DNA from: a bacterium
GTDB taxonomy: Bacteria > RBG-13-61-14 > DATKZS01
Length of the DNA stretch: 64,000 bases
Reading direction: 5' to 3'
Assembly: GCA_963674965.2 (NCBI GenBank)
Contig: CAXXFL010000003.1
Coordinates: 1-64,000 of the forward strand
The position numbers and the translations under genes are program-made. A model generated the notes under the pieces. The model saw only the letters and a program-made list of their open reading frames with translations. It was not told the origin of the DNA and searched no databases. This document shows positions 1 through 64,000 of this stretch, in pieces (within the stretch, counting starts at the first letter, position 1; each line of letters begins with the position of its first letter).

Positions 1-97
1 GGGCTGACAGATAGGACTTGATGGCCTTGTCCGCCTGTCCCCTCCTCAGGAAGTTCTGCGCCTTATTGATATGTTTGTCTTTATCTTTTTTGGCCAT
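1..97 (-). CDS. N-terminus of a probable TPR-repeat protein (runs off the window edge)
   Basis: Reverse strand from ATG at 97 reads MAKKDKDKHINKAQNFLRRGQADKAIKSYLSA, a TPR-like helix pattern. An upstream TTGACG-17bp-TAATCT promoter-like site lies at 168-140. Confidence 0.55.
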   Translation of the reverse strand, partial: MAKKDKDKHINKAQNFLRRGQADKAIKSYLSA

Positions 98-340
98 TCT
101 TTACACTAACCCGAAAATCGTCGTCAAAGAAACAAGTAAAGATTAGCGTGACCGGACGTCCTCGTCAATAAGACGCCCCATTGAAAACGCCAAGCCCTCT
201 CCCGGTGTTTTTGATGAAAGGTTACCCGCCAAAGATTCAAAAAAGTGAAATCTTTATATGAGTCGCGCCGGGACCTTGCCTCTATCTCGCCTGAGAATGA
301 TTATAATCCAACCTCAATCGCCATGCAAATTGAATTAATC

Positions 341-2212
341 TTATTTTAATGTTCCCTCCGCCGAGTCTTTCATATCCCGCTCCGAGTCAGGGAAAACGTC
401 ATTTTCATCCAGACGGTACACGAAAATTGTGTGGGCCAGGACGGCTTCGGGCTTCCTTTTCCTGAAAAAGTCATAACAACCGGCGTCGTCTTCCAAAAGG
501 GGCCTTGCCAGCTTTACCGCGTGGAAAGCATACCACCCTGGTTTCAAGTCGGAGCAATCGACGGGCTCGCTCGATATGCCGTAGCGCCCGGGAGACGAGT
601 TGCCATAAGGATCGTAATGGATGGTTTTAATTTTTTTCCGAGCCTGAAAACGAGCCAGCGCCGGCATGTCCTGGCCCCAGTCCTCGCCCACGACCGAATA
701 TTTCAGGCCCCCGTCAGGCCCTCCCACGAGGGAGTTGAAATAAACAAGGTAGTCGGGAAAGGCCGATAGTGACGCGGCCGCGTATAGAGCAAGAAGTCCG
801 AGCGTCGAATATCTCCATATTTTTCCCTTATTTCCGTTTTGGAATAACCCGCCCGTCCATACGAAAATAAAAGGATAAATGGGAAGAACGTGACGGATGC
901 CGATGTTCTTTTGATTGAAAAACATGAAAAAGAAAAGATATCCCGCTCCCATGACCAGAAAAACCATCGGTAATGTCCGCCATGATCCGAGCCTCGTTTT
1001 GGCCCTTGAAATCACCGAGATAAGGATGAGCGGCAAAAATGGCAAGGGCTCCTTCATGAGGAAAAGCACAGGATAGTAATACCACCAGCCGCTACTCGAA
1101 GTGTGCCCCATGAAATAAAGCTCATGATAGTGGGATGAGGTGTCGAGCAGCGTTCTTGCCAGGCCAAAGTAATAAGTGCGGGGCGGGATGGGAACGGCCC
1201 GCATCAGCCGGCAAAGTCCGGTTTTAAGATAAAGGCCGAAGCCAACAAGACTCGCCTCGCCCGGCTCGGGGATTTCGTGAATGGAATCGATCTCGAACCC
1301 GTAACCGGCCCAGATAATAAAAGCCCCCATCACCAGTATCATTATCCACGCGAAAAACCCGGTCCTAAACTCCTTCTTGCCGGGATTGGTCTCGAAAAAG
1401 GACCTCAGCGCGGCGGACGGCCTTTCCCGGGTACAAAGTATCATTACCGCGGGAATCATCGGTATCAGGATAATCGAGCTGTACTTGGCAAGCTGAGCCA
1501 GGCCAAAGGACAGCCCCGCCAATAAAAGAGATTTCCAGTCTCCTCTTTCCATCAGGCGGCAAAGGGCCAGCGCGAAGATGAAAGTGAACAGCGCGCATCC
1601 AAGGTCGGTCGTCGCCAGTCTGGCGTGCGCTATAACCGCGGGGGAAAAAGAGTATAACGCCAACGAGGCCAGCGCGCCCCGGCCGCCGTATAGGCTTCGC
1701 GAGGCTAAAAATACCAGAAAACCCAGGACGACGCTCATAATCATAACGGGTATTCTGCAAAGTAAAATGATTTTTAAAGGGTCCTCGTTTCCCTCCCATC
1801 CCCGTATCTTGCCGGTCCAGAGCAGGGCCTGATGAAAGCGGAACTTGCGCAGGGCGGGATCGTAATCCCCCGAAAGCCAGACCGGGTCCCGGAAGGGAAC
1901 CTTGAGGTCGTCAAGGGCGAGCAAGGGCAGGGCGCAAATGAGGTTTATGAGGGGAGGATGGGCCACGCTCATCCTGAAGTCTCGGGAAAAAGCGCCTCTA
2001 ATTCCGCCGGTCCTGGCCTCGGGTGGAAGTCTCGCGTCGCTGGAGAAAAGGGCCGAGACTCCCCTCGCTATGTGGTAGGGCTCGTCGGAAGTGGCCGATT
2101 TTTGGAGGGCCGAGAAATAAAGGACCAGGAAATGGACCGACAATAAAATTATCGCCGCCGTCCAGGTCATCCAATTCTTCGTCTTTTTTCCGGCGTTTTC
2201 CTTCTCGTCCAT
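341..2212 (-). CDS. GT-C fold membrane glycosyltransferase (ArnT/PMT-like, family 39/83)
   Basis: TSDEPYH and HPPL motifs in the first loop, many TM helices, and a C-terminal 'DWGQD' segment. Start codon uncertain. Confidence 0.8.
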   Translation of the reverse strand: MDEKENAGKKTKNWMTWTAAIILLSVHFLVLYFSALQKSATSDEPYHIARGVSALFSSDARLPPEARTGGIRGAFSRDFRMSVAHPPLINLICALPLLALDDLKVPFRDPVWLSGDYDPALRKFRFHQALLWTGKIRGWEGNEDPLKIILLCRIPVMIMSVVLGFLVFLASRSLYGGRGALASLALYSFSPAVIAHARLATTDLGCALFTFIFALALCRLMERGDWKSLLLAGLSFGLAQLAKYSSIILIPMIPAVMILCTRERPSAALRSFFETNPGKKEFRTGFFAWIMILVMGAFIIWAGYGFEIDSIHEIPEPGEASLVGFGLYLKTGLCRLMRAVPIPPRTYYFGLARTLLDTSSHYHELYFMGHTSSSGWWYYYPVLFLMKEPLPFLPLILISVISRAKTRLGSWRTLPMVFLVMGAGYLFFFMFFNQKNIGIRHVLPIYPFIFVWTGGLFQNGNKGKIWRYSTLGLLALYAAASLSAFPDYLVYFNSLVGGPDGGLKYSVVGEDWGQDMPALARFQARKKIKTIHYDPYGNSSPGRYGISSEPVDCSDLKPGWYAFHAVKLARPLLEDDAGCYDFFRKRKPEAVLAHTIFVYRLDENDVFPDSERDMKDSAEGTLK

Positions 2213-2465
2213 CGAGGTCATCAAGAACAATCTCATCACAACTATCTGGCTCTGGCAAACGGGCCGGGCGCCCGTATGCAATAACTAAACTCAGCGGGCT
2301 TGACCGGACCCGGGATAGGCTCGATAATACAGTCTATTGACCGGCCAACGCCGGAACTTAGGAGACGGATGCCGCTTGACCTTGTCCGAACCAGTCCAGG
2401 CGCTTGCTCGCGAGTACTTTTCATCACTTGATCTTAAGGCCGACCCCACTCCATACCGGGAGGGG

Positions 2466-4385
2466 ATGAGGTCCGATTCGCGTCTGCCCGCCATTTACTC
2501 TCCCGCGGCCGCTTATGACGCGGGGGGCGAAAAGCACGTGCTTTTCATGGCCGGCGAATACGACAAGGACGACGCTCGCCTTTTATCGGTCATCGCCAAA
2601 TACAAGGCCCGCGTCGCCCCGGTTTGCCGGGCCGTTTTTCTTAACGTCGATAAGGCGGGGGCGCCGGTCGTCTGGCTGGGCCAGGCCAATCTGGGGGCGG
2701 CCCTGGTTGCGGCCGTGTACGACGTGAGTCTCGAGCATTCGGCCAGTCCCGCCGGTTTGGCCGCGGCCCTTTTGGGTTCTCTTAAAACTCTTCTGGGGCT
2801 CTCGCCGGCGAGGATGGGCGAGGGTCTTGCCCAGATAGACGGCGTGCTCTCGAGTCACCTTCTGCCCATCTGGAACCTTTCCGAGTCGGGCCGGGACCTT
2901 ATACGGCCTTTTTGCCGGGCCCTCAACCATCTTTTAAGGCGGGCCCTTGACGACGCGCTTCCGCCCCAGGAGGAAATATCGTCGGAGCCGCTCTTGTCGG
3001 AACGCGTGCGCCTTTGGAAGAACGGGGGACTCTGGTACCGGTTCCAGAGCCTTGAATACGTGGAGTCCATGTTCAGGCGTCGCGAGGCCGGGCTTTACGA
3101 GGTTTACAAGGGCCTTTACGCTCTCAACCAGGACCCGGACGCCAAGGTTGACCGGGTAAGGCTCAGGGTCCTGACCGAGCCGGCCGCCTCGGACAAGCCC
3201 GACGCCGTTCCCTTTGCCGCGGGCGGGGCGGGCTGCTCCAGCCTGAGGGGAGAGTTTCTTTTCGCCCGGCGCACCATCATCGAGCAGCACGGGGCCTCCG
3301 CGCCCGACCTGGTCTGGGCCGTGGCCGAGTGCCCCGTTTGCCGCAGCCGCAGCAAGTTCAGAAAAGACGCGTCGCCTCTTACCATTCACCGCGTGTCCGC
3401 CTCCATGGAAAGGGTCAAGCAGATGCTGGTGGGCGGCAAGAAAATGGCCACTTTCCATTGTACGACCTGCGGGCAGCCGCTCGGCTTCGACCATCTGGTG
3501 CTGGCGGCTTATGGGCATTATCTTGCCGATCGGGACATGGACCTCCATTTCCTTAATGAGAAGCGCCCGGGAAGGAGGAGGACTTTCATCCAGACCATGG
3601 CCGGGAACAAGGTCGACTGCAGGTCACTGCCGGTAACGGACAAAGCCGTGGCCGAGGTCGTGGGAAGACCGCTTTCGGCGGTGGGACCATGGATAGAGCT
3701 GATTAAGAAGACCGATACCAGGCCGGAGTATCTGGAATTCGCCCCCGGCTTTTTCGGACTCTGCCTTCCTCCCGCCGATCCCATGAAATCCAATATGCAA
3801 ATCGGCAAATTCCAGGACTATTTGGCCGCCAAGAGGCCCGGATACTGGGCGGTCTCGATCGACCTGGACCTGGCCGGCAAGAGAAAGCTTGAAAAGGCGA
3901 CGTCTTATCCCGCGTGGCTCGGTCCACTGGCGAACAAAACCTCGTTGGAGTCGGGATATCGCGTGGTCGGTTTCGTGGACATGGACCTGATTGAGGAGCT
4001 TTTCGTGAAAGCGGCGAAGAAACAAGGACTTGACCTTAAAAGGGCCCTTGACGGGTCCATGGAGGTCAGGGGCGCCGACCTCACCCTGCCGGTCGATCTG
4101 AAAAGGCCGGTGGAGGAAGCGCTGCTTCTCGGCCATTTCCCCGGGGCCTTCGCGGTAAGAGAGGCGGGAAGACAGGCAAGGAAGGTCTTTGCCGCCGAAA
4201 AAGTCATTGGCTCCATTCGCGAGTATCTGGGCCGCGATTACATGGTCCGCTATAACCCGACCACTAACGAGGTCGTGGTGGAAGGCTCAGGCTTGCCCGT
4301 GGGTTTTCCTCTTGACGAGCTTTTGGAGAGCTGGTCGGTCGACTCCAAAAAAACCCGGCAGTCTATAATTGCCAAAGTCGGGTGA
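2466..4385 (+). CDS. Hypothetical protein with two CxxC pairs (putative Zn ribbon)
   Basis: Long ORF with CPVC and CTTC motifs. ATG at 2466 follows GGAGGGG. Confidence 0.7.
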   Translation: MRSDSRLPAIYSPAAAYDAGGEKHVLFMAGEYDKDDARLLSVIAKYKARVAPVCRAVFLNVDKAGAPVVWLGQANLGAALVAAVYDVSLEHSASPAGLAAALLGSLKTLLGLSPARMGEGLAQIDGVLSSHLLPIWNLSESGRDLIRPFCRALNHLLRRALDDALPPQEEISSEPLLSERVRLWKNGGLWYRFQSLEYVESMFRRREAGLYEVYKGLYALNQDPDAKVDRVRLRVLTEPAASDKPDAVPFAAGGAGCSSLRGEFLFARRTIIEQHGASAPDLVWAVAECPVCRSRSKFRKDASPLTIHRVSASMERVKQMLVGGKKMATFHCTTCGQPLGFDHLVLAAYGHYLADRDMDLHFLNEKRPGRRRTFIQTMAGNKVDCRSLPVTDKAVAEVVGRPLSAVGPWIELIKKTDTRPEYLEFAPGFFGLCLPPADPMKSNMQIGKFQDYLAAKRPGYWAVSIDLDLAGKRKLEKATSYPAWLGPLANKTSLESGYRVVGFVDMDLIEELFVKAAKKQGLDLKRALDGSMEVRGADLTLPVDLKRPVEEALLLGHFPGAFAVREAGRQARKVFAAEKVIGSIREYLGRDYMVRYNPTTNEVVVEGSGLPVGFPLDELLESWSVDSKKTRQSIIAKVG

Positions 4386-4483
4386 AAGCGATTTGTTTTT
4401 ATTGAAAAAAGTGCAATTTGGCTACGGCGAACAATCGCTCCTTTTTTGGTTTTTTCATTTTTGCCAAGTAATTGAGGCGCGTA

Positions 4484-4512
4484 TTGACAACGGGCAAAGC
4501 CGTTGTTACCTT
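4484..4512 (+). promoter_or_regulatory. Sigma70-type promoter upstream of slyD with an overlapping inverted repeat
   Basis: TTGACA-17bp-TACCTT with a TG extension; palindrome ACAACGG-N6-CCGTTGT spans the spacer. Confidence 0.55.
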
Positions 4513-4698
4513 TATTTATAAGGTCATGGGAACGCCGCTCATGGGTATCGCGGACTTTTGATAAAGATTGAAGTGGCGGCCGATCATCTCATCTGGTCAT
4601 CGATTCCGGGCGATATAAGGATTGATACGGGATGGGGCTATAAAAGCTCGCGCCGATGCCGCGCCGTCGCCGGGTTTAATACGAAAAAGGAGAACTAA

Positions 4699-5256
4699 AT
4701 GATTATTGAAGAGAATTGCAGAGTTATGATGCATTACACGGTCAGTCTACCAGAAGGCGACGTGCTCGAAAGCTCGGAGGGCGAGGCGCCCCTCGAGGTG
4801 GTATACGGCTCGGGCGGAATCATCCCCGGCCTCGAGCGCGAGCTCGGCGGCATGGCCCCAGGCGACGAGAAGCAGGTGGTGGTCGAACCGGGCGACGCCT
4901 ATGGGGAGAGGAACGACGAGGCCGTCGTGACCGTTCCCCGCGACTCTTTCCCCCAGGACCAGCCCCTCGAGCCGGGCATGATGTTCCACATGCGCCGCCA
5001 GGACGGGACCATACAATACGCGACCATTTTGGAGGACCTGGGCGAGGAACTGAAAATGGATTTCAACCATCCCCTGGCCGGCAAGACTTTGCACTTCAAG
5101 GTCAAGATCGTGGACGTGCTCGAGCCCTCGGCCGGGTGCGGCTGCGGCTGCGGAGGAGGGGCCGGCCACGGACATGGCGGGCACGGACATGGCGATGGAT
5201 GCGGCGGACATGGCGGCGGCGGCGGATGCGGCTCTCCCGGAAGCTGCTGCGGCTAA
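4699..5256 (+). CDS. slyD: FKBP-type peptidyl-prolyl isomerase SlyD with His/Cys/Gly-rich tail
   Basis: IIPGLE, DAYG and DFNHPLAGKTLHF motifs; metal-binding C-terminal tail; RBS AAGGAG. Confidence 0.95.
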   Translation: MIIEENCRVMMHYTVSLPEGDVLESSEGEAPLEVVYGSGGIIPGLERELGGMAPGDEKQVVVEPGDAYGERNDEAVVTVPRDSFPQDQPLEPGMMFHMRRQDGTIQYATILEDLGEELKMDFNHPLAGKTLHFKVKIVDVLEPSAGCGCGCGGGAGHGHGGHGHGDGCGGHGGGGGCGSPGSCCG

Positions 5257-5277
5257 TGCCAATACCTGGATGATTCT

Positions 5278-5310
5278 GAAAAGGCCGGGACCTCCCGGCT
5301 TTTTCTTTTC
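5278..5310 (+). terminator. Rho-independent terminator of slyD
   Basis: GCCGGGA-CC-TCCCGGC stem followed by a T tract. Confidence 0.75.
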
Positions 5311-5463
5311 CACCAAGCGATCGGGATTGGTGGCCGATCGGTTTTTTCGAGTTTGTGTCGCCCCGGATGGGAACAAAACCTATCGCGCTAAATAAAATGT
5401 CTTTTCACACTCTTGTCCAAAATGGATATTTCAGGTTATTTTGGACAGTAGTGGTCTTTTCAT

Positions 5464-5646
5464 GAGCTTCGTGCAGAAGTCATTTTCTTGGCGGCATAGC
5501 CGCTTTGGAGCGCGGTCGCTTGAGACCGCTTTAGATGGCCTTGGCTTGACAAGGCCTAATACAACGGCTTGCCTCGCGTCAAGCCGCTCGGAAGAAAAAC
5601 GGCGTCGAGCCGCCGCACTCCAAAACGGGACTTTTGCACGAGGCTT
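5464..5646. mobile_element. MITE/REPIN-like miniature element, copy 1
   Basis: Ends GAGCTTCGTGCAGAAGTC / GACTTTTGCACGAGGCTT form imperfect TIRs. Near-identical copies lie at 29673 and 61629. Confidence 0.85.
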
Positions 5647-5695
5647 TTCATTGAGCGCGAAAGTCCGCGGGCTGGATTAATATCCGGTTTTCTTC

Positions 5696-7366
5696 TCAGA
5701 ACTCGACCACCACGGGCACGATGACGGGGAAACGCTTCAAGTATTTCTTGACGTACCTTTTCAGGGAGATAAGGATTTCCTTTTCCAGCCGGTCCTTGTC
5801 CAGGCGGGCTTCCCTGGGCAGGGCCATCAGTTCCATCTCGACCCGTCTCGCCGCGGAGTCGAGGATACTTTTATCCTCGTCCTCGAAGAGCAGGCCCTTG
5901 CTTCTGAACTCGAGGCGGCCGGCCAGCTCGCCGTCCTCCATGTCCACCGTGGCCACCACCACGAGCACGCCGTTGTTACCCAGGCGCCTGCGCTCGGCCA
6001 GGACCTCGTCTCCCGAGTCGGCCACGTACCTGCCGTCCACCACTTGCTTGCCCGCGTCGATCCGGCCCATCTTTTCGCCGCCGACCTTGTTGAACAGTAT
6101 GAGGTCCCCATCCTCGGCCAGTAGCACCCTCTCGGAGGGAATGCCCATTTTTACGGCCAGCTCGGCGTGCTTGACCAGGTGTCTGTACTCCCCGTGCACG
6201 GGGATGAAATACTCGGGCCTGGTCAGGGCGATCATGAGCTTTAGCTCCTCCTGGCTGGCGTGGCCCGAGACGTGGATGTCGCTGACCTTCTCGTAAATGA
6301 CCTTGGCGCCCCTTCTGTAGAACTCGTTAATGAGTCCGCCGATGGCTCTTTCGTTTCCGGGGATAAAGCGGGAGGACAGGACGACCGTGTCTCCCTTCAT
6401 TATCCTTATCTGCCTGTGCTCGTCCCGGGCCATTCTTGCCAGCCCGGACAGGGGTTCCCCCTGGGTGCCGGTTGTAAGGAGGACGACCTTCTCGGGAGGA
6501 AGTTTTCCCACCTGGAAGGGATCGACCATCACCCCTTTCTTGACGTCCAGGTAACCCAGCTCGACGCCGATCTTGGTGTTGGCCTCCATGCTTCTTCCCA
6601 GCACGGCGACCTTGCGGCCGAACTTGCCCGCCACGTCGATGACCTGCTGTATGCGGTGGATGTTCGAGGCGAAGGTCGCCAGGATCAGCCTTCCCTTGGC
6701 CTCGGCGAAGACCTCGTTGAGGGCCTTGCCCACCTCGCGCTCGGAAAGGGTGTATCCCTCCTTTTCCACGTTGGTCGAGTCGGACATGAGGGCCAGCACC
6801 CCCTCCTCCCCCAGGCGGGCGAAGGCGGCCAGGTCCACCCTTTTGCCGTCGATGGGGTAGGGATCGAGCTTGAAGTCGCCCGTGTGCACCAGCGTGCCGA
6901 GCCGCGTCTTCACGGCCAGGGCCACGCAGTCGGCGATCGAGTGGCTCACGCGGATGAACTCGACGTTGAAGGGGCCCACGTCGATCACGTCGCCGGCGTT
7001 GACCGGCTCGAGGGGCACGGCGTTCTCCAGGGAATACTCCGCCAGCTTCTCCCTTACCATGCCGATGGTAAGGGGAGTGGCGTAAATCGGGGCCGAGACG
7101 AGGGGAATGAAAAAGGGCAAGGCGCCGATATGGTCTTCATGCCCGTGGGTCAGCACGATCCCCTTGACGTCGTCCTTTTTATCGAGGAGGTAAGTGAAGT
7201 CGGGGATGACGTAATCGACGCCCGGCAACTGGTCTCCGGGAAACATGAGTCCGCAGTCCACGACCAGGGACCCGCCATCCATCTCGAGGACCATCATGTT
7301 AAGGCCGATCTCGCCCAGTCCCCCGAGCGGAACGATCCGCAATTCGTTAAGCTCCAGCTCTCTCAT
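5696..7366 (-). CDS. rnj: Ribonuclease J
   Basis: PLGGLGEIGLNM, THGHEDHIGA, HTGDFK, SDSTN and HVSGHA motifs. Confidence 0.97.
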   Translation of the reverse strand: MRELELNELRIVPLGGLGEIGLNMMVLEMDGGSLVVDCGLMFPGDQLPGVDYVIPDFTYLLDKKDDVKGIVLTHGHEDHIGALPFFIPLVSAPIYATPLTIGMVREKLAEYSLENAVPLEPVNAGDVIDVGPFNVEFIRVSHSIADCVALAVKTRLGTLVHTGDFKLDPYPIDGKRVDLAAFARLGEEGVLALMSDSTNVEKEGYTLSEREVGKALNEVFAEAKGRLILATFASNIHRIQQVIDVAGKFGRKVAVLGRSMEANTKIGVELGYLDVKKGVMVDPFQVGKLPPEKVVLLTTGTQGEPLSGLARMARDEHRQIRIMKGDTVVLSSRFIPGNERAIGGLINEFYRRGAKVIYEKVSDIHVSGHASQEELKLMIALTRPEYFIPVHGEYRHLVKHAELAVKMGIPSERVLLAEDGDLILFNKVGGEKMGRIDAGKQVVDGRYVADSGDEVLAERRRLGNNGVLVVVATVDMEDGELAGRLEFRSKGLLFEDEDKSILDSAARRVEMELMALPREARLDKDRLEKEILISLKRYVKKYLKRFPVIVPVVVEF

Positions 7367-7492
7367 GTTGGAATCTCATATAACGCTATCGTCGCGCCGC
7401 GCTAGAGGCGAGCCTGGCCGGGGTCGTCCGGAACGGTCCGCCGCGGGCCGTCCGGGGGGAATGGTTTTCGCCGGAGAAAAAAGGAATACTCT

Positions 7493-7885
7493 TCAGGACT
7501 CCCGCTCTTCCTCCACGAAGGCCGCGTAGGCCTTGGCGTCCATCAGTTCATCCAACTCCGAGGGATCGGATATCCTGACCTGGACCATCCAGCCGTCGCC
7601 GTAGGGGTCCTCGTTAACCACCTCGGGGGAGTCCTCGAGAGGAGTGTTCGTCTCGATGACCGTGCCCGTGATCGGAGAATAAAGGTCCGCCGTGGCCTTC
7701 ACCGACTCGACCACGCCAAAGGCGGCGTCCTTCTCGATCTCGTCGCCTTCCTCGGGAAGCTCCACGTACACGACGTCGCCAAGCTCCTCGGCCGCGTAAG
7801 CCGTAACCCCGATTACGGCCTCGTCGCCGCTGATCTTTACCCACTCGTGACTTGCGCTATACTTTAAATCGTTTGGAAAATTCAT
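7493..7885 (-). CDS. gcvH: Glycine cleavage system H protein
   Basis: HEWV, LGDVVYVELP, VESVKA (lipoyl-Lys) and NEDPYGDGW motifs. Confidence 0.96.
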   Translation of the reverse strand: MNFPNDLKYSASHEWVKISGDEAVIGVTAYAAEELGDVVYVELPEEGDEIEKDAAFGVVESVKATADLYSPITGTVIETNTPLEDSPEVVNEDPYGDGWMVQVRISDPSELDELMDAKAYAAFVEEERES

Positions 7886-7987
7886 CCCTCCAACCACCGC
7901 CTCCTCGAAATTTTCTTTCATCTCGAAACGAGCGGCGCGAGAAGACACGCGCGAGGCGCCAAACCGCAAACTCCACTCGCTCTGAAA

Positions 7988-8016
7988 AGTTTAAGTACTT
8001 AAAAATTCAATGTCAA
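7988..8016 (-). promoter_or_regulatory. Sigma70-type promoter of gcvH
   Basis: TTGACA-17bp-TAAACT on the minus strand. Confidence 0.55.
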
Positions 8017-8135
8017 GAAAAGACGATTCGCCTAGGCTGGCCGATCGCTCCGTCCGCGTCCCGCGCTCTCGATTCGTAAAATTATATCAAAGTTCGGCCC
8101 ACATATAAATCGTGGCCAAAATATCGGACAAGGGC

Positions 8136-8774
8136 TTATCTGGTAATTTTCCGCGCGGCCGTCAAAAGGTCGTACGATCCGTCCCTGAGGGCGGCCAGGT
8201 TTTGTCTGACCTCGGGGTCCGCGCTCTCCACCAGAACGGACCCGGCGTGGCTTTCAAGGCCCTCGAGGAACCTGATGGTCGCCGGACCGGCGAAGGCCAG
8301 CCAGAGCGTGACCATTACCGAGGACCAGGAAAGAGGAAGCAGTATCCAATACTTGAGGCGCCGGCCCTTTTCAACGACGTCCTTGGCCAGGAAAAACCCA
8401 AACAGAAACAGAAGCGTCAACAGGACGGCGCCCACGAGGCTAATAATCAGTCTCGACTTGAAAAGATGCGCCATGATGATCCCCGCGGGGCTTTTTACGC
8501 GGTCCGGTCCCAGGTAATCCTCCGAGAAGATCGAGGGACCCTCGTCTTCCCCGCTCGAGGAAAAGGACACTTTGGACAGGGTCCCCTCCACTTCTTCAAC
8601 CTGGTCCCGGTACTCGGGTGGAACGTCCGCCAGGCGCCGGACCACGTGGACCGAGCCTTGCTTGTCCTTGTACTTGTATATCTGGGCCCGGGAAAAAGAT
8701 GGAAGAAAAAAAACAAAGAGCATGGCGGCCGCCAAGGCAACGGTCCCGGCAAGTCGGCTGATTTTAACGTCCAT
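8136..8774 (-). CDS. DUF4124-like secreted/membrane protein
   Basis: Signal peptide followed by AQIYKYKDKQGSVH..VPPEYR, then two TM segments. Confidence 0.7.
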   Translation of the reverse strand: MDVKISRLAGTVALAAAMLFVFFLPSFSRAQIYKYKDKQGSVHVVRRLADVPPEYRDQVEEVEGTLSKVSFSSSGEDEGPSIFSEDYLGPDRVKSPAGIIMAHLFKSRLIISLVGAVLLTLLFLFGFFLAKDVVEKGRRLKYWILLPLSWSSVMVTLWLAFAGPATIRFLEGLESHAGSVLVESADPEVRQNLAALRDGSYDLLTAARKITR

Positions 8775-8784
8775 GTTCGCCCTC

Positions 8785-9600
8785 CTAAAGCAGGTCCTCC
8801 ACGAACTCCAGCTCGGGAACGTCCTCGATGAGGCCAATTTCCACGCAGTCATCATAGAAGTAGTTGAGTCCCTCGAAGTGAGACTCGTCCAGGTTATACT
8901 CGATGCGTTTCCAAAGCTGCGTCATCATGGGCTTCTTGATCCAGTCGTAGCCGTCAAGCAGAACGGCCAGCCGGCTCCAGTCCCCGCTCGAGACCGAAAG
9001 GGCCTGCTTGAGAAGGTTCCGGAAACGAACGATCTGGTCCTTCTTCCGGTTGAAGGCCTCCCGCCTGACCACCCAGAGCAGGTAGGCCATGCTCCTGCCC
9101 GTGTAATGCTTCCAAAGGTTGCCCACGTCGTAAACGTAGGCGTAGCGGTCGAGCACCCGCTCGCGCAGGGCCGCGTCCCCCGAGAGCAGGAAAGCGTCGG
9201 CGCTTCCCCACCCGTTGATGAAGTTGTTCTGGTACTGGAGGTATCTTTCCAGGATGATATGCAAAAGGGCCGAGGCGGGAGAGGCCCCCTCTTGTATGGA
9301 AATGGTCATCTCCTCCATGTCGTCCAGCAGTATGTCCGAGAACAGGAGCATGTCCGACACGTGACGCTTGGCCGAGTAACCGAAGTCCCTGAACACCAGG
9401 AAGTCAACGGGCGCCGAGGTGACGGCGAGGGGAGAGGCCAAGGCCACGTCTACCTCGCCCTGGTCCAGGGCCAGGTCCACGTCCTCGTTGGACCCGGGCA
9501 GGAAAATCCAGTTGGGTTCGCTGAAAATGTTTTTAAGCGGAAAAAAATAAGGTTTGGCGCCCAGCGAGGCGTATTCTCCTATCCGTAAATCCTTGTTCAT
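8785..9600 (-). CDS. mqnA: MqnA/MqnD-family (chorismate dehydratase-like) protein, divergent
   Basis: GEVDVAL, LLSGDAAL, YDVGNLWKHYTG, LWVVR and EGLNYF segments are typical of the MqnA family. Confidence 0.7.
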   Translation of the reverse strand: MNKDLRIGEYASLGAKPYFFPLKNIFSEPNWIFLPGSNEDVDLALDQGEVDVALASPLAVTSAPVDFLVFRDFGYSAKRHVSDMLLFSDILLDDMEEMTISIQEGASPASALLHIILERYLQYQNNFINGWGSADAFLLSGDAALRERVLDRYAYVYDVGNLWKHYTGRSMAYLLWVVRREAFNRKKDQIVRFRNLLKQALSVSSGDWSRLAVLLDGYDWIKKPMMTQLWKRIEYNLDESHFEGLNYFYDDCVEIGLIEDVPELEFVEDLL

Positions 9601-9708
9601 GCTGGAATTGGTTCCTTCTCCCTTGTTGATACTAAACTAAACTCCAAAAACCCAAAGAGCAAATAAGCCCGGCCGGTGAAGACTCGCGCGGGCCGATTTC
9701 CGATCGAT

Positions 9709-10455
9709 TCAAGTACCTTTATCGCCGGGCCGGTCGTCAGCCACAACCACTCCGTCCTCCAGCCTGATCGAGCCCTCGCACCGGGCGGCCACCGCGGGAT
9801 CGTGGGTCACCACGATTATGGTCGAGTTCCGACCCAGGTGAAGCTCCTCGAGGAGATCGAGCACGCCCTGGCCGGTTTTCATGTCAAGGTTGCCCGTGGG
9901 CTCGTCGGCCAGGACCAGGGACGGTCCCATGACCATGGCCCGGGCGATGGCCACGCGCTGGCACTCGCCGCCCGACAGCTCGGAGGGCCGGTGCAAGCCC
10001 CGGGCGGCAAGGCCCACGGAAGCGAGGGCCTCCCCCGCCGCCCTCCTTGCATCCCCTCTTTTGCGGCCCGCGTACAAGAGGGGAAGGGCCACGTTGTCCA
10101 GGGCCGAGAACCGGGGAAGAAGATGAAAAGACTGGAACACGAAGCCGATGCGGGAGTTCCTGGCCCTGGCCAGTTCCCGTCCGCTCATACCCGAGGTGTC
10201 CCTCCCGTCCAGCGAGACCATGCCCGAGGTGGGACCGTCAAGCAGGCCCATCACGTGGAGCAGGGTGGACTTGCCAGAGCCGGAAGGACCGATAACGGCG
10301 GTGAACTCTCCGCGCCTGACCGTGAGGCTCACGTCCGCCAGGGCCCGGACCTCGTGGCTTCCCCTTTTGTAGGACTTGCAAACGCGGTTAAGATCGAGGA
10401 CGGGAGGAGCCCATGCCCCATCCTGGCCGGACTTGGCAAAAGGACCGCTATTCAA
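9709..10455 (-). CDS. ABC transporter ATP-binding protein (LolD/MacB-like)
   Basis: [36 protein letters not shown] and VTHD motifs. Confidence 0.93.
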
Positions 10456-10473
10456 GGTCCCTCCCCCGCGACC

Positions 10474-11862
10474 CTAGAAATTTCCCACGTCCCTCACGCT
10501 GAGGGCCGCCACTATGGCCACGCTCCAGGCGGTGCGAAGGTTCTTGGGCACGACCTTGAAGGTCCGCCACATACGGTCAGGAGAAAAATGGAACCTCCGG
10601 TAGGCGTCCTTGCTGATGGCGCGGAGCCGATCGTCGGAAACCTCGGAAAGGTTCACCATGAGCGAGGTGTAGTCCATGTCCTCGATGGCGTCCCCCCCGC
10701 GAGGAGCGGGAGATAACTCCGCCAACGGCGTGCCGGGAAAAGGGTTCACGTAAAATATGCCCGCCGCGTGACACTTGCTCGCGAGAGCGTAATCGACAGT
10801 CATCAGCATCTCGCTTTCCGTCTCCGTGGGAAAGCCCAGCATGAAGTAGCCAAGGATAAAAATGCCCTTGCCCGCGGTGTACTCGATTATGCGCTGGGTC
10901 TTGTCCAGGTCCAGGTTTTTATGGATGCTCTTTTGCAAACGAGGACTGGCCGTCTCGACGGCGTAGTTGATTCTGTAAGTTCCCGCCCTTTTTAGGAGGT
11001 CGATAAGCTCCTCGTCCATCCTGTCGGCCCGAAGGCCGTTGGAAAAGGAAATATGCAGCCCAAGGCCGGAACGGATGATCGATCGGGCTATCTCCTTGGC
11101 CCTGTCCAGCTTGACGTTAAAGGCGTCGTCAACTATCTCCAGCTCCCGCACCCCGAAGTCCTTGACCAGCCGCTCGATCTCCTCCATCACCGCCTCGGGA
11201 GAGCGGGCCCGAAAGCCCTTGCCGAACACGTTATGACAGTAAATGCAGCCGAAGGGACATCCCCGGCTGGTAAAAATAGTGGCGCTCCGCTGGGACCTCC
11301 TGAGCAAATTCTGGGTGTTGCGCCCGAAAAGCGACCAGTACCTGGTGGGATCGATCAGGTCCCAGGCCGGGACCAGCCGGTCCACGTCGGCGATGAAATC
11401 GGCCCTCTCGTTTTTCCGGATATCTCCGCCGCGCTTGAATATCAGGCTGGGAACGGACTCGAGGTCACCCGCTCCCAGGGCCTCGAGATAGGACAGCAAA
11501 GCCGTCTCCCCCTCACCTATAATGGCCCCGTCCACGGTCCCGTCCCGCGCCAGGTCCTCGCCCGAGGTCGAGACGAGAGGACCGCCAAGCAAAATGGGCG
11601 CGTCGCCGGCGGTTTTTCTCAAGGCGCGGGCCAGGTCCACGGCCCCCCGTTTCTCGAAGTGTATGGCCGATATCCCCATGACGTCCGGCCTTAGCTCGGC
11701 GGCCTCCTTCGCCGCGGCCTCCGGGCTCAGCCTGCGAAGTCGAGCGTCGATGAGACTTACCTCGTGCCCGGCCTCCCGCGCCGCCTGCCCCACGTATCCC
11801 ATTCCTAGAGGCAGCGTCGTGGCCCTGAGCCTCGAGTTCGGTCTAATAAGGACGACCTTCAT
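10474..11862 (-). CDS. B12-binding domain radical SAM protein
   Basis: N-terminal PLGMGY/ILLGG cobalamin domain; TSRGCPFGCIYC motif; FMLGFPTET. Confidence 0.92.
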   Translation of the reverse strand: MKVVLIRPNSRLRATTLPLGMGYVGQAAREAGHEVSLIDARLRRLSPEAAAKEAAELRPDVMGISAIHFEKRGAVDLARALRKTAGDAPILLGGPLVSTSGEDLARDGTVDGAIIGEGETALLSYLEALGAGDLESVPSLIFKRGGDIRKNERADFIADVDRLVPAWDLIDPTRYWSLFGRNTQNLLRRSQRSATIFTSRGCPFGCIYCHNVFGKGFRARSPEAVMEEIERLVKDFGVRELEIVDDAFNVKLDRAKEIARSIIRSGLGLHISFSNGLRADRMDEELIDLLKRAGTYRINYAVETASPRLQKSIHKNLDLDKTQRIIEYTAGKGIFILGYFMLGFPTETESEMLMTVDYALASKCHAAGIFYVNPFPGTPLAELSPAPRGGDAIEDMDYTSLMVNLSEVSDDRLRAISKDAYRRFHFSPDRMWRTFKVVPKNLRTAWSVAIVAALSVRDVGNF

Positions 11863-12383
11863 CCGTTTTCCTTTTCCACGAGAAGCAATTGGCCTTGTTA
11901 TTTGAAGGCGGTACCATACAATCGAAGCCGCCGGTTTGCAGCGGAATTCGCCAAGACCGGCCCGCCTTCATGATCGATTCATGTTACCAAATAGGGCCGA
12001 GAAGTCACGCTCGGCGCCATGGAGCGGATGACGCGGAGATAAAAATGGCCCGGGGCGTGACGCCGGGCCGGGGGGAGAGCGGGTTTGTGCCTTCGATCAG
12101 GCCGGGCTAAAACTCCTCCGTACTGAGGGAAGCGTTCGACCGGGTACGTGGAAAACGATCGGCGGCTTGCGGGGTCTTTAAGGCGGTTTGAAAAAGCTCG
12201 ATTCAATTCATCCCGTTGTCCTAAGTACAAGAGTGACTGTACCCCCTTCCCTTTAGGAATTTATAAGCCGAAAGTTAATTTCCCGTGAGGCTTGAAAAAC
12301 CATTTCCCCACAAGCCGCTTGTCCGCGGCCCAAAGGACGCTATAATCGTAAAACGCCCTGAATAAATAGAAAAGGTGGAATTG

Positions 12384-12977
12384 ATGAACGCTTCTTCCTC
12401 GCTTGGCTCCCTTTTGCCCTTCGCCGTGATCATAGGCGTAGTCGCCTTTATCGTCGTCATAGTCTACGTTCTTTTTCATCATATGAGGAAGAAAATGGAG
12501 CCCCTGGCCCTCGCCCTCGGCGGCGAGGTAAAAAGGAGCGAGTCCGACGGGACCCACGCGCTTTTTTTCCGCGAGGGCCTCGAGTGTCGGGCCGGGATCG
12601 AGATCGGCACGGATAAGACCCCTCCCCACCTGGGCGTCAGGATCATGATGGCCATGGGCTTCACGATCTACCTTACCAAGGAGGACCCCCTTACCAGGAA
12701 GCTGATGGAATGGGGCATAGGCCGAGACGTTCAAACCGGAGACGCCGAGTTCGACCGCGCCTTCAACGTCCAGTCCTCTGACGAAAGCGCCTCCTCCCGG
12801 ATACTCCTGGACAGGGAAAAACGAGAGGCCATCGCCCTTTTCTTCCAGGAGAACTTCGACCTGTTCCAGGTCAAGGAGGACTCGGTATACGTCCGCAAAC
12901 CCTATTACGACGCGTCCGACCTGGCCCCCGAAAAGATCGAGGAGTGGACGGCGCGGCTCATCAAGATCGCGAGGTGA
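12384..12977 (+). CDS. Hypothetical membrane-anchored protein
   Basis: N-terminal TM helix and a 'TGDAEFDRAF' segment; adjacent to the sialidase gene. Confidence 0.7.
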   Translation: MNASSSLGSLLPFAVIIGVVAFIVVIVYVLFHHMRKKMEPLALALGGEVKRSESDGTHALFFREGLECRAGIEIGTDKTPPHLGVRIMMAMGFTIYLTKEDPLTRKLMEWGIGRDVQTGDAEFDRAFNVQSSDESASSRILLDREKREAIALFFQENFDLFQVKEDSVYVRKPYYDASDLAPEKIEEWTARLIKIAR

Positions 12978-12981
12978 TGAC

Positions 12982-14040
12982 GTGCGAAAAGTTATCTGGA
13001 GTGCCGCGGCGGTAGTCCTTGTTTCAATAATGCTCTTTCCTCTGGTCGCGCCGGCGTGGGAAAGTACGTCGGTGGACCTTTTCGTCGGCGGCCGCGGCGG
13101 GTATCCGACCTACCGCATACCCGCCATGGTCGTCACTCCAAAGGGGACCATCCTGGCCTTTTGCGAGGGCCGCAAGACCGGCATCCTCGACCACGGCGAC
13201 CTGGACCTGGTCCTGAAGAGGAGTTTCGACGGGGGCCGGACCTGGGGGCCACTTCAGACCATCGAGAAGAAGGGCTTCCAGACCTGGGGAAACCCCGCTC
13301 CCGTGGTGGACCGCGACACCGGCAGGGTGTGGCTTCCCTTTTGCCTCAACAACGACCGGGTGTTCGTCACCTGGAGCGACGACGAGGGCGAGACCTGGGC
13401 AAAGCCCCGCGAGATAACGGCCGACGTCAAGGAAGAGGGATGGACCTGGTACGCCACCGGGCCGGGCCACGCCGTCCAGTTGTCGTCCGGCCGCCTGCTC
13501 GTTCCCTGCGACCACGCGTCCATGAAGGGCGTCTATTCCCACGTCATCTATTCCGACGACCATGGAGAAACCTGGCGGCTGGGAGGCGTACTCGATAAGG
13601 GCACCGACGAGTGCATGGCCCTCGAGACCGCGGACGGACGCGTCTACCTGACCATGAGGAACGTCTACGGCAAGAGAAGAAGGGCCTACGCCTGGAGCGA
13701 GGACGGGGGCCTCACCTGGTCGCCGGTCATGATCGAGGAATCCCTCACCTGCCCCACCTGCCAGGCCAGCGTCGTACGCCTCGGTCCGGAAAAGGACTTT
13801 GCCGTCTTCCTTAACCCGGCCCACCGGAAAAGACGGAACATGGCCTTCCGAATAAGCCGCGACGGGGCCAAAAGCTGGAGCGAGCCGCATACCATCCACG
13901 CCGGACGCGCGGCCTACTCGGACCTGGCCGTCCTTCCGGGCGGCGGCGTGGCGGCCCTCTACGAGAACGGCGCTATTTGGCCCTATAGCAAAATCACCTT
14001 TACCGTCATCGATCCCGGATGGATCGAACAAGAGGACTGA
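12982..14040 (+). CDS. Secreted GH33 sialidase-family protein
   Basis: YRIP motif, five Asp-boxes (SxDxGxTW) and AYSDL; signal peptide. Confidence 0.9.
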   Translation: MRKVIWSAAAVVLVSIMLFPLVAPAWESTSVDLFVGGRGGYPTYRIPAMVVTPKGTILAFCEGRKTGILDHGDLDLVLKRSFDGGRTWGPLQTIEKKGFQTWGNPAPVVDRDTGRVWLPFCLNNDRVFVTWSDDEGETWAKPREITADVKEEGWTWYATGPGHAVQLSSGRLLVPCDHASMKGVYSHVIYSDDHGETWRLGGVLDKGTDECMALETADGRVYLTMRNVYGKRRRAYAWSEDGGLTWSPVMIEESLTCPTCQASVVRLGPEKDFAVFLNPAHRKRRNMAFRISRDGAKSWSEPHTIHAGRAAYSDLAVLPGGGVAALYENGAIWPYSKITFTVIDPGWIEQED

Positions 14041-14091
14041 GAATTTCCAGGGGGGCTTCTCTTCACCGCCGATGACGGAAAAGTTTCGGCC

Positions 14092-14925
14092 TTAATCTAA
14101 AAGCTCGACGAACGCGTCGATCCTCTCGTCCAGAATGGAGACGGCCTCCATAAGCTCGTCCTTGTTTTGAAAGGTCGAGCCCAGGCTCCTCAGGACCAGG
14201 TCGTGGCGGGGAGCGGATGAGCCGAGGGCGTCGTAGTCGATCATGTAGACCTGGTAGCTTCTTCCCTGGAAGTAGTATTTGCCGAACCTGCCCGGGTCCC
14301 GCGCGAAGGGCCATTCCTCTTTCAGCTTGAGATACCGGTGAAAGACGCGGGCGGCTTTTTCATCCCGAGCGACCATGCCCAGGTCGGGCGTGGCGTGGAG
14401 GCGGTCGGCCGCGAGTTCCACGAAGCCCTTGATGAGGTCTATGTCCTGGATGCAAAGCCCGTAAAGGTACCAGTCCCCGCAGGCGGCCATGACGGCTCGG
14501 GACTCCTTTTCTCCCAGGTAGGTATAGGAGGTGCACTTGGCCTCGCCGCAGGTGCGATGGCCGTATTGGCAGTAATCGCGCAGGTCCCGGCCCAGCCTGA
14601 GGGGATGGAGCAGGCAGCCGACCCTGGTCTCGGCCTTATCGAGAAACCCCGAGAAGGGGCAGTTGTAGATGACCTCGAACCTTATGGGAGGACGCGAGGA
14701 CAAGACCTTCTCCCGAATCCGCTCCACCTCCGCGTCCGTGCCGTCCCAGCCCTCCATGGCCCCGGTCTGAAGACGCAGGACCGAGGTGACCAACTCCCGC
14801 GAGTGGCCCTCGTAGTTGTATACGCCGCAGCAGGCCGCGCAAGAGGGCGCGCTGAACAGGACGGGAGCAGGCTGGCAAAGATGGAACTCCTCCGGCATGG
14901 ACGTCCATGCTAACCCGCCTTTCAC
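14092..14925 (-). CDS. Cys-rich hypothetical protein (possible Fe-S/Zn binding)
   Basis: SCAACCGVYN, CPF, GCLLHP and C-x5-C-x4-C clusters. Confidence 0.7.
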   Translation of the reverse strand: MKGGLAWTSMPEEFHLCQPAPVLFSAPSCAACCGVYNYEGHSRELVTSVLRLQTGAMEGWDGTDAEVERIREKVLSSRPPIRFEVIYNCPFSGFLDKAETRVGCLLHPLRLGRDLRDYCQYGHRTCGEAKCTSYTYLGEKESRAVMAACGDWYLYGLCIQDIDLIKGFVELAADRLHATPDLGMVARDEKAARVFHRYLKLKEEWPFARDPGRFGKYYFQGRSYQVYMIDYDALGSSAPRHDLVLRSLGSTFQNKDELMEAVSILDERIDAFVELLD

Positions 14926-15037
14926 CGGCGGTCCAATGGCCGGGCGCGATTACCCGTGACGGCATGGTCGAGACCGACTCGGGTGGAAAAGCCAAAAAAG
15001 GTTTGACCGCTCCGCCGCCGTATTGTATTTTCATTAT

Positions 15038-16807
15038 TTAGTTTCTGTTGCACAACTGCTTAATGGCTTTCATTATGCGGTGCGGAGAGGATATGGACAT
15101 GCAGATTTTCAGGGCGTCCATAAAGGACGGAAAAGATTTTAACGCTTTCAGGCGAGTTGAATGCCTGAGCCGGCCCTTTTCTATCCTTTCAAAAAACACC
15201 TCTCCTTTTGCTGTTTTTCATTTCCGTTTTTCATTGCCCCCACAGGGGCGCGCCCGGCGGCGGCTAAGTCAGCAGCGCGAGTTTTCGAAGGTTCCAGGCA
15301 AAGAACGAAAGACCCACCCAGGACTTGAAGCTCTCGAAACCTCTCCACAGGCATCGGCTCAGACCGAAGCCGCGAAGAAGGGCGGAAAGGCCGCCCTCGA
15401 TCCCGGCCCGGAAGCGAAGAAGCTTCTTGAACCAGCGCTGACGCTCGTGCTCGATCCGCTCCGAACTCCTTTTGCCGGGCTTGGGAATGGCCAGGCGCTC
15501 GATATAATAAGGACCTTCGGTCGCAAGCTTCTCATTGTCCTCATGATAGAAGCGGCGGTCGCCGGTAAACTCGCGTGGAGCCTTGCCGAACAGGCGGACG
15601 TGTTTTTGCAAAATGTCCTCGAAAAGGTCGGCGTCGGAAGGGTTGCCCTCGCACACTTTATATTGAAGCACAATCCCCGACCTTCCCGTCGCCGCCATCA
15701 CCTTGTGACCGAACTCGGTCGGGCTCATGGTCTTGCCTCTCCGGATGATATCAACGTGCGGCTCGAAAACGGAAACCACCTTCTCTTGCGCGGGAACCTT
15801 CTCGCCTTTTATAACCCGCCGCTCGCACTGCTCGACGCACTGCTCAGAAAGCGGCAGGTAATGATCGAGTTCGCTCTTGATCATGGTTGCCAGGCCCGCA
15901 TCGCTGAAATAAAGCTCTCCGCCTTTAAGGGCCTCGTCCAGCGCCTCCCGCGCCGAGCGGGCCATGGCCAAGATTTCCGCCGAAACCTTGAGAAGGTCCC
16001 GGTACCAGACCGCCCGTTTCTTCTCGATCCCTTTGCCTTTGCCCATGGCGATCTGGTAAGCGCGCTTCTTGGCCCGCCGAGTCCGGTCATGATATTCGAA
16101 CCCGAGACCCGGCAGCTCCTTCCGCGCTCCTTTCATCAACCGGTCCAATACACGGATGCTGTCAAAAAGAAGCGAAGCGTCGGTCGGATAGTGGATGTTG
16201 GCCTCGGCCACCGCGGTGTCAGCGCGGACCGCCTCGCCGTCTTCTACTTTTTTTTTAATGGCCAGGGCCACGAGCATTTCGTTGATCCGCTCCCAGGTCT
16301 CGGGGCGGATGCGTTTTATCGCCCGCTCCAGGCTGCTGAAATGGGGAATGTCCCGCCCGAAGAACCTGGTGAACTTGCGGAAATTGTAATCGGAACCGAG
16401 GCGGTCGCCGAGTTCCCGGTAGGAATAACACTTGAGTTGATAGATGACCGCGCTCCTAAGGACCTGCTCGACGCTCATCCCCTCGGCGCCGGTCTCCTTG
16501 AGTCCGCTTTGGAGATCATCGGCAACAGCTTCCAGAATTTCCTTGGCCTCGTCGAGCGCTATGCTCATCTTCTCAAGCTCAGTGTCTTGTTTGAAAAGAT
16601 GGCCCGCTTTCAAAAATTCGTGGTCTTCAATGGTCATTTGCATTTTAATTTTCGGTCGCATTTTTCGCCCCCTTCACAGCATCCCGGCAAGTCAATCCTT
16701 GATTTTTCAAGGAGTTATTGTATCATATCAAGACCAAAAAGGGAAGCGAAAAATGCTTACAGCACATTGTTTTTATTGGCTTTTTCTAGTTACGCAACTG
16801 GAACTAA
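15038..16807 (-). mobile_element. Insertion sequence (ISNCY/IS5-like DDE family)
   Basis: Imperfect TIRs TTAGTTTCTGTTGCACAACT and (reverse complement) TTAGTTCCAGTTGCGTAACT flank the transposase gene. Confidence 0.8.
15264..16661 (-). CDS. DDE transposase (ISNCY/IS5-like)
   Basis: DTAVAEANIHYPTD, EFGHKV, GDRRF and RAGIEG motifs. Confidence 0.9.
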   Translation of the reverse strand: MRPKIKMQMTIEDHEFLKAGHLFKQDTELEKMSIALDEAKEILEAVADDLQSGLKETGAEGMSVEQVLRSAVIYQLKCYSYRELGDRLGSDYNFRKFTRFFGRDIPHFSSLERAIKRIRPETWERINEMLVALAIKKKVEDGEAVRADTAVAEANIHYPTDASLLFDSIRVLDRLMKGARKELPGLGFEYHDRTRRAKKRAYQIAMGKGKGIEKKRAVWYRDLLKVSAEILAMARSAREALDEALKGGELYFSDAGLATMIKSELDHYLPLSEQCVEQCERRVIKGEKVPAQEKVVSVFEPHVDIIRRGKTMSPTEFGHKVMAATGRSGIVLQYKVCEGNPSDADLFEDILQKHVRLFGKAPREFTGDRRFYHEDNEKLATEGPYYIERLAIPKPGKRSSERIEHERQRWFKKLLRFRAGIEGGLSALLRGFGLSRCLWRGFESFKSWVGLSFFAWNLRKLALLT

Positions 16808-17059
16808 TTAAGTATGGTGTCCAGATCTAATCTATGGATCTAAGGATCTCATGTCTAAGCAGAAGACTATGGGGATGACTTTAAATATCTCGCAATTTAT
16901 TTTTCTCCACTTTACCATGGCTTGCAAAAGAAAGCTAGGTATGTATACTCCTTAAGGGAAGCTCAAATACATTAAATTTACATTGCTTTAGAATGATATA
17001 ATGCCTCAAAAGAAGCGACCGGAATGTGTCAAGCAAAATGAGACACGCCTTTCCTGAAT

Positions 17060-18076
17060 TTAGTGTGGCAAACTGTTTATTTCCTCCGGTTTCGCCGGTG
17101 GGTTGATCCACGCTTTGCCGGGCAACTCCGGCGCCGTCGGCGGTCTTTTCACGAAGCGCTCCGGTTTTTTTTCATAGGCGTGGTCGAGCGTTTTTTGCCT
17201 GGCGGCCACGATCTCGCTCGCCATTCCGTAATGGACCATCTCGGGCGTCATCAGGCCGATCCCGGTGTGCCGATGCTCGCGGTTGTACCAATCGAAAAAC
17301 TTCACGCAAAAGGCCCTGGCGTCCTCGATGGAGCCGAACCGGCTCGGGAACTCGGGCCGGTACTTCATGGTCTTGAACTGGCTTTCCGAGTAGGGGTTGT
17401 CGTCGGACACGTGGGGCCGCGAGTGGCTCTTGGTCACGCCCAGGTCGGCCATCAAGAAGGCCACCGGCTTTGATTTCATCGAACTCCCCCGGTCGGCGTG
17501 GATGGTGAGTTGTCCCGGCTCGATCCCCTGTTTTCGGATGCTGTCCCCGATCAGGCGGCGGGCCAGCTCCGCGCTTTCGCGTCCGGCGATCATCCATCCC
17601 ACCACGCAGCGGCTGAAGATGTCCATGATCACGTAGAGTTGGTAGCAGGTCCATTTGGCCGGTCCCTTGAGTTTGGTGACGTCCCAGGACCAGACCTGGT
17701 TGGGGGCCTCGGCCAGCAACTCGGGTTTTTTGTATCGGGGACGCCGGAGTTGGTTGCGCCGCTCCCGGACTTCCTTTTCCGAGTCGAGGACGCGGTACAT
17801 GGTGCGGACCGAGCACAGCCATGTCCCCTCGTCCAGGAGCGTTGCCCAGACCTCGCGGGGGGCCTTGTCGGCAAAGCGCTCGGAGTGGAGTTCGTCCAGC
17901 ACCCGGCGCCGCTCGTCCTCGCTCAACGACCTTGCCGGCTTGGCCGCGCGCCTCGGCGGCGGAGGCCCGAAGGGAATTTTAGCGCGACGATTAAACGTTG
18001 CTCGCGACAGGCCCAGGGCCTCGCAGGCGGCCTTGGCGCCGACCCGGGGAGCGGCCGTGCTTGCCGATTCCATCAT
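17060..18076 (-). CDS. Integrase-core (rve) transposase OrfB
   Basis: PNQVWSWDVT, HADRGS and DNPYSESQFKT motifs (DDE). Confidence 0.93.
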   Translation of the reverse strand: MMESASTAAPRVGAKAACEALGLSRATFNRRAKIPFGPPPPRRAAKPARSLSEDERRRVLDELHSERFADKAPREVWATLLDEGTWLCSVRTMYRVLDSEKEVRERRNQLRRPRYKKPELLAEAPNQVWSWDVTKLKGPAKWTCYQLYVIMDIFSRCVVGWMIAGRESAELARRLIGDSIRKQGIEPGQLTIHADRGSSMKSKPVAFLMADLGVTKSHSRPHVSDDNPYSESQFKTMKYRPEFPSRFGSIEDARAFCVKFFDWYNREHRHTGIGLMTPEMVHYGMASEIVAARQKTLDHAYEKKPERFVKRPPTAPELPGKAWINPPAKPEEINSLPH

Positions 18077-18600
18077 TCGCTCTCTTCGCCGGGCGGCTTG
18101 GCCAGGGGTATCCCCAGCAGATCGGCAACTTTTTTTTGGAAGTCGATTATCATCTCGGCCTGTTCGAGCCGCTTTTGGAGCTTCCGGTTCTCGCGCTCGA
18201 GGCGGGCCACTTCATCGGCCAGCGGGTTTTTGGCCTTGGGCTTGCGGCCCCGCTTTACGGGCGAAAGCGCTTTCAAGGCCCCCTCGTCCCGCTGCTTGCG
18301 CCAGGCCGTCAGGTGCGACGAATAAAGGCCCTCCCGGCGCAGCAGGGCGCCGACCTCGCCATGCCCCGAGCAGGCGTCGGCCTTCCCGAGGATTGCGAGC
18401 TTGTAAGCCGCGGTGAAGCGCCGCCGGGCGGGCTTTTCCGGGACCTCCGGCTCGGGAAGAATGATCGGCGCCCCCACCCGCTCGGGCCGCTTGGCAGGAG
18501 TGTCCTCCGGCTCGGCCGTCCCGGTTGGGGAGACTCCGGTCGCCCTACGGGCTCCCTCCGTCTCCCCAACAATCCCTGCCTTCTTCCTGTCTTCATCCAT
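18073..18600 (-). CDS. Transposase OrfA (HTH + coiled coil)
   Basis: RRRFTAAYKLAIL..LLRREGLYSSHLTAWR; overlaps the OrfB start (ATGA). Confidence 0.88.
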   Translation of the reverse strand: MDEDRKKAGIVGETEGARRATGVSPTGTAEPEDTPAKRPERVGAPIILPEPEVPEKPARRRFTAAYKLAILGKADACSGHGEVGALLRREGLYSSHLTAWRKQRDEGALKALSPVKRGRKPKAKNPLADEVARLERENRKLQKRLEQAEMIIDFQKKVADLLGIPLAKPPGEESE

Positions 18601-19030
18601 CTCTCTATACATCCTAATACCTCCCCCGCCCTACAGTAATTTAACATAGGGGAAGTGTCTCATCTACGTTGGCACAGAGGGTGCCCCCCACCCCTGAGCC
18701 GAAAGCCAGTTCGCTTCTCTAACCCACGTAAGACGCGTGGAGGACCCTGATTTGAGACCGCGCGGAGGGATGGTAGGCCGACCCGTCTCTCTCGCCGCCG
18801 CGTCTTTCCACCTCTTTTCGCCATCTTGCCCATGTACCTATCCGGCTCCGCCGGCCCCGGGCGGTTTCTTACGAAACCGGCCGGGTCACCCCGCGGTTCG
18901 CTACCATAGTTATTGTACCAGAAAATAAATTCCCCAATATAGAAAAAAGAACCCTCCTATAAAAAAGGACAATAACGTCATTGAGCTGACAATTAAGGAT
19001 ATTAGTAAAAATGGATACATCCATTTATTA

Positions 19031-20025
19031 GAGCACTTCACGTTTGTAATGTCGTATAACCGCACGAAAAAAAATAGCCCTTAGCATCGCTGGCCGTAAT
19101 GGAAGATAATGCCTCGCTTATTGCCGCGATTAATCGAGGATGCGTTCGCGCCTTGGCGGAGCGTAAATGATTCTTCACCTTGCTCCACATCTTTTCGATC
19201 GGATTGAAATCGGGACTGTACGGAGGCAGGAACACCAAGCGGGCGCCGAGGGCCTCGATAATCTCCCGACTTTGGGCGTCCTTGTGCACCGAGAGATTAT
19301 CGGCGACCACCACGTCGCCCGGCCGCAAGGTCGGGCCAAGGATGTGCCTGACGTAAGACCGAAAAACCTCACGGTTCGCGGAACCCTCGATCGCCATGCA
19401 ACTCACCTGCCCGTCAAAACGAATCGAGCCGATCATCGTCGTGGTATGCCAATGACCATGGGGGGCGTGATCACGGACTCTCTGGCCCCGGCGGCCCCGC
19501 CCGCGGTGGCGGGTCATGTTGGTCTTGGCGCCAGACTCGTCGATGAATACCAGCCGCCGAGCATCGCCGAGCATCGGACCCGCGCTCCACTCCAGGCGGG
19601 AATGGATCACGTCAGGCCGGTTTTGTTCGCTGGCCGAAAGCGTTTTTTTTTAGGCTGTACCCCAAGCGCGCAACGGCGCGCTGCACCGCCATGAGGGAAC
19701 ACGACTTGCCCGTGAGTTCGCGCAACTCATCAAGAGTCGCGTCCGGGTGGCGAGCAATAAGGCCGTCCAAACGCTTAAGGTCGGCGCCGCGATAAACGGC
19801 GGCGCGGTGGCCACGTTTACCCGGCTCGGTCGAGCCATGTTCCCGGTACTGCTTGAGCCAGCGTTGAAAGGTGCGCGTACTGACCCGAAAGATGGCGGCG
19901 ACCTCCAATTGCGTGTAATCGCCGGTCTGATAGGCGGCAAGCGCCCGCTCGCGAATCTCTGAAGATGATATTCCCATGACAAGAGAATACCACAATCAAT
20001 ACGTCATGTCAATCGTTAAGTGCTC
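19031..20025 (-). mobile_element. IS630-family insertion sequence
   Basis: TIRs GAGCACTTCACGTTTG and (reverse complement) GAGCACTTAACGATTG, flanked by TA on both sides (19029-30 and 20026-27). Confidence 0.92.
19038..19977 (-). CDS. IS630 transposase, two frames joined by a probable -1 programmed frameshift
   Basis: HTH OrfA ends ..YSLKKN at an A9 run (19643-19651); the DDE frame has FIDESG, DNLSVH and LPPYSPDFNPIE. Confidence 0.88.
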
Positions 20026-20584
20026 TAGAGAGGCGTTTATGAATTCCATCAATATTCATCGTCGAAGAACCCATTGATTTTCAAAAATTAAGTACGCTGT
20101 CCCCAGAACTAACGTAACCTAAGCGTAATGAGGGTCTGGCCGTTTCAACGGCCTTCCGAGCATGGCGAGTTCCAGGCCCGCGCTTTAGCGCGGGTTGACG
20201 GCCGCCCCGATATATTTTTCCGGGAGCGCGTTTCAACGCGCTTCTCGCGACAATGGATTTATCCGGGGAACGGCGCAAGGAGCGCCGCGGTCCAGGCAAG
20301 GGCGGAGCGGAGCGAGCCCGGGAAGGGGTCGCCGAAGCGTCCGCCTTGAGAAGGACGTTAAAACGCCCTCGATCGATAACGCGGGCCACCGAGTAACCCG
20401 CGCTGAAGCGCGGGCCTATTAGCTCGCGTCGCCCAAGCTCGCTCGGAAGCCCGATGAATCGGGCCGCTATGAACGCCTGGACGGTGAGGCGAGAGAGGCA
20501 AACGGTTTTGGGAATAAGTAACCCATGGGGTTCCGGGGACAGCATACTTAATTATTTAACAGATCTGGGGACAGCATACTTATC
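20026..20584. repeat. Cluster of REP-like palindromes and GGGGACAGCATACTTAATT-type repeats
   Basis: 20026-20110 recurs at 22489-22577; 20137-20260 recurs at 22323-22447; a degenerate inverted copy lies at ~20345-20470. Confidence 0.8.
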
Positions 20585-20640
20585 TCTCCTATGATGGTTG
20601 TCTACCCAACCTTTTAAATTAGCTGAATTATTTTACAAAC

Positions 20641-21657
20641 TCAGCCTTTCGCTATTACTCCGTTCGGGAAGTCCTCCCAAATCAAGTTTTCCTGTAAAGT
20701 GATGTAAATGATCTTCAAAAATTTGCGAGCCAGTGCGATGATGGCCTTGCCCGCGCCGCGCCTGGCCTTGATACGCTCGTAGAAGCTCGACAAATAAGGG
20801 CTGTAACGCTTGGCGATGAGGGCGCATTGGACCAGGGTAGTGCGGCCGAGTTTGTTGCCCCGCTTCGTGATCCGGCCCGAGCGGCTGGTCTCGTTCGAGT
20901 TGCTAACCCGGGGGACGATGCCGAAGTAGGAGGCCAGCTTGCCCTCGTCGGGGAAGTCCTTGACGTCAACGATCACCGACAAAAGTATGGCCGAGCCAAG
21001 GTCCCCGATACCCTTTATGCTCTTCAAATTCTTGTGACCGGGAAGCTGATTGCCCGAGTCCTTGATGGCGGCCTCAAGCTCCTTGACCCCGGCGTTCAAG
21101 CCCCGAATCTGCTCCACCAGGACGCGGACCTCGGTCTTGACCATGGGGTCGAAAGGTATCTCCTGCACCGTCTCAAGGCCCTTCTCGCTGGAAAGATATT
21201 CCTTCTTCAGGTTGATGCCGTGGGCCGAGCAGATGTTGTTGATCTTGTTCTTCAAGGCCGTGCGAAGCTTCACCAGCTTGTCCCGGCTTTGAGTGAGGCT
21301 TTTAACCTGAGCGTGTTCCTTGTTCGGCATCCTCACCTCCGGCAAAAGGCCCTTGGACAAAAACAGGGCAAGGCGTCTGGCGTCGTTGCCGTCCGTTTTG
21401 TTGACCGACTCGCTGATGACCTTGAACTGGCGAGGGTTGACAACCACGACGCGGGAAACGAGGCCGCGAACGGCGTCGTAAAAAAGGCGGACGTTGCCCG
21501 TGACCTCAACCGCGATCTCGTCGGACTCGCGAAGCGTCGAGCAAAACTTCTCCAAATCCTCGAGACGCCAGTCCTTGAGATAGTTCCGTCCGTTCTCGGC
21601 CAGGACGCAAGAGGTGAAACAATTCCTGTGCAGATCGATTCCAATGTACCTTCCCAT
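20641..21657 (-). CDS. IS110-family recombinase/transposase (DEDD RuvC-like + Tnp20 domain)
   Basis: YIGIDLH, AVEVTG, KTDGNDA, SIKGIG and YFGIVPRVSNS..ITKRG motifs. Confidence 0.95.
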   Translation of the reverse strand: MGRYIGIDLHRNCFTSCVLAENGRNYLKDWRLEDLEKFCSTLRESDEIAVEVTGNVRLFYDAVRGLVSRVVVVNPRQFKVISESVNKTDGNDARRLALFLSKGLLPEVRMPNKEHAQVKSLTQSRDKLVKLRTALKNKINNICSAHGINLKKEYLSSEKGLETVQEIPFDPMVKTEVRVLVEQIRGLNAGVKELEAAIKDSGNQLPGHKNLKSIKGIGDLGSAILLSVIVDVKDFPDEGKLASYFGIVPRVSNSNETSRSGRITKRGNKLGRTTLVQCALIAKRYSPYLSSFYERIKARRGAGKAIIALARKFLKIIYITLQENLIWEDFPNGVIAKG

Positions 21658-21669
21658 TTCCTTACTCCT

Positions 21670-21890
21670 CCCTAGAAATAAATTTGATCTAAGGTCGGAG
21701 TAGACACGCTTTGAGGGGCCGCCAAACTCCTATACAAGGTCTAGCCTTACGGTGGCGCTCCAGTCGCGGGGCTGACTAATCTCCTTTACGAGGTCATAAG
21801 CCTCACGAAAACGATCCAGCCCACGACCCGCCTACTCCAATAGATCATTCCTAACCTAGTTGAAGTATTTACCACCTCAAAACTCTTCAT
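21670..21890 (-). ncRNA. Putative bridge RNA in the IS110 left non-coding end
   Basis: 5' hairpin, a long closing stem (TGATCTA/GGAGTAG with CTACTCC/TAGATCA), and two parallel internal loops with segments identical to the target and donor sites. Confidence 0.75.
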
Positions 21891-21904
21891 TCATACCATC
21901 TCCT

Positions 21905-22593
21905 TTATTTACGGCTGGGTCGCCCATGCATGATGCATGGGCGGCGTATGCCGCAGGCTGATTTTCTCCCGCTATCGGGCCCCTCCAATCGTCGGCCGGA
22001 ACACGCCGTAAAACGCCTCCAAGCGCCCTCGGCCCCGAAGACAGCAGCCAGTTCGCTTCGCTCACCCACGCAATATGCGTGGGCGACCCCGGTACTCCGG
22101 CCACTTCGGGTTCCGGGGGGTTCCGGGGACAGCAGGGGGTTCCGGGGGGTTCCGGGGACAGCATACTTAATTATTTACGTTTCCGATATATCTTGACAAT
22201 ATCGGCAATGATATTGATTGAGGCTGGTTTTTGAATGGCTTGATAAATGTGGGAAACGTAAAGAAAAAATCTAAAACGCCCGTTAATACAATTATAATTG
22301 GTAACCCATGTCTGTATTTGCTTGGCCGTTTCAACGGCCTTCCGAGCGCGGCGAGTTCCAGGCCCGCGCTTTAGCGCGGGTTGCCGGTCGCGCCGATATC
22401 TTTTTCCGAGAGCGCGTTTCAACGTGCTTCTCGCGGCAATGGATTTACAGATCTGGGGACAGCATATTTATCTCGTCTTTATTTACGGCTAGAGAGGCGT
22501 TTATGAATATTCCATCAATATTCATCGTCGAAGAACCCAGTTGATTTTCAAAAATTAAGTGCACTGTCCCCAGAACTCACCTGTCCCCAGAAC
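21905..22593. repeat. Second cluster of palindromic/REP-like repeats
   Basis: Stuttered GGGGTTCCGG units; GGGGACAGCATA motifs at 22154 and 22455; inverted motif at 22554-22572. 22047-22089 resembles 18706-18748. Confidence 0.75.
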
Positions 22594-22861
22594 TCCAAAG
22601 CAGACGTCCCCGCTCGTCGCCGGAAAAGCTCATATGCCGACTATCTACATGGTATAGCAACATTGGAGTTCTTCTTTTGCTCCAAGGGAACGGCTTTCCA
22701 CGGCCAGGCGGTGGATGACGCGAGCGGCCGTAACGCCGGGGAAGGTCGATATCGGGATCGGGGTCCTGAAGGGCGGCGGAAACAGCGGCGCCCGACCGGT
22801 TGAAATACCGGCCGGGCGTCTGGTTGCCATTAATCCATTGGCGAACGAGTAATATTTTCGA

Positions 22862-23512
22862 TCACTCCCCGATGGCGATCCAGTCGAAGTTGGCCGAGCC
22901 GTTGGCGGTGGAGCCGTCGAGGACGGTGAAGCTCACGGTGCAGCCGGTGGTGGTCAGGTTGGTGACTTGATCCACGATCATGGTCTTGCCGCCTATCTGG
23001 GCGTCGAGGGCGCCGGTGATGACCTGGGGCGGCGAGGCGAAGGCGGCCGGGAAGGTGACGTTGGCCGTGCCGGAGGACGAGCCGGAGACGGTCAGGCTCT
23101 GCTGTCCGCTCTGGATTTTCTTGCCGGCCAGGCGCATCGAGTTCACGGCGTAGGCGACCGAGGTTATCTGGGCGCGGGGCGACATCTCGGGGTCGGCGCC
23201 CACCTTCACGCCCAGCCAGCGGTCGGAGGCGCTGAACAGGTCGTCGGAGATGGGGTTGGCCGCGCCGAGCTGTACGCTGTAGATGCCGCCGGTAACGGTT
23301 ATGGACTGGGTCTCGCTCCAAAGGGCCGTTCCTCCCGAGGCCTCACCATAGATCGAGAAGAGGACCTCGATGGAGGAGCCGTTGAGGGGAGCGCCGGCCG
23401 AGTCGGTTAGACGCCCCTGGTAGTTGATCATCTGGGTCGAGGACGCGGCCAGGCAAACAAGGCTAACGAGCGTCCCCATCACTATCGCCGACGTCAAAAT
23501 AATTTTCTTCAC
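22862..23512 (-). CDS. Secreted protein: NYQGRL-type N-terminal beta domain plus H-type-lectin-like C-terminus
   Basis: Signal peptide; INYQGRLTD..LWSE..GIYSVQLG; VTFPAAFASPPQV..TTTG..FDWIAIG. GTG start with AAGGAGG. Confidence 0.8.
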   Translation of the reverse strand: MKKIILTSAIVMGTLVSLVCLAASSTQMINYQGRLTDSAGAPLNGSSIEVLFSIYGEASGGTALWSETQSITVTGGIYSVQLGAANPISDDLFSASDRWLGVKVGADPEMSPRAQITSVAYAVNSMRLAGKKIQSGQQSLTVSGSSSGTANVTFPAAFASPPQVITGALDAQIGGKTMIVDQVTNLTTTGCTVSFTVLDGSTANGSANFDWIAIGE

Positions 23513-23573
23513 GGAAATGTCCTCCTTATTGTAATTATAATATTAGCAAGTCCTTTTCAATTATCAATCTCAA

Positions 23574-26500
23574 TTATTCGCCGTGGGCCATCCAGGTGAA
23601 GCTCACGTCGCCGGTGGCCAGGTTGCCGCTTTTCGATTCCAGTACGGCCGTGAAGCCCACGCCCGTCACCTCGCTCACGCTTCTCGCCACGAAGGTCTCC
23701 CCGTTCACGTCGAGGTCCGTCCCCGACAGGGCCACCCGCGGAGGAGAAGCGTACAGCCGCGAGAAGTAGACCTTGACCGTCACCACCGAGGCGTTGTCCG
23801 CGGCGGTGGAGGCCAGGCCCGTCTCGATCAGGGCGCCCTCCAGCCTGAGGGAGTTCAGGGCCAGGGCCTGGCTCGCGATCTGGCGCCTGGGCTCGAGGCC
23901 CTCGCCTCCGGCGTAAATCTTGAGGAAGCCGTCGTCCCCGTTGAACAGCCCGGTTGGAAGGGCCGTGTCTCCGCCCAGGATCACGTTAAATATGCCGTCG
24001 GCCACGTCCACGGTCGATCCCTCCATCCACAGGACGGTCGAGCCGCCCGAGGTGGCGTAGACCTCGAAGGTCATGGCCACCTGGCCGGTGATGGGCTGGC
24101 TAAAGCCGTCAAGCAGCCGGCCCTGGTAGTTAAGGAGCCTCGGGGCCGCCGTCATGAAGTCGCTCGCGTCGGTCGCGTCGGTCAGATCGACCAGCTCCTC
24201 CCGTCCGTCGGGCACGCCGTCGCCGTCCGTGTCCGGGTCGTCGGGATCGGTCAGGTAGATCAGGTTCTCGTCCTCATCCGAAAGGCCGTCGCCGTCCACG
24301 TCCGCTATGCACTCCTCGTCGATCTCACCGTAACCCACGTCGCCCGGGCATTGGTTATCAACCGAGTCGCATAGCTCGGGAGCGCCAGGATAGACGTCCC
24401 CGTCGCCGTCGTTACAGTCGGGCCCGCTCCTGGTCGCGTAGGCGTCGCAGCCGGCGAACCAGGAGTCCGAGTCGCCGTCCAGGCAGGTTGCGCAGGAGGT
24501 CCAGTTGTCGGGGTCCGCGTCGTTACAGTCGGGACCGTTAATGGTCTGGTAGTCGTCGCACCCGTCGAACCAGGAGTCCGAGTCGCCGTCCAGGCAGGTC
24601 GCGCAGGAGGTCCAGTTGTTGGGATCGGTCGGATCGCAATCGGTCGCGTCGCCCACGCCGTCGCCGTCGGTGTCGCTCACGCACGGGTCAGTACCGAGGT
24701 TCATCTCGTCCATGTTGTCGAGCCCGTCGGAGTCGGGGTCGAGGGTCGAGTCGCCGTTCAAGGGATCGAGTCCGCAGATGAGGCCGGCCATCTCGAAGCC
24801 GTCGTTCATGCCGTCGCCGTCGGTGTCGGGATCGGTGGGGCTGGTGTGTTGTATGGCGTCCTCGCAGATGTATTGCTGAGTCCAGCCGCAGGGCAGGTCG
24901 TCCCAGGTATACTTGTAGGTCCGGTTGAAGCCGGCGCAGTTTTCTCCGTATCCGCCGTTGGGCTCGCCGCTGTTCCATCTCGTGTAAGTGACGGCGTTGC
25001 CGTTGGACCATTGCCAGTAGCCCTCGATGGATTGGTCGCTGAAACCGTGCCAGTACCAGTCCCATACCGATAAGAAGCCGGACACCCAGGAGTTCTCGGC
25101 CGAGTCGTTAAGGGCCACCAGTTCTCCGCCAAAGCCCTGGCAGGAGCTACGGGCGGAGGCCCAGGTAATCTCCGATCCGCAGAAGAGGTAGTTGTGCCCT
25201 CCATAGGAGCGCAGGGTGCATCCGGTGGAGCCGCAGTTGCCCTGGGTCACGCAGTCGAAGGGTATGCCGCTGATGAACTCGGCCCCGTCGGCCAGGCCGT
25301 CGCCGTCCATGTCGGGATCGCAGGGATCGAGGCCGTTCTGGGACTCGATGAGGTTCGACGCCCCGTCCGAGTCCGCGTCAAGGGCCGCGTCGTTTACCAG
25401 CGCGTCGACGCAGACGGTGGCGTACTCGTAGGAGTCGCTCATGCCGTCGGAGTCGGAGTCCGAGGAGCAGGGGTTCATGTTCTGAGAGTACTCGAGGAAG
25501 TTGCCCAGCCCGTCGGAGTCCAGGTCTCCAATCGAGTCCCCCGCGTTCGGATCGAGGCAAGTATAGGTTATTTCATAGCCGTCCAGCATTCCGTCGTCGT
25601 CACTATCGGGATCGCACGGATCGGTGGAACTTTGGACCTCGAGCAAATTGGACGCCCCGTCCGAGTCCGCGTCAAGGGCCGAGTCGCCCACCAGCGCGTC
25701 AATACAGGAATAGCCGGACTCGACCAGGTCGCTCATGCCGTCGGAGTCGGTGTCGTCCGAGCAGGGGCTCGTGCCGAGGCCGTACTCGGCAATGCTGAGC
25801 AGGGAGTCGGAGTCGGGGTCGCCCAGGCTGTCTCCCACGTTCGGATCGAGACAGGTATTGCCGTACTCGAAGCCGTCGTCCATGTCGTCATCGTCGGAGT
25901 CGTAATCGCAGGGATCGACGCCCGCCTGAGACTCGATCAAGCTGGACAGGCCGTCCAGGTCGTAGTCGGTGGCCGAGTCGCCCACCAGCGGATCGAGGCA
26001 GAGGTTGGCCATCTCGTAGGGGTCGGTCATGCCGTCAGAGTCCGTGTCGTCCGTGCACGGGTCCAGCGAGTTGTTGTACTCGAAGAAGCTCGTGTATCCG
26101 TCGGAGTCGGGGTCGTTCAAATGGTCGTCGTTCAGCGGATAAAGGCAGGAATGGTTGACCTCGAAATAGTCGTCCATGCCGTCCCAGTCGGAGTCGGCCT
26201 CGCACGGGTTCGTGTTCGCCAGGTATTCGGCGTAGTTGGTGAGACCGTCCGTGTCCGCGTCAAGGAGCGCGTCGTCGACCATGTTGTCCAGGCACCAGTC
26301 ATAATTCAATTCATAGTATTCGTCCATGCCGTCCGAGTCGAGATCGGCCAGGGTGGTCCCGAACTCGAGCCGGATATTGGGCACGTAACCCGAGGCAAAG
26401 GCGTCGGGAGCGGTGGAACCCGACCAATCCATAGGATAGTTGTAGTTCCCGTTGTCCACGGCCCAGACCGAGCGGTCCTGGCTATTGAGACTGGCCAAGG

Positions 26501-29500
26501 CCAGGCCCGGAGTCGAGGCGCTCGAGTTATCGAAGCTCACGTCGATAAGAAGGTTGTCGGTCCCGTTGTAGAAGAAGGGGGTGTAAAAACCGAACTCGAC
26601 CCATCCCGTTTGCGTTATCTCCTGCCAGTTAAAGTAGGTTTCGGTCCAGCCCTGGTTGTCCTCCAGGTCGGCGGAGGAGTATTCGCTCGCGCCGGTATGC
26701 TTGATCCTGATGGAGAACCACTCCATGGTCTGGCCGGGAAGGACGTCCACGTCGAAGGCCAGCGACTTGATTCGGCCGGCCCTTCCGATCTCGGAGGCCA
26801 GGTAGATGATCTGGGTGCGGGCGTCGTGATACCCTGTGTTGAAGGGCATCTCCCACGCCGTGTCTCCCGTCCCGATCTCGACCATTGCCAGGGGATCGTC
26901 GTCCGCCGCGTCGAGCGGGTCCTTGGCCGCGTCGATCTCGGAGCCGTCCCATTCCCCGCCGAAGTCCGTGTCGGGCGTGCATGGGTTCATCCGTTCATCG
27001 TGGGTAATTTCCTGGAGGCTGGTCTTGCCGTCGCCGTCCGGGTCCAGGTCGGAGTCGAAGACAAGGGGGTCCAGGCACGAGAGCCAGTACTCGATGCCGT
27101 CCAATAATCCGTCGGTATCGGTGTCGGCCACACAGGGATCGGTCTCGCCGGGGTCTTGTACTCCGTCAAGGCTTATGTCCTCGTCCCATCCGTCCCAAAG
27201 CCCGTCGCCGTCCGTGTCCGCCAGGGTCGGGTCCAGGCAGGGCTTGACCACGATCTCAACGTAATCGGACAGGCCGTCCCAGTCGCTGTCAACCTCGTTG
27301 TCCGAGGTGCCCTCCACCTGCTCGGTGCAGTATCCAACGCCGTCGCCGTCCATGTCCGGGTCGTCCGGCGTCAGGGCGCTGCAGTCGTTGTCCACCAAGT
27401 CGCACAGGACCTCGGTCGCGTCCGGGTTGACCTCGGGGTCCTCGTCGTCGCAGTCGGGGCCGGGGATGGTCACGTACCGGTTGCAGCCGGCCAGGTATCC
27501 GTCGGTGTCGCCGTCCGCGCAGGTGGCGCAGGCGTCCCAGTTGTTAACGTCGGCGTCGTCGCAGTCCGGTCCGTTGAAGCTGGCGTACTGGTTGCAGCCC
27601 ACGTACCAGGAGTCGGTGTCGCCGTCCACGCAGGTCGCGCACGCGTCCCAGGCGTTGTCGTTGGCGTCGTCGCAGTCGGGACCGGGAATAGTCACGTATT
27701 GGTTGCAGCCGAGGAAGTAAGAATCCGAGTCGCCGTCCAGGCAGGTGGCGCAGGCGTCCCAGTTGTTAACGTCGGCGTCGTCGCAGTCGGGTCCCGGGAT
27801 GGTGACGTAGGCGTCGCAGTTTGCCAGGTAGGAATCGGAGTCGCCGTCCAGGCAGGTGGCGCATGAGGTCCAGTTGTTGGGATCGAGCGGATCGCAGTCC
27901 ACGTTGTCGTTGGACCCGTCGGAATCCGTGTCGGCCAGCATCGGATTGGTGCCGAGGTTGTATTCTTCCATGTTGGAGAGGCTGTCGCCGTCATAGTCGA
28001 GGGTCGAGTCGCCCCAGGCCCCGTGGGTGCCGTAGGTAATCTCCCACAGGTCGCCCATGCCGTCGCCGTCGGTATCGGCGCTGTTGATATTGGTGGTGAC
28101 GTTCCCGTCCTCGCACGCGTAATTTAGGGACCAGGTAGTACAGGGCATATCGTCCCAATAGGCTGGGTTGTCCCGGTTGAAGGCGGCGCAGTTCTCTCCC
28201 GTGCCTCCGTTTGGCTCACCGCTTCTCCAATGGGAGTAGGTGACGGGGTCGCCGTTCGACCAGACCCAGCTACCCTCCGAGGCCTGATCGTTAAACCCGT
28301 TCCAGACCCAATAGCCCGCGTAAGCGACGTTGCCGGCCGCCCACGAGTTCTCGGCCGAGTCGTTAAGGGAAATGAGCTCGCCCCCGAAGCCCTGGCAGGA
28401 TGACCTGGCGGCGGCCCAGGTCCTGTTGGTGGCGCAGACGAGGTAGTTGTGATCGCCGTAGGTCAGGTGCGTGCAGCCGGTGGAGGAGCAGGTCCCCATG
28501 TAGGCGCAGGGGAAGTCGAAAGTGACGCTGGCCTCCAATAGATCGGACGCCCCGTCGCCGTCGGTGTCGGGCGCGTCGGCCACGCAGGGGTCGAAGCTGC
28601 CCCCGTACTCCATCATGTTGGTCATCATGTCCCCATCCGGGTCTTCGTCCGCGTCGTCCGTCAAAGGATCGAGGCAGTCCATGTTGGGGAACTCGAAACT
28701 GTCCGGCATGCCGTCGGAGTCCACGTCCGCGACGGGGTTTCCAATATAAAGCTGAACGTTGGGAAAGTACGTCGTGCCCGAGGGCGTCGGGCTGGTTCCG
28801 CTCCACGTCAGCGGGTCGCCGTAGCTACTGTCGGTCCGGTAGTAAATCGACCTTGACGATCCGGTCGTGGAATAACGGACGTAGCCGTCGTTGGTATAGG
28901 AGCTATTGTTGAAGCATATGTCGATTAAAAGGTTGTTCGTGCCGTTATAGGTGAAGGGGGTGGAGAAATCAAAGGTATGCCATCCCGTCGCGGGCGCGGG
29001 CTCGTTGTTCTGATAGACCACGGTCCAGCCGCTCGAGTCCCACGAGGTGGGAATGGAAGTCGAGGTGGTGTGCTTCATGCGGATGGTGAAGGCGTTCATG
29101 GTCTGTCCGGGCGAGGTGGTCACGTACAGGGCCAGAGAAGTGATATTTCCGGCCCCTCCAAGCTCCGATTGAAAATACAAGCTCGTGGTGCGCATGTCGT
29201 GGTAATAAGTGCCAAGCGGACCATACCACGTGCCCGTGCCCGTGCCGATGGTTACCAGTCCCCCTCCCGCCTGGTCGTCCGAGTCGTCCAGGGGATTGCG
29301 AGCGTTGTCGATCTCCGAGCCGTCCCATTCCCCGCCGAAGTCCGAGTCCGCGGAGCAAGGGTTCATCGAGGCGCTGTAAGTATACTCCTGAAGGTTGGTC
29401 TTGCCGTCGCCGTCATAGTCAACGCCCGCGTCGTTCGAGTTCACGTTGAGACAGGGGTTGGCCGTCTCGAAGGAGTCGGGCATGCCGTCCCCATCCGAGT

Positions 29501-29585
29501 CCTGAGCGAAAGCGTGAAAAGGAAGTACCAGGAAAAGGGCCACAACCAGACCCATCCAAAACCTCAACCCGTTTGCCATCGTCAA
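23574..29585 (-). CDS. Giant secreted/surface protein with TSP3-like Ca-binding repeats, two C-type lectin domains and Cys/Asp metal-binding repeats
   Basis: Signal peptide; many DxDxDG/DP..DTD repeats; two CTL domains (EPN..ENC..WDD); DCDD repeats; C-terminal NYQGRL module. Confidence 0.9.
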   Translation of the reverse strand: MTMANGLRFWMGLVVALFLVLPFHAFAQDSDGDGMPDSFETANPCLNVNSNDAGVDYDGDGKTNLQEYTYSASMNPCSADSDFGGEWDGSEIDNARNPLDDSDDQAGGGLVTIGTGTGTWYGPLGTYYHDMRTTSLYFQSELGGAGNITSLALYVTTSPGQTMNAFTIRMKHTTSTSIPTSWDSSGWTVVYQNNEPAPATGWHTFDFSTPFTYNGTNNLLIDICFNNSSYTNDGYVRYSTTGSSRSIYYRTDSSYGDPLTWSGTSPTPSGTTYFPNVQLYIGNPVADVDSDGMPDSFEFPNMDCLDPLTDDADEDPDGDMMTNMMEYGGSFDPCVADAPDTDGDGASDLLEASVTFDFPCAYMGTCSSTGCTHLTYGDHNYLVCATNRTWAAARSSCQGFGGELISLNDSAENSWAAGNVAYAGYWVWNGFNDQASEGSWVWSNGDPVTYSHWRSGEPNGGTGENCAAFNRDNPAYWDDMPCTTWSLNYACEDGNVTTNINSADTDGDGMGDLWEITYGTHGAWGDSTLDYDGDSLSNMEEYNLGTNPMLADTDSDGSNDNVDCDPLDPNNWTSCATCLDGDSDSYLANCDAYVTIPGPDCDDADVNNWDACATCLDGDSDSYFLGCNQYVTIPGPDCDDANDNAWDACATCVDGDTDSWYVGCNQYASFNGPDCDDADVNNWDACATCADGDTDGYLAGCNRYVTIPGPDCDDEDPEVNPDATEVLCDLVDNDCSALTPDDPDMDGDGVGYCTEQVEGTSDNEVDSDWDGLSDYVEIVVKPCLDPTLADTDGDGLWDGWDEDISLDGVQDPGETDPCVADTDTDGLLDGIEYWLSCLDPLVFDSDLDPDGDGKTSLQEITHDERMNPCTPDTDFGGEWDGSEIDAAKDPLDAADDDPLAMVEIGTGDTAWEMPFNTGYHDARTQIIYLASEIGRAGRIKSLAFDVDVLPGQTMEWFSIRIKHTGASEYSSADLEDNQGWTETYFNWQEITQTGWVEFGFYTPFFYNGTDNLLIDVSFDNSSASTPGLALASLNSQDRSVWAVDNGNYNYPMDWSGSTAPDAFASGYVPNIRLEFGTTLADLDSDGMDEYYELNYDWCLDNMVDDALLDADTDGLTNYAEYLANTNPCEADSDWDGMDDYFEVNHSCLYPLNDDHLNDPDSDGYTSFFEYNNSLDPCTDDTDSDGMTDPYEMANLCLDPLVGDSATDYDLDGLSSLIESQAGVDPCDYDSDDDDMDDGFEYGNTCLDPNVGDSLGDPDSDSLLSIAEYGLGTSPCSDDTDSDGMSDLVESGYSCIDALVGDSALDADSDGASNLLEVQSSTDPCDPDSDDDGMLDGYEITYTCLDPNAGDSIGDLDSDGLGNFLEYSQNMNPCSSDSDSDGMSDSYEYATVCVDALVNDAALDADSDGASNLIESQNGLDPCDPDMDGDGLADGAEFISGIPFDCVTQGNCGSTGCTLRSYGGHNYLFCGSEITWASARSSCQGFGGELVALNDSAENSWVSGFLSVWDWYWHGFSDQSIEGYWQWSNGNAVTYTRWNSGEPNGGYGENCAGFNRTYKYTWDDLPCGWTQQYICEDAIQHTSPTDPDTDGDGMNDGFEMAGLICGLDPLNGDSTLDPDSDGLDNMDEMNLGTDPCVSDTDGDGVGDATDCDPTDPNNWTSCATCLDGDSDSWFDGCDDYQTINGPDCNDADPDNWTSCATCLDGDSDSWFAGCDAYATRSGPDCNDGDGDVYPGAPELCDSVDNQCPGDVGYGEIDEECIADVDGDGLSDEDENLIYLTDPDDPDTDGDGVPDGREELVDLTDATDASDFMTAAPRLLNYQGRLLDGFSQPITGQVAMTFEVYATSGGSTVLWMEGSTVDVADGIFNVILGGDTALPTGLFNGDDGFLKIYAGGEGLEPRRQIASQALALNSLRLEGALIETGLASTAADNASVVTVKVYFSRLYASPPRVALSGTDLDVNGETFVARSVSEVTGVGFTAVLESKSGNLATGDVSFTWMAHGE

Positions 29586-29672
29586 TCTCCTTTCAAGAGG
29601 GAGTCTTTTCTTCGTCCCGGCCAGACGAAAAGCGAATGCTCATGATGAGGACTTATGAACGCCGTTATTGAA

Positions 29673-29858
29673 GAGCTTCTTGCAAAAGTCCTTTTCTTTG
29701 CGGCATAGCCGCTTTGGAGTGCGGTCGCTTGAGACCGCTTTCGATGGCCTTGGCTTGACAAGGCCTATTAATACACCGGCTTGCCTCGCGTCAAGCCGCT
29801 CGGAAGAAAAGCGGCGTCGAGCCGCCGCACTCCAAAGCGGGAATTTTGCAAGAGGCTC
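29673..29858. mobile_element. MITE/REPIN-like miniature element, copy 2
   Basis: GAGCTTCTTGCAAAAGTC ... AATTTTGCAAGAGGCTC; near-identical to copies 1 and 3. Confidence 0.85.
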
Positions 29859-30663
29859 TGAAAAATAAGTTTCATGAAAAATCTTCGAACCCGTCGGTTT
29901 ACCATCAGGTTCATTGGGTATGATTAAGCGTTACGTGCCGTGAAGTATATTAGACCAATCGGAGTAAAACTGCAAATTAAATCGGCCCAATTGACAAAAA
30001 TGATGCCAACCGCCCTTCCCCGCCGCGTAGTTTTAATAATAATAGCGGCTTACGGGCGCCGATTTATGACTTTACCAATTGATAAATCAAGGAATTTAAG
30101 CAAAATTGTGCATTACTCATAATTAAAGACCCGTCTGTGGGTTACCTGTTGGACGGTGCTCACCTGCTCGTCGTCGGCCGCGTCCGAGTCGAAATGAAAA
30201 TCGTTCAAAGTCACCCTGGCGTCTATCTTACCCGAGAAACTCACCAGCGGGGCCTCCTCGGCGCCAAGCCCCGCGCAAAGCGGAGCCTTTTCTGAAATCT
30301 TGCTTTAAGATCAATTTGGCAACGTCTTTAAAAGTCGGATAGCTGTCACATAGTCCCGTGGTGACTCCAAAATCCTCGCAAGAGTGGTCAATGCCTTTTT
30401 CAAAAGCGGGGACGGCTTATTTTCCACAGTGATTTCGGCAAGTTGCAAAGGGGGCCGACTTTTCGGTCCGCCCGGACAAAATTTTCGAGAGAAATAGCGC
30501 GCATTATCGTTTATTATTCACAGCACCAGGGAACACGGCGATGTGGGTCTTGTCTCGAGGGGTTCTTTTTGGTCATGGGTGGGTATGATTGGAAAGGTCC
30601 GGGGATGGGGCCCGAGAGGGCCGGCGAGTCTTTTATTTTTTCGCGAGTCCGGCCGATCTTGAC

Positions 30664-30692
30664 TTGACTTAAAGGTTTGGGGAATGTATGCT
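30664..30692 (+). promoter_or_regulatory. Sigma70-type promoter
   Basis: TTGACT-17bp-TATGCT, ~100 bp upstream of the ATG at 30790. Confidence 0.55.
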
Positions 30693-30789
30693 TTGTACAT
30701 CAAGAATCGGATTGCCCTATAAGCACAAAAAAGATATCATCGTCTTCGAAAACAGGGATGCCCAATCACTTAACTCGAAGGAGGAAGAA

Positions 30790-32115
30790 ATGAAGGCAAG
30801 GAAGACCGTTCCATACGCGATCATGGCGGCTTTATTGCTCCTGGTCTCGGGTCCGGCTTTGGCTGGTATGTCGAGCGCCAGCTACCAAATCCCGAACGAC
30901 GTGCTCTCGGGAGGCGGCAGCACCATGAGCTCGGCCAATTACACCATGTCGTCCACTCTCGGGCAGTCGAGCCCGCTGGGCACGGCCTCGAGCTCGAGCT
31001 ACGTCAACTACCCGGGCTTCTGGCAGGCCGACGAGTGCGTGTGGGACGCCGACGGCGACGACCTGGCCAACGCTGAGGAATACGGCTACGGCACCGATCC
31101 CTATAATTACGACTCCGACGGCGACAGCCTCGGCGACGGCGAGGAGGTCACCAGCGGCGACGACGGCTACGTGACCGACCCGCTCGAGTACAGCTCCGAC
31201 GGCGACAGCCTCGGCGACGGCGACGAGTATGCCAACGGCACCAACCCCCTTGACGAGGACTCGGACGACGACGGCGCCGACGACTACGTCGAGGTCACCT
31301 GGGCCGACACCCTGGACCCGCTCTACTGGGACTCGGACGGCGACGCGCTGCCCGACGGTTTCGAGGTTGCCAACTACAACCATACGCCCGATCCCCTGGA
31401 CCCGGCCGACGCCTCGGACGGTCCCACCGACTTCGACGGCGACTCGAACCCCAACGTCCACGAGTACTGGAACGGGTCGGACGTCTGGTCGCAGAGCATC
31501 GTAAGCGGCGCGGGTTGCTATAGCTGGGGCGACTCGGGCAACACCGTCTCGGCGGACGGACTGGTCTCGCCTCTTGACCTGGTTCCCCTGCAGAACCGGA
31601 TCAACTTGAAACCCGCCTCCTATACGGGAGTCATTCCTCCCAACGGGGACTCCCAGGAGATGGACATGGACCAGCTTATCTCGCCCCTGGACCTTGGCAT
31701 CATGAAGGGAATGGCCGCGCTCAGCAACACCTCGGGCAACCCGGCCATACCCACCGACCTGGTGGTCTCGGGCTCGACCACGCTCAGCGTCGAGGTGGGC
31801 TACACCTGCCACGTGACGGTGGGAGTGGCCAATAACTATCCCAACTATACCCCCAGCATCGGCGTGATCTTCAGCATCGACTCCGGCTCGACGGGCACGG
31901 CGACCCTTTTGGGCGGCGAGGGCGTATCGGGTTCCGGGCGCTACGACGTCTCGGGCGCGATCGCCTCGGGCGGACAATCGACGGTGGTGATGCGGGTGGA
32001 CTCGGCGGGGACCATATACCTGAACGCCGAGGCCCCGGCCTGCAGCGCCGGCGGAATCGGACGCTACTGCCCCGGCGTAATCAAAAACCAGTTGGTTACC
32101 ATTGTCGGATACTGA
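30790..32115 (+). CDS. Secreted protein with TSP3-like repeats and a dockerin/EF-hand-like pair
   Basis: Signal peptide; GGG..S..Y..GQ..GFW N-terminal module; DxDGD repeats; duplicated (V/I)SPLDL motif. Confidence 0.85.
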   Translation: MKARKTVPYAIMAALLLLVSGPALAGMSSASYQIPNDVLSGGGSTMSSANYTMSSTLGQSSPLGTASSSSYVNYPGFWQADECVWDADGDDLANAEEYGYGTDPYNYDSDGDSLGDGEEVTSGDDGYVTDPLEYSSDGDSLGDGDEYANGTNPLDEDSDDDGADDYVEVTWADTLDPLYWDSDGDALPDGFEVANYNHTPDPLDPADASDGPTDFDGDSNPNVHEYWNGSDVWSQSIVSGAGCYSWGDSGNTVSADGLVSPLDLVPLQNRINLKPASYTGVIPPNGDSQEMDMDQLISPLDLGIMKGMAALSNTSGNPAIPTDLVVSGSTTLSVEVGYTCHVTVGVANNYPNYTPSIGVIFSIDSGSTGTATLLGGEGVSGSGRYDVSGAIASGGQSTVVMRVDSAGTIYLNAEAPACSAGGIGRYCPGVIKNQLVTIVGY

Positions 32116-32131
32116 AATTTAACGGACCTTG

Positions 32132-32160
32132 AAAGGGCGGGCCTGTCCCGCCCTTTTTAT
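32132..32160 (+). terminator. Rho-independent terminator (also the group IIC intron insertion landmark)
   Basis: AAAGGGCGGG-CCTGT-CCCGCCCTTT followed by a T tract. Confidence 0.85.
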
Positions 32161-32163
32161 TTC

Positions 32164-33024
<861 letters not shown>

Positions 33025-33038
33025 TAGCGGGACGCCTC

Positions 33039-35732
33039 TTATCTCGTCTCGCTTCTCCTTATCCTTATTATCGGCGCCTGGGCGTATCTCATCTTTTGCT
33101 TGCCGGCCATGTATTGGTCTTCCGGCTTGGCCCTGAATACCAGTTCCAGGTTCCCGCCCAGCGTCGTCTGACCTTGGAAGATTTCCACCTCCTCCATCGA
33201 CTCGTTCTTGGAGAAATAACCTAGAAGCTCGCCGGGCTCGCCCGTAAACCCGTCTCCGTCCAGGTCGGTCCCGGCGGCCAGGTAATAGCGGCCAGGGGGA
33301 ACGTTCCAGATCGAGTAATTATAGAAGTACTTCGATCCGGTCTCGGCCCAACCCGCCGAATCGCACGTCAGGTTTCCCCTTTCGCCGGGCCGGCATTGGT
33401 CGGGATCGAAGAGGACCACGAAAACGGGGACCTTGATCTCATCGAGGAAAACCAGGTTCACCCCGTCGGTGCCTCCGTTTTCCGAACCGACGACCAACTC
33501 GCCGTAATGGGGTCCCGCGGAAACGCCGCTGGGGTCGATGGCCACCGTCAAGGTCGATCCCTTAAGCTCGTGGTGATCCACCCAGGGTATTGAATAGGAC
33601 TCGACGGTCATTCCCGCCAGTCCGCCGGGGCCAAGGTTTATAACGCTTGTCACGCCCTCCGTTTGGTCCTGGTCGAAATAAAGGACTCGCGGCTCGACCG
33701 AGAGACGAGGCCCCTCTCGAACTTTGGCTCCCGCCAGAGAAAAGCCCGCCAGCGCCGCTTTCTCGGCGTTGATGATCCCGAATCCAAGATACGGATCGCG
33801 GCCGCCTCTGTCCCTTCCGGTTATGGTCCCTTCATATTCCGGATGGGTACCGCCTATCAACCGCAAGGCGTCTCCTTGCGTAATGGGATCAAGCCCGCCG
33901 GCGGACCTATAGGCCGACAATAAAAGCGCCAGCGCCCCGGACACGTGGGGGGCCGCCGCGGAAGTGCCGCCGAAGAAATCATACCGGAAAACCACCTCCC
34001 CGGAGCGGTCGTCCGCCCCGGTCGACCGGATCGAGTTCACGAAGCCGCCTCCGCTCAGCCTTGAACTTCCGTTGCCGGGCGCCGCCACCTCGACGTGCAA
34101 GCCGTAATTGGAGTACTCGGCCCTTCTTCCCGAAATATCGGCCGCGGCGACGGTTATCACGTTTTCATAAGCCGCGGGATACCTCGGCGCCCATGACCCG
34201 TCGTTGCCGGCGGAAGCCACCACCAACGATCCGGCCTCCATGGCGTCGGCCACCGCGCTCTCGAGGAGCCTCGAATCCCCGCTTCCGCCCAGGCTTAAAT
34301 TGATAATGTCCGCCTTTATTTTTTGTCCATCAACCTCGGCCGGAGAAACGGATTCCCCGTGGCACGTGCCCAACCCGGCGGCGAACCTGATCCCCTGGGC
34401 TATGTCATAGTTCACTCCACCTTCCCGGCCCAGCACCCTGACCGGCAGGATTTTCGCGTCCCTGGCCACGCCGGACACGCCTATGACGTTGTCGGTCACC
34501 GCCGAGATAACGCCGCTGACGTAAGTCCCGTGGAATGAACTGATGGAGCCGTACAGCTTGTCCCCCGCGTCGTAGGGGTCGGGGTCCACTCCGTCTCCAT
34601 CAAGGGAGCGGCCCGGGTCCAGGACCAGGTCGTGGCCCACCACCGTCATGCCGTCTCGCAAAACGTTCGCAAAAAGGTCGGGATGGTCGTATAAAACTCC
34701 CGTGTCGACCACGGCCACGATTATCCCGGACGCGTTGTCGATCACCTCCCACGCCCGATAGGCGGCGGTCAGGTCCAGACCCCATTGGGAAGAATAATAG
34801 AAATCGTTGGCTCCCAACGAGTCGGCTCGGTAGATGTAATTCGGCTCGGCGAACTCGACCTCGGGAAGCTCGGAAAGCCGCTCGATTATTTCCAAAGTGG
34901 CGGCGTAATCGTCAAGGGAAGCCGGCGTTCCGCCGCCGCGCTCGCCGGGCAAGGAAAAAGACAAAAGCGCGGTACCATCGTCTCCATCCACTTCCACTTC
35001 GGCTTCCACCATCTTGGCGGCCCGCGAAGCCAGGGCTCGGGGGCCGTTCGCCTGGGCCTGGAATTCCGGTTTGAATTTCACCACCGCCTGTCCGGGCACG
35101 AAGTTTCTTTCCGGGTCCTCGCTCGTAAATCCAAACGCGTCCTGGGCCGAGTCGGGCCAATCGGAGGACGTGGCCAGATTGTAGATCGAGCGTCCCGAAC
35201 GGCAGCGGACGAGGAGGGAATATTCCCCCGATTCAAGGATGGTTAGGGTCTCCTTTCCATCCTCGGCCCAATCGGAGGAATCGATCGATTCTCCGTCTTT
35301 AAACAGCGATAGTTTAACGTCTCCGGACTGGCCGTCGAACTCGACCCAGGCAACGTCGCCGCTCTCGAAAAAGACGCGGTAATAATCTTCAGGGTCCAGG
35401 GCGTGGTCCACGTGACCCGCGACCGCGTCGAGCCTTCCCATCCGCTGGCCGGGCAAAAAGTCGTTGTCATGGCGCCGCCTTCCCGGTTTCTCGCCCGGGA
35501 AGTCATGGTCCAGCGAGAGATAGGAGGGAACGGCCACTCGCCCCGACAGGCTGACGTCTCCGAACCTGACGGGACCGTCATGAAGCGGGCTCCCGCAAGC
35601 CCCCCCGAAAAAAAAGAGCAAATGAAACAAAGAAAGGGAAATTTTATTTATGAGGGATAAGACTCCTCGATCCGAAAGCCACTCCTCCATCATAATCGAG
35701 CGGCTTTTCAATTTGACTATTTCATTGAACAT
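33039..35732 (-). CDS. S8 (subtilisin-like) serine peptidase with accessory domains
   Basis: VAVVDTG, HGT, INLSLG, ASAGN and GTSAAAPHV catalytic motifs. Start codon uncertain. Confidence 0.92.
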   Translation of the reverse strand: MFNEIVKLKSRSIMMEEWLSDRGVLSLINKISLSLFHLLFFFGGACGSPLHDGPVRFGDVSLSGRVAVPSYLSLDHDFPGEKPGRRRHDNDFLPGQRMGRLDAVAGHVDHALDPEDYYRVFFESGDVAWVEFDGQSGDVKLSLFKDGESIDSSDWAEDGKETLTILESGEYSLLVRCRSGRSIYNLATSSDWPDSAQDAFGFTSEDPERNFVPGQAVVKFKPEFQAQANGPRALASRAAKMVEAEVEVDGDDGTALLSFSLPGERGGGTPASLDDYAATLEIIERLSELPEVEFAEPNYIYRADSLGANDFYYSSQWGLDLTAAYRAWEVIDNASGIIVAVVDTGVLYDHPDLFANVLRDGMTVVGHDLVLDPGRSLDGDGVDPDPYDAGDKLYGSISSFHGTYVSGVISAVTDNVIGVSGVARDAKILPVRVLGREGGVNYDIAQGIRFAAGLGTCHGESVSPAEVDGQKIKADIINLSLGGSGDSRLLESAVADAMEAGSLVVASAGNDGSWAPRYPAAYENVITVAAADISGRRAEYSNYGLHVEVAAPGNGSSRLSGGGFVNSIRSTGADDRSGEVVFRYDFFGGTSAAAPHVSGALALLLSAYRSAGGLDPITQGDALRLIGGTHPEYEGTITGRDRGGRDPYLGFGIINAEKAALAGFSLAGAKVREGPRLSVEPRVLYFDQDQTEGVTSVINLGPGGLAGMTVESYSIPWVDHHELKGSTLTVAIDPSGVSAGPHYGELVVGSENGGTDGVNLVFLDEIKVPVFVVLFDPDQCRPGERGNLTCDSAGWAETGSKYFYNYSIWNVPPGRYYLAAGTDLDGDGFTGEPGELLGYFSKNESMEEVEIFQGQTTLGGNLELVFRAKPEDQYMAGKQKMRYAQAPIIRIRRSETR

Positions 35733-35872
35733 CGGCGAAAATTTATTCCTTTTCGGCAGTATAACATAAATCGCGATTATTGCGGACCATACCCGGGCGT
35801 GCTAAATTATTACTTGCGGTCCCGATGACGTTTGTCCGGCTACGGGAGTAGGGAAGTCGCGGCCGCCATGAC

Positions 35873-38440
35873 ATGGAGGAAGTCCCACGCGCGCCAATGA
35901 AAGTGCATCTCGATAACCGGGGCAGGAACGTCATCGTTTTTATCCTGGCTTTTTCCATGATCTCCATCTTTGTCTACTGCCTGGTGAGCACCACGTCATG
36001 GATCAACCGTTCCTTTCCGGGCTTCGTCGTCCTTAACAACCGACTTGTTCCCACCATAAGCATGCCGGGATGGGCGGGACTTCAAAACGGCGTCAGGTTC
36101 GGCGACGTGGTCCTCTCAATGGACGGGAAAGAACTCGCCGACGGCGACGAGATGAACGCGATGGCCGCCCGCAAGGAGCCGGGCGCGCCCGTTACTTACA
36201 CTCTCCGAAGGGGGAAGGACGTCCTTCAAGTCACGGTCCCCGTCTCCACCTTCACGCTGGGCGACTACCTCCTCCTGTTTCCCGGCTTCATGCTTATCGG
36301 TCTTTTCTATTACGCCGTGGGAGTGGCCGTTTTCTATATCAAACCCAACGACACCGCCGCCAGGGCCATGATGCTAAACGGCGTGGTTATCGGGATGGCC
36401 ATGGTGGTTACCCCGGAATACGCCACCAACCATACCAACCCCTTCAGTCTCTTTCTGCTTCCCCTGGCTGGACCGAGCCTGGTGACGCTCGGGCTGTATT
36501 TCCCGGAAAAGTACAAGATCGCCAAGTACGCCATGCCCGCCGCCCTGGCCAGCGGCGTCCCCATCATCATTCCCTACGCGTGGCTTTTCCACGACGTGGA
36601 AAAGTTCGTCATAGTCGACGCGATAATGCTTGTCCATATCAGCGTTAACAACGCGATCGGTCTTTTCCTGATGTTCTTCTCTTTTGTCCGCTCAAAGGAC
36701 CGGCTTACCAGGCAGAAATTCAAGATCGTCAGCTTCGGCATAGGCCTGGCCATCGTGCTGGGCGTACTGTTCATGGTTGGCCATCTCATCCTTAAAATAA
36801 TGAGCTTCTTCTGGTTTTTGCCCTTCGGGCTCCTGGTCATTCCCCTTAGCATCAGCTACGCCATCCTTAAGAACAACCTTTTCGACGTGGACGACTTCAT
36901 TAAGAAGTCGCTCGGCTGGGTCGTCTCCAGCGTCCTGGTAGTGGCGTGTTTCTCCGGCCTTAACGCCCTTGTCGGCCTGGCTCTCAGCCATATCACCGCG
37001 GACTACGTCCAAATCTCCGAGGGCATATCCGTGCTGGTGGTGGTGGTCCTTTTCCTGCCCATGCACAATATTATCAAAACCTTCATCGACAAGAGGTTCG
37101 CGGGGGAGGAATACGAGTATCAGGACGCCCTGCTCAAGTCGGCCAAGGTCTTGGCCAGGATCATCGACAAGGACAGGCTGTTTAACGACCTGCTTGACAC
37201 CATTCTCAACTCTATCAAGATCGAGCGTGGCGTTCTTCTGATCAGGGACGAGGAGACGGGGGCCTTCCACATTCAGGCCGCCCGGGACTACTCGATGGGA
37301 TTTCAACCCGGCGGGGGTTCCTTTGGCCACGACGAGGAATACAGGCCCGTCTGTCTCGAGCACGACAACCCCTTAGTCTTCCACCTCGAGGGAATAAGGA
37401 CCCCGCTTCAAATCCACCACGTCGAGGCCCCGGGCGTGTTCGGCAAGGACAGGGAACCGATGATCCTGGCCATGCGCTCCCTGGGCCTGGACCTGGTCGT
37501 GCCCATTTTCTTCGAGCACCGCATGACCGGAATCCTCGGATTGGGGCCCAAGGGAAACGGGGCGTGGTACACGAGCGTGGACGAGCACCTTTTGCAGACG
37601 CTGATGGACCAGGCCGCCGTTTCCATCGAGAACGCCGACAACATCGAGAAGATGAAACAGATGGTCAAGCTCGAGGCGGCCTACGAGGAACTCAAGAAGG
37701 TGGACGAGATGAAGGACAACATCCTCTCGATGGTGTCGCACGACTTAAGGACGCCGCTGACCGGAATCCTCGCCTACGCGTCCCTTATGAAGGAGTCCAT
37801 CGGCTCCCTGGACGAGAAGAGCCAGATCAAATACCTCACCGTCATCGTCGAGCAGGGCGAGAGGATGACAAGGCTCATCAACGACCTGCTCGATATTCAG
37901 AGGTTCGAGTTCGAGAAGGCCACCATGGAGTTCACGGATATAAACCTGCCCGACCTCGTAGCGAGCACGGTCGAGATATTCAAAGGGGCCGCCGAGGAAA
38001 AAAGCATCAAGCTCTCCAGCCAGGTTCCAAGCGAGGAAATTATGGTCCGCGGCAACTGGGACCGGCTCCAGCAGGCTTTGACTAACCTCTTGTCCAACGC
38101 CGTCAAGTTCACGCCAAAGAAGGGCATTATTCGAGTGTCCATCGAAATCCGGACCAGAAGCGGCAACAAGGCCGCCAGGGTCTCGGTTACCGACAACGGG
38201 CCGGGCGTGGATAAAAAGTATCACGCCAGTCTCTTCGACAAGTTCCAGCAGGGCGACAAGCTCATCCGCGACAAGGCCCAGGGAAGCGGCCTGGGCCTGG
38301 CCCTGGTCAGGGAAATCATCCGCGCTCACGATGGGAAAGTGGGACTGCAAAGCGAGCCGGGCAGGGGCAGCTCCTTCTATTTCCTCTTGCCAACCAAGGA
38401 AAGCACGCCAAGCGACCACAAGGAGGGAAACAATGACTAA
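35873..38440 (+). CDS. Membrane sensor histidine kinase (PDZ-like + multi-TM + GAF + HisKA/HATPase)
   Basis: SHDLRTPL H-box; NLLSNAVKF, DNGPG and GSGLGL boxes; GAF-like segment. Confidence 0.93.
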   Translation: MEEVPRAPMKVHLDNRGRNVIVFILAFSMISIFVYCLVSTTSWINRSFPGFVVLNNRLVPTISMPGWAGLQNGVRFGDVVLSMDGKELADGDEMNAMAARKEPGAPVTYTLRRGKDVLQVTVPVSTFTLGDYLLLFPGFMLIGLFYYAVGVAVFYIKPNDTAARAMMLNGVVIGMAMVVTPEYATNHTNPFSLFLLPLAGPSLVTLGLYFPEKYKIAKYAMPAALASGVPIIIPYAWLFHDVEKFVIVDAIMLVHISVNNAIGLFLMFFSFVRSKDRLTRQKFKIVSFGIGLAIVLGVLFMVGHLILKIMSFFWFLPFGLLVIPLSISYAILKNNLFDVDDFIKKSLGWVVSSVLVVACFSGLNALVGLALSHITADYVQISEGISVLVVVVLFLPMHNIIKTFIDKRFAGEEYEYQDALLKSAKVLARIIDKDRLFNDLLDTILNSIKIERGVLLIRDEETGAFHIQAARDYSMGFQPGGGSFGHDEEYRPVCLEHDNPLVFHLEGIRTPLQIHHVEAPGVFGKDREPMILAMRSLGLDLVVPIFFEHRMTGILGLGPKGNGAWYTSVDEHLLQTLMDQAAVSIENADNIEKMKQMVKLEAAYEELKKVDEMKDNILSMVSHDLRTPLTGILAYASLMKESIGSLDEKSQIKYLTVIVEQGERMTRLINDLLDIQRFEFEKATMEFTDINLPDLVASTVEIFKGAAEEKSIKLSSQVPSEEIMVRGNWDRLQQALTNLLSNAVKFTPKKGIIRVSIEIRTRSGNKAARVSVTDNGPGVDKKYHASLFDKFQQGDKLIRDKAQGSGLGLALVREIIRAHDGKVGLQSEPGRGSSFYFLLPTKESTPSDHKEGNND

Positions 38441-38804
38441 GAAGGTGCTCATCGCCGACGACGACGACCTCTTAAGGGACGCCATCAGGCTTAGCATTCA
38501 AAAAGACGGCTACGAGATACACGAGGCCAGGGACGGGATCGAGGCCCTGAACAAGGCGGCGGAGGTAATACCGGACCTTATCATCCTCGACGTCATGATG
38601 CCGGGGATGATCGGCTACAATGTCTGCCAGAAATTGAAAAGCAATCCCGCGACTAAGGATATCTTCGTCATGTACCTGACGGCCAGGGGAAACGAGCTGA
38701 CCGACGGCGCGGTCAAGGAAAGCGGTGGAGACGGTTTCTTCGCCAAGCCCTTCTTGCCCACCGAGCTGCGGAAAAAGGTGCGGGATATCCTGGAGTCCAG
38801 ATAA
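38433..38804 (+). CDS. Single-domain response regulator
   Basis: LIADDD, PDLIILDVMMP, LTA and KPF motifs; overlaps the kinase stop. Confidence 0.93.
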   Translation: MTKKVLIADDDDLLRDAIRLSIQKDGYEIHEARDGIEALNKAAEVIPDLIILDVMMPGMIGYNVCQKLKSNPATKDIFVMYLTARGNELTDGAVKESGGDGFFAKPFLPTELRKKVRDILESR

Positions 38805-38821
38805 CTTCTTTCCGGCCCGGC

Positions 38822-39895
38822 TCAGGCGCTCTTGATACGGGCCTCCCCCGTCTGGCCGTTCTTTTTTTGCGGAAGGTTCGCGTTAAGCACGTCGTAACTG
38901 ATAATTCCACGGTCATAGAGGGACTCGAGCTGGCGGCCCAGTCCCTGCATCCCTTCGGAAACCCCGGTGGCGATGGTCGTCTCGAGCTGGTGGACCTTGT
39001 TTTCCCGGATCAGGTTCCTCACCGCCTTGTTGGCCACCAGTATCTCCGAGGCCAGCACCCTGCCCTCCACGTCCACCCGGGGCAGGAGTCTCTGGTTGAT
39101 TATGCCCTGCAGGCACGAGGCCAACTGGTACCGGGTCTGGGCCTGTTGCCTGGAGGGGAACACGTCCACAATCCGGTTTATAGTCGAGGCCGAGTCGTTG
39201 GTGTGGATGGTGGCCAATACCAGGTGGCCCGTCTCGGCGGCCAGAAGGGCGGCCGCTATGGTATCCAGCTCGCGAAGCTCCCCAATCCCTATTACGTCGG
39301 GGTCCTGCCTCAGCGCGTGGATAAGGGCCGCGGGGAAGTCCTTTACGTCCATGCCCACCTCCTGCTGGATCACCAGGCTCCGGACGGGACGATGAACGTA
39401 CTCGATGGGGTCCTCGATGGTTATGACCTTGCAACGCCTCTCCCGGTTCACCATGTCCAGGATGGCGTTAAAGGTCGTGGTCTTGCCCGAGCCGGTCGAG
39501 CCGGTGATGAGGATCAAGCCGTTAGGACGGCGGGCCAGGTCCTCTACCACCTCGGGAATCCCAAGCTCCTCGAAGCTGGGGATGCGGGTTATGCCAAGGC
39601 GGATCGAGGCTTCCATCGCCCCCAGCCTGCGGTAAAGGCTCACCCGGAAATAGCCCAGGCCCTCGACCGATCTCGAGAAGCAAAGCTTCCAGTCCCGGGA
39701 AAAGGACTCGCGCTGGACGTCGTCGAGAAGGGGCGCCATCATGGACTCCACGTCGCCGACCTTGAGGGGCTCGGTCCCCTCCAGGCTCAGTATCTCTCCG
39801 TTGACCCGGATAACCGGGGGCACCCCGGCGGCAAGGTGAAGGTCAGAGGCCTCCCGCGCCCGCGCCGCCCCTATCAAGCCGTTAAGCGTCGTCAT
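38822..39895 (-). CDS. pilT: PilT/PilU-family ATPase
   Basis: ASDLHL, GSTGSGKTTT, TIEDPIE, ALRQDPD, AETGHLV and AVRNLIRE motifs; the start overlaps the upstream stop (TAATG). Confidence 0.9.
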   Translation of the reverse strand: MTTLNGLIGAARAREASDLHLAAGVPPVIRVNGEILSLEGTEPLKVGDVESMMAPLLDDVQRESFSRDWKLCFSRSVEGLGYFRVSLYRRLGAMEASIRLGITRIPSFEELGIPEVVEDLARRPNGLILITGSTGSGKTTTFNAILDMVNRERRCKVITIEDPIEYVHRPVRSLVIQQEVGMDVKDFPAALIHALRQDPDVIGIGELRELDTIAAALLAAETGHLVLATIHTNDSASTINRIVDVFPSRQQAQTRYQLASCLQGIINQRLLPRVDVEGRVLASEILVANKAVRNLIRENKVHQLETTIATGVSEGMQGLGRQLESLYDRGIISYDVLNANLPQKKNGQTGEARIKSA

Positions 39896-40920
39896 TACAA
39901 CTTCCTCCATTCGTATAGCGGCCAGTATATGCGAGCAATGCGCATCCAATTGTCGTATTGGGACAAATAACCAAGACTGTAATTGCCCCTTTGCTCAAAA
40001 TATACCTCCTGGAGAAATGCGTACTCGCCCTCCGGGACCACGGTGGGAGCCAGCTTGCAGGTGGTTATATCTCTTATGATAGCGGGGACATATGGCTGAG
40101 ATTCTTCCGGCGCTATTTCATCGTTAATATAGAGCACCCCACTATCCACCTCGACCACGTCGCCCTCGAGAGCGATAATCCTGTAAATGTTGTGAGCTCT
40201 ATATAAAAGAGCGCCCCGCTCCAATTTGTCCCGGCCGAAATCGACGGGAACGGAGAAAACCCTGTCCCCGTCGCGGACGTCCATAAAATAATGAGCGTCG
40301 TTAATGACCAGGAACCGGTTCGGGAATAAAGAGGAGATGAGAAAGTCAGCGGCCAAGTAAGGCAGCGATATAACCATGACCGCCGAGGCCGCGCTCATAA
40401 ACGCAACGTTAGCCTTGGCCGAGTGGCCTCTATCCTCGAGATGCAGCCTGGTCGCCTCGAACCCGGCGGCCAAGAGCGTAAAAAGAACCATAACCGGATA
40501 GCCGGGAATGGGAACGTGAAATACCATCTGCGCAAGGCCCGCCGCCACGAGAAGGGACGTGGCCAGGAGGAACGCCAGGCCTTCCTTTGGCCTGCCATGC
40601 AAAAAGAACCACGGGCCGAAAAGCATGCCCGAGGCGGCGACCCGAAATGGAGGCATATATTGCTCGAGTCTTTCCCGGAAACCCTCTTGGCCATCCCCGC
40701 GGACGTTCCCTATCGCATCCTCGATTCTTCTGACGGCTCTCGCCCGCGTCCCCAGGCTCGCGGCCACCGACTTTTTCCTCTCGAGCAGGTCCGTGGACCC
40801 CGAGCCGCCCACCTTGGGATAGGTCAGCGGGGCCGGTGGGGGCTCGCTCATCGAGGCCCCGCAGGCCATGCACTCCTCCATGCCCGGCATCACGTGGGCG
40901 TCGCACCTGGGGCACTTCAT
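39895..40920 (-). CDS. Zn-ribbon + multi-TM + S26 signal-peptidase-like domain protein
   Basis: CPRC..CMAC N-terminus; about four TM helices; GDRVF, RIIALEGDVVEV..LYIN and VPEGEY segments. Confidence 0.72.
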   Translation of the reverse strand: MKCPRCDAHVMPGMEECMACGASMSEPPPAPLTYPKVGGSGSTDLLERKKSVAASLGTRARAVRRIEDAIGNVRGDGQEGFRERLEQYMPPFRVAASGMLFGPWFFLHGRPKEGLAFLLATSLLVAAGLAQMVFHVPIPGYPVMVLFTLLAAGFEATRLHLEDRGHSAKANVAFMSAASAVMVISLPYLAADFLISSLFPNRFLVINDAHYFMDVRDGDRVFSVPVDFGRDKLERGALLYRAHNIYRIIALEGDVVEVDSGVLYINDEIAPEESQPYVPAIIRDITTCKLAPTVVPEGEYAFLQEVYFEQRGNYSLGYLSQYDNWMRIARIYWPLYEWRKL

Positions 40921-40923
40921 GAG

Positions 40924-41133
40924 TTACCTCTTGGCCGCCTTGACAAAGGGAGCTATCCTGATCCGGCTTTCCTTCTCGTAATACTCGTCCGTGGTGGCCG
41001 TGGCCTTGATCGGTCCAAGGAACTCACGGAATAACTCGCGCGCGTCAAGGCATCTGGGTCCTTTGATTCCCTTGACCCAAACCTTGACCTCGCCCTCCTT
41101 GGATATCTCGATGTCCAGTACTTCCCGTTCCAT
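40924..41133 (-). CDS. DUF2997-like small protein
   Basis: IEISKEGEVKVWVKGIKGPRC..LG..TDEYY pattern; RBS AAGGAG. Confidence 0.85.
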   Translation of the reverse strand: MEREVLDIEISKEGEVKVWVKGIKGPRCLDARELFREFLGPIKATATTDEYYEKESRIRIAPFVKAAKR

Positions 41134-41165
41134 GACGCGACTCCTTCCATTCGTCCTTGTCAAAG

Positions 41166-41948
41166 CTAATCCCTGGTTCCGGTCAGGCTCCGGATTCTTT
41201 TCCAGACGCTCGTTTTGGCCAGGTCGTTTTTCAATTTTTTAGCCTCGTCCAGGTCCGGCCTGACGGCGAGGGCGTCCTCCACGTGGGTCAGGGCGGACTC
41301 CCGTTTGCCCGCGGCGTAAAAAGCCTGCGCCAGCCTGAGATGATTTATGGCCTCCCTCGGCTCGAGATCGACCGCCTTGGCCAGGTATTTTACCGCCTCG
41401 CGGTGGCGTCCGTGCAGGATCAGCATCTCCCCCGCCCGCCTCATGATCCACCACCTGGAGACGCCGCCCACCTCGAGGGACTTGTTAACGCAGTGCTCGG
41501 CGCTCGGAAGCTTGCCGGAAATTACGAGGGCCTCGGCCCGGCAGAGCCAGATAAGCCAGTGGTCCTTTTTCACCCTCTGGGCCGTGTCCAGAAACCCCAT
41601 GGCCTTTTCGACCATTCCCATCCGGGCCAGGGCCGAGGCCCGGGCAGCGAAGCAGGGTCCTGAACCGGGGCAGTGCTCGAGGCCCCTCGCGGCCCAAAGC
41701 GCCGCCTCATCGTGCTCGCCCATGTCGAGGAGGGCCAGGCATTGGCCCACCCAGGCCTCCTCGAGCTGGAGGTCCTGGGAAAGAGCCCTCGAGTAATACT
41801 TGAGGGCCGCCTCGCTCGCGCCCGCGTGCATGGCCCGGGTCGCCCGCTCGAGATAAAAAACGTGGTCGCGGACCTTCACGTCGTCAGTCGGAAGAGCGTC
41901 CGGCTTCCCGACTCGCTCGTCCAGTTCCAAATATTCTCCGCGTCCCAT
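41166..41948 (-). CDS. Tetratricopeptide-repeat protein
   Basis: Multiple TPR-pattern helical repeats (ALKYYSRAL, AWVGQ, AVDLEP). Confidence 0.85.
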   Translation of the reverse strand: MGRGEYLELDERVGKPDALPTDDVKVRDHVFYLERATRAMHAGASEAALKYYSRALSQDLQLEEAWVGQCLALLDMGEHDEAALWAARGLEHCPGSGPCFAARASALARMGMVEKAMGFLDTAQRVKKDHWLIWLCRAEALVISGKLPSAEHCVNKSLEVGGVSRWWIMRRAGEMLILHGRHREAVKYLAKAVDLEPREAINHLRLAQAFYAAGKRESALTHVEDALAVRPDLDEAKKLKNDLAKTSVWKRIRSLTGTRD

Positions 41949-41983
41949 TGCTTATTCCTCCAATAGTCCCGCCCCGAAGTCGG

Positions 41984-42451
41984 TCAGCTCATCCTGTGCA
42001 TCTTGATCTTGATACGGCCGTCCTCGTCCACTTCCTCTTGCCCTGTTTCATAGCCGCGCCTCTCCAGCTCGACCATCATCTTCTGGTAGGCGTACTGTTG
42101 GCGGACCCTTCCTATGACGCGCGCGCCCTCCTCCTCGAGCTGGGACTTGGTCATGTTGGCGCCCTTTACGTGCACGGCGAAGCGGCCGCGGGGGTCCTTG
42201 TAAAACTCGACCTGGACCCCGTCGCGCTGAAGGGTGACCCGCTCGTCCTCGGCCAGGGCCTCGGCTATAACGCGCGACCGTTCCATGGCGACCTCGACCT
42301 CGTTCATCGACTCGAGGTCGCGAGACTGGAAAGCCCCCCTCGCCGCCCGCCGATAGCCAAGGGCGCCGGCGGCGGCCGCGGCCGCGGCGCAAAAGGCCGG
42401 CCATCCCCCGGCCGCCATCACCAGCGGCGTGACCACGAATATACAAGACAT
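41984..42451 (-). CDS. DUF1257 (Ycf35)-like protein with hydrophobic N-terminus
   Basis: QQYAYQKMMVELERRGY..EEVDEDGRIKIKM C-terminal pattern; adjacent to the Ycf46-like ATPase. Confidence 0.75.
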   Translation of the reverse strand: MSCIFVVTPLVMAAGGWPAFCAAAAAAAGALGYRRAARGAFQSRDLESMNEVEVAMERSRVIAEALAEDERVTLQRDGVQVEFYKDPRGRFAVHVKGANMTKSQLEEEGARVIGRVRQQYAYQKMMVELERRGYETGQEEVDEDGRIKIKMHRMS

Positions 42452-42466
42452 GGCTTTTCCTCCCTC

Positions 42467-44020
42467 TTAAAACTCGATATTGCGGGCCGCGGGGACCTGA
42501 GACCCCTCCTCCTCCGGCGTGGCCCTTCGAGCCCGGCCGGCGGCCCATTTACGAAGACCGTCTATCTCCTCCTCCATGGTGCGAGAAAGAGGGACCGTCT
42601 CGAGCACGGCCTCCAAGAGGTGGCCCTGCGAAAGGGGCTCGCCCCGCTCGTAGGAGGCGTACATGCCCGAGACCACCACCTCCTCGATCTCGGCCCCCGA
42701 GAACCCCCGAGTCCTCTCGCTCAGGGACTTGACGTCGTAAGCGGCGGGGTCCATGCCCCGCCGGACAAGGTGAATGCGGAATATCTCCGAGCGCTCGATC
42801 GCCTGGGGAAGGTCAACGAAAAATATCTCGTCAAATCGGCCCTTCCTTAAAAACTCCGCCGGAAGCTCGGAGATGTCGTTGGCCGTGGCCATCACGAACA
42901 CCGGCGCCGTCTTCTCCTGAAGCCAGGTGATAAAACCGCCGAACACCCTAGCCGCCGTGCCCCCGTCGGAGGAGCCCGAGCTCCTGGTGCCGGCGAAGGC
43001 CTTCTCCACCTCGTCCACCCACATGATGGCGGGCGCCACCTGCTCGGCCACCTCGATGGCCCTCCGCAGGTTGTCCTCCGAGCTGCCGACCAGGCTCGAG
43101 AAAACGCGGCCCACGTCCAGCCTTAACAGAGGCATCTGCCACCTGCCCGCCAGGGCCTTGGCCGCCAGGCTCTTGCCGCATCCCTGCACGCCGATAAGCA
43201 GCACGCCCTTCGGATATGGAAGCCCCAGCTTTCTCGCGCCCTCGTCGAAACCCAGGCGCCGCCGGTCCATCCATTCCTTCAGGGTGCGAAGGCCGCCCAC
43301 GTCCGACAGGCCGAAATTGGAGTCGTAATACTCGAGGGCGCCCGAGCGCTTGATGAGTTTTTCCTTTTCCCGGATCACCTTCTTCACGTCCTCAGTGGTG
43401 AGTCTTCCCCCCTCGACCAGGATTTTGGAAAGAACGTTCTCGGCCTCGTCCCTGGTGAGTCCCATGGCCGCCGAGGTCAGACGCTCCCTGACCCGGGCCT
43501 CGACTTTTATGTTGAGGTCGGTCCTCGAGTTGACCTCCCTGGCCGTGCGGTCGATCAACTCGCCCAGCTCCTCCCGCTCGGGAAGACCGAACTCGACCGC
43601 GGTCATTTCCTTCTCCAGCTCGACCGGGGTCTCCAGGCGGGGCGACACCAGCACCAGGCTTTTATAAGAAGTCTTTAAATAGGACCCAACCTCCCTGAGA
43701 CGCCGGGCCACGACGGGATTGCCCAGGAAGGGGTGGAAGTCGAGCAGGACGAAGATGGCCGGCTCCATGAACTTCACCACGTGGTCGAGAGCGGCCAGCG
43801 GGTCCTGGGTCGAGTTGTCGCGGGCGTTTTTCGATTCCATGGCCGTTCCCGGCGCGTGGAAACCCATGCTCGAGGACCACAGAAGAAGGCGCTTTTCCCT
43901 GGACTTGGCTATCTGGTTCAGGACCTCGATCACCCTCGTTTCCTCGTGGCTGATGACGGCTATGAGAGGGTACCTGGCCCTGATCAGGACCTCCAGTTCA
44001 CGCGCCGCGTTTTTGGACAT
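42467..44020 (-). CDS. Ycf46-like AAA+ ATPase (degenerate N-terminal + active C-terminal AAA domain)
   Basis: [36 protein letters not shown] and [15 protein letters not shown] motifs. Confidence 0.93.
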
Positions 44021-45080
44021 CTTCCATCCCCCTTATCTCCTCGAACATCTGAAGCAAACCCGGCGTCAGGTGTGGAATAATCACCCTGCCCGCCTCGTCG
44101 ATTATGAGTTCCCCCGTTTCTCCCAGCCAGGCCCTTATCGAGTCGGAGGCCATTCCTCTTTCCTTTATCGTCTCGTTCTTCTGGTAGGGCGCCTCGAGGT
44201 CCAGTCCCGCGTCCCGGGCGGCCTCGACCAGTTTCTTCACGTCCAGCGGGTCCCGCCTTTGCCTGAGTTCCCTGCAATAGGAAGTCCGGGACTTAGGCGG
44301 CGGGACATAGTTGTCGAGAATATGGAACCTGAGATAGGGAAAGCGCTCGGCCATCAGCCTCACCGCGGGAAAGCCGCAGCATTTGAGGTGCCCCGGCAGT
44401 AAAAGGTGCCTCACTATCACCCTCAGCCCGGCGTCCACGGCGCGCTCGATATTTCGAGTCACCGTTTCCATGTAATTCTTTACCCCGCTTATCCAGCCCG
44501 CGCAGTCGTCGTTGCCGAAGTGAACGTCCGCCACTACCACGTCGGCGGCGTCGGCCGCGGCGTCGGCCACGAACGATCCATAGTACATATTGGAGTTCCA
44601 CACCCGGGGCCGGACGTTTATCGCGCCGAAAAGGGCAAGGGCGGCGGGAAGGTTCGTCGCCGGCTCGCCGCCCACGGCGCAAAGGCTCCTGGCGGCGGAA
44701 AGGCCCGGGTCGAGAAAAAGAGGATGCCCCTCGAGCGGACGGGATTGGTCCTTGCGATTTTCCTTGCCCGAGTTCCTGGAGCAAACTTTATCGGCCAGGT
44801 AACAGAAGCGACAGGAGAGGTTACAACCGGTGAAGAAGACCTCGTAGGCCGGGTTAAGGGCGCGCTCCTCGTTCAAGAGCAACCCGGCGTAAAACACTTC
44901 GCCAAAGGCGGAGGCCCCGCATTTTCCAACGGCCCCGGCCAGACGATTCACGCCGCATTCCCATGGACAGAGGCGACAATTTTCGAGTTCCTTTAAAGAG
45001 GAGAGAACCAGCGACCTTATCCTCGAGTCCTCGACGTGTTCCAAGAGCCCATGACCCTGAAAAGCTCGCGCCGCTCTCAT
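43998..45080 (-). CDS. PflX-like radical SAM protein with C-terminal extension
   Basis: CRLCPWECGVNR..GKC, FTGCNLSCRFC, VGGEP, VWNSNMY and IVRHLLLPGH motifs; ATG preceded by AAGGAG. Confidence 0.9.
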   Translation of the reverse strand: MRAARAFQGHGLLEHVEDSRIRSLVLSSLKELENCRLCPWECGVNRLAGAVGKCGASAFGEVFYAGLLLNEERALNPAYEVFFTGCNLSCRFCYLADKVCSRNSGKENRKDQSRPLEGHPLFLDPGLSAARSLCAVGGEPATNLPAALALFGAINVRPRVWNSNMYYGSFVADAAADAADVVVADVHFGNDDCAGWISGVKNYMETVTRNIERAVDAGLRVIVRHLLLPGHLKCCGFPAVRLMAERFPYLRFHILDNYVPPPKSRTSYCRELRQRRDPLDVKKLVEAARDAGLDLEAPYQKNETIKERGMASDSIRAWLGETGELIIDEAGRVIIPHLTPGLLQMFEEIRGMEDVQKRGA

Positions 45081-45254
45081 GTTTATCTCCTTTCCGTCAG
45101 TTCCCCCCTCGTGACATTCTCCCTCCATCCATTCAGTTTGATGATTCCCGATTCCGCGGGGATTCAAGATTTCATCCCCATATGGCTCGACTTCAAACAT
45201 AACGTTCATAAAAACGAAGGAAAAGAAATAAAGTTTCATTCGCTGGAGCGGAAT

Positions 45255-45288
45255 AAAAAAAAAGCCTTCACGGGATTCATGAAGGCTT
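45255..45288 (-). terminator. Rho-independent terminator after the lipoprotein gene
   Basis: Minus strand AAGCCTTCATG..CGTGAAGGC followed by T9. Confidence 0.8.
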
Positions 45289-45322
45289 GTTTCTAATAAT
45301 GGAAAAGTTACTTTCCGGCCGG

Positions 45323-46549
45323 TCAAGGGCCGGGGGGGACCGCGATATCAAGGACCGATCTTCTGGTGGAGGTTTGGCCGTCGCTCGAGATTATCTCGAT
45401 ATCTATGACAAGTTCTCCCGGCGCCGTGCCCCCGTAAAAAGCCGCGTTAAAAAGCGTCCCCTGGAAGGCGTCGTCAAAAAAAAGCGCGGTGCTCCCGTTG
45501 CTGACGAAAGTGACGCCCGGCGACGGGGCGCTCTCGATGGTAATGGTCACGTCGGCCAGTTCTCCTTCCGGGTCCCTGAAGGAGTACTGAAGAGGGTTGG
45601 GAATGGTCAAATAATAAACCGTGGCCCCGAAAGGGCCCTCGATTACCGGCGCCGTGTTCTTGGTCCAGTTGACGCCCGCGGGCGCGAGAGATGTGACAAG
45701 GTCCGGATTCTCCACGTGGAGGGCGAAGCGGCCCGAGGCGACCTCAACCAGGTAAACCGACTGGTCGGTACCTTTCACCCAGGCCTGCCCCAGGCTTTTA
45801 TCTCTGGCCCGACAAAAATCGAGCGGGCCGGGAGAAGACACCAGTCGTATTTCAGACCCGTCTTCGCGCAGGAAAAGCCCGCGGGTCCCGGCCACGAGAA
45901 GGTCGCCGTTGTCGAAAACCTGCACGTCCATGGCGCCCGGTCCGAAGTCGGCGATTTCCTCGGCCGCGCCGTCCTCCCCATACAAGGGTTTGGCCATAAG
46001 CTTTCCGCAGCCGTAAAGTATCCAGGCGCTTGTCCCTCCCGGGGCGATGTCGAAGGCGACCGGCCTCGAGCACCCCTCGACGGGCGAATCCAGGTCGCCG
46101 GTCAAGTCCAGCTCGGAGGTGAACAGCACGTCGGCCTCCTCGATAAGGTTCACGCCGGTGGTGGTGTCCCCGCCGAGCGCGTATAACTTGCCGTCCGCCC
46201 ATCCAAGGCGAAGGTCGATGAGGGAACCCGACTTTATTTCGTCCAGCCTCGTCTTGGGATACATCATCCCGTCCTCGAGGTTGAGTTCCAAGACCTCGTA
46301 ATCCTCGGTCACCACGTAGGCCGCCAGCGCGTCCCGCTTAAGAAGGAAATGTATGAACTTGAGGTCCAGATCGACCTCCTCGGCGAACTCGAGCCTGGTC
46401 CTCGATCCATAGGCGTCGGTCTCGAAAATTCTTCCGCCGGCCACCAGGTAATAGACCCTTTGGGCGAATTTGTATTCCGAGTCCGTTTCCACGCACGCGA
46501 CGGCCGCCGCGAGGAGAGCGAAAAGAAATATCAAGCGCGAGGTTTTCAT
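45323..46549 (-). CDS. Hypothetical lipoprotein (beta-rich)
   Basis: Signal peptide with lipobox-like AVAC. Confidence 0.7.
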   Translation of the reverse strand: MKTSRLIFLFALLAAAVACVETDSEYKFAQRVYYLVAGGRIFETDAYGSRTRLEFAEEVDLDLKFIHFLLKRDALAAYVVTEDYEVLELNLEDGMMYPKTRLDEIKSGSLIDLRLGWADGKLYALGGDTTTGVNLIEEADVLFTSELDLTGDLDSPVEGCSRPVAFDIAPGGTSAWILYGCGKLMAKPLYGEDGAAEEIADFGPGAMDVQVFDNGDLLVAGTRGLFLREDGSEIRLVSSPGPLDFCRARDKSLGQAWVKGTDQSVYLVEVASGRFALHVENPDLVTSLAPAGVNWTKNTAPVIEGPFGATVYYLTIPNPLQYSFRDPEGELADVTITIESAPSPGVTFVSNGSTALFFDDAFQGTLFNAAFYGGTAPGELVIDIEIISSDGQTSTRRSVLDIAVPPGP

Positions 46550-46611
46550 GTCCCGCCTCCGATTTAGTTTGGGCCCGTGCCGTGATCGATCGTCAAAAGA
46601 TATGGCCTCCC

Positions 46612-48048
46612 TCAGAACAGCGCGCTTACGAACTCATCGGCCTTGAAGGGCTGGAGGTCGTATATCTTTTCACCCACTCCTATGAACCTTATCGGTATGT
46701 TGAACTCGTCGGACACGGCCACGATGATCCCTCCCTTGGCCGTGCCGTCGAGCTTGGTCATTATCAGTCCGTTTATTTCAAGCGCCTCGTTGAAGCTCTT
46801 GGCCTGCTGGAGCGCGTTCTGGCCGGTGGTCGCGTCGAGCACGAGGATGGTCTCGTGCGGCGCGCCCGGGGCCTCGCGGGCGGTAATCCTTTTGACCTTT
46901 TTAAGTTCCTCCATCAGGTTGACCTTGGTATGGAGCCTGCCCGCCGTGTCGATTATGACCACGTCGGTCCCTCTCGCCTGGGCCGCGTGGACGGCGTCGT
47001 AGGCCACGGCCGCCGGGTCGGCCCCTTCCTGGTGCTTGATTATGTGGGCCCCCGAGCGCTTGGCCCATATCTCGAGCTGCTCGATGGCCGCGGCCCTGAA
47101 GGTGTCGGCCGCCCCGATCAGCACGCTTTTTCCTTCTTTTTTGAACCTCATGGCCAGCTTGCCGATGGTCGTGGTCTTGCCCGTTCCGTTAACTCCCGTG
47201 ACCATGATCACGAAGGGCCCCTCGATGTCGTCGGGCACGGTCAGGGGCGCCTCCACTTTCTTTAAAATACCCTCGATCTCGTCCCGGAGCCATTCTCTCA
47301 GCCGGTCTCCATTTTCCATGGCCCCCCTTTCGACTTCCTCCTCCATTTTTTCCAGGAGCTTCATGCAGGTCTTGACGCCCAGGTCGGAGGTCATGAGGAC
47401 CTCCTCGAGTTCCTCCATGGTGTCCTCGTCGACCTTGGCCCCGCTCAGAATGCTTGACAGGCGCTTGGTGAATTTCTCCTGGGTCTTGGACAGGCCGCTC
47501 CTCAGTCTCGATATCCAGCCCTCGGGAGGAACGAGTTCTATCTCCTCTTCCTCCTCCTCGACCTCCTCTTCTTCCTCGAGAGGCGCGGCCTCGGCCGTTG
47601 GCGCGGGGACGGGTACCGGCTCGGGCGGGACTGCCTCCTCAGGTTCCGGTTCAGGCGTGCACGTTTCAGGCGCGGGCCGCTCGGTGGCCTCCGCCTTGGC
47701 CGACGGCTCGGGAACCATGGGTTCCTCGGGTGGAGGCGGCTCCGGGACCGTCCGCTCCTTTTCTTCTTCCTCGAGCCTGGGCTCGGGAGGAGGAGGCGCC
47801 TTTTCCGGTTTGGCCGCGGCTTCCCCGGCGGTCTCTTCATCCTCGGCCGGCCCCCGCGCCTTCGTCTCGGACGCGGCCGCGGCTTCCTCCTCCATTTCCT
47901 CGGGGGGAGCGGTAAACACGAGTATCAGATAAAGGACCGCGACGAGTAAGCCCAGTCCGCTCGCTATCCACGCGTAATTGGGCACGTCCAGGTAGGGCGC
48001 GCTCCACAGCCAGGATTCCAGTCCGGCCATCATGGTTTGCCAGTCCAA
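46612..48048 (-). CDS. ftsY: SRP receptor FtsY with N-terminal TM segment and Pro/Glu-rich linker
   Basis: [23 protein letters not shown] and [10 protein letters not shown] motifs. Confidence 0.96.
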
Positions 48049-48204
48049 ACTACTACCTCCAAACCCTCGGGTAACTCCGAATTATCGACGGTTCAATGAT
48101 ATATTTCAAACATGCCCGAATCAAGGAGGCCGGACCGCCGAGGCCGGCCGCAAAAACGGCGCGGTCCTTTTAGCCGCGCCGGTTAATGGCATGATAACTT
48201 ATTT

Positions 48205-50052
<1,848 letters not shown>

Positions 50053-50090
50053 TTCGCTTCCCTCCGCAACCTATATGCCACGGTTAATAA

Positions 50091-51899
50091 TTACTTGAAC
50101 TCCCCACTGAATCCATTGGCGGACCGCTCGGCCTCGAGTTCTTTATACCGCCCGGCCAGTTCCCGCCAAAGTATCTCGTTACCCTCTTTCGAGGCCCGTT
50201 CCATTTCCCGCTTGATCTTTTTTATGTTCTCCGTGAGGCTCTCGTGGAGTATCATGCCGATGGAGTCGTTGAGGGCCTTTTCCGGGGCGTTTTCGTAGGG
50301 ATCACTTTCAAGGATAGCACCGGAAAGGCGTTGTACAAGGCCCCGGTCGGAAATTTTTTCCAAATGTTCCACCGGGTCGGCCTCTCCCCCTCCGGCCGAA
50401 TCCTCGAAAATGGACTTCACGAAAGCTTTCAGACCCTCGTTGGCCATATGCTCGATTACTCCCGACTCCTTTACCGCAATGGCCAGGTTTGGATGATGCA
50501 TCAGATTTATTGCCAACTCGAACTCCGCCGGGGGATATGCCCCGCTTCCTCCGATCCCGCCGACTTCCTTTGAATCTTCATCTTCCAGGGCGGTCCTTGG
50601 CTCGGGACGGCGTACTCTTTTTTGCAACGCCCTGGCGTCAACCCCCGATTTCCTGGCCAGTGAGTCCACGTATATGCCGCGCTCGATCCTGTCCTGTACT
50701 TTTCCTATCATTTCCGCGGCCATCCTTACGGCCTCGGCCTCGTCGGACTTGACTCCCGCCGCCTTGCCAAGGACGTCCTCGATATAGTAATCCAGGAGGC
50801 CGGGAGAGGCGTCAAGCAGCCTCTCGAAGTCGCGGGCGTCGTGGTTCTCGAGGTAGTCGGCCGGGTCCTTGCCCTCGGGAATCAGGACCATGCGGGGACT
50901 GAGGCCGGCCTCGAGCAGGATCGGAAGAGAGCGGGCGCTGGCCTTTTTGCCCGCCTCGTCCGAGTCGAAAACCATGAACACGTTGCGCGTAAGACGCCTG
51001 AGCGCCCTGGCGTGTTCCTCGGTCATGGCCGTTCCCAGGGTGGCCGCGGCGCATCCCACGCCCGCCTGGTCCAGGGCTATCTGATCGAAATATCCTTCCA
51101 CCACTATTACCCGGTTCTTTTTCCTTATTCCGGCCTTGGACTGATAAACGCCGAAAAAACCGGAACCTTTCTTATATATCTCGGTCTCCGGACCGTTAAG
51201 GTATTTGGGCTGGTCCTTCTCGTCCGTAACGAGCCTTCCCCCAAAGGACCTGACGCCGGCCTGGGCGTCCATTATGGGAAACATGATCCTGCCTCGGAAC
51301 CTGTCGTAGGGCTTTCCCGAGTCGCCAATAATCACGAGGCCGGCCGACCTCATGGAATCGATCGTGGCCCCTTTCCGAGCCAGATAGTCCAGGTTGGCCG
51401 ACCATCCGGGCAGGGAGTATCCCAGTTTGAACCTGGCTATAGTCTCGTCGCCGATCTTTCTTTTCCGGAGGTATTGCCTGGCCGCCTCGGCCTCCCGGCT
51501 TTCCAGAAGGTTCCGATGAAAGAAATCCGCCGCCGCCAGGTTGACCTCGAACAATGTCCTTTTATCGGCCTCGGCCTTTTTTTCCTCCTCCGAAAGCTCT
51601 CTTTTGGGAAGCTCGACCCCGGCCCGGGAAGCGAGGCGCTCGAGGGCCTCGGGGAAACTCATGCCCTCCACTTTCATTAAAAAGGAGAAAACGTCGCCGT
51701 ACTCTCCGCACCCGAAACACTTGAAAAATCCCCTCTCTTCGTGGATTTTAAAGGAGGGCGTCTTCTCCTTGTGGAAGGGACAAAGTCCCTTGTAATATTG
51801 GCCGTCCTTTTGAAGGCGAACATAATCCTCCACCAGGTCCTTGATACTGACCCGGTCTTTTATATCTCTTTTTACGCTCTCGGGTATAACGTTGGCCAT
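50091..51899 (-). CDS. dnaG: DNA primase
   Basis: CPFHKEKTPSF..CFGC, KYLN, VEGYFD and FDSDEAG (TOPRIM) motifs. Confidence 0.98.
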   Translation of the reverse strand: MANVIPESVKRDIKDRVSIKDLVEDYVRLQKDGQYYKGLCPFHKEKTPSFKIHEERGFFKCFGCGEYGDVFSFLMKVEGMSFPEALERLASRAGVELPKRELSEEEKKAEADKRTLFEVNLAAADFFHRNLLESREAEAARQYLRKRKIGDETIARFKLGYSLPGWSANLDYLARKGATIDSMRSAGLVIIGDSGKPYDRFRGRIMFPIMDAQAGVRSFGGRLVTDEKDQPKYLNGPETEIYKKGSGFFGVYQSKAGIRKKNRVIVVEGYFDQIALDQAGVGCAAATLGTAMTEEHARALRRLTRNVFMVFDSDEAGKKASARSLPILLEAGLSPRMVLIPEGKDPADYLENHDARDFERLLDASPGLLDYYIEDVLGKAAGVKSDEAEAVRMAAEMIGKVQDRIERGIYVDSLARKSGVDARALQKRVRRPEPRTALEDEDSKEVGGIGGSGAYPPAEFELAINLMHHPNLAIAVKESGVIEHMANEGLKAFVKSIFEDSAGGGEADPVEHLEKISDRGLVQRLSGAILESDPYENAPEKALNDSIGMILHESLTENIKKIKREMERASKEGNEILWRELAGRYKELEAERSANGFSGEFK

Positions 51900-52406
51900 G
51901 CCCGCCTTCGAAAAGCCCGCGCGATGATGAAGTCATAACGATAGAGGTCTTTCCCGATCGAAATGGAAAGACAAGGCGGCGGTCTATCAGGGATGAAAAA
52001 CTTTCCCTCGAGGCGCCTCACTTTTTCGCGCGACTACTATCTGTGCCGATCAAACAACCGGTCCCCGGATGTTCCCCCAAAAAAAGAGCGCAACTCGATT
52101 ATAACGCCAATGGCGGCGCTAAAATCGAAAGCGCTAAATTTATTGAATAGTTACGGATCATTACCTCATCCACCAACCCGGGGGAATCCCCGCCGGGCCA
52201 GTTTAATATGATCCCAAAGGCAAAAGACGCGATATATTAATCCTCGGGTCCAGCCTTTTTCCGGGCCGTTTCATCATGAGATTAAGCCCGGGTCCCGGTT
52301 ATTCAATTCCGGAGTGTCAAGTCAAAGCCGCCACTTGGGCCGTTTCCGGCCCCAAATGGCGGCTGTTTTTTCGTATGGAATCAAAATTGAAACCATTTTC
52401 GGCCTT

Positions 52407-52619
52407 TTACCGACCATTCATGAAACGCTGTTGTTTGCGGAGCTTCTTCATGAGCCTTTTGCGAGCCGCGAGTGCTTTCTTTTTCTTCTTGATGGAGGGT
52501 TTTTCGTAATGTTCCCGCTTGCGAATTTCGGAAAGAATTCCGGCTTTTTCGCACTGCTTTTTAAACCTTCTTAGGGCGCTCTCAAATGATTCGTTGTCCT
52601 TTACTACTACGCCCGGCAT
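52407..52619 (-). CDS. rpsU: 30S ribosomal protein S21
   Basis: [30 protein letters not shown]. Confidence 0.97.
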
Positions 52620-52728
52620 TAAATATTCACCCCCCTTCAAACGCGAAAAAAGAAACTTCAAACCCAAGTTCGAGTTTCTCCCAGGAACTACATATCCCTG
52701 AAAATTTTTATTTTTTTGTTAAAAGACT

Positions 52729-52756
52729 AGTATAGACAATTTTACCGCCATGTCAA
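52729..52756 (-). promoter_or_regulatory. Sigma70-type promoter of rpsU
   Basis: TTGACA-16bp-TATACT on the minus strand. Confidence 0.6.
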
Positions 52757-52915
52757 GCAAAAAGGGAAAACGCGCATAAATCACTGGGCTTTAACCGGCG
52801 CGATCACGCGACGGCGCGGTTGAATCCGGTTTTTCGATTCGATATACTCTCTGAAATTGGGTTGGATTTTCTTTACATGGGAGCTGGACCCTGCAAGGTC
52901 CCCCTTTTCGAATTG

Positions 52916-54109
52916 ATGAAAAAGGCCGCTTTATTTCTTGGCGCCTTGGCGCTGTCCCTGGCCGCGGCGGAAATCGTTCTTCGCCTGTCGCCCTCCTTTT
53001 CATGTCGTGAGCGCGTCCTGATGAGACGTGAATTCCTCGCCCTGACGAGGTTCGACTCGAAGTACGGCCTGACCTTCGTGCCCAACGCCGACCGCGTCTG
53101 GGACTTCCCCGGTCCGAAGGGATCGGAGGCCACCATACGTTTTAGGACCGTTCCGGTCCCGGGAGTGCCCGACGTCGGCGTCCGGGGAGACCCCATCGAC
53201 GAGGACGCCAAAAAAAGGCTCCTCGTCTTTGGCGACTCCTTTACCTTCGGAGCGGCCGCGGAAAAGAACCAAATATGGATCGAGCGCCTCGAGGCGAGAC
53301 GAGAGGGCGTGGAGTTCGTAAACCTCGCCCTGCCGGGTGGCATATCCAAGAGCGTTATGCTCTACGAGGAAATGGGGGCCTCCCTTCCCCACGACGCCGT
53401 CATTTATCAGATGTACATGGGAAACGAGTTCTGGGACAACATGATAGCCTGGCAGGTACAAAACGGCGTCATCGCTCCAATGCCGGAGGTGGAGAACAGG
53501 CTGGGAGAGATGTCGATCGCGGCCCGGTTGTCCGAGAGCTGCGCGTTCCTTTGCGGGGCGCTCTCCATCCTGGACCGGCGTTTCGATATGGACCTTTTCA
53601 ACGCCGAGGAAACGATCGAGGCCATCGAGTATAAGCCGGAAAACATGGGGTACAGAGTGGATGGATACGGGGCCTTCATGACGCGGCCGAGGAACAGGAT
53701 CGGACTCTCGGTCTGCCTGCCGGGCAAGGACCGGGACCTGGAGGTCGGGATCGAATGGACCCGAAAGTCCATGGAGGCCATGCAAAGGAAAGCGGACGAG
53801 CTGGCAAAGGGAAGGCTTCTGGTGGTTTTGTTCCCCTTTAAGGAGCAGGTGTATTTCGATCTCATCCGCGACGAGGTGGTCCCTGGAGTTCAGCCTCGTC
53901 TGCCCAATGATATAATACTGGACGAGTGCAAGGCGCGCAAAATAAAGTGTCTTGATATTCTGCCCGCCCTGGCGGCGGACCGGGATGAACCTTTATACTG
54001 GGACTATGACCCTCATTTCAGGCCGCTTGGCCACGAGAAGGCGGCCCTCGCGGTCGAGGGGGAACTTATAGAGCTTGGCTGGCTTGAAGGGGAACAAGTG
54101 GAGGAATAA
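52916..54109 (+). CDS. SGNH/GDSL hydrolase-family (AlgX-like) membrane-anchored protein
   Basis: AEIVLR anchor; GDSFTFG, GNEF and DPH motifs. Confidence 0.85.
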   Translation: MKKAALFLGALALSLAAAEIVLRLSPSFSCRERVLMRREFLALTRFDSKYGLTFVPNADRVWDFPGPKGSEATIRFRTVPVPGVPDVGVRGDPIDEDAKKRLLVFGDSFTFGAAAEKNQIWIERLEARREGVEFVNLALPGGISKSVMLYEEMGASLPHDAVIYQMYMGNEFWDNMIAWQVQNGVIAPMPEVENRLGEMSIAARLSESCAFLCGALSILDRRFDMDLFNAEETIEAIEYKPENMGYRVDGYGAFMTRPRNRIGLSVCLPGKDRDLEVGIEWTRKSMEAMQRKADELAKGRLLVVLFPFKEQVYFDLIRDEVVPGVQPRLPNDIILDECKARKIKCLDILPALAADRDEPLYWDYDPHFRPLGHEKAALAVEGELIELGWLEGEQVEE

Positions 54110-55324
54110 ATGAAGACCCGATCGGCGCTTATCTTCATGACTTTCGTTTTTATCGCCTTGCCCGCGGCGGCCGCGGCCCCGGGGACCGTTCGGTTCCGGG
54201 TTATCGCGCCCTCCTCACCCGTGACCGACGTATACACGCCCGCGGCCATCATGGCGGTTTACGAGTCAGGCGAGATAGCCGCGGGCTATAGGGGCGACGT
54301 CTGGCTATGGACGGACTATCCCTGGGTCAACCCCTACCACCTGGTGATGAAGCCCGAGCATAAGGGGATAATAGTGACGCCCATGAAGTTCAACCTGCCC
54401 GTCATGCAGAGGATCGAGGCTTACGATCCGCCCAGCCCGTCCGTGCACGCCTGGTCTAACGCGGTGTCGCCGGTAAAGCCCGACTTTAAGGGCTATCGCC
54501 TCTTCTGGGGAGTGATGGAAGGCGGCGACGATCCGGTCCCCGACTTCCGCGTCGCCGATAAGGACGGGCCGAAACGGGCCGAGGCGAAAAGAAGGGCCGT
54601 GGAGGGACCGCTCGAGCTTCGGTCCGTCAAAGCCCGGTACCGTCACGAGACCTGGATCGTCATTCCCGATCCGTCCCTGGAGGAGGCCGAGCAAAACCGG
54701 ATACTCGAGGACATGGAGGGAGCCAGGACGGACGGGGCCGCGCTCGAGGCCGTCCGCCGGATGGAGCCAAAGATCGCGCTTATCCGGGGCGACCTCGGCT
54801 CGGGACCTTATCGCTCCCGGAACCTTATACCCGAGGGCCTGGCCATGGTCGGTAAGCCCGGCCCTCCCTCCCCGGGAGGAAGGATGGCCGGGGCCCACAA
54901 GGAAAAAATCTCCTCCACCGACCTCGAGCATATCAAGGCGGTCATACCCGACCGTTCCGGCTATATCGGGGTCTGGGCAAAATCGGACAAGCCCTCCGAT
55001 ATTTGGGAGGGACTGAAGAGCGGCCGGGCCTACGCCGCGTGGGGCTCTCGCGTCATCATCGACTGGGTGAACGGCCCGGGGCTGACCGTCGCGGGCAACG
55101 GGCCGCGCGAGGAAATCGAGGTCATGGCCGTGGATGGAGGCGCGGCCAGGAAAGTGGCCGGGGAGGCGACGGACGGCTACGTTCTGAAGATGGGGCCCGA
55201 GGCGATGAGGAAGGTCCCGTCCGGGAGCGCGGCGCTCATAAGCGTCTCCGAGCCCTGGTCGCCAACCGGCGCGAGCGCCATGGCCTATGTGGGCCTTGAT
55301 TCCGGGAATCCCTTGGACCCGTAG
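54110..55324 (+). CDS. Secreted hypothetical protein with a PHP/DUF3604-like C-terminal segment
   Basis: Signal peptide; GYIGVWA..IWEGLKSGRAYA segment. Confidence 0.6.
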   Translation: MKTRSALIFMTFVFIALPAAAAAPGTVRFRVIAPSSPVTDVYTPAAIMAVYESGEIAAGYRGDVWLWTDYPWVNPYHLVMKPEHKGIIVTPMKFNLPVMQRIEAYDPPSPSVHAWSNAVSPVKPDFKGYRLFWGVMEGGDDPVPDFRVADKDGPKRAEAKRRAVEGPLELRSVKARYRHETWIVIPDPSLEEAEQNRILEDMEGARTDGAALEAVRRMEPKIALIRGDLGSGPYRSRNLIPEGLAMVGKPGPPSPGGRMAGAHKEKISSTDLEHIKAVIPDRSGYIGVWAKSDKPSDIWEGLKSGRAYAAWGSRVIIDWVNGPGLTVAGNGPREEIEVMAVDGGAARKVAGEATDGYVLKMGPEAMRKVPSGSAALISVSEPWSPTGASAMAYVGLDSGNPLDP

Positions 55325-55520
55325 TCGGCCGCGGGTTAAAAGCTCTTCCAATCCGCAAAAAGTGGAAACGCGAAATGGATGGCCGACGCGCTTGGAAAAA
55401 TGAGTTGAAATCAAAAGCGCAAATGATATTATCCGGTTTTAGGTACTCGCATAAAAGACGGATTCAGGCGCCTGGTCGCCGATAGAGGACGGAGGTCTTG
55501 AATTTAAAGGAGCGTATTGA

Positions 55521-56072
55521 ATGATCCCGGAAAAGCAAAGAAAGTTTTTGGAAAATTACGAGGGGACCTGCAAGGGCCGCTATCATATCGCCTACCTTAC
55601 CATCCTGGGCATAGCCGGCGGCGCGAAGATGAAGATCGAGGCCATCGAGAAGTACGGACGGGAGAACTACTCGCCGGAAAAGATGTACCCCATCAGGGAG
55701 GCGGCCCAGATCATTCACCACGGCATGGCCAACGGCGTGCCGGCGGAGCGCATGGGCCGCATGGTGGCCCAGTCCTATAAAAGAAGCGCGCCCGAAGTGT
55801 TCGACAATCTGACCCATGACCGGGTCATCGACTTGATACTCCTGGCTTACTCCTCCGAGACCGACGTGGGAAACATGCTCACCCTCGAGCGTCGGGAGCC
55901 GGGACGGGCCATCATCTCTAGAAAAAACAGCGCCCAGCCCTGCGATTTCTTCCTGGGCGTCATCAAAGGCGGCTTCGAGATAGCCGACCTCACCGCCGAG
56001 GTCAGGGAAATCGAGTGCCAGTGGAAAGCGAACGACCCCAAGTGCCTTTACGAGATAATATGGAAGACGTGA
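55521..56072 (+). CDS. V4R/H-NOX-like small ligand-binding protein
   Basis: C-terminal PCDF..G..G..E.EC....DPKCLYEI.W pattern. Confidence 0.6.
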   Translation: MIPEKQRKFLENYEGTCKGRYHIAYLTILGIAGGAKMKIEAIEKYGRENYSPEKMYPIREAAQIIHHGMANGVPAERMGRMVAQSYKRSAPEVFDNLTHDRVIDLILLAYSSETDVGNMLTLERREPGRAIISRKNSAQPCDFFLGVIKGGFEIADLTAEVREIECQWKANDPKCLYEIIWKT

Positions 56073-56193
56073 TCGATATTCGAAAACGCTTTGGCCGCAT
56101 TTATCGGTCTTTTCTTCGGCCGGGGAATTAATGTATCATTTAGAATGAGCGGTCACGTCGGGAAAAAGGCCGCTCTCTTGGGCGGCGCGCGCT

Positions 56194-56916
56194 TTGAAAG
56201 AAAACGGATACAGCTCGAAAAGGATGGCCTGGTCCATCGTCCTTTCCCTGGGGCTCAACCTGGGAATGGTCGCCTGGGCGGGAGGGTTCCTCGAAAATAA
56301 ACCCAACCCTTCCACGCGCCTCGAGGTGGACCTCATGCTCCTGGCCCCTCCCGCGCCGGAGCCGGAAAAAGCCGCGCCCGCGCCTTTGCCGCCCCAGCCC
56401 GAGCCCACGCCGCCCGAGCCGAAAAAGGAAAAACCCCAACCCCGGCCCAAGCCGGTCAAAAAAAACCGGCCCGCCGTTAAGAGGAAACCTCCCGAGAAGC
56501 CCAAACCGAAAGCCGAGCCCGTTCCCGCTCCGGACGCTCCCGCGCCGCCGTCCAGCGTGGCGGACGCCTCGGCCAAGCCGAGTCCGGGCAAGAAGGCCTT
56601 GGGGGAGCCGAGGCCCGTATCCAAAAGCTGCATCTCGGGTTACGCCGGCAAAATCCACTCCCGCATAGCTCGGGCCAAGCGGTATCCTCACTCGGCCCGC
56701 GCCGCCGGCGAGGAGGGGACGGTCAAGGTCAAGTTTACCGTCGGTCCCACCGGCTCCGTCAGTGGGATCAGGGTGGCGAAAAGCTCGGGTTTTGCCTCCC
56801 TCGATCAGGCGGCGATAGACGCCGTCAGCCGCGCCGCGCCCTTTCCCCCGCTGCCCGCCTGCGTGGGACGCGACAGTCTCACCCTTCGGCTCTCGGTGTC
56901 CTTCCATCTGAACTGA
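56194..56916 (+). CDS. tonB: TonB-family energy transducer
   Basis: N-terminal TM helix, Pro/Lys-rich linker, and YP..AR..GEEGTV.V.F..SSG...LD.AA C-terminal domain. Confidence 0.88.
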   Translation: MKENGYSSKRMAWSIVLSLGLNLGMVAWAGGFLENKPNPSTRLEVDLMLLAPPAPEPEKAAPAPLPPQPEPTPPEPKKEKPQPRPKPVKKNRPAVKRKPPEKPKPKAEPVPAPDAPAPPSSVADASAKPSPGKKALGEPRPVSKSCISGYAGKIHSRIARAKRYPHSARAAGEEGTVKVKFTVGPTGSVSGIRVAKSSGFASLDQAAIDAVSRAAPFPPLPACVGRDSLTLRLSVSFHLN

Positions 56917-57014
56917 TCCTTCGGCCCTGGAACTTTTTCGCCCATCAAGCCTCGAAACCCCGGTTGCAACCGGGATTTATTACCACTACCATAGGCTTTG
57001 AAAGGGGCGCACAA

Positions 57015-58121
57015 ATGGGCAAGGAAAAACCAAATCCGGATACTTTCGCCGCGCGGACCCCCAGGTCCATCTTCGAGGCCCTGGACCAATACGTGATCGG
57101 TCAGGACCGGGCCAAGCGGACCTTGTCCATCGCCGCCTACAACCACTTCAAGCGCATAAGGCGCCAGCTCGAAACCGCGGGTCCCACGCTCGACCGGGAG
57201 GGGGACCTGACCGAGGACCCCAAAGCCTCGGCCGCGCCCATCCGCAAATCCAACGTGCTCTTGATCGGACCCAGCGGGTGCGGCAAGACCCACCTGGCCC
57301 GCCACCTGGCCCGGATACTGAACGTCCCCCTCAGCGTGGTGGACGCCACCGAGTACACCGAGGCCGGTTACTACGGCAAGGACGTCGAGGTCATGCTGGG
57401 AGAGCTGCTTTACGCCTCGGACATGGACGTGGACATGGCCCAGCGCGGCATCGTGTTCATGGACGAGATCGACAAGATAGCCCGCCGGAACCACGGGGCC
57501 AGGACCGGCGCCGGCTCGCGCGACATCGGAGGCGAGGGAGTGCAGCAGTCCCTCTTGAAGCTTCTGGAGGGGACAACCGTCTTCGTGCCCTATAACATCA
57601 CTCAGCACTGGAGCAAGCACGACTTCGTGCAGATGGACACCACCAACGTGCTGTTTATCTGCGCCGGGACCTTCACGGACATGCAAAGGGGCTCGTTCGC
57701 GAGAAAGTCCGGATTCAAGGACCCCGGGGCGGAAGAGGGAGGGAACGCGCCCGCGGCCGAGCGGGTAAGCGTCGAGGACCTCCTCCAATACGGGATGATC
57801 GCAGAGCTGGTGGGCCGGCTGCCGGTCATGGTCGAGATGAGCGAGCTGACCGAGAGCGACCTGGTCCGCGTCATGACCGAGCCCCCCGACGCGCTCCTGA
57901 AGGAATACGCCGAGCTTCTGGGCATGGACGGAATCGGGCTCGAGCTCACGGAGGGGGCGCTCCATGAGATCGCCCACTTCGCTCGCCGCAAGAAGCTGGG
58001 AGCCCGAGCCCTTCGCGGCATTTTCGAGGACGTCATGCACGACTACATGTTCGAGGCCCCCGAGCTGGCGGGCCGCCGGATAGTCATCGGCGAGTCCGAG
58101 GTCCAAAAGAAGCTCGGCTGA
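57015..58121 (+). CDS. clpX: ClpX-like AAA+ ATPase lacking the N-terminal Zn-binding domain
   Basis: LDQYVIGQ, KSNVLLIGPSGCGKT, DEIDKI, RDIGGEGVQQSLLK and GARALR motifs. Confidence 0.85.
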   Translation: MGKEKPNPDTFAARTPRSIFEALDQYVIGQDRAKRTLSIAAYNHFKRIRRQLETAGPTLDREGDLTEDPKASAAPIRKSNVLLIGPSGCGKTHLARHLARILNVPLSVVDATEYTEAGYYGKDVEVMLGELLYASDMDVDMAQRGIVFMDEIDKIARRNHGARTGAGSRDIGGEGVQQSLLKLLEGTTVFVPYNITQHWSKHDFVQMDTTNVLFICAGTFTDMQRGSFARKSGFKDPGAEEGGNAPAAERVSVEDLLQYGMIAELVGRLPVMVEMSELTESDLVRVMTEPPDALLKEYAELLGMDGIGLELTEGALHEIAHFARRKKLGARALRGIFEDVMHDYMFEAPELAGRRIVIGESEVQKKLG

Positions 58122-58123
58122 CC

Positions 58124-58597
58124 ATGCCCGTGAAAAAACTTGGCATTGACGACCTTGACGAGGTCGCCGTCCTGGACGAGGAATGTTTCCCTCCCGACGT
58201 GGCCTTTCCAGAGGAAGTCTTTTTAGGCTGCCTGCTCGATCCCTCCTGCATCTGCGCCGGGATCGAGGAAAAGGGACGCCTGGTGGCCTTCTCCATCGTG
58301 CATCGGAGCGGCCCCCGCGCCTTCAACCTGGTCACCCTCGACGTGCATCCGGACTTCAGGGGCAAGGGCAAAGCCAAGGCCCTCCTCGACGAGATCGAAA
58401 AGGAAGCCCGCCGCCTCGAGATCAAAAGGATCACCCTCCAGGTGGACGTGAACAACCTTACCGCCATCGGCCTCTACGAAAAACGCGGATTCAAGAAGAA
58501 GTCCTTCTTGAAAAACTACTACAAGACCGGAGGACACGCCTACTTGATGGATAAAGTATTCGATACCACCCATGCCCCCGAAGGGAACGGATGCTGA
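58124..58597 (+). CDS. GNAT N-acetyltransferase (RimI-like)
   Basis: VHPDFRGKGKA, N..AIGLYEKRGF and NYY motifs. Confidence 0.85.
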   Translation: MPVKKLGIDDLDEVAVLDEECFPPDVAFPEEVFLGCLLDPSCICAGIEEKGRLVAFSIVHRSGPRAFNLVTLDVHPDFRGKGKAKALLDEIEKEARRLEIKRITLQVDVNNLTAIGLYEKRGFKKKSFLKNYYKTGGHAYLMDKVFDTTHAPEGNGC

Positions 58598-58906
58598 TAG
58601 CGGTAGTATTGCGAGCCGCGGCCGTTCAAATTTTTCTCCTTCGGGTGACCGGGCCCCGGCCGCGTTGTTTTGGCCTGACTGTGCCTTTTGAGCAAGGTTT
58701 CCTATTTCCGCCAAAGGGCGTTAAGGCGAAAAGGATAACGGAGGACGTCCCCGATTGTGCCGGCGAAATCGGGCTTTTTCCAATAAGGAGAAACCCCCGA
58801 CTCGTGATAAGATCATGGATAGAAGGAGAGGCCGCAAGGCATGGATTATTAGATGGAGCTGGCGCCGGGACTGGATGAGGCGCCATTTAGCCCGGGAGGG
58901 AGGGTA

Positions 58907-59350
58907 ATGAAAAGGATAGGCATAATCATCTGCGACCGTTATCGGAGTTGCGGCGGCGGCAAATGTTTCCGTTCGCTTCGGGAGCGTCGGGGCGGTTTTT
59001 CCGTGTATCCGGCGGACGAGCCGATCGAGGTCGTGGGTTTTTCGAGTTGCGGCGGATGTCCGGGCGGCAATATCGAATACGTTCCGGAGGAGATGAAGAA
59101 GAACGGGGCCGACGTCATTCACCTGGCCACGGGTTTCGTGGTCGGCTATCCACCCTGTCCATATATCCGGGACTTCAAGTCTTTCATCGAGACGAAGTAC
59201 GGTATTCCAGTGGTAGTGGGGACCCATCCCGTGCCGATGAAGTATCTGGAAACCCACCAGGGCCTTCCCTTCTGGAAGGAATCCCGCATGGAGGAGATCG
59301 CGGGGCCGCTCCTTGCCGAGGCCCCGGAGATCATGGAAGACTATAACTGA
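58907..59350 (+). CDS. CGGC domain protein
   Basis: IGIIIC..CGGGKC, SCGGCPG, IHLAT and VVVGTH motifs. Confidence 0.88.
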   Translation: MKRIGIIICDRYRSCGGGKCFRSLRERRGGFSVYPADEPIEVVGFSSCGGCPGGNIEYVPEEMKKNGADVIHLATGFVVGYPPCPYIRDFKSFIETKYGIPVVVGTHPVPMKYLETHQGLPFWKESRMEEIAGPLLAEAPEIMEDYN

Positions 59351-59564
59351 AAATAGGCCGCTCGCCGGCTTCTTCGCGGTTATCCGGTCCTCACCCTCCC
59401 GCCAGTTGGCGCCGGCGGCTTTCACTCGCGAACGCCGCCGGGTTCACGCCGCGGCATTCATTGACGCCGTTTTTCGCCGATGATAAGATCGCTTTAATTG
59501 ACAAGGCACGCCGATAATCGCCGCGTCTTATTATTCCGAAAAGATAAGCAAAGGGGTGCAGCCA

Positions 59565-61028
59565 ATGGTTGACGAACAAAATGGGGACGTGAAGACCTAC
59601 TTGAACTACGTGGGGGGCGAATGGGTCGAGTCGTCCACCGGGGAGCTCATCGCCAGCCTTGACCCCGCCACGGGGGAAGTGGTGGCCAAGGTCCAGAAGT
59701 CCGGACCCGAGGACATGGAAAAGGCCATCGCCGCGGCGCGGCAAGCCTTCGAGACCGCGGACTGGTCCGTTGACCCGAGGGTCCGCCAGATCGCGTTGTC
59801 TCAGTATGGGAAACTCCTGAGGGACAAGCGGGATTCCCTGGCCGAGCTGTTGTCGCGGGAAAACGGCAAGACCCTCATCGAGGCGAAGGGCAGCATCGGC
59901 GGCGCCATCGACCTCGTCTCCTATTACGCGGGAGCGGCCCGGCAGGTCTACGGCAGCTCGGCCTCCATGTCCGCGAAGTCCTACTCGGTGGTCCTCCGCG
60001 AGGCCGTCGGCGTGGTCGGGTCCATCGTCCCCTGGAACTGGCCGGCCTATCTTCTGATGCGCGACCTGGCCCCGGCGCTGGCGGCCGGGAACGCGATCGT
60101 CATCAAGCCCGCCAGCTACACCCCCGCCATTTGCGCGGAGTGTATCGAGATACTTGCCCAGATCAAGGCCATCCCCAAGGGCATCGTTAACTTCGTGACG
60201 GGGGCCGGCTCCGTGGTGGGAGAGGTCCTGGCCGCGAGCGAGGAAGTGGACATGATCGCCTTCACCGGTGACGGTTCCACCGGGGCCCGGATCACGCAAG
60301 TGGCGGCCCCCACCCAGAAGAAGCTGGCCATGGAACTGGGCGGCAAGTCGCCCAATATTATCTTCGAGGACGCCAACCTGAAAAAGGCCATACCCGGCTC
60401 GATCTGGGCCTTCCTAACCACGGCCGGACAGGTTTGCATGGCCGGGACCCGGCTGATCGTGCAGGAATCGATCTATGACGAGGTATGCTCCAAGTTGAAG
60501 GACGGGATCGAGAAGCTCAAGGTCGGCCGCGGCCTGGAGGAGGGGACCAACGTCCCTCCCCTGGTGGCCGAGTCGCAGCTCGAGACGGTGATGAAATACA
60601 TCGAGATCGGCAAGAGGGAAGGCAAGGTCTTAACCGGCGGCCACCGTCTGGCCGGCGGGGATTACGACAAGGGCTGGTTCGTGGCCCCCACCGTTTTCAC
60701 CGACCTCCCGCCCGACTCGAGGGTGGTCCAGGAAGAGGTGTTCGGTCCGGTCCTGGTGGTCCAGAAATTCCAGACCGAGGAGGAGGCCATAGCCATCGCG
60801 AACGGGACCAGGTACGGACTGGCCGGCGCGGTGTGGACCCAGAACTTGAGCCGCGCCATGCGGGTCTCCCGCAAGCTTAAGGCCGGGACCGTCTGGATCA
60901 ACGCCTATAACCAGCTCTTCGCCGACGTCGAGTTCGGCGGCTACAAGGCAAGCGGGAACGGCAGGATGTGCGGCCTCCAGGGACTGTACGAGTTCACCGA
61001 GCTTAAACACCTTAACTTCAACCCGTGA
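59565..61028 (+). CDS. NAD(P)-dependent aldehyde dehydrogenase
   Basis: PWNWP, FTG, MELGGKSP, GQVCMA, EEVFGP and FGGYKASG motifs. Confidence 0.96.
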   Translation: MVDEQNGDVKTYLNYVGGEWVESSTGELIASLDPATGEVVAKVQKSGPEDMEKAIAAARQAFETADWSVDPRVRQIALSQYGKLLRDKRDSLAELLSRENGKTLIEAKGSIGGAIDLVSYYAGAARQVYGSSASMSAKSYSVVLREAVGVVGSIVPWNWPAYLLMRDLAPALAAGNAIVIKPASYTPAICAECIEILAQIKAIPKGIVNFVTGAGSVVGEVLAASEEVDMIAFTGDGSTGARITQVAAPTQKKLAMELGGKSPNIIFEDANLKKAIPGSIWAFLTTAGQVCMAGTRLIVQESIYDEVCSKLKDGIEKLKVGRGLEEGTNVPPLVAESQLETVMKYIEIGKREGKVLTGGHRLAGGDYDKGWFVAPTVFTDLPPDSRVVQEEVFGPVLVVQKFQTEEEAIAIANGTRYGLAGAVWTQNLSRAMRVSRKLKAGTVWINAYNQLFADVEFGGYKASGNGRMCGLQGLYEFTELKHLNFNP

Positions 61029-61081
61029 AAGGGGGACGGACCCGCGCCCGCCCGGCCGGCCGGCCCGATTGGAGATAAAAG

Positions 61082-61522
61082 ATGGGACACGATGACGCGC
61101 CGTTTTTTTCCAAAAAGCACCCGGCGGGAGAGACGGCCGACCCCTCCGCCGCCGAGGCCGTAAGAGTGAAAGCGGGCCCGGACGGCGTCGCTTGCGCCTC
61201 GGCCTTCAAGGTGGCGGCCGACCTCGATATAAGCCCGGCCGAGGTGGGCAAGACCATCGACCTCTTGGACCTCAAGCTGACCAGGTGCCAACTGGGACTC
61301 TTCGGTTACCCAGGGCAAAGAATGGTCTTCGAGCCGGTCACGCTCGAGTCGATTCCCGCCGGCCTCAAAGCCGCCATCGCCGAAAGCCTTGAGAACGGAC
61401 GCCTCCCCTGCCAAGGCGCCTGGAGGATCGCCGAGCGACTGGGCCTAAAAAAGATGGAAGTCGCCGCCGCCGCCGACTCGATGGGCGTAAAGATCAAGCC
61501 CTGCCAGCTCGGGGCTTTTTAA
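61082..61522 (+). CDS. Hypothetical protein with a duplicated Cys motif module
   Basis: Two copies of C-x2-A-[FW]-x2-A...K-[LI]-x2-CQLG-x-F. Confidence 0.75.
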   Translation: MGHDDAPFFSKKHPAGETADPSAAEAVRVKAGPDGVACASAFKVAADLDISPAEVGKTIDLLDLKLTRCQLGLFGYPGQRMVFEPVTLESIPAGLKAAIAESLENGRLPCQGAWRIAERLGLKKMEVAAAADSMGVKIKPCQLGAF

Positions 61523-61628
61523 CGTTTATCCTTTCATCAATTCGCCGGCGCCGCGGCCTCAAGCCGAGGCGCGTCCCTTCCCCGGGGCTATCGGTCGAAG
61601 AGGACGTATCGAAAAAAGTCCATGGAAT

Positions 61629-61814
61629 GAGCTTCTTGCAAAAGTCTTTTTCTTGGCGGCATAGCCGCTTTGGAGCGCTCTCGCTTGAGACCGATTTCTA
61701 TGGCCTTGGCTTGACAAGACCTAACAAGAAAACGGCTTGCCTCGCGTCAAGCCGCTCGGAAGAAAAGCGGCGTCGAGCCGCCGCACTCCAAAGCTGGACT
61801 TTTGCAAGTGGCTC
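61629..61814. mobile_element. MITE/REPIN-like miniature element, copy 3
   Basis: GAGCTTCTTGCAAAAGTC ... GACTTTTGCAAGTGGCTC. Confidence 0.85.
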
Positions 61815-61837
61815 GAATAACAAAGATTCAGCTCAGG

Positions 61838-62011
61838 TTATGACCGCTCGGACAGTCTTTCTTTTATTTCCGTGATTTCCGCTTCCAGTTCCTCAATTTC
61901 CATTATTTGACTCGGCCTTATCGAGTGCGCGGGCAGGGCCCGCTCGCGGTCGGCAAGTTCTTCTTGAAGTTCTTTTAGCCTGTCTTGAAGCTGTTTTTCT
62001 TCGGCGCTCAT
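61838..62011 (-). CDS. Small coiled-coil protein (LPAHSIRP motif)
   Basis: Helical hairpin pattern; RBS GGAGG; follows the gcvR-like gene. Confidence 0.65.
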   Translation of the reverse strand: MSAEEKQLQDRLKELQEELADRERALPAHSIRPSQIMEIEELEAEITEIKERLSERS

Positions 62012-62074
62012 CGTCTTTTCCTCCCTGTTCATAAGGATGAAAAGCGACCCGAAGAGTTACGCGGCGAGGATAAA

Positions 62075-62608
62075 TCAGGACTCGTGCTCGAGCTCGACGT
62101 CCACGTTCCGGTCCTCCGCCAACTCGAAGAGGTCCTCCTTAAGGCGCCGTATCCGGACCTCCGCGGGGATGGAGAGCCTGGCCTCGAGGGTGAACACGGG
62201 GGCCCCGGAGACGGGCGCGGGCGTGACCTTGGTGTCCATGGCCTCGACGTTGACCTTGTGCCTGACCAGGACCTTGGAGACGTGATGCACGATGCCGGGA
62301 TGGTCCATGCCCGACACCTCGAGGCGGTAGGGAAGGCTGGCGGGCCCCTGCCGCTCGCTCGGGCCCCGGGTATTCTTGCTGAAGACCGTGAGACCCGTGG
62401 CCTTCTCGAGAGCGGACGCGTCTTCCACCAGGGCCCTGGCGGCCTCGGTCTCGCCCGAGACCAGGGCCAGGATGGCGAACTCGCCGCCCAGGACCGCCAT
62501 GCGGCTCTTCTCGATGTTGAAGCCCCGATCGGACAAGAAGGCCGAAAGGTCGTCCACGATCCCCGTCCGGTCGGGGCCCACCGCCGATATCAATACGTAG
62601 TCGCTCAT
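62075..62608 (-). CDS. gcvR: Double-ACT domain protein (GcvR-like)
   Basis: GPDRTGIV..NIEKSRM..LGGEFA and GMDHPGIV motifs. Confidence 0.8.
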   Translation of the reverse strand: MSDYVLISAVGPDRTGIVDDLSAFLSDRGFNIEKSRMAVLGGEFAILALVSGETEAARALVEDASALEKATGLTVFSKNTRGPSERQGPASLPYRLEVSGMDHPGIVHHVSKVLVRHKVNVEAMDTKVTPAPVSGAPVFTLEARLSIPAEVRIRRLKEDLFELAEDRNVDVELEHES

Positions 62609-62654
62609 CTCACGCTCCAGGTCCCTCAAAAAATTCCGGCCCGCGGCCGAGGTT

Positions 62655-63812
62655 TTACTTGAACTCGATCACGGTCGAGTAAATTACCGTTCCCGTCAAC
62701 TGGCCGGACATCCACACCCTGTCCTTGCCGCCGATGGGGGAGGAATAATTGTACATGAGATACTTGCCCTCACCCATCTCGACCAGCCCGGGGAAGGCCG
62801 TGTCGCCGCGCGACGGGAAATCCAGGACCGGCTCCATCTCGAGTTTTTCCTTGTCCAGCTTGTAAAGGGCGGTCCTCTTTTTCGTCCACCAGTACCGGGC
62901 CATGTAGTACAGGTTCTCCACCGGGTTCCACATCCACCTTTGCTCTTTGTCGTAGGTCCCGTCGATGTTGCGCCTGGCGATGAGGTAGACCTCGTCGTCA
63001 TGGGTGAACATGATGGGGGAGTCGTACTTGTAGGGAGTTATGTTGCATTCCCAATCCGAGTAGTCGGAGGGCTCGGCCTTGCAGACCTTGCCGCCCCAGG
63101 TTTTGCCGTCTCCGCCCTCGTTGCGTATGGCCAGGTAGATGGTTTTGGCCGAGTCCATGGCGAAGGCCGTCTCCGAGCCGCCGGTCATCGACACGGGACG
63201 GTCGGGATTGACGGGCGTGAACTCGTAGCCGTCCTCAGTGGTGAGAAAGTATATGCCGATTCCCGCGCCGCCGCCGGTGTACATTTCATCGCCGCCGCAA
63301 TAGGCCGAGGCGAAAACCTCGCCGCCAAGCTCCTTGGCGCGCCAGAGGACGCAGCCGGGCTTGAAGACCTCCACCGGCTCGGTCCAGTCGCCCGGGCCTT
63401 TTCGCTCCATGGCGAAAACGCGCTTGGGCGAGAAGGCCAGGGCGTTTTTGCCCGCCTGGAAAAAATAGAACATCAGCTTCTCGCCCTTTAGGACCAGGAA
63501 GCGGGGCTCTCGCATGTCCGATCCCAGATAGACCTCGGCCTCGTAGTCCCAGGACTCGCCCTCATCCGCGCTGGACACGACGTAAAGCCGGGTCTTGGTA
63601 CCCGCGAAATGGTTCGGGGCCGTGCGGAAGCCGAAGAAAAGCCGGCCGTCGAAACGGACTATATCCAGGTTGTTGTTCGAGTCCATGCACTGGACCTCGG
63701 GCGGCAGGGCCGGGCCGGGCGCGACCTGGACCAGAGGCGAATAGCTTACGTTCGCTCCCATAAGCGCGGAGGCGAAAAACATAGCGAGTAAAATAGTCAA
63801 ACCGCGTTTCAT
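62655..63812 (-). CDS. Secreted beta-propeller-like hypothetical protein (Asp-box)
   Basis: Signal peptide; SADEGESW, DMREP and GDTAFP segments. Confidence 0.7.
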   Translation of the reverse strand: MKRGLTILLAMFFASALMGANVSYSPLVQVAPGPALPPEVQCMDSNNNLDIVRFDGRLFFGFRTAPNHFAGTKTRLYVVSSADEGESWDYEAEVYLGSDMREPRFLVLKGEKLMFYFFQAGKNALAFSPKRVFAMERKGPGDWTEPVEVFKPGCVLWRAKELGGEVFASAYCGGDEMYTGGGAGIGIYFLTTEDGYEFTPVNPDRPVSMTGGSETAFAMDSAKTIYLAIRNEGGDGKTWGGKVCKAEPSDYSDWECNITPYKYDSPIMFTHDDEVYLIARRNIDGTYDKEQRWMWNPVENLYYMARYWWTKKRTALYKLDKEKLEMEPVLDFPSRGDTAFPGLVEMGEGKYLMYNYSSPIGGKDRVWMSGQLTGTVIYSTVIEFK

Positions 63813-64000
63813 GCGTGACTCCTTTAAGTGGAATGTACCGACGAAATGATATCACAGGTTTCCGCAATTTTTGAAGAGGTCGTCCGGGGGGCCGGCGCGG
63901 GTAAAATTATTGGCCGGGGCTTGATGGGAACGCCCTTCTCCAAATCCTGGTCAGGACCTCGAGGGCGTAGCGGGGCCGTCTGAAAAGAAGGTCGATGAAG

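Follow-up and report, generated by a model that had tools for sequence, protein, structure and literature searches.

A conserved seven-gene cassette links a PilT-family ATPase to a Ycf46/Ycf35/DUF2997-like core and may encode a membrane-associated machine

Organization of the locus

The window, a 64,000-nucleotide stretch of bacterial DNA, carries seven minus-strand genes encoding a radical SAM enzyme, an AAA ATPase, a variant of DUF1257, a TPR protein, a DUF2997 protein, a protein with the S26 signal-peptidase fold, and a PilT-family ATPase (Table 1). The layout given in the original prediction was reproduced base for base, including the junctions, which run 5' to 3' as a 23-bp overlap, gaps of 15, 35, 32, and 3 bp, and a final TAATG overlap. 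Its boundaries also held, namely a terminator-like hairpin upstream and a convergent response-regulator gene ending at 38804 downstream, although the hairpin alone is weak evidence, as shuffled sequences already yield 9.3 +/- 3.2 such sites compared with the 15 counted in the scan. Ycf46-like and PflX-like are presumptive labels; no model by either name matched.

Table 1. Features of the cassette and its upstream boundary
Feature	Coordinates	Strand	Description
Radical SAM gene (PflX-like)	43998..45080	-	360 aa; Radical_SAM 5e-11
AAA gene (Ycf46-like)	42467..44020	-	517 aa; AAA 1.4e-25
DUF1257-like gene (protein P0003, DUF1257 variant)	41984..42451	-	155 aa; DUF1257 6.9e-6
TPR gene	41166..41948	-	260 aa; TPR profile match
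DUF2997 gene	40924..41133	-	69 aa; DUF2997 2.5e-9
S26-like gene	39895..40920	-	341 aa; Peptidase_S26 1.4e-5
PilT gene	38822..39895	-	357 aa; TIGR01420 pilT_fam 393 bits (cut-off 319)
Module X	44019..44132	-	C-terminal tail of radical SAM enzyme in window copy
Intrinsic-terminator-like hairpin and T run, closing the upstream gene	45253..45288	-	11-pair stem 45288-45262

Several candidate features were rejected. A long TTG start for the radical SAM gene (45326) reads through the terminator, and the ATG at 45080 has a Shine-Dalgarno site. An antisense 367-aa ORF (38867-39970) was taken as a shadow of pilT. What we take to be the ECF-type promoter consensus, TGAAAC-N16-CGTT, occurs at 45238-45213, but upstream regions show no conservation of the site (present in 4 of 66, vs 7 on the reverse strand) and the pattern has 12 matches across the genome. 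De novo search returned no motif.

Conservation and distribution

The seven genes are one co-inherited, conserved cassette that recurs in distant bacteria. The full set surrounds the DUF1257-like gene at 42 of the 45 genomic loci that are well flanked and at 19 of 22 strong-match loci from random phylum samples, so the neighbours that the original prediction had placed beside an AAA/DUF1257/DUF2997 trio are indeed conserved there. Gene order is permuted into at least five arrangements, gene-tree distances correlate across 63 cassettes (Spearman 0.75-0.92), and no other protein family was counted in more than 5 of 80 neighbourhoods. The loci sampled come mostly from planctomycete kin, and the carriers sampled are non-cyanobacterial. 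TPR and PilT genes are present beside four of five DUF1257 genes of the cassette type, whereas TPR and S26-like genes are absent beside all 15 DUF1257 genes of other types. The AAA/DUF1257/DUF2997 core is itself widespread without PilT. The seven-gene combination was not found in the literature searched, and with P0003 alone as query none of 192 pattern matches in genomes was confirmed.

The distribution is patchy, covering 3-7% of three sampled phyla and none of 12 close relatives, and such a self-contained unit could be an anti-phage or inter-bacterial conflict system that, when triggered, stops growth or permeabilises the cell by means of its ATPases and a radical reaction, the DUF1257 variant being the membrane effector. 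Inserted and duplicated membrane or secreted genes that vary between loci would fit this explanation, as would a second AAA-DUF2997-radical SAM cluster in the same genome (contig C6), which has a low GC content (0.52) and adjoins an SNF2 helicase. Against it, the window copy sits among ftsY, rpoD, and dnaG with host-like GC (0.615) and GC3, no defence genes recur as neighbours, and none of 43 pattern matches in viral contigs was confirmed as a relative. PADLOC 2.0 (2023 library) returned generic ATPase matches alone (IetA, mad8), with none for the other five proteins, no S8 protease partner, and no system-specific components. We regard such a conflict system as improbable. Within the second cluster, the DUF2997 part of a 259-aa protein is solid; a DUF1257 part in the same protein was set aside as weak (hhalign 15%), and a resemblance of the radical SAM N-terminus to module X, noticed by eye, gained no support from HMM comparison (E 0.4).

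The AAA/DUF1257/DUF2997 core and its radical SAM enzyme

The trio named in the original prediction is borne out by domain matches and by full-length homology between the DUF1257 variant and classical DUF1257 (prob 98). The AAA protein is closely similar to AAA genes at classical DUF1257 loci and is a classical AAA with intact Walker A and B motifs and second region of homology; K283, D336, E337, R392, and R395 are kept in 71 of 71 homologues. Its nearest solved structures are the Cdc48/p97-type segregases of the classical AAA clade. Unlike these, it has one recognisable AAA domain and a leucine in place of the aromatic residue at pore loop 1 (L310 in 69 of 71), and the cassette lacks ubiquitin-type partners. 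A C-terminal tail, [KRH][ILMF]E[LFIMV], is kept in 67 of 71 homologues.

Sequence prediction places membrane signals on three cassette proteins. In the DUF1257 variant, the N-terminus of about 34 residues is uncharged and usually contains two prolines, with an uncharged run of at least 28 aa in 96 of 105 sequences, and is probably a membrane anchor. Insertion is nevertheless uncertain because AlphaFold models helix 17-31 with high confidence and structural alignments put this helix inside a soluble-type fold; in soluble DUF1257 the segment corresponds by homology to the first strand-helix. Foldseek found no match to the P0003 model at E<=0.001. The best VIA-align match, to an adaptin appendage (Z 6.0, rmsd 3.4, 87 aligned), lies below the tool's reliability level, and the low-Z matches listed are helix-grip/TBP-like domains (KA1, adaptin appendage, PGM domain 4), a list that includes no pilin and excludes nothing.

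The cassette shares three families, and their adjacency, with the cyanobacterial and plastid ycf46-ycf35-DUF2997 module (slr0373-slr0374-slr0376, Synpcc7942_0416-0418, DUF2997-ycf35-fed7). Ycf35 is described as functionally uncharacterised and as having an N-terminal MSH motif (PMC13060386); in the cassette, the uncharged segment replaces this start, with MSA, MSC, or MSV followed by a hydrophobic run. An Fe-S partner is also common to both, a ferredoxin in the cyanobacterial DUF2997-ycf35-fed7 cluster (described in PMC4284462) and a radical SAM enzyme here, and the cassette adds TPR, S26-like, PilT, and module X. Cyanobacterial ycf46 operons are reported to be stress-induced (10.1101/2025.07.21.665879; 10.1101/2020.12.15.422378).

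The radical SAM enzyme satisfies the superfamily motifs, with CxxxCxxC at 86/90/93 and GGEP, and has extra candidate ligands at C35/C38/C42/C54 and H231-x-x-C234-C235; the listed Cys and His residues are invariant in 59 of 59 homologues. A PDB sequence search gave no match at E<=0.01. It scores well under the cut-off for glycyl-radical activating enzymes (TIGR02494, 19.7 bits vs 174), and no cognate glycyl-radical enzyme lies among the conserved neighbours. Module X occurs in 43 of 45 loci, as 38 stand-alone genes and five fusions, and its kinship with DUF2997 is suggestive only (hhalign 83%; HMM not significant). The DUF2997 protein has an invariant G-x-K-G-x-x-C motif, with C28 in 76 of 76 homologues, and a T-x-E-Y-Y tail.

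A degenerate signal-peptidase fold

The S26-like protein combines a Zn ribbon, a PP(R) motif, three predicted TM helices, and an S26 fold that is supported by profile (SpsB, E 2.7e-13) and by Foldseek (8.6e-4). Judged by its residues it is catalytically dead, in agreement with the pseudo-signal peptidase originally proposed: the catalytic Lys position holds no Lys in 70 sequences (D44, G13, N7, E5, A1; Tyr in the window), and the SM motif is absent from all 71, while the housekeeping LepB control has both. The S26 part is also dispensable, as the domain is missing at three loci (L016, L161, L162) and the whole gene is undetected at a fourth (L180).

Both profile and model also match SipA/LepA of Streptococcus pyogenes, an S26 fold without the Ser-Lys dyad; this peptidase homologue is described as non-catalytic and as indispensable for pili to polymerise (PMC4049620). 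The cassette protein differs in its Zn ribbon, its TM helices, its dispensability, and the lack of a sortase pilus, and the dyad was probably lost independently, because SpsB outscores SipA. The likeness counts toward a reading of the cassette as a novel system for export or filament building. The DUF1257 variant, with its hydrophobic N-terminus and small alpha/beta domain, would then serve as a pilin-like subunit; assembly would be chaperoned by the dead S26 protein in the manner of SipA, PilT would supply the motor, and the AAA would recycle subunits. Of the alternatives, this one is closest to the small-protein polymer originally envisaged, which the results so far do not support. It is very unlikely, since no prepilin-type leader is visible in the DUF1257-variant sequences, their N-terminus has a soluble counterpart, the S26 domain can be lost, and platform, secretin, and prepilin peptidase are all missing among the conserved neighbours.

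PilT and its predicted TPR partner

PilT is the motor that retracts type IV pili through PilC. The cassette PilT passes the family cut-off for type IVa PilT (TIGR01420) and keeps its catalytic residues: Walker A and B, the Asp and His boxes, and R84/R99/R196 are present in 60 of 60 sequences. The phylogeny proposed with the original prediction shows the cassette PilTs as a clade of their own (34 of 34; FastTree 0.996; SH-aLRT 88, fast IQ-TREE), though one that is nested within the ordinary PilTs; the clade enclosing it (SH-aLRT 95) also takes in pilB-pilT-pilC-type sequences. Diagnostic residues of the clade are C72, R122, N143, R154, K156, Q178, and H193, and a C-terminal motif, YxxGxI[TS]Y[DE], is found in 26 of 33 cassette PilTs compared with 1 of 44 others.

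Unlike the type IVa protein, the cassette PilT is encoded with a predicted binding partner, so that the TPR adaptor of the original prediction gains a specific target. The complex model supports binding of the TPR protein to the C-terminal helices of PilT, scoring 0.67 against 0.00 for the best of three controls and 0.00 with the TPR replaced; the mark for this score is reached by 116 of 157 solved pairs and 2 of 215 mismatched pairs, a calibration unlike the present model of four chains with their own alignments. Runs share at least 34% of contacts, and both partners have pLDDT of at least 86. The modelled interface involves D121, R137, and K156 (55 of 55) and C153 (54 of 55) of the TPR protein and, on PilT, the region carrying the C-terminal clade motif, with conservation barely above average (TPR 0.57 vs 0.53; PilT 0.74 vs 0.69). 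The model names no confident contacts of PilT with the S26 N-terminus or DUF2997, and is uninformative there; the other chains have pLDDT of only 58-62. The TPR protein also has an N-terminal RF..LE motif (63 of 64) and a basic, amphipathic C-terminal tail (median hydrophobic moment 0.77 vs 0.40 for the body; 0.53 in the window protein).

The main alternative is that the cassette is an add-on controller of host type IV pili, its PilT docking on the PilC of the host as retraction motors ordinarily do. This PilT would be recruited or restrained by the TPR protein, and the other parts would sense a signal and force pilus retraction or dismantling, for instance to remove a phage receptor. An AIRNLIRE-like motif is kept (R293 and R297 in 33 of 33), and an AF3 model puts this motif at the PilT-PilC interface (10.1101/2025.10.30.685630). 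The nesting among ordinary PilTs points the same way, as do other PilT-family genes in 20 of 20 carrier genomes tested and PilC-family genes in 5 of 5, which leave independence from pili unsupported so far. The original remark that no pilus genes lie nearby stands locally, as pilin, PilB, PilC platform, secretin, and prepilin peptidase are absent from the seven proteins and the conserved neighbours; it does not extend to the window's genome, which has six further PilT-family genes, including a pilB-pilT-pilC-like operon on contig C7 (neighbours named by eye). However, pilus genes also occur in lineages mostly without the cassette, so the co-occurrence, counted in carriers alone, says little. 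The absence of conserved pilus neighbours, the wide occurrence of the core without PilT, and a transfer of the block between phyla, which would fit less well with a need for divergent host PilC, leave a pilus controller unlikely, if the strongest competitor.

A possible two-motor membrane machine

The reading we prefer, at a little under even chances, is a self-contained machine lying against the cytoplasmic membrane on its inner side, in which two ring ATPases remodel or extract membrane-bound protein assemblies, probably in envelope stress or conflict. The conflict explanation above can overlap with this one. The amphipathic tail of the TPR protein would lie on the membrane and give PilT its own dock in place of the platform PilC. 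The hydrophobic DUF1257 variant may form a hairpin-anchored scaffold that pairs with DUF2997, onto which the AAA would dock, possibly via its conserved tail. Because its pore loop 1 is non-aromatic, the AAA is read as a putative disassembler rather than a processive unfoldase. The Zn-ribbon/TM protein may act as a membrane anchor, and its dead S26 domain, which is optional, could bind signal-peptide-like segments outside, by analogy with what is proposed for SipA. The radical SAM enzyme may modify or activate one of the components, and a candidate site is the invariant Cys of DUF2997.

That this PilT motor works wholly outside a pilus, with the TPR dock replacing PilC, and that it works together with a radical SAM enzyme and a Cdc48-type AAA on a scaffold of Ycf35/DUF2997 anchored in the membrane, is possible but somewhat doubtful. 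For a motor known from pili, serving in a clade that has a predicted adaptor of its own but lacks pilus genes would be a novel role. If true, the cassette would stand for a new class of bacterial machine that remodels membranes with two motors, and would point to Ycf35/DUF2997 as a substrate-adaptor that serves Ycf46 generally in cyanobacteria and plastids, where, to our knowledge, Ycf46 and Ycf35 are long-standing unknowns. With the cassette, these proteins come as a closed list of parts, with invariant residues as targets for mutation and one predicted interface that is concrete, which opens their mechanism to direct tests.

Conservation and distribution of the cassette

The seven open reading frames of the original prediction, their overlaps and gaps, the terminator-like hairpin upstream and the convergent gene downstream were all found again in the window sequence, and family scans assigned the proteins to the radical SAM (rSAM), AAA, DUF1257, TPR, DUF2997, S26 and PilT families. 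Relatives of P0003, the DUF1257-like protein, number 225 at 50% clustering. A motif-based GTDB scan confirmed 192 of 218 candidates, and the best 80 of these loci, which were analysed, come mostly from Planctomycetota and also from Armatimonadota and Verrucomicrobiota. Among the 45 that are well flanked (at least 4 kb upstream and at least 5 kb downstream), 42 carry all seven genes on one strand, a count given as 41 to 42 because L014 yields no more than an edge fragment of rSAM (E 1e-5). The suggestion that rSAM, TPR, S26-like and PilT genes accompany the AAA/DUF1257/DUF2997 trio is borne out for loci of the P0003 type; several cassette genes are missing from L020, L028 and L036. The commonest order (34/45 loci) is rSAM-X-AAA-DUF1257-DUF2997-S26-TPR-PilT, where X is a small conserved eighth element present in 43 of the 45 and forming the rSAM C-terminal tail in the window. 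The window's order recurs in L078 and in the metagenome locus L008. Any other protein family occurs at five or fewer of the 80 loci, and the parts list is therefore closed. Five loci have variable proteins of 310-350 aa inserted in the cassette, and Pfam scans of those at L040, L058 and L080 gave no match. The S26-like gene is duplicated in L010, L012, L019, L047 and L077.

Because this first set was motif-selected, phyla were also sampled at random with a P0003 profile, every count including the carrier genome used as centre. Matches were found in 9/301 Planctomycetota, 7/251 genomes of the phylum centred on carrier G044 (Verrucomicrobiota, inferred from the tree), 12/151 Armatimonadota and 2/11 of a small further phylum, and in none of 12 relatives (87-97% complete) from the window's own class. 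The distribution is patchy. We examined 24 of these loci, 22 strong hits (two already in the first set, two near-identical) and two weak. All seven genes are present at 19 of the strong loci, the remainder being two cut by contig ends and one without a clear rSAM; the weak loci lack TPR and PilT. Pairwise gene-tree distances correlate at 0.75-0.92 across 63 cassettes, values that are inflated by kinship but that fit block inheritance.

As a control, 401 genomes were searched for DUF1257, with a Pfam match in 22; outside the window's genome there were 27 matches, of which the 20 regions studied cover 21. Fifteen loci hold other DUF1257 types; at 14 the protein does not open with a long hydrophobic stretch. 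No cassette TPR or S26 lies beside any of these 15; rSAM was found at one and PilT at one, where it precedes a PilC-like gene. TPR and PilT accompany four of the five P0003-type control loci, two of which were already in the main set. The PilT/TPR/S26 extension therefore tracks P0003-type DUF1257 and not the trio in general. L179 holds a different hydrophobic-start variant, with AAA and DUF2997 and without TPR, S26 or PilT.

Genomic setting

The cassette resembles its host in GC (0.615) as well as GC3; ftsY, rpoD and dnaG (gene names by eye) lie upstream of it. The same genome encodes a lone second Ycf46-like AAA (L005) without small partners or the conserved C-terminal tail. It also holds the L004 cluster (GC 0.52), another variant of the AAA/DUF2997/rSAM core, comprising a membrane protein, a vWA protein, an AAA ATPase, a 259-aa protein ending in DUF2997 and a related radical SAM enzyme; an SNF2 helicase gene converges with it. 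The ECF-promoter-like element of the window is not conserved at other loci, and an ECF-type sigma gene lies upstream of the cassette at L026, L058, L070 and L080.

Positions of features in the window and at compared loci
Feature	Position	Strand	Remark
Cassette	45080-38822	-	seven genes
AAA C-terminal tail	42467-42490	-
TPR N-terminal motif	41925-41948	-
ECF-promoter-like TGAAAC-N16-CGTT	45213-45238	-	between terminator and rSAM start
Lipoprotein-like protein	45323-46549	-	408 aa; just upstream of terminator; no match in Pfam and NCBIfam scans
Subtilisin-like (S8) protease gene	33039-35732	-	897 aa, by eye; divergent from PDZ/GAF histidine kinase; unrelated to cassette
Second AAA (L005)	C7:102368-103876	+	41% identity to cassette AAA (P0002)
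Second cluster	L004:5863-11522 (C6:310862-316521)	+
DUF1257 variant	L179:7780-8337
Inserted proteins	L040:10705-11760; L054:5567-6547; L061:11111-12055; L058:2516-3478; L080:6958-7896

Core proteins and the S26-like protein

P0003 is homologous to DUF1257 over its full length (probability 98). In its family the first strand and helix have turned into an uncharged run with a median length of 34 residues (28 or more in 96/105 sequences), usually with two prolines, which is long for a single transmembrane helix and resembles monotopic hairpin anchors. The structure model of P0003 has a pLDDT of 84, with residues 1-13 poor, and its sole matches, to helix-grip/TBP-like domains, have low Z. Every catalytic motif of the AAA is intact in 71/71 sequences; the protein has Leu at pore loop 1 in 69/71 and a conserved C-terminal tail in 67/71, and is closest to Cdc48/p97 among solved structures. 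Invariant residues include CxxxCxxC and seven further Cys/His in rSAM (59/59) and one Cys in DUF2997 (76/76).

The label of pseudo-signal peptidase proved apt: profile and structure comparison recover the S26 fold, with catalytic Lys in 0/70 and the SM motif in 0/71 sequences. A weak N-terminal zinc ribbon match was also found by family scan. The sole S26-like copy lacks the S26 domain at three loci and the gene was undetected at a fourth, so that the conserved core is the zinc ribbon and membrane part.

Members of the TPR family share an N-terminal motif and a C-terminal tail that is basic and amphipathic; the best 60 of the family's 151 PDB profile matches are generic TPR proteins. A basic-hydrophobic-Glu-hydrophobic pattern is common to the TPR motif and the AAA tail across families; judged from this pattern, the two might be rivals for a single site.

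The dedicated PilT

The window's PilT exceeds the TIGR01420 cut-off, and six more members of the PilT family are encoded in the genome, one within a pilB-pilT-pilC-like operon. The expectation that it stands apart from ordinary pilus PilTs holds in part. In a tree with 44 other PilT-family proteins (11 genomes) and a PilB outgroup, all 34 cassette PilTs form their own clade (FastTree 0.996; SH-aLRT 88), but this clade is nested among ordinary PilTs, with two non-cassette PilTs as sister. Each of ten fully surveyed genomes has one cassette-type copy. Catalytic residues are invariant and several other positions clade-specific.

One reading is that the cassette controls the host pilus. Other PilTs occur in 20/20 carriers tested and PilC-family genes in 5/5, and the cassette PilT retains an AIRNLIRE-like motif, so it may act on the host pilus; an AF3 model in a preprint puts this motif at the PilC interface (10.1101/2025.10.30.685630). 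We consider this reading unlikely, though the strongest of the alternatives.

A four-chain model (TPR, S26 residues 1-110, DUF2997 and PilT as partner) supports predicted binding of the cassette PilT by TPR. The TPR-PilT pair scored 0.67, against 0.00 for the best control and 0.00 with TPR replaced, in a job unlike the tool's calibration, where 116/157 solved complexes and 2/215 mismatched pairs reach that mark. At least 34% of contacts agree between runs, with partner pLDDT at least 86. The modelled interface joins TPR 117-156 to PilT 274-275 and 325-334. Its PilT segment carries YxxGxI[TS]Y[DE], a motif seen in the window's PilT, in 26/33 further cassette PilTs and in 1/44 others; the TPR side has three invariant residues, with mean interface conservation barely above average. 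We know of no solved TPR-PilT complex.

Proposed mechanism and significance

With co-inheritance and catalytic status observed and one interface modelled, we tentatively infer, at somewhat less than an even chance, a membrane-face machine for times of stress. It would sit on the inner membrane face with PilT docked by TPR. Membrane-anchored DUF1257 and DUF2997 would form a scaffold on which the AAA acts, the dead peptidase would be an anchor and optional receptor, and rSAM would modify or activate one part. The machine may serve to pull out or take apart membrane-bound assemblies during stress. That the cassette is instead a conflict or defence effector seems improbable, and a new filament slightly more so.

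None of the papers listed by the literature searches describes the seven-gene cassette, which might still figure in a comparative-genomics table. The cassette is real, closed and patchy, and adds to the uncharacterised Ycf46/Ycf35/DUF2997 module a PilT of its own together with the predicted adaptor. If its PilT proves independent of pili, the cassette would be categorically new.
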